A stretch of DNA of 20,000 nt. Origin: Vairimorpha necatrix (taxonomy: Eukaryota). The notes under the pieces are model-generated. The model did not search any database and was not told the DNA's origin. It worked only from the letters and a program-made list of their open reading frames with translations. The stretch is from positions 1,471,499 to 1,491,498 of the forward strand of contig CP142727.1 in the NCBI GenBank assembly GCA_036630325.1, written 5' to 3'. This document shows, piece by piece, positions 1 to 20,000 of the stretch (positions within the stretch are counted from its first letter, which is position 1; each line of letters opens with the position of its first letter). The position numbers and the translations under genes were made by a program.

Positions 1-2970
1 AATTATATAATCTTAACAATGAAAAATTTATATTTTATGATACTATATTTTTTGAATATTCCAGAGATGAAAATATTTTTCAAATATGGGGTGAATGATC
101 ATTTAAATATAACATTTCTAAAAAATAATTAAATTGATATATTTTTGAATTACACCCCTAATAGATATACTTTTTGTTTTCATATAATTAGACTATCTAA
201 ATCATAGACAATTCAAATAGAGAAGAGAACGATATATAAATAGAAAAGAAAACAAATAAAAAGATTACATATCTAACAATAGTTATAAAACTGTACACTA
301 AATCAAATTTATTGTTCACATTAGAAATTATACCATGGATTAAATAATTGCAGACATAAATTTTGACTGAACCTTTCTGGGATTGATTTGGTTGCAAATT
401 AAATTTTTATAAAAAATGCACATATTTTATTTATGTTCTATAAAAAAAAGTAAAAGGACATTATATTCACATTATAAGTTACTTTAAAAATAATTAGACA
501 AAAAATAAAGTATGCATGAAACAAATTAACTCGTTTCATCCTTATTTCTAATTTCTAAAACCAAATTCCGTACACAATTTTAATTTGGCAGAAAAACAAA
601 TCCCTAGATGAAAGATTATCGAAATGTCATTTCTTACAATAAAAATTTTGATGTTATGTTCAAGCCATTTATAATATTAAAAACGAAAATATATATATGC
701 GAGAAATTAATATTTACAAAATTAAACAAACAATTTCTTTAAAAAACAGTTCAATATTTATTTTAGATGAATCAATAGCTTTCATTCCTCGTATAAAGGA
801 CAAGGATCATATATATCATTATTAAAATAGAAATACTGTCATTATTATTTGTTTGTTCCGTAAATCCGAACCAAATCCTCTATCGTATAACAAAACATAA
901 GGTTACACATTTGATAATCTTTATGAATTTTTAGATTGTAATTTAGTACTGTTTCCTTAATAGAGATGTATTGTTTTTTTTTTAAAATATCAGTTGTTGA
1001 TAAAATTTAGACAAGAAATTAATATGAAAATTACCTTATAAAACAAAGATGAAATACGCTTAATACGTACAATTCATGTCGAATTAATATAATCAACTTG
1101 TTATAAATTAAGAATATTTTGTCAAGCAACATGATTCAATGTATCTGTGTAAAATCAAAAATAAGATAAATTCTTACTCAAAAAATAAATTATATAAAAT
1201 ATAATAATTTGAAATATTTATATTTTTCAATTATTATTTTTAAATGACAAGAAACGTACCTATATTAAAAAGATAATACAAGCGTTAAAATGATGTGAAT
1301 CTAATACACTCTTTAAAAATCAAGACAACTTGCATTTTAGACATAAAACTATGTATGTAGAAATTTTTAAGTTAATAAATATGAATATAAAACTTGCATC
1401 AGCAATATATATAGAGTGGATAAAAAAAATATTAAGTTTAAAACAAAATAACAAACCGTTTTTAATACAATTTTATAATCAATAGTGTAATATAAGAAAA
1501 ATTTACATATAGAGTATAAAATAACTGAAAACTAATGTTCTATATATAAATTAGAGTTGATTATTGTATAAAAAATAATAAGTAATATTGTATAAAGTAG
1601 CTTTTAATAACTATTTTTAAATGTTATATTTTTGTGGTAGACACTGAATATTTAGAACATTTTGAAAATACTTATGAGATATAAAATGAATATCCAGTCC
1701 TTTATCTTTAAGATTAACGTCACTAGAAAAAAACATTGTAACCAAGCCTTTTCCATAATGACTATTAAGATTTACTTTTTTTGAAAATTTTTTTGATCCT
1801 TAAACGACGAAGTGTATTTTGGAAATCATTAAAAAATTTTATGTAAAAATGAGCTTTAAAAAATGAAAAAATAGAACTTTACTATTAATGAACAACTTCA
1901 CTTACAACTAGAAATAAAATTGATGGATACATCGACCGTGTTTTCAAAAAGAGGCCAGGTTTAAAAAAAAACATTACTGATGCAGTGTTTAATGAATTTT
2001 GTTAATATCGAATTAACGTCTAAAGAATTTATCTAGGATCATCTTTTTTTCTTTTATACGATTATATATCCCCATTTTTCAAAATTCGAATAACTGGTAG
2101 TCAAAGAAGTCCGTAGAAAGCAGGATCAAATTTTAGTAATGTTAAATGTCGAGTAAAAGATTTATGTAATGATAAGTGACATTTGTGTAAGTTAATTATG
2201 TACATTATTTTGCAATTTAGAATTTAATTAAAGCTTTGTTTCTCATTAGCAGTGAATCTTGACGATGTAATATAAAGATAGACAAAAACATATGTTCTGA
2301 AACGAAAAAATTACACAATATGTACTTTCTGTAGTTTTTTTTGAGAATTCAAATTGGTATTTATGAATAAACTTCCTACACTAAACGTATGAGAACAAAT
2401 TCATTGTTAACAAAATTCTATGTAATGGTTCTCTCTTATCTTACATGGAAAAAAAATAAAAATTAGGAAGAGTGTAATTTTATGAGAAAAGAAGAGAATG
2501 TCTAGAAATATTATTTTATGAAGGATCATTAACATTTACGAAAATTTTAAAACAATCGAAAAGCGAAATTTATCAGATAAGAAATTTAGCATATAATAAA
2601 ATTTGAAAGTTTGGGCATACGGTAATTGATTGCAATTACATATCTGTCATATAAAGTATATATTGACACTGATTCAGACAAAGTTTAAAATTAGCTTTGA
2701 AAGTCTTTATTAGTTAACATTCAACTTTAGATAATATATTAGTAATAAATAGATAGCAAATTATCATATAAACTGTTTACAGTTATAATTAAGATGAATC
2801 AGTAGAACAAAATATTTCAAATGTAAAGTTATAAATGATTAGAACATTATATAAATACCAAATTAAAGACTGTCATTCTATTATAATGAATAATTTTAAT
2901 GAGTGTAATAAATAAAAATATCATAAAAACGAATATATGATAAAAATTTTTATAAATAAATAAGAATGAT

Positions 2971-2976
<6 letters not shown>

Positions 2977-3006
<30 letters not shown>
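2977..3006. repeat. (AT)15 microsatellite
   Basis: Perfect AT dinucleotide run, ending ~30 bp before the Merlin element. Confidence 0.95.
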
Positions 3007-3009
<3 letters not shown>

Positions 3010-3037
3010 TAAAAATCTAGATTTAGTATAAAAAAAT

Positions 3038-3091
3038 GGTACATGACCGTTTGTCACCCGCTTTGGGAAAATGAACCCGCATTGAAAAATT
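3038..3091 (+). repeat. Merlin TIR (downstream of transposase)
   Basis: GGTACATGACCGTTTGTCACCCGCTTTGGGAAAATGAACCCGCATTGAAAAATT is the reverse complement of 4130-4183 at 52/54 positions. ACCCGC occurs twice inside it. Confidence 0.95.
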
Positions 3092-3132
3092 CAAAAAAAG
3101 GGAAAAATAAAAAAAATTATAAAAAAAGAGAC

Positions 3133-4106
3133 TTAACGATTTATTTTGAATAATGAAAGAAGTCGATTAATTCTTTGGTTTTTTGCTATTTGATAAGACC
3201 ATAGAAACTGTAAAAGATACTCATAGTGCTCGTCCTGGTTTATTCCATGTATAGACCGAATATCTCTCTTCGAAAGAGACCAAAATCCTTCAATTTGTTG
3301 AGTAAGTGTCTCGGGATCGTTAGGATTTACAAAATTGATAGAGTGATTGACAGTCCTATGCTCCATCCCTGTGATTTGTCTAAATGCAGCACCATATGCT
3401 CTCCATTGATCAGTGATCACAATATAACCAGGCAATACATTATCTTGTATTAACTTAAGAAGCGTAGCAATATTTCTACTAGCTACAGGGACGAGAAAGG
3501 CCTTTCTAGAACCTCTTTCAACTCCTCCTACATACCACTGACCTGTGGTATGATTGCCACGATTATATTTGGCACGAAAGAATAGACTCTCGTCGATCTC
3601 CACTACTTTAGGAATGCCTAACTCATCACGACCTCCTAACCTCTGGCTATTATTGGTCACTTCCTCGATTATGCGATCTCTGCAGAGCATACCATATGTA
3701 CTTACGGTTTTTCTGTCTAGCTCAAGATCATTTGCTATATCGAGAAAGGAAACTCTTTTGATATACTTATATATCATTCTTATAATTTTATAAAAACTTA
3801 ATTTGGTATTTTCAAAAATAGAGTCTTTTCTGACAGATTTAGAAGTAGTACAAGGTTTCGTGAATTCCAAACATATTTGTCTAATAATCTTATTCTTCTA
3901 ATCAATTTCATTGGCCTTTCAGAGCTGCATACAGTACAAAAAAAGTTGTTTTGTATTAATGAACTGCGTGCCAGAAACATACACGCTGTCTCAGCATCAT
4001 AAAATGTTTCCAAAATAAAATTTTCATTTATTTCCATGTTTAAAAACATTTCATCACTTAAAAGCTCATCTTCTATAACAAAATTTGTTTTTGTCAATCT
4101 TGCCAT
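3133..4106 (-). pseudogene. Merlin/ISXO2-like DDE transposase split by a 1-nt frameshift at ~3862 (ORFs 3798-4106 and 3133-3870)
   Basis: N-terminal part has CTVC...KYVW. C-terminal part has KPC..SVRKDSIF, an HTH-like IANDLELDRKTVS, and catalytic motifs VEIDES / ITDQWRAY / VNHS.NFV / QIEGFWS. Adding one base (TGG AAT T[G]C ACG AAA CCT TGT) joins them into a 324-aa protein. Confidence 0.9.
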
Positions 4107-4123
4107 TTTTTGAAAGGGGGGGG
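4107..4123 (-). promoter_or_regulatory. C-run (CCC-like motif) just upstream of the transposase ATG
   Basis: Minus strand reads CCCCCCCCTTTCAAAAA-ATG. CCC/GGG-like motifs close to the start codon are an established signal of microsporidian genes. Confidence 0.5.
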
Positions 4124-4129
4124 TCCTTT

Positions 4130-4183
4130 AATTTTTCAATGCGGGTTCATTTTCCCAAAGCGGGTTCCAAACGGTCATGTACC
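4130..4183 (-). repeat. Merlin TIR (upstream of transposase)
   Basis: Reverse complement reads GGTACATGACCGTTTGGAACCCGCTTTGGGAAAATGAACCCGCATTGAAAAATT. Confidence 0.95.
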
Positions 4184-4568
4184 AAAAAAATATATTTAGA
4201 AAAAACATGTTGGCCATGTAAAAGAAGGTGAGTAGTAATTTGGTTGTCGGTAATGAATTTTGATTTTTTTTTATTAAGATAATTAAAACAACGGATTATA
4301 TTACAATAAATACTAAATGAAGGATAAATCATCAGATCAAGCCTTGTAGAATTCTAGTATTTTTTATCGATGTAAGGTTCATATTAATCTTGTCTATTAT
4401 ATTTAATGAACCTAATCTTTTTGTAATATTTAATTTATATATTTTGGGATCTGAAATTATCTTCATTTAAGGAAAATATTTAAAAAAAATATTTTAAATA
4501 TATTATGATTAAACAAAAATGATATATTAAAAATTTAAATAAGATAACTTATAGAGTATAATAAAAAG

Positions 4569-4584
4569 ATATATATATATATAT
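4569..4584. repeat. (AT)8 microsatellite at the 5' flank of the non-LTR fragment
   Basis: Direct reading of the sequence. Confidence 0.8.
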
Positions 4585-4707
4585 TTGAAAAAATGAGGGT
4601 AAGGACAGAGCAGGAGGAAGAAACCGAAAAAATTACAAAACAAACCTCTATAGCAAACATAGACAAAGTAGACACAGAAGAGAAAGAACAGGGGCCAGAA
4701 CACACTA

Positions 4708-5523
4708 GTGTGCCCACTCATCTTCTGTGGACAAGAGGGACAATGTCCCCATTGTGGATCTCATAGGAAGACCGTGGATCATTTAGCTACCAAGTGTGAT
4801 CGAATGTTGGGTTTTGATTATATGAAAAGACACAACGAGGTAGTTAGATGCATTCATCTCTTACTATGTATTAAATATGGGTTTAAGAAGACAAAGAAAA
4901 TACGTGGACACTCAGTACAAGAGATCATGGAAAATGATCGTGCAGAAATAAGAGTAGATACGAGAATATCCACTAATATAAAGGTAACCCATAATAAGCC
5001 TGATATTCTTGTGTTTGACAAGAAGAAGAAAGAAATTTTAATAGTTGAAGTTGGTATAACCAACCAGGATCGACTTACTATAGTTGAGAATGAAAAACTA
5101 AGAAAATATGACCTTCTTGCAAATGAACTGGGACTAATACATAAATCCCGGACAAGAATAGTTCCTTATGTAATGACATGGGATGGAGTGGTGACCAAAT
5201 ATCACAGAAAGTACATCAGGGAGCTAGAAATCCAACCCTACCTGGAAGCATATATCCAGTCTATTGTGATGAAGAAGACTCTAGAGTCCATCTCTTTGGA
5301 ACGACGACGAGGATACGATCAGGAGGATGCAGGAGAAGAAGAAGTGGCTAGAGCTGTAAGCGCACTAGCGAATATGGCGACTGTTAAAGAAGTGGTGTCG
5401 GCAAAGGGGAATGAAGCTGCTAAAGTGAAGTTGGAAAACATTAATAATTCCACAGAAACCAAAGTCTGTGAAGAGCTGAATCCCATGAGCGATACCGGGG
5501 AAAGCTGTGCTATGAATATCTAA
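4708..5523 (+). pseudogene. C-terminal part of a non-LTR retrotransposon ORF: CCHC zinc finger plus restriction-like PD-(D/E)xK endonuclease (R2/R4-Dong-like); RT domain absent
   Basis: CPHC-x7-HLATKC zinc finger, RHN motif, KPDI...VEVGI endonuclease motif and KLRKY..LA.EL. The frame is open for 271 codons but has no RT motifs upstream. Confidence 0.88.
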
Positions 5524-5650
5524 ACATAATTGAAAATTAACTCAATAAATCTTTTATTTTATATTTGAATAAAAAAATAATCTAATAGTAATATTGTTGT
5601 GTTATATAATATAAAAAATAGGTTAAACTATCAAATACTCTAAGAATTTA

Positions 5651-5866
5651 ATAGCGTACATCAAGATGATTAACAGAAGACAAACTAAAGCATTCCAATA
5701 GACTACAAAAGAGGTGTGAAGGTTCCGATTTAAAAAGGACTAAGAGCCGTGAAGCTGCCTACAAACAGGAGATGCTAATGCGGAACCTATTAAGAATATA
5801 CTAGAATATAAAACACCATTAGCATATCCCGTATTAATTCATTTTTATTAGAATAATAATAATAAT
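5651..5866 (+). mobile_element. Degenerate extreme 3' end of a second, related RLE non-LTR retrotransposon, with a structured 3' region and (AAT)5 tail
   Basis: Translation IAYIKMI /frameshift/ QKTN*SIPIDYKRG aligns by eye with EAYIQSIVMKKTLESISLERRRG of the neighbouring ORF. (AAT)5 lies at 5852-5866. Confidence 0.55.
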
Positions 5867-5970
5867 TATGTTTTATATATTTATAAAGATTATTTATATA
5901 TATTATAACAATGGTATTTATTATGTTATTTTCTGGAATAAACTATATTTTTCCATATTAAATATGAATT

Positions 5971-6256
5971 TGTGGTATTATTTACCACATTATTATATTT
6001 TCCTCCAAATGAATTTTCTAGAATTTATTTTTATATAAATATTTTCTTTTTATTTTTACCCCCACCAAAATATGTCAAGAAGAACAGAGGAGTCTAGAAA
6101 TCAGCAGTATCAATCACTGCATCCCCAGAAAAGGGAAGATAAAGCCCAAGGAGGCAGATTTAATAATACAACTTTAATTATAATAAAACTTTAATACCCG
6201 TCAGAAGCATTATAGAATGCTATCTGAGGAACGGCCAACTCCCGGGTAATACCTCA
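5971..6256 (+). repeat. 5' LTR of the gag-only element
   Basis: TG...CA ends with a 9/10 terminal inverted repeat. Contains TATAAAT (6034-6040), a C-run (6059-6063) and an ATG (6072). Confidence 0.92.
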
Positions 6257-6371
6257 ATGAGCTCATTAGTATTAGAAAAAAGTAATAATACTGAGAAATA
6301 AAATGATGATGAAGCATATACCACATTTGATAAAACCATAGAAGGAACTACAATAGTGTTTAAAGAAAAAA

Positions 6372-7025
6372 TTGAAAAATGTAAAACGTGACTGCACCAT
6401 AAATCATCTCGAGCTGTTTGAAGAGCTAGGAACGGCCAATAAATGGACAAATGAGCAGATGGGACTCATCTACCATTCTTTGATTGAAGATTCTAAGGTG
6501 AAAGATAAGCTAAATAAGAAAAGCTTTAAAAAACAAAAAAAAGAACTACTAGAATTCAGATATCCAAAAAATGATGTAGCTTTATTATTAACAGAGATGG
6601 AAACTGTAAAACAGGTAAATTATAGAAGTATAGCAGATTACTTCGAGAAAATAAAGTCGATGATTAAAATATACGGACTATCTATAAACCTATCGAAAAA
6701 GGAATCTGATGTTAGATTGAAACAGATTTTTGAAAAAGGATTAGGCAGATCAACTGCCATTGAAGTTTTAAAATCAGGAATGAAAAACAAGGTAATGGAC
6801 GAGCTATTAAAATATTCACAGGATCTGGAAGAAATGATTATTTTACAGGTGAAACTGGAAGGGAGACTTTATCTCAATTTATATCTAAGAAAGAGAATTA
6901 TGAAAGACCTGAAGAAACAGGAAGATACTTTAAAAGTGATAAGTGGTGCTCTATACATCGAGCAAGATCACATGATACACGAGATTGTCGTCTACAAAAA
7001 CCAAAAGCCAACGATAGAGAAATAA
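6372..7025 (+). pseudogene. Gag (capsid plus nucleocapsid) remnant, frameshifted
   Basis: HLELFEELGTANKWTNEQ resembles the retrotransposon gag FE...N.W motif, and KQIFEKGL resembles the gag F..GL motif. Another frame at 6944-6988 reads WCSIHRARSHDTRDC, a C-x2-H-x4-H-x4-C zinc knuckle variant. Confidence 0.8.
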
Positions 7026-7657
7026 AAAAAGAAGGAAAATCGTTAATGATAAAAAAAATTCCTAACGATGAATTGGATAAAAAAATAAAAAAACCGACTG
7101 CCTATTAATTCAGAAACAAAAAGAAAATAAAATCATCAATAAACAGAAATGTATAAATGAAAGAATAAATAATATAGATAATTGTATTAAAAGGAATTTG
7201 AATAAAAAATAGACAATCTTCTAGCTAAAGTCTTAACTAATATAGTTGACTTTGTGAAAAGGACAGGGAATACGATACCATCAGATGATATATATTCAAA
7301 AATATTAAAATAAATAACAAAGGAAGAAGCAAGCCTCCTGATAAAATTAAAGATAACCATCAACAGGTAAAAGATTTGGCAACATCTAAATATGATAGTT
7401 ATCAGAATAAAAAAAAAATCTTGGAACTTTCAGAAAACATTGCCTCAAAAATAAAATGCAGCAGATGCAATTTAGCATATGTAGATATGGAGTAAAGGGC
7501 GAATCTGAGAAGCTCAAATGTGATAAGTTAAACTCATACCTTGATTCGAGGTTTAGAATATCCAACCCAGCTATTTCTTAGAAACGGCGAAAAGAACTAT
7601 TTGATGATTTCGGAGGAATCCGTATTCTAATTTGCTGATTTTTTGCAGGAGGTAGTA

Positions 7658-7943
7658 TGTGGTATTATTTGCCACATTATTATATTTTCCCTCCAAATGA
7701 ATTTTTAGAATTTATTTTTCTATAAATATTTTCTTTTTATTTTTACCCCCACCAAAATATGTCAATAAGAACAGAGGAGTCTAGAAATAAGCAGTATCAA
7801 TCAATGCATCCTTAGAAGAGGAAAGATAAAGCCCAAGGAGGCAGATTTAATAATACAACTTGCATTATAATAAAACTTTAATACCCGGGAGAAGCATTAT
7901 AGAATGCTATCTGAGGAATGGCCAACTCCCGGGTAATACCTAA
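7658..7943 (+). repeat. 3' LTR of the gag-only element
   Basis: Copy of 5971-6256. The terminal CA reads AA, followed directly by the GAATT TSD. Confidence 0.92.
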
Positions 7944-8002
7944 GAATTAAACATAAAAACAAGAAATAAATATATGACAAATTAATAATTTTTTTTTCTT
8001 TA

Positions 8003-8380
8003 GGGAGTATCTACACATCTTATATCCGGCATGAAGCCTGATCCGAAGTTGAAGTGATGAGTCTAAATTTACATATTGATTTATATTATTTGTTTGTTTT
8101 GCTGCTCATCGGAATTGTAGGTCAGGGGTAAATTCCGTTTAAATAGTCAATCAGATTAACTGTCAAACTCTTTGAGATGTAATCAAACAAACATGAAACC
8201 GAAGTTCTACTGAATTAGTAGTACTTCATGTGACATGCACTTGTCTTACTTTTAGTTTGTGAATGTCAAACATGTCTAATGTTTATTTACAATACTCTTA
8301 GACGTTTGACAGTACCAATAATCATTGTATAATTATAAACAAGATTCGTCAGTGCAGGTCTGCAGCCTCACACATCTGAA
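8003..8380. other. GC-richer, hairpin-dense non-coding island (possible PIF/Harbinger-type transposon end or structured RNA)
   Basis: Several inverted repeats, three TGTCAAAC motifs (one inverted), no ORF. Begins TTA|GGGAGTATCTACAC. Confidence 0.4.
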
Positions 8381-11300
8381 GAAAATATTAATATTGTTAT
8401 TTTGAAAATTATTTCTTGCACTATTTAGTACATTTTTTTAGAGGTTGCCAACGTATGTATCTGTATAATTAATATTTTAAGAAATTTAGATTTATTTGTC
8501 TTTTCATATGAGTACGTAAGTATATAATTTGCTGTATATAAAATAATTATGAAACGCATTATGTGCAGAATCGACATAAAAATAAAAAATTGAAGTAAAG
8601 TTAAACATATTAATTCGGCTTTGGACAAATACGTTAATTAAACGCAATATTTACTTCTTTTTGCAAGGTAAAAACATATTTTTCAAAACAAGTAAATTAG
8701 ATTCTTTCAAAAAGAAATTAAAACACAATCATTGAGTGATTTAATTACAAGAAATGTCTGACACTATATAACAATCATTTAAGACATATAATTTAGTCTA
8801 ACAATATATTTGTTGAAAGAATTAGGACATATTTATATACAAGAAATAAGATTATAAATCTATTTAAAATAATTTATGTATATGCATTATAGCATTTAAA
8901 TAAATGTTAAAAAACGAAAACTTGATAAACTAAACACAAAGGTTCATGAAAGTGTGTATTAACGATTACATCATAAGAACATTTGTCAGAGTTTACATTC
9001 AAATATTCACCAACCACGTTTCAACACACCAATAATACAACAAAAAACAAAAAATTCAATATGTTTATCCATGCAAAATAATTAACCTATAACTTACGTG
9101 GCTAAAAAATAATTACAATAAAAATAGAATTTTAATAAGAAGTTTGTATATGAAGGGCAAAGAATATTTATGAAGCAAGTACACAATCATAAAGTTATTA
9201 ATAGCGAAATATTTTTAGCCTTCTTACTTAAAAGTAGCAAAGTTTTATCTATGAAAAACAGAAAATAAAGAAAAAATAAGAACGAGCATATTGGTTGAAA
9301 GAAAAAATATCTTTTAAAATTTAAACGAACTCTACAATCTATCTAAATTTACAACATAGGCAATAACAAGATAATTTAAATTTGTTTTTTCCTTTTTTCA
9401 TTTGGTATAAGTACAACAAAAGAATGGAATTACTTACGATCAAAAATAGCACTGTTTTAGAAGGGATACAAATAATAAAAATTTATTATAACTAGATAGT
9501 AGAGGGATTATAAAGATAAACATATGATTCATACATATTGCTTTGCAAGATAAATACATAAGAATTCAAACTAAAGATATACGATCAAGATATTAATTGA
9601 AATGTAATTTTCTTTTATATTAAAATCTACGCCAAGATAAACAAAAATAAATCCCAATATTGCATATAGTATTATTTAAGTACAATTAAAACAAATAGAT
9701 TAGTTTTTTAATTATCTGAAACATATCAGACGATTTTGTAAATGAAAATTATACTGAAAAATCAACTATATAATATTTATATTTGATAAATATGTACACG
9801 TTATTAAGTATAATAATTACTAATGGTAAAAAACGAAAACAAATATTATATAAAAATTTTAAACGAATTTTGATTAACCTCGTATATTACATTTTTTGAT
9901 TTATAGAATTCTAAAGAAGTTTCAGTTATGAAACATTGTAGACTTTTGGAATCGAAGTTGGTAAAAAACAAATGTCACAAATATTAATTTGTTGTTTACA
10001 ATCATATTGACCACACAAAATTTGAAATTATGACCAAAAAATTCTAAAAAGTAAAATCATCAATACTAGTATTATAATTATAAAAATATATTATTTTATT
10101 ATTAATTTCAAATAAATAAGAACAAATCAATTCAAAATTCTCTCGGTTAAATATTTGATAATCGCTCTTTTGTTATATATAATACTTTATAAATCCGTTA
10201 AGTATAATATTTTTATATAATAATTAGATAAAAATTTAGGTATGAAGATCGAAATATTATAAAAAGAGTTTTTTGACGAAAGAAAAAAAAATTTAAAATT
10301 CAATCAACAATTATCGTAAAATTATATAATCATTAGAAAATCATTTATTTAATTATAATTAGAAGAATTGATGAAAATTATTTAAATTAACAATATAAAA
10401 TAAAACCTATTCATTGTAAAATCGTTCAGCAACAGTAAAAAGAATTTTACTTAGAAACGACATTTATGTAATTGATTTTAAAAATCCTAGGGAACCCCTA
10501 CTTAAATATATTTTCCATATTATAATATAATAAGAAATAATAAGTTTATTTTCAATTATGAATAATTAAATAAAAACAATAGCTCATACAATTTAATATA
10601 AGGTTGACGTAAAATGGGTTCGAGATTTTGAAAAAGGCGTCGCATATCTCAAAAAAATAAAACAAAAATAATGAGGGGAGTAGAATAGAAATGCATATAA
10701 ATCCAATACATTTAATACAAAAAAAAAATTAATTATGAAATGCTATATTTATTAAAAAATCTTTTATGCCATAGTTACACGCTAACGGAATATAATTTTC
10801 AATATTTATATATTTAAGCAGAAAATAATTTAAAGTAAGATAAAGAGTAATAACATAATATAAAATGATTAACACTTGCTTAATTTAAATTAAAAAACTT
10901 ATAAAAACACGTTAATTTAGAATAAGTATTTCTTAACTATAATACTATATAATATTTCACCTGGACGTTTTCAAGATTATTTACAAAAAAATAAAAAAAT
11001 TCGAAAAGTTTGAATTGCATATATTAAATATTAACAATATGATAATACTTCGGGAAAACAAATAAGAATCTTAGAAAAAACACCTAAATAATATTTATAT
11101 ATCGTTAGTTTGAGAAATTTACAAGTATTCTTAAGAAATTAAATTTTTAGAATATATAAGAATTCATTTACACATATTTAAATAAAAACAAAAAATTTAT
11201 ATTATTTAGCATAAAAATGAAATATTATTAGTTAAAAGAAAAACTTAAAAATTCCTCTTATAAAATAAAAAATTTTGTTCTTTGTCTTATAATTATCAGA

Positions 11301-14246
11301 TATTTAAATTTTTTGAATCAAAAATTTTATATAACTGTTATAGTCAATATTTTTGAAGAAAAATTGAAATTTAATTTTGATATTATATATTGTATAGTTC
11401 AATAAAATGCGTTAGATTAATTCTAAGTATGAAAAGGTCAAGAAAAGTTATACTTCAATATAAATTTTTAATACACAAAGATTGACCTACAAGTAAAATA
11501 AAATAATGCCAATAAAAATCTTTGAAAAAACTAATATATTTCGAAATGCAATTTCAATAATGATATTTGAGGTTAATATTACAAAAATAATTAAAAAAAA
11601 ATATATTTAAAGTAGTAGGATAACTTTTTTTAAAAAAAAACGTATTGGACTAAAACTCGTTTTGAAAATTAATGTTAATATCTAGAATAGTTATAAAAAA
11701 TATTCAAACTAAACGTTAAAAAAAATTCTAGATAAGTGAAAAGAAGAAAATTTTTATACAATTAAATTTTTACGACTTTTGAAGCGCGAAGTCTCAACCA
11801 CTATAACGAAAATAATATTTTTTGATCATTAAATATAATTTTATATTTTCAAATTTCGCTCATAATAATACACATACGACTGATTAGTATAAGTAATAGT
11901 TTTAGAACATATAACGACTTTATCTTTTTTTAAAAATAATGTATCAATCGAAAATTTAAAATGCAATATATTACACCTAGATATTAAACATGATGATATA
12001 TACAACCTACACGAGAAACATATGATTCAATAACGAAAAATTTATAAAAATACTAAAAATAATCTATTAAAAATTTTTATATATTTGTATTTCAAAAGAA
12101 ACCATATCACGGAGGGTTTTAGAAAATTGTAGATTAAAAATATTAAATTACAATCATTATTTCATAAAGTTTTAAAAATGATTTAAATTATTCTTATGGT
12201 AAAACATTAAATACTATTTATCGCAAGGAAGCATTAAAAAGTTCTTTATATCTAAAAACTCATTTTTTTATGCTTAACTTAAGTTTTTAAAATTATTATA
12301 AAAATGTAGCTTATATAAACCAAATAATATCAAGAAAATTCATAAATAAAAATTTAAAGTCTCAAAGAAACATAAAGACATACGACGAAAATAAAATATA
12401 AACATATATAGAGGAACACAACAAACGACATTTCATTCTGTTATCATTTATTACAACAGTATTTTGAAATTTTTGGTTATAGACTGTAAAAAAATTATAA
12501 AATATCAAAACAAAAAATTATTTCAATGAAAATAATGATAAATAATTAAGAAATAAATCTAATAATGGTCAGAAAACATATTAAATACATTTCAAATGAT
12601 AAGATAATCAACATTTATACAAATTGTAAATTTATACACAAAAGTAGGCTGGAAATAAATTTCGTATTTCTTCATTTGAATTTTTCTAGTAAACATCATA
12701 TATTCCACGTATTTATTATTAATACTATAATTATGATAAAATTAAAACAAAACAAATACAGAATTGGTAAATTTATTAACAAATATTTTACACTAACCGA
12801 AGAATTAAAAAAATATAAATCAATAAGAGCTTGAAGGGTTAATAAAAAGTATAAACAAACCCCAATGCAACTAATTAATAGATATTTATATAAATTTAAG
12901 AAAAATTTAATGTAAGAACATATAAATTAAAAAACAAATCTTATCTTTAAAAATGACAGAAAATATTTTAATGCATTACCCCGATTACATTATAAATATA
13001 GATGCAGTAGACGAATTCTAATAATTATAAAATTTAATTTAATTTAAATATTAATTGATTAAAAAAATATAATAATATATTGATAAATTAAATTCCAAAT
13101 ATGAAAACAAAAAAATCTTTATGAATTTTTTTGGAATAAACATTTTGATTTTTAAAGAATGAAATCAATCTAATGATTTAATAAAAAAATTAAAATTTTT
13201 TAATAATACATGAATACTTTTATTCATAAAAAATAACATTTTAACATAACACATTATGTAAAACATTTTTATAGATAATAATAGGTTACTTTTAAACTAT
13301 TCGCAATTTTTTACGCAAAAATTTAACAATTTTAACTGGTTATAAAATATATCAAACTAGTTCTCTTCATAATTGAAATTATATGAAGATCAAGCATGAA
13401 GTAAATCTTACGGTTATAAAAGAAAATTTATAAGTACAAACAAAACATATCCTGGGCATTATGATCACATATCAAATATATTTTTTATAGGATGTATTTT
13501 TCAATTATCCAATAACTTCACTCCCTCTTTTTTTTAAAATATTATATTTTCTACCATAAAAAAATTAATCCCAAAGAGAACATAAATAATAAACACAATA
13601 ACATTTGTAATATTAAAAGACTTTTTGGACAGTTCAAATACATAGATAAATAGAATTGTACATTAGAAGAAGCCTCATCCTATGCAGCAGCCAAGTAGAT
13701 ATAAATATTCATAAAAAATTCAAAAGAACAAATTTTTGCGAAAATATTTTATTTTATAAAAATTAATTAAATCATATTAATCTGATAAATCTTAAGTACT
13801 TCTATTGATCTATTTTAATATAACATAATTTTATACTGAAATATACAAATGTAATTAGTTATAAGTATTGTATTTTCAAACAAACACTGGAATCTTTCCT
13901 TAATGTTAACAAATTGTTACGTCCTTTTACTTTCTATCAATAATGATCAAATTTTTTTATTCAAAGTGATTATCATAAGCTTTCCTAAAGAGTATAAGCT
14001 TTTGTGTCTGTATATATGCGTTAATACAGCATTCGAGATTTAAGTTATTTGTATAATTCCCTAAAATATTTTTTTTTAGTATAATACGAATATTTCCAGT
14101 AAGAAATATGTTAAAACACAAAAATGACTTTTTTTTACAATGAAATATATTACAAATTAAAGAAGTAATTTCATACTTTTACAATATATTATTACATAAA
14201 TTTATTCGCAAAATTACACCAAAAATACTTTGTGTTTTAATTATAA

Positions 14247-14284
14247 TGTTAAAGTTGAACCTTTTATTAAATAAATGTATAACA
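14247..14284 (+). repeat. 5' LTR (38 bp)
   Basis: TGTTAAAGTTGAACCTTTTATTAAATAAATGTATAACA. Confidence 0.88.
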
Positions 14285-14810
14285 TGGCAAACACAAAAGA
14301 CGAAAGGGTAACAAGTGAGACCTGTGTTTAAGAGAAGATAAAATTACTAAAAGAAACTCAGAGAGTAGAAGCAATCATCAGAATGCAGAAAGAAAAAGAT
14401 GAGACAACGAAGCAGTCGATAAAACAAGTAAATTCTGAGCTTCAGGATTTTATTATTGATAAAAATTTAATCATTATGATTAATTGGAATAATATTATTG
14501 ATGAAATTGATAAATTAGTTATTGAAGAGGAAGAGAATAAGAACAAGGAAAAAATAAGGAGTAGAGAACTAGAAGATATGGTAGAGGGTATGAAGGAAAA
14601 ATTAAAAAGAAGATGAAAGGATAACTGACTAGGACTGTAGCAGTGTCAGGAAGATACTTTCAATATCAAAGACGAGAAGAAAAACATTGGTTTATATGTG
14701 GGAGAATTATACATATAGCTAGAGGTTGTATGGAGCGTAAAGGAAGACAGGAAGAGAATAATGAAAATAAAAGTGTTAAATATTTTGGCATTTGTGGAAA
14801 AGTAAAATGA
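14284..14810 (+). pseudogene. Short gag-like remnant with degenerate zinc knuckle(s)
   Basis: The ATG overlaps the LTR end, followed by a charged coiled-coil-like ORF at 14383-14616. 14688-14729 reads WFICGRIIHIARGC, a decayed Cx2Cx4Hx4C. A second GICGK follows. Confidence 0.6.
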
Positions 14811-15043
14811 AAATATTAAAAATGAAATGATTTTAAATTGAGACTACCAGTGGAGGTAAAAAGAGAGAACTCAAGAAACAGTTTTTATGTAAAAAATACA
14901 AACCAAGATAAAAGAAGAAAAAATATTAATAAATATGAAGAATTAGAAGGAAAATTTTCGAGGTATTGTGAAAAGACAGAGGGAAAAGAAAATACTTAAC
15001 AGGGATAAAATGTTCTTTTAAAACAAAACAATGAGTAAAAGTA

Positions 15044-17330
15044 GTGCAAAAGAAACAAAATATTCCTTATAAACTCCGAGAAAAGGCAGAAAAGTATATT
15101 AATTTATTAGAAAGTAGAGGTATTATCAGAAAGACAAAGAGCAAATGGAAAAGCCTAATAAAGCCCATAGAAAAACCAAATGGTAAAGTACAATTGAGAA
15201 GCAATTTGATGGCTTATAATGAACTGGAATAAAAAGATCCGTATGATTTGCCATTGATTAGAGACATATTAAAGCAACGCAAGGTTCTAAAGTATTTATG
15301 GTTATAGACCTAAAGGAAAGATTCTATCATATAGAAATTGAGAGAGCTTACAAACATAAGACAGCTTTTAAGATAAATGGTAGAGTTTACGAATGGAATG
15401 GCATGGTAAAGGGATTAAAAAATGCTCCCCATATTATGCAAAGAGTGATGAACGGAGTTTTAGATAAGTTTAGAGGCAAGAGTGTTGAGGTGTACATGGA
15501 TTTTATTATTTATGCATGAGATAGTAATATACAAGAAAATTTTTTAAAACAAGTAATTCGAAAATTTAATGAATGTGGATTAAAAGTAAACTCAAGAAAG
15601 ATACAATATAAATTAGGAGAAGAAAAACTACTTGGAGTAACAATTAACTGAGAAGACATTAAACCGAAAAAATATATAGGAGTAGACATTAGAATACAGA
15701 AAGCCTAACAACATAAAAGATCTTAGAAGAGTTGAGGAGCGGGCAGGCCGGTTAAGAGATTTTATTCATCATTATGCTTATCGGTCAGCGCTTCTTACAA
15801 GAGCACTAAAAAAAGATAGTAAATGAAAATGGTCCCAAGATATGGAAAGAGCTTTTATGGATATCAAAGAGGATTTAAAGGATGTGAAAAAATTAAAAAT
15901 AGAAGATAGATAAAAAAATATTTAGAGTAAGAACGTGTGCATGCGATAAGGGAATTGGAGTTATACTTCTGCAAGAAGACAAGGAAGATAGGTAGATTCT
16001 GATACAATGGGCATCAAAAATGCTAACACCAACAGCTAAAAAGTATACGATTAGTGAAAAAGAGATGTTGGCAGTGTTATTTGAAATAAAGAAATTCGAG
16101 TCAGATTTGGGGGAAGAAAATTTCAATAAATGACAAATCATAAAGGAATGGCCGAGATTAGAAACAAACCGTTTTTTAATAATTACATAATTAAGAGATG
16201 GATAGAATATATACAAGAGTTCGATTTTACTATTGAATATGTAAAAACAGAATTGATGATGTATGTGGATGCTCTTAGTAGACAATTTAAAAATAACGAA
16301 GTAATTGAAAAGGCGAAAGAGATAAACGCACCAAAAACAAATTAAATGGAAAGAAAAAAAGCGCATGGTTAAAAGAGAAGGCAAAAACTATTGGAAGTTC
16401 TCAACAATAGAAATTATTAAATACAACACAAAAAAATAAATGAGAACAGAAATTCGCAGAGTTCATGAGGAATTAAATCATCGTGAAGTGAAAAAGACCT
16501 TATTATAAGGAAAAACAAAGATTGTACTGACCAGCTATTTGACCAGATATCCACAACGCTAAAAAATTGTGGAATATAGTGCATTAATAACAGAAAAACG
16601 ACTGGAGGTTGCAATTTTGTAACTATATTTAAGAAATTAGAAAAAGTAGCTTTACACGTAATTGTTATCGAGGAAAACAAAAAATACCTGCTATTAGGGA
16701 TTGACTACTTAGAAGAAAAGTATAGGGCGCAAAAATGGAAAATAGAGGAAGTGATGTTAATACGAAAATTTTAGGATATTTGATAAATGAAGATGGATGC
16801 CCAGATGAATATTTCGGATAACGGTAAGAAATTTCTCAGTGAGAAGTTTGTAACTTGGTGTAAAGAAAACGGAATTATGCAATGGAAAGTAGGTTTAGAA
16901 GCTCATAAGAGCAATGGAAAATTGAACGATGTATTTGAACAATAAGGGAATCATTGATTAAATAAAAAGAAGGAAACCCAGAGTAAAAACTAGAACAAGC
17001 TAAGAACCTATTATAACATTTTACACACAGCGATAAAATGTACACCAATGGAAGCATGTAAAGAACAAGGAAAAGAAGTCTTTATTGAAAACGTTAAAAA
17101 GGGTGTGTATGCAAGTAATTTTAAACAAAGGAAAGAGATAAAATTTGAAGTAGATCAGGCTGTGAGAATCGCAAGATAAAAAACTTGGGTAAACAGATGA
17201 AATGTATGAAAGGAAGTTTTACAAGTGTTGGTAAAATGATGGGAAAGTGTGAGAATGATTTTTATATTGTAAGGACTGATAGCTGAAAATACCTTAAGAA
17301 ACGACATTATGACCTAAAAGATTATAAAAA
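15044..17330 (+). pseudogene. pol pseudogene: reverse transcriptase, RNase H and integrase, with many stops and frameshifts
   Basis: RT: GIIRKTKSKW, KPNGKVQL, VIDLKERFYHI, KHKTAF, GLKNAPHIMQR, VYMD. RNase H: GIGVILLQ, WASKMLT..KKYTISEKEMLAV, RWIEYIQEFDFTIEY, VDALSR. Integrase: VHEELNHR, LLGIDY, SDNGKKF, SNGKIER, HTAIKCTPMEA. Confidence 0.92.
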
Positions 17331-17368
17331 TGATAAATTAGAAGCTTGTAACGTAGAACTACCCGTTT

Positions 17369-17377
17369 GGAGGGGGA
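17369..17377 (+). other. Polypurine tract
   Basis: GGAGGGGGA directly abuts the TG of the 3' LTR. Confidence 0.85.
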
Positions 17378-17416
17378 TGTTAGGGTTGAACTTTCCTATT
17401 AAATAAATGTATAACA
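17378..17416 (+). repeat. 3' LTR (39 bp)
   Basis: TGTTAGGGTTGAACTTTCCTATTAAATAAATGTATAACA; contains AATAAA. Confidence 0.88.
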
Positions 17417-17578
17417 TATAATCATTAATCTGAAAAAAAAATACTTGAATTAATAGATATTTAGTTAAAATTTATCTAAAAATTTTCATTTTTTATTTAT
17501 TTTAGTTACATATTGATGTAACTGAATTTTTTTTTTAAAAAAAAGATTCAGGAAGGTTTGAGGGCTAAAAGCTGACGT

Positions 17579-20000
17579 GTTAGGTAGGTTAGGTAGGTTA
17601 GGTAGGTAGGTGGGTGGGGGGTGTGGTGGTTAGGGTAGGTAGGTGGTTAGGTAGGTAGGGTGGGGTAGGTAGGTTAGGTAGGTAGGTTAGGTAGGTGGTT
17701 AGGTAGGTAGGGTGGGGTAGGTAGGTTAGGTAGGTAGGTTAGGTAGGTAGGTTAGGTAGGTAGGTTAGGTAGGTTAGGTTAGGTAGGTTAGGTAGGTAGG
17801 TAGGTAGGTTAGGTAGGTAGGTGGTTAGGTTAGGTAGGTGGTTAGGTAGGTTAGGTAGGGTAGGTTAGGTTAGGTTAGGTTAGGTAGGTTAGGTAGGTAG
17901 GTTAGGTTAGGTTAGGTTAGGTAGGTTAGGTTAGGTTAGGTAGGGTAGGTAGGGTTAGGTAGGGTTAGGTAGGTAGGGTAGGTAGGTTAGGTAGGGTAGG
18001 TAGGTAGGTTAGGTAGGGTAGGGTAGGTAGGTTAGGTTAGGTTAGGTAGGTAGGTTAGGTAGGGTGGTAGGTAGGGTAGGGTAGGTGGGTAGGTTAGGTA
18101 GGGTTAGGTAGGGTTAGGTGGTGGTTAGGTAGGGTAGGTAGGTAGGTGGTGGTGGTTTAGGTTAGGTTAGGTAGGGTAGGTAGGTAGGGTAGGGTGGGGT
18201 AGGTAGGTAGGTAGGGTAGGTAGGTTAGGTGGTTAGGTAGGGTAGGTAGGGTAGGTAGGGTAGGTAGTAGGTTAGTAGGTTAGGTTAGGTTAGGTAGTAG
18301 GTTAGGTTAGGTAGGTAGGTTAGGTAGGTAGGTAGGTTAGGTAGGTTAGTTAGTAGGTTAGGTAGGTTTAGGTTTAGGTAGGTTAGGTTAGGTTAGGTTA
18401 GGTAGTAGGTTAGGTAGGTATGGTAGGTAGGTAGGTTAGGTAGGTTAGAGGTTAGGTTTAGGTAGGTAGGTTAGGTAGGTAGGTTAGGTAGGTTAGGTAG
18501 GTAGGTTAGGTTAGGTTAGGTTAGGTAGGTGTTTAGGTTAGGTAGGTAGTTAGGTAGGTTAGGTAGGTTAGGTTAGGTAGGTAGGTAGGTAGGGTAGGTT
18601 AGTAGGTTTAGGTTAGTAGGTTAGGTAGGTTAGGTAGGTAGGTTAGGTAGGTAGGTAGGTAGGTTAGGTAGGTAGGTTAGGTAGGTTTAGGTAGGTTAGT
18701 AGGTTAGGTTAGGTTAGGTAGGTAGGTTAGGTAGGTTAGGTAGGTAGGTTAGGTAGGTAGGTAGGTTAGGGTTTAGGTTAGGTAGGTTAGGTAGGTTAGG
18801 TAGGTGGTTAGGTTAGGTAGGTTAGGTAGGTTAGGTTAGGTTAGGTAGGTTAGGTAGGTTAGGTAGGTTAGGTAGGTTAGGTTAGGTAGGTTAGGTTAGG
18901 TAGGTTAGGTAGGTAGGTAGGTAGGTTAGGTAGGTTAGGTAGGTTAGGTTAGGTAGGTAGGTAGGTAGGTTAGGTTAGGTTAGGTAGGTTAGGTAGGTAG
19001 GTAGGTTAGGTAGGTTAGGTAGGTTAGGTTAGGTAGTAGGTTAGGTTAGGTTAGGTAGGTTAGGTAGGTTAGGTTAGGTAGGTAGGTTAGGTAGGTTAGG
19101 TAGGTTAGGTAGGTTAGGTAGGTTAGGTAGGTTAGGTAGGTAGGTAGGTAGGTTAGGTAGGTTAGGTTAGGTAGGTTAGGTAGGTAGTAGGTTAGGTTAG
19201 GTAGGTTAGGTAGGTAGGTTAGGTAGGTTAGGTAGGTAGGTAGGTTAGGTAGGTAGGTTAGGTAGGTTAGGTAGGTAGGTTAGGTAGGTAGGTTAGGTAG
19301 GTAGGTAGGTTAGGTAGGTAGGTTAGGTAGGTTAGGTAGGTTAGGTAGGTTAGGTAGGTTAGGTTAGGTTAGGTAGGTAGGTTAGGTAGGTTAGGTAGGT
19401 AGGTAGGTAGGTTAGGTTAGGTAGGTTAGGTAGGTTAGGTAGGTTAGGTAGGTTAGGTAGGTTAGGTAGGTAGGTAGGTTAGGTTAGGTAGGTTAGGTTA
19501 GGTAGGTTAGGTAGGTTAGGTAGGTTAGGTAGGTAGGTTAGGTTAGGTTAGGTAGGTTAGGTAGGTTAGGTAGGTAGGTAGGTTAGGTAGGTTAGGTTAG
19601 GTAGGTTAGGTAGGTTAGGTAGGTAGGTAGGTTAGGTAGGTAGGTTAGGTAGGTTAGGTAGGTAGGTAGGTAGGTTAGGTAGGTTAGGTTAGGTAGGTTA
19701 GGTAGGTTAGGTAGGTTAGGTAGGTTAGGTTAGGTAGGTTAGGTAGGTTAGGTTAGGTAGGTTAGGTAGGTAGGTTAGGTAGGTTAGGTAGGTTAGGTAG
19801 GTTAGGTTAGGTAGGTAGGTTAGGTAGGTTAGGTTAGGTTAGGTAGGTTAGGTAGGTAGGTTAGGTAGGTAGGTAGGTAGGTAGGTAGGTAGGTAGGTTA
19901 GGTAGGTAGGTAGGTTAGGTAGGTAGGTAGGTTAGGTAGGTAGGTAGGTAGGTAGGTAGGTTAGGTAGGTTAGGTAGGTTAGGTAGGTTAGGTAGGTTAG
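17579..20000 (+). repeat. Telomeric array, T(1-2)AGG: irregular mix of TTAGG and TAGG
   Basis: A G-rich, C-free strand runs 5'->3' to the window end. Variant units (TAGGG, TGG, TAG, TTTAGG) are concentrated proximally and the distal part is almost purely TTAGG/TAGG. Confidence 0.95.

Follow-up and report, generated by a model that had tools for sequence, protein, structure and literature searches.

The 20,000-nucleotide stretch of Vairimorpha necatrix DNA analysed here (the window) contains a 3,170-bp element at positions 14247-17416, with direct repeats of 38 and 39 bp at its two ends. With a probability of about 0.8, this is a full-length, long-dead and very compact copy of a single-ORF, microsporidian-type Ty3/gypsy retrotransposon, whose long terminal repeats (LTRs) are genuinely 38-39 bp long. 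LTRs usually measure a hundred to thousands of base pairs and hold the U3, R and U5 regions. An LTR of at least ~100 bp is the usual expectation for Ty3/gypsy elements, and the LTRs of the window element fall short of it.

Table 1. Features of the retrotransposon copy, in positions of the window.
Feature	Positions	Strand	Remarks
5' target-site duplication (TSD) TATAA	14242..14246	+	same 5-mer at 17417-17421
5' LTR, 38 bp	14247..14284	+	TGTTA start, TAACA end
Decayed single gag-pol frame, from ATG straddling LTR end to TAA inside 3' LTR	14284..17406	+	tblastn against P0001 and P0002
Putative primer-binding site, TGG(C) first; doubles as gag codons M-A-N-T	14285..14302	+	
gag zinc-knuckle region, damaged	14658..14756	+	aligned to P0001 residues 108-152
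Reverse transcriptase (RT) domain	15253..15645	+	Pfam RVT_1, E 2e-21
RNase H domain	15912..16124	+	Pfam RT_RNaseH, E 3.4e-14; RT_RNaseH_2, E 2.6e-12
Integrase region, zinc-binding part and DDE core, limits approximate	16450..17176	+	tblastn to P0002 as far as residue 843
Conserved block ACTACCCGT.TGGAG, then polypurine tract GGAGGGGGA adjoining 3' LTR	17358..17377	+	
3' LTR, 39 bp	17378..17416	+	TGTTA start, TAACA end
3' target-site duplication TATAA	17417..17421	+	same 5-mer as on the 5' side

Boundaries of the element

An earlier note on this DNA had fixed the boundaries by four signals, namely the TGTTA...TAACA ends, a polypurine tract (PPT), a TGG and a TATAA TSD, and all four lie where it had placed them. 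The TGG immediately 3' of the 5' LTR occupies 14285-14287, while the polypurine tract that adjoins the 3' LTR occupies 17369-17377. Both this tract and the block preceding it show nucleotide-level conservation between the window element and two related loci, L009 and L003. Within the 5' LTR, ATTAAA/AATAAA spans LTR positions 20-29 and an in-frame ATG lies at position 29. The 3' LTR contains the final nine codons and the stop, which is the TAA of its AATAAA (17404-17406).

The two LTRs are identical in 34 of 39 aligned columns, differing by four substitutions and one indel; blastn within the window aligns them at 87.8% over 41 columns (E 2e-7). As the region is very A/T-rich and contains many chance direct repeats (16-41 nt long, 67-94% identical), the pair could in principle be chance repeats beside a decayed pol fragment. 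However, within the window blastn matches the element to itself at this pair alone, and the pair brackets the first and last residues of the polyprotein exactly. It also comes with TG..CA ends, PPT, TGG and TSD, and is homologous to the LTR of L009. When up to three mismatches are allowed, the window contains a 20-nt core of the LTR exactly two times, against 0.09 expected occurrences; two of 200 shuffles reached that count. The chance reading is refuted, and its remaining probability is negligible.

Sequencing data point to a multi-copy family, with 314 pieces in one run (X1) and 181 in another (X2) matching the element at 80-100% likeness. The three runs compared are contig-only; they hold many related pieces and are silent on LTR boundaries. 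A joint in X1 (14238>17533) was considered as an empty insertion site and rejected: it skips 3,294 positions rather than the ~3,175 expected from the TSD, is A/T-rich and has a side of 35 in one contig. The element lies 157 bp from a telomeric repeat array.

A decayed single gag-pol frame

Searches with tblastn using two relatives' proteins, P0001 from Nosema granulosis and P0002 from L009, cover the element from residue 1 to residue 910 of 911, passing through frames 1>3>2>1>2>1; each aligned piece contains 0-22 stops. The match to P0001 begins with its residue 1 at 14284, so that the final base of the 5' LTR serves as the A of the start ATG, just as the earlier note had proposed in letting the gag ATG overlap the terminal CA. 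At the other end, position 17385, within the 3' LTR, corresponds to residue 910 of the 911 in P0002. With a frame that starts in one LTR and ends in the other, the element is almost without non-coding sequence.

Its identity as Ty3/gypsy, also suggested earlier, is borne out by domain order and by homology running from gag through integrase. The order RT, RNase H, integrase is found in the window copy through the Pfam matches to RVT_1 and RT_RNaseH and through the alignment to P0002, which reaches the integrase. Relatives have RVT_1, RT_RNaseH, Integrase_H2C2 and rve in the same order, and zf-CCHC was found in 4/4 close relatives. Their single open frames of 1,018-1,043 aa run from CCHC through integrase, and the window pieces align to them colinearly. 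The named best matches are microsporidian (Nosema granulosis and Vairimorpha necatrix). RT identity to the window element is 59% for P0001, 48% for P0010 (Vairimorpha necatrix) and 59% for P0002, and all three proteins share the N-terminus M-A-N-T with it. A single polyprotein ORF in place of separate gag and pol is a trait of the microsporidia-specific gypsy groups (Parisot et al. 2014).

The copy itself has decayed badly: its three forward frames hold 72, 79 and 105 stops, and the coding frame changes at least four times. An alternative genetic code was rejected as the cause of these stops, as all three stop kinds occur in every frame, alongside the frame shifts. In the zinc knuckle (C-X2-C-X4-H-X4-C) the first Cys is substituted, the YMDD box of the RT has become YM-DF, and Pfam rve has no match at E<=0.01 in the decayed translation. 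The present copy is a dead relic with no function of its own.

Short LTRs as a family trait

The nearest relative with readable DNA is L009, which has an intact 911-aa open frame from the contig start (P0002), unlike the dead window copy. Its purine tract is identical, and its homologous 38-bp 3' LTR matches that of the window in 29/39 columns. The 5' end of the element is absent from the L009 contig; searches of G001 and G002 for the 5' LTR of this family returned just the 3' LTR already known, plus one match that is probably due to chance. Among the copies seen, the window element is the only one of the 38-bp family with both ends.

Other related loci also carry short LTRs, the range among relatives being 38 to 75 bp. 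For example, L014 has perfect 58-bp LTRs around an intact 1,095-aa ORF and L022 perfect 75-bp LTRs around an intact 1,154-aa ORF, and in both the ATG straddles ...CA|TGG. L011 has a 47-bp 5' LTR followed by TGGCAAC. In L003, where the 5' part is absent, the 3' LTR could end after either 30 or 49 bp. TGG directly follows the 5' LTR in the window element and in all four relatives with a 5' LTR (L011, L014, L018 and L022), and purine tracts similar to that of the window are present in L003, L018 and L022. Two metagenome loci, L001 and L002, have an RNase H fragment fused in frame ahead of gag, and both stop before the 3' LTR.

Twelve relative loci were examined for LTRs: three have both, two show contig-end overlaps only (30 and 76 nt) and seven, on truncated contigs, yielded nothing. 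Matching 5-bp flanks were found in none of the three relatives with both LTRs, and these flanks may be assembly chimeras. A scan of viral_contigs for relatives found none.

The claim that short LTRs characterise a lineage would have been undermined by homology running past the LTR ends of other copies, or by LTRs of normal length in intact relatives. Neither was seen. Over the 40 nt past the LTR end, identity between L009 and the window element is 45%, where background windows give 33 +/- 7% and 8% of them score as high, so that similarity drops to background beyond the terminal CA; the intact relatives, in turn, fall within the 38-75 bp range. The lineage claim is further upheld by a published element of another microsporidian, Aalg retro L of Anncaliia algerae, with a 50-bp LTR.

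These data bear directly on whether 38 bp is the state of the family at all, as ordinary LTRs might have been shortened in this one copy by matching deletions or another rearrangement. A single two-ended copy of the exact family, and a very decayed one, leaves some room for this. Against it, the short repeats have the same 5-bp TSD immediately outside them on both sides, and the purine tract and TGG adjoin them. The 38-bp 3' LTR of L009 and the 50-, 58- and 75-bp LTRs of A. algerae retro L, L014 and L022 likewise count against a one-off event, which is largely refuted and very improbable.

Comparison with known elements

The consensus of Aalg retro L has an LTR of 50 bp, an ORF at 32-3049 and a total length of 3,127 bp (Parisot et al. 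2014, Table S1). It belongs to the Ty3/gypsy elements of the microsporidia-specific groups and resembles the window element in size (3,127 vs 3,170 bp) and in its single polyprotein ORF, which starts inside the 5' LTR (position 32). By eye, and over the first ~60 bases only, its LTR reads TGTTA...ATTAAATAAAT...TAACA and is then followed by TGGC, as in the window element. It differs in its host species and in the length of its LTR (50 bp vs 38-39 bp), the surplus lying, by eye, between the AATAAA block and the terminal CA. In the same table, LTRs of 50 bp or less occur in 2 of 50 complete consensuses and LTRs below 100 bp in 4 of 50. The main text of that paper does not discuss LTR length, and 'short' appears there once, in another context. 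The short-LTR design is therefore already in print, tabulated without comment in a 2014 supplement, and the window element is a further member.

Compared with canonical Ty3/gypsy elements (Metaviridae, such as Ty3), the likeness extends to the order RT-RNase H-integrase, the CCHC gag, TG..CA ends, PPT, TGG after the 5' LTR and a 5-bp TSD. The window element differs in its several-fold shorter LTRs, its one fused gag-pol ORF and the overlap of this ORF with both LTRs, and its close family differs in having no detectable protease.

Exceptionally short LTRs have also been described in plants. FRetro129 (SMART) and FRetro64 of Oryza brachyantha have LTRs of 85 bp and 76/90 bp, respectively, with TG..CA ends and a 5-bp TSD, according to Gao et al. 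2012 (PMC3281118). They are Ty1/copia-related, FRetro129 is non-coding, and the LTRs have roughly double the length of those in the window element. Listings and abstracts, together with portions of PMC3281118 and PMC3286476, held no discussion of LTRs below 76 bp in coding elements.

What a 38-bp LTR may contain

The LTR had been described in the earlier note as holding little beyond the integrase ends and an AATAAA, and the TGTTA/TAACA ends and AATAAA are indeed present in both repeats. AATAAA occurs in every LTR examined and ends 9-16 nt before the LTR end in six of eight distinct LTRs; this distance is 25-26 nt in L011 and L014, and 10 or 29 nt in L003, depending on where its end is placed. 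Most LTRs examined also contain an in-frame ATG, and in L022 and L003 ACCC stands immediately before an ATG within the LTR. This agrees with the start context of microsporidian genes, for which PMC2803860 gives a CCC-like start context, an AAATTT-like signal, 5' UTRs of less than 7 nt and the use of AAUAAA. Neither a CCC run nor an exact AAATTT occurs in the two LTRs of the window element. In A. algerae, a TE Pol polyprotein is expressed and a GGG motif precedes the start codon (PMC4072689).

On a tentative model built from these sequence features, to which we give somewhat less than even odds, the LTR would be a minimal U3-R-U5, formed by a microsporidian mini-promoter and an AATAAA between two integrase ends. 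Its parts would be TGTTA, TAACA, a short G/C patch (CCCC in L009, decayed to T in the window) and an A/T block, TATTAAATAAAT, which would double as promoter-proximal signal and poly(A) signal. Transcription would start at about LTR positions 19-28, and AAUAAA would bring about cleavage ~9 nt further on, at the terminal CA or close to it, leaving an R of ~10-20 nt and a U5 near zero. Minus-strand priming would take place at TGG and plus-strand priming at GGAGGGGGA, and the integrase would generate the 5-bp duplication. An R of 10-20 nt with a near-zero U5 would be at or below the shortest known for retroviruses. Since host genes have 5' UTRs below 7 nt and carry their promoter signals no more than some 20-30 nt from the ATG, half an LTR would be enough for such a promoter. 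The earlier note held that the element needs an unusual promoter or strand-transfer solution, which may be overstated, since the host's own promoters are also tiny.

Alternatively, RNAs could start in the upstream flank and run past the 3' LTR, making the whole 38-bp LTR the strand-transfer repeat. A 38-bp LTR does have little space for a promoter plus R, and the AATAAA is so near the LTR end (9 nt) that the RNA could well be cleaved within the flank. Transcription overrun, with transcripts spanning neighbouring genes, has been reported in E. cuniculi (PMC2803860). On the other hand, the host-like start contexts in the LTRs of L022 and L003 suggest an internal promoter. Dependence on flanking promoters would moreover silence most new insertions, yet the family is multi-copy, judging from the X1 and X2 pieces and a row of Table S2 in Parisot et al. 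2014. Such read-through is considered unlikely.

It counts against the mini-promoter model that, beyond TGG(C), the sequence 3' of the LTR is not conserved among relatives. The window contains no tRNA genes. Pairing between the 5' leader and the conserved pre-PPT block at the 3' end of the RNA was no better than in shuffles in 4/4 elements (0.15-0.91 of the shuffles were equally or more stable). Tf1-like self-priming was rejected, the post-LTR sequence being, by eye, not complementary to the LTR.

Protease and autonomy

Ty3/gypsy elements are expected to carry an aspartic protease between gag and RT. In a profile search, no protease family matched at E<=1 in 4/4 close relatives (1,018-1,043 aa); such a search could overlook a divergent or very small protease, and the HMMER filters discard weak matches. 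In the window copy, decay has gone too far for this region to be informative. The gap between zinc knuckle and RT lead-in measures only ~55 residues in P0006. Two more distant relatives, L014 and L018, have aspartyl-protease matches at the expected place, weak ones that stay below the threshold.

The lack of a detectable protease in the close family makes its autonomy uncertain. The family could be non-autonomous, with its polyprotein processed by longer, protease-bearing gypsy families of the same genome or by host proteases, and the short LTR could be part of the same reduction. The absence of protease matches from all four close relatives, the tight spacing in P0006 and the weak matches in L014 and L018 are in line with this. 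Nevertheless, the absence comes from profile searches, which might miss a divergent or very small protease, and the polyprotein might function unprocessed. Non-autonomy is on balance rather unlikely, and it could hold alongside the main explanation without contradicting it.

It is about as likely as not that these 38 bp make up a complete and functional LTR, belonging to a lineage that still transposes or did so in the past; it would then be the shortest LTR of any protein-coding LTR retrotransposon. In such an LTR, a host-type mini-promoter, the start and stop codons, the poly(A) signal and both integrase ends would overlap in a space of 38 bases, R would be ~10-20 nt and U5 about zero, and the lineage would be without a protease of its own.

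Implications for element detection

If an LTR can work with 38 bases, the minimum sizes usually assumed for promoter, R and U5 would not apply to microsporidia, and the family would be a natural minimal system for finding the shortest repeat that permits first-strand transfer. LTR finders whose length threshold is set well above 38 bp miss such elements, as the earlier note anticipated; for the Oryza elements, Gao et al. 2012 (PMC3281118) report that the LTR-Finder minimum had to be lowered to 50 bp. Owing to these minimum lengths, retrotransposon content is likely under-annotated in microsporidian genomes, as well as in bacterial MAGs contaminated with such contigs.

Boundaries of the element and its LTR pair

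The ends of the decayed Ty3/gypsy-type copy are marked by the features listed in the table. An earlier note had fixed the boundaries by TGTTA/TAACA ends, a purine tract at the 3' LTR, a TGG and a TATAA TSD, and each of these signals is present.

Boundary features of the element (window positions)
Feature	Position	Basis or remark
5' TSD, TATAA	14242-14246	sequence reading
5' LTR, 38 bp, TGTTA...TAACA	14247-14284	sequence reading
TGG directly after 5' LTR	14285-14287	sequence reading
Internal part, ~3.1 kb, purine-rich	between TGG and GGAGGGGGA	
Purine tract GGAGGGGGA	17369-17377	adjoins 3' LTR
3' LTR, 39-bp copy of the repeat	17378-17416	sequence reading
3' TSD, TATAA	17417-17421	identical to 5' TSD

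The two LTRs are identical in 34 of 39 aligned columns and differ by four substitutions and one 1-nt indel. When the element was compared with the whole window by blastn, the LTR pair was the sole match (87.8%, 41 columns, E 2e-7). At <=3 mismatches the window contains the 20-nt core of the LTR exactly two times (0.09 expected), a count that 2 of 200 shuffles reached. One additional A is common to both copies immediately 5' of the TG; the TG is taken as the true start because shifting the boundary to this A would lose the TSD.

The start ATG (14284-14286) takes the final base of the 5' LTR as its first, which bears out the claimed overlap of the gag ATG with the terminal CA, and there is a second in-frame ATG at position 29 of the LTR. 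The AATAAA claimed for the LTR is found in both copies, and the reading frame stops at the TAA within that of the 3' LTR (17404-17406). The non-coding share of the element is almost nil.

Coding content and decay

Stops number 72, 79 and 105 in the three forward frames. With stops translated as X, Pfam recognises RVT_1 (E 2e-21, frame 0) and, in a different frame, RT_RNaseH (E 3.4e-14). Of 634 candidates from homology searching, 12 proteins passed E <= 0.001. The top matches are P0001, a Nosema granulosis 'Pol polyprotein', and P0002, which is filed under a Clostridium MAG (each 59% identical), together with P0010, a reverse transcriptase of Vairimorpha necatrix (48%). Several further matching proteins, unnamed and ~1,020 aa long, are encoded on 3.1-3.2-kb contigs.

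By tblastn against the window, P0001 and P0002 are colinear with the element, residue 1 lying at 14284 and residue 910 of 911 at 17385, in pieces whose frames run 1, 3, 2, 1, 2, 1 with 0-22 stops each. This coverage, together with the frame changes and stops, indicates that the copy is full-length in extent and long dead. Its YMDD box is degraded to YM-DF, its gag zinc knuckle has lost the first Cys, and many of its stops fall where relatives carry W, Q or G.

The coding strand of 14242-17421 is strongly purine-rich, with a GC skew of +0.3 to +0.45. At many sites (e.g. 14356, 14491, 15037, 15272 and 16084) related contigs carry G but the window copy carries A, which is consistent with G-to-A / C-to-T decay. 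Three contig-only runs, uninformative on LTR boundaries, gave 314, 181 and 18 related pieces on the element at 80-100% likeness; these pieces and the A-for-G pattern indicate a multi-copy family of which the window copy is a decayed member.

Short LTRs as a lineage trait

The closest relative with readable DNA is L009, a 3,024-nt contig filed under the Clostridium MAG, on which the intact P0002 frame (911 aa) is open from the contig start. As the contig is without its 5' end, its LTR evidence concerns the 3' LTR only: after ACTACCCGTCTGGAGGAGGGGA comes a 38-bp stretch, TGTTG...TAACA, identical to the window 3' LTR in 29 of 39 columns. Past the terminal CA, where homology running beyond the repeat was checked for, identity between L009 and the window is near background (45% over 40 nt vs 33 +/- 7%, with 8% of background windows reaching 45%). 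A search of the L009 bin for a second LTR of its family found none.

Other relatives add further evidence, each of it partial; of 12 loci surveyed, seven were too truncated to be informative. L011 has a 47-bp 5' LTR followed by TGGCAAC. Three contigs share a bin with L009: L014 (perfect 58-bp LTRs, 1,095-aa ORF, element of 3,364 bp), L022 (perfect 75-bp LTRs, 1,154-aa ORF, 3,590 bp) and L018 (LTRs of 176/172 bp, 3,957 bp). The ATG spans the ...CA/TGG junction in each of them. Counting against this evidence, none has a matching 5-bp duplication, although the assembly of multi-copy elements may have made their flanks chimeric. Conservation of the sequence following the LTR is limited to TGG(C), which also serves as the first codons.

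The short-LTR observation itself is confirmed, and the L009 LTR and the other short-LTR relatives support the earlier proposal that this Ty3/gypsy-type element integrated with 38-bp LTRs and belongs to a lineage characterised by short LTRs.

A supplement public since 2014 already contains this design with LTRs of 45-50 bp. Table S1 of Parisot et al. 2014 (PMC4202319) lists 'Aalg retro L' as complete (LTR 50 bp, ORF 32-3049, total 3,127 bp) and 'Aalg retro S' with 45-bp LTRs; four of its 50 complete LTR-retrotransposon consensuses have LTRs <100 bp (45, 50, 73 and 90) and the others 105-272 bp. Compared by eye, the retro L consensus begins with the layout of the window element: TGTTA, ATTAAATAAAT, TAACA, TGGC. 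Retro L is also listed, in one row of Table S2, for each of the three A. algerae assemblies. The main text does not discuss LTR length or mention protease, and gives the single polyprotein ORF as the distinguishing feature of these groups. Elsewhere (PMC3281118), the LTRs of FRetro129 (85 bp) and FRetro64 (76/90 bp) are presented as exceptionally short, their detection having needed a reduction of the LTR-Finder minimum LTR length to 50 bp. At the level of titles and abstracts, a literature search returned nothing on still shorter LTRs in coding elements.

Protease and a conserved block before the purine tract

Profile searches of the gag-RT interval in four close relatives (P0003, P0004, P0006 and P0012; 1,018-1,043 aa) gave no protease family in any at E <= 1, and in P0006 the zinc knuckle and the RT lead-in are only ~55 residues apart. 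The longer, more distant L014 and L018 have weak, sub-threshold aspartyl-protease matches at the expected place. The lack of a detectable protease in the close family would be a second reduction besides the short LTR.

Directly 5' of the purine tract, the block ACTACCCGT(C/T)T..GG (window 17358-17377, L009 2704-2723, L003 ~3197-3221) is conserved at the nucleotide level across three relatives whose proteins share only ~50-60% identity. The L003 copy of the block is downstream of a stop in the HYDLK frame, and the block is also beyond the ends of P0003, P0004 and P0006; it may therefore be cis-acting rather than coding, possibly as an extension of the PPT or as another point of primer contact.

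Possible working of a 38-bp LTR

AATAAA is present in every LTR collected, and its end lies 9-16 nt from the LTR end in six of eight distinct LTRs, counting L003 at 10. This distance is 9 nt in both window LTRs and L009, 10 nt in L022, 16 nt in L018, 10 or 29 nt in L003 by choice of LTR end, and 25-26 nt in L011 and L014. Inside most of the collected LTRs there is also an in-frame ATG. In L022 and L003 ACCC adjoins this ATG on its 5' side, with an A/T run before the ACCC; in L009 a CCCC lies ten bases 5' of it, and the window LTRs have T-rich remnants at that spot.

Excerpts of Peyretaillade et al. 2009 (PMC2803860) describe 5' UTRs <7 nt, AAUAAA poly(A) signals and frequent transcriptional overrun in E. 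cuniculi and other microsporidia, and an excerpt of Panek et al. 2014 (PMC4072689) reports a TE Pol polyprotein detected in A. algerae, with a GGG motif 5' of its start. On these reported features, a host-type promoter would fit in some 20-30 nt.

The 38-bp LTR may be divided into a minimal U3-R-U5. U3 would occupy ~18-23 nt, with the integrase end and a G/C patch, and transcription would start 5' of the in-LTR ATG. R would span ~10-20 nt with the AAUAAA inside it, cleavage would fall at or near the terminal CA, and U5 length would be near zero. The main rival is replication via read-through transcripts, with the entire LTR acting as the repeat. A test for pairing of the 5' leader with the conserved block upstream of the PPT gave a negative result in all four elements examined. 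The remaining interest is mechanistic and concerns the positions of transcript starts and ends within so short an LTR, as well as the minimum length of R.

Related contigs in bacterial bins

Gypsy polyprotein matches number 44 in G001 (the MAG record filed as Clostridium, source of L009) and 15 in G002 (filed as Turicibacter, source of L011), and several of them have an intact ORF 1,100-1,300 aa long. The contigs concerned belong to eukaryotic retrotransposons and were placed in bacterial genomes by binning. In two contigs, L001 (50-310) and L002 (1092-1352), polyprotein residues 560-647, a fragment of RNase H, are fused in frame immediately 5' of a gag start with no LTR in between; the copy is rearranged or the assembly is chimeric.

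Setting of the element

Outside its last 2.4 kb the window is very A/T-rich (G+C ~18-31%). Those last 2.4 kb (17579-20000) are a telomere-like array, purely G-rich, whose TTAGG/TAGG units are irregular (TRF periods 4, 9 and 13, ~83% matches), and the TSD of the element stops 157 bp short of this array. An ORF at 3133-3777 (-) carries an ISXO2-like / IS1595 DDE transposase domain (Pfam E 8.7e-13), marking a Merlin-type DNA transposon; its neighbour at 3798-4106 (-) has no Pfam match. Within a slightly G+C-richer stretch (~3000-8500), the ORFs at 4804-5523 (+, 239 aa) and 6459-7025 (+, 188 aa) match no Pfam family at E<=0.01 and may be additional mobile-element genes.

Follow-up and report, generated by a model that had tools for sequence, protein, structure and literature searches.

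The right end of contig C2 of Vairimorpha necatrix, an insect-infecting microsporidian parasite, is capped by a composite telomere in which TAGG and TTAGG units are intermixed without a fixed period, and the same mixture caps most other contig ends of the genome. The order of the two units has a first-order memory, the distal arrays of different ends are unrelated, and the genome encodes a full-length TERT reading frame. We consider it fairly probable that this telomere is made by telomerase, with one RNA carrying a nearly canonical template, from which the DNA end is released at T or TA before it re-anneals loosely.

Terminal arrays and shared subtelomeres

The window, i.e., the whole 20,000-nucleotide stretch analyzed here (C2:1471499-1491498), ends at position 20000 with the last base of C2. 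The array occupies 17580..20000 on the plus strand, with its first TTAGG at 17580 after a G at 17579 and with the G-rich strand running toward the end. Because it reaches the last base of C2, it is terminal and not interstitial, the latter being the case in which the original prediction would have failed. It comprises 547 units, 268 TAGG (S), 207 TTAGG (L), and 72 others, contains no C at all (GC skew, 1.0), and agrees with the irregular TTAGG/TAGG telomere that had been predicted. Among adjacent clean pairs, LS and SL are the most numerous (137 each, against 98 SS and 53 LL), which makes the alternating 9-mer the most frequent arrangement, as had also been noticed along with runs of either unit, the longest of which are 8 S and 4 L. 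TRF reported periods of 4, 9, and 13 with matches of only 82 to 83%, and the array is therefore aperiodic. An Rfam search of the window returned no matches.

The array is zoned with respect to variant units, a feature that the original prediction had missed. The proximal part (17580..18895, plus strand), delimited by unit counts and by base-for-base identity with the left end of C9, is rich in TAGGG, TGG, TAG, and TTTAGG units; variants make up 69 of its 297 units (48 of 171 in 17580-18329, 21 of 126 in 18330-18895). The distal part (18896..20000, plus strand) is almost pure, with 140 S, 107 L, and 2 variants among 249 units, and is common to no other end.

The genome comprises 15.0 Mb in 12 contigs, and 8 kb was taken from each of the 24 contig ends. 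The comparison of chromosome ends that had been proposed gave the same mixture at 21 of them, in arrays of 1.1 to 3.7 kb with the G-strand outward. Their 11427 units include 6470 TAGG, 4266 TTAGG, and 691 others (TAGGG, 154); TAGG thus accounts for 60% of the two main units and TTAGG for 37% of all units, which is not the composition of a uniform TTAGG pentamer array. An 18-nt mixed motif matched the genome 638 times in forward and 639 times in reverse orientation, and its reversed control matched 0 times in both. The remaining three ends (C3R, C8L, and C11R) stop inside the shared subtelomeric block, at window positions 9330, 2220, and 1075, respectively, and are therefore most simply regarded as incomplete.

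Alignment of the ends shows that window positions 1..17579 are a subtelomeric block common to chromosome ends and composed of transposon relics and AT-rich DNA. Twenty of the 21 telomere-bearing ends, the window's own included, align over 3.4 to 6.4 kb up to the junction with 84 to 100% identity (3 to 6 kb being fetched per end; three ends match window 1-9330), and the C9R subtelomere aligns in two pieces. Next to the telomere lies an AT-rich spacer (17417..17579, plus strand), common to all 21 aligned junctions, that ends in a conserved AAAAGCT(T/G)ACGTG at most ends. It is preceded by a broken LTR retrotransposon (14247..17416, plus strand), bounded by terminal repeats of 38 bp (14247-14284) and 39 bp (17378-17416), both TG..CA, with TATAA on both sides. 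TGG follows the 5' copy, a purine tract precedes the 3' copy, and an RVT_1 match lies at 15262-15516 (E, 3.8e-16). Usual LTRs are far longer than 38 to 39 bp; from its layout we take the element to be Ty3/gypsy-like. By blastn of the ends, all telomere-bearing ends but one (20 of 21) carry it, some 160 bp away from the telomere; the exception is the C9 right end, which looks like an empty site. A 20-nt nontelomeric insert lies within the first repeats at the C9 right junction (L051:5400-5434); it has no genome match except itself at up to 2 mismatches, and on that ground we rejected the idea that it had been copied by read-through from an RNA gene of the genome.

The shared subtelomere also carries an IS1595-family transposase ORF (window 3133-3777, minus strand; Pfam E, 8.7e-13), presumably Merlin-like, and, by eye, a LINE-like tail fragment (window 4804-5523, plus strand) with no Pfam match. 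Degenerate short TAGG/TTAGG remnants occur about 24 to 60 kb inside some 10 ends, in telomere-like orientation and followed by common sequence. To judge by the two copies read (L099:140-190 and L098:150-207, the latter at C2:~1462900, some 8.6 kb to the left of the window), the remnants resemble former chromosome ends that have become buried. That such mixtures are not confined to telomeres is shown by the single locus obtained when metagenomes were scanned for the mixed motif: in a 1.2-kb contig (L095:100-290), an internal, nontelomeric TAGG/TTAGG tract of about 190 nt is flanked by short inverted repeats. The stretch adjoining it reads by eye like a fragment of what we assume to be a family-B DNA polymerase.

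Of the C2 right and C9 left ends, one has recently been copied onto the other. Their subtelomeres are identical over the 5.4 kb compared, and they have about 1.3 kb of telomere in common, including a 1134-nt identical stretch; the alignment breaks 1316 nt from the junction, at window 18896, and C9L carries an extra 77-nt tandem duplication relative to C2R. C5L and C5R have 144 nt of array in common, and C4L combines a subtelomere of 98.7% identity with an unrelated array. Among 171 pairs of distal arrays, the longest common substrings average 82.1 nt, compared with 82.9 +/- 1.1 nt in simulated independent arrays, with a maximum of 136 nt (simulated range, 108 to 156). In this statistical rather than biochemical sense, distal repeats are added de novo and independently at each end. 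Over all ends, variant units amount to 12 to 16% in the first 750 nt, 0.3% at 1.5 to 2 kb, and 2.7% beyond; variants falling outward are expected under a telomerase model, since the outer part is renewed. We infer that the inner zone is old, inherited, and occasionally copied between ends, and that the outer zone is written afresh by a stochastic enzyme; the distal part of the window (18896..20000) would accordingly be newly synthesized.

Unit order, TERT, and candidate templates

The TAGG/TTAGG transition frequencies, which had been suggested as a guide to the template, were obtained from 6045 distal transitions located beyond 1 kb from the junction. S followed L in 1906 of 2376 cases (0.80) and followed S in 1760 of 3669 cases (0.48), leaving a probability of L after L of 0.20 compared with an overall L frequency of 0.39. 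The BIC was best at order 1, higher orders added little (p, 0.02 to 0.03), and the log likelihood was -4052 for the independent model and -3722 for the first-order model (p ~1e-145). P(S|L) exceeded P(S|S) at all 20 ends long enough to test, each with p < 0.01. Left and right ends are alike (0.794/0.478 and 0.796/0.475), and transition rates vary among ends beyond sampling expectation (chi-square p, 5e-6 and 0.002). The same order statistics would arise if 48% of rounds added a lone S, 20% a lone L, and 32% the pair, and they fit the multiple alignment registers that had been envisaged. Algebra on the transition values gives identical unit-level statistics for L-then-S and S-then-L templates, so counts alone cannot fix the template, and its phase rests on a toy model.

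In this toy model of annealing, extension, and release, 137 strings of 6 to 13 nt were enumerated from the two units and the TT-containing ones were fitted; a refit covered 21 chosen templates. The model is a rough one, allowing nothing but perfect terminal pairing, a single optional early stop, and a coarse grid, and its ranking of templates is only approximate. Every one of its best-fitting strings has T or TA at its end; templates ending in G stutter on GG or make one unit only. The TA-ending templates AGGTTAGGTA, TAGGTTAGGTA, GTAGGTTAGGTA, and TTAGGTTAGGTA, as well as AGGTAGGTTA and GGTAGGTAGGTTA, reached log likelihoods of -3733 to -3770, compared with -3722 for the first-order fit, and the plain two-copy template TAGGTTAGGT reached -3850. 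The template that the original prediction gave as an example, 5'-CCUACCUAACCU-3', fared poorly, with about 10% aberrant units and a log likelihood of -4737. An initial reading on our part, in which the order memory ruled out every pure TTAGG template, did not survive these fits. The toy model favors a template whose DNA copy would be about AGGTTAGGT(A); its best fits need a weak preference or none for longer duplexes (beta, 0 to 0.3), which is unusual.

A search of the genome for the telomerase RNA-binding domain gave one match, on C3, in a 912-aa ORF (Telomerase_RBD PF12009, E 2.5e-17; RVT_1 PF00078, E 3.5e-16) whose sequence is the same as that of a protein named Vairimorpha necatrix TERT. 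Among 8000 scored candidates there was just one other match, of 55% identity, which clusters with the V. ceranae TERT. Low-complexity repeat insertions lie inside the RNA-binding and RT regions of the V. necatrix protein (L055:775-3513), which has 912 aa compared with 775 in V. ceranae. A POT1 family search of the genome gave no match, but its controls were silent too, so that this result carries no information. With a terminal array at 21 of 24 ends and a TERT ORF present, the claim that this is a true telomere stands.

The rejection of memoryless skipping, the first-order order, and the unrelated distal arrays together point to a telomerase with several annealing registers. In the mechanism that we propose, a single telomerase RNA would carry a short TTAGG template close to the canonical one, in which the 5' boundary may have been altered, or read past, by a single base. 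The DNA copy of this template would contain AGGTTAGGT, probably followed by A, and the RNA would read about 5'-(U)ACCUAACCU-3'. The DNA end would be released at T or TA and would re-anneal loosely, at any of several T/A positions and with 1 to 2 base pairs as readily as with 4 to 5. The register would set the product of each round, i.e., TAGG in about 48%, TTAGG in about 20%, and both in about 32%. As the enzyme would never mis-register on GG, only the number of Ts would vary.

Other explanations of the mixture differ in how they account for this order. The original prediction treated a template holding both units and a TTAGG template with T skipping as distinct alternatives; the distinction does not hold, in that a two-copy TTAGG template that starts copying at TAGG already reads TAGG and then TTAGG. 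Skipping of one T on a pure TTAGG template in a memoryless way would agree with the variation of the T count only and with TTAGG being the Encephalitozoon motif, inferred to be ancestral (PMC10158259, PMC11592040), but it amounts to the independent model, whose log likelihood falls far short of the first-order fit and which fails at 20 of 20 ends. Memoryless skipping is refuted, its residual probability being minute, and it survives only in a register-dependent version within the mechanism proposed above. One RNA in which TTAGG precedes TAGG and GG forms the end (such as 5'-CCUACCUAACCU-3') would produce TTAGG-TAGG from its outer register, TAGG from its inner register, and TTAGG from abortive rounds. 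The word model {LS 0.32, S 0.48, L 0.20} reproduces the first-order statistics exactly with only 20% abortive rounds; however, explicit base pairing yields 7 to 20% G-stutter units, compared with 0.3% observed, and the 11-nt core occurs outside telomeric and subtelomeric repeats only in two transposon relics, at C9:178422 and C6:471002. We regard such a template as unlikely. More doubtful still is a pair of telomerase RNAs, encoded by paralogues or by alleles of a polyploid cell, that specify TTAGG and TAGG, respectively, and alternate on one end. Paralogous RNAs with different templates are described in Andrena bees (10.1101/2025.04.29.651168), two RNAs have been proposed for Candida tropicalis (PMC7857110), V. 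necatrix has been described as tetraploid (PMC10759460), and rates do vary somewhat among ends. A pair of processive enzymes, however, predicts runs and a distributive pair predicts independence, whereas the data alternate, L following L about half as often as its overall frequency; the arrangement would also have to persist in Nosema muscidifuracis.

Two further explanations dispense with a templated mixture. Recombination or copying between ends could maintain the array without telomerase templating the two units, and the sequence that C2R has in common with C9L (5.4 kb of subtelomere and 1134 nt of array), as well as the 144 nt common to C5L and C5R, speaks for such exchange. Sharing is nevertheless confined to proximal parts, the 171 distal pairs are as unrelated as simulated arrays, there is no surplus of long 9-mer runs, and the genome has a full-length TERT ORF, so that this reading has very little probability. 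Errors of sequencing or assembly in what is really a pure TTAGG telomere could be suspected, because T and TT form a homopolymer difference and V. necatrix has been published as TTAGG (PMC10759460, PMC12449221). At 1.5 to 2 kb from the junction, however, T-runs in the assembly have a length of 1 (1234 cases) or 2 (817 cases), never 3, and G-runs have a length of 2 in 2047 of 2051 units. This near invariance disfavors a general homopolymer error, which would not spare GG. The same aperiodic order recurs over 1134 nt at C2R and C9L, although reads may be shared between these ends; left and right ends agree in their order statistics, and the relative N. muscidifuracis has the same mixture at another ratio, 81% TAGG (PMC11592040). 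A base-calling artefact is thus unlikely, and we give next to no credence to an artefactual origin of the mixture as a whole.

Search for the telomerase RNA gene

Genome pattern searches for template-like sites, combined with the reading of about 35 loci, gave no supported telomerase RNA gene. Only motifs followed by a C in the next 12 nt or by AA in the next 14 nt qualified, a setting that could miss copies, and the loci read were those outside the GGTTAGGTAC family of about 15 copies, C6:332264, C7:739034, C7:558570, 29 rows of one search, and the sites of another. Site counts were mostly no higher than in reversed controls, and the excesses consisted of telomeric or subtelomeric copies and one dispersed repeat family. 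Most of the 35 or so loci are coding, transposon-derived, or repeated; two single-copy noncoding ones were folded and gave no folding signal. The 11-nt core of CCUACCUAACCU was found at two places outside telomeric and subtelomeric repeats, with 1.5 expected by chance. The site at C9:178422 (11-nt match, no ORF in 2.2 kb) belongs to a transposase relic with 10 dispersed copies at 67 to 75% and a fold z of -0.88, which we take from the aligned copies to be of Merlin/IS1595 type; the site at C6:471002 is a retrotransposon purine tract. In a set of 7 loci, L059 and L064 lie inside long ORFs, L060, L062, and L063 are LINE relics by eye, and L058 is AT-rich intergenic DNA with a poor model fit. A set of 20 loci proved mostly coding, transposon-derived, or featureless and AT-rich, and Rfam gave two chance matches in these 20 sources at E <= 1. 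L067 (C5:926471) is single-copy but unstructured (fold z, +0.22), and the TAGGTTAGGTTATTC family, with about 12 copies of which 2 were read, is an AT-rich dispersed repeat. A dispersed AT-rich repeat family, with 97% identity between the 2 copies read, has TAGGTTAGGTTA in its interior (L096:137-151 and some 11 further sites). A distance of 2.5 kb separates two THUMP-domain paralogues (L085:1621-2205 and 4723-5295), which adjoin a long ORF that is presumably the RNA polymerase II subunit RPB2.

One locus, L061, was kept as a weak lead only. It is a 130-nt single-copy noncoding segment between repeat fragments (C1:968328-968456) that holds 5'-ACCUAACCUAC-3' at C1:968349-968359 (11-nt match), flanked by a possible 6-bp boundary helix and then by a 7- to 8-bp hairpin. 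Fold z values of -0.70 and +0.26 give no folding signal, and the apparent 10-bp closing helix uses a repeat end common to other loci. As a template, it predicts TGG after TTAGG; this fails, TGG following S 68 times and L 19 times. Two contig sets compared at this region have near-identical DNA, which yields nothing usable on the conservation of the candidate. It would be a long shot for L061 to be the core of the first microsporidian telomerase RNA, very small and working with 1- to 2-bp annealing, and for the mixed telomere to be a wider Vairimorpha trait that motif-calling tools have collapsed to TTAGG.

Relation to known telomeres

A composite TAGG/TTAGG telomere was published for N. muscidifuracis in 2024 (PMC11592040), so that T(1-2)AGG, which the original prediction did not recognize as a standard telomere motif, had been reported before. 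In the portions available to us, that report states that the composite telomere had not been described from any other microsporidian and does not settle how it is maintained; those portions contain neither order statistics nor a mechanism, and "telomerase" is absent as a word from the main text. The two species are alike in that the same two units are intermixed, TAGGG is the commonest minor unit, arrays span 1 to 4 kb, and long conserved subtelomeres are common to the ends. They differ in ratio, TAGG making up 81% in N. muscidifuracis (11951 versus 2792 from the sums of Table S4) and 60% in V. necatrix. With intermixed units, a TAGG majority, TAGGG as a minor unit, and a shared conserved subtelomere, V. 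necatrix is the second species with a known composite telomere. Its listed motif is hereby corrected: the passages seen of two papers give it as the pentamer TTAGG/TAACC only (PMC10759460, PMC12449221), which is one of the two units, whereas TAGG is the majority unit in this genome. No description of the mixture in V. necatrix was found in the literature searched, most subscription journals lying outside the search, and that literature described no microsporidian telomerase RNA. The few TAGG units at butterfly scaffold tips (PMC11068028) have no bearing on the question.

The composite TAGG/TTAGG telomere is therefore not peculiar to one species, and other microsporidian "TTAGG" calls deserve to be re-checked. 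About 11,400 units from 21 ends would form a clean read-out of telomerase register and release. They narrow the putative template to a few strings around ACCUAACCU, and the values 0.80/0.48 provide a quantitative prediction for any candidate RNA. This offers a usable handle on the telomerase RNA gap in microsporidia.

Homogeneous telomeres are reported for several other microsporidia. Encephalitozoon is reported to have pure TTAGG (PMC10158259), as the original prediction had stated, and Microsporidia sp. MB and Glugoides are reported to have TTAG (PMC13174016). All resemble V. necatrix in having a reduced T-A-G motif and a TERT; in them, however, shortening removes G, whereas V. necatrix drops T and both forms coexist. 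A closer functional parallel lies outside the group. In S. cerevisiae and S. pombe, heterogeneity is known to arise when the register varies or the template boundary is read through (PMC7857110), in keeping with the variable template use that had been invoked for yeasts, and in Bombus incomplete repeats arise by alternative annealing (PMC9841428). The V. necatrix telomere would appear to work like yeast-type register choice: one template used in several registers and copied in part gives a stochastic array in yeasts and Bombus as well (PMC7857110, PMC9841428). In those systems the G-run varies or short repeats are the minority, whereas in V. necatrix GG is invariant and the two units make up more than 99% of the cleanest zone.
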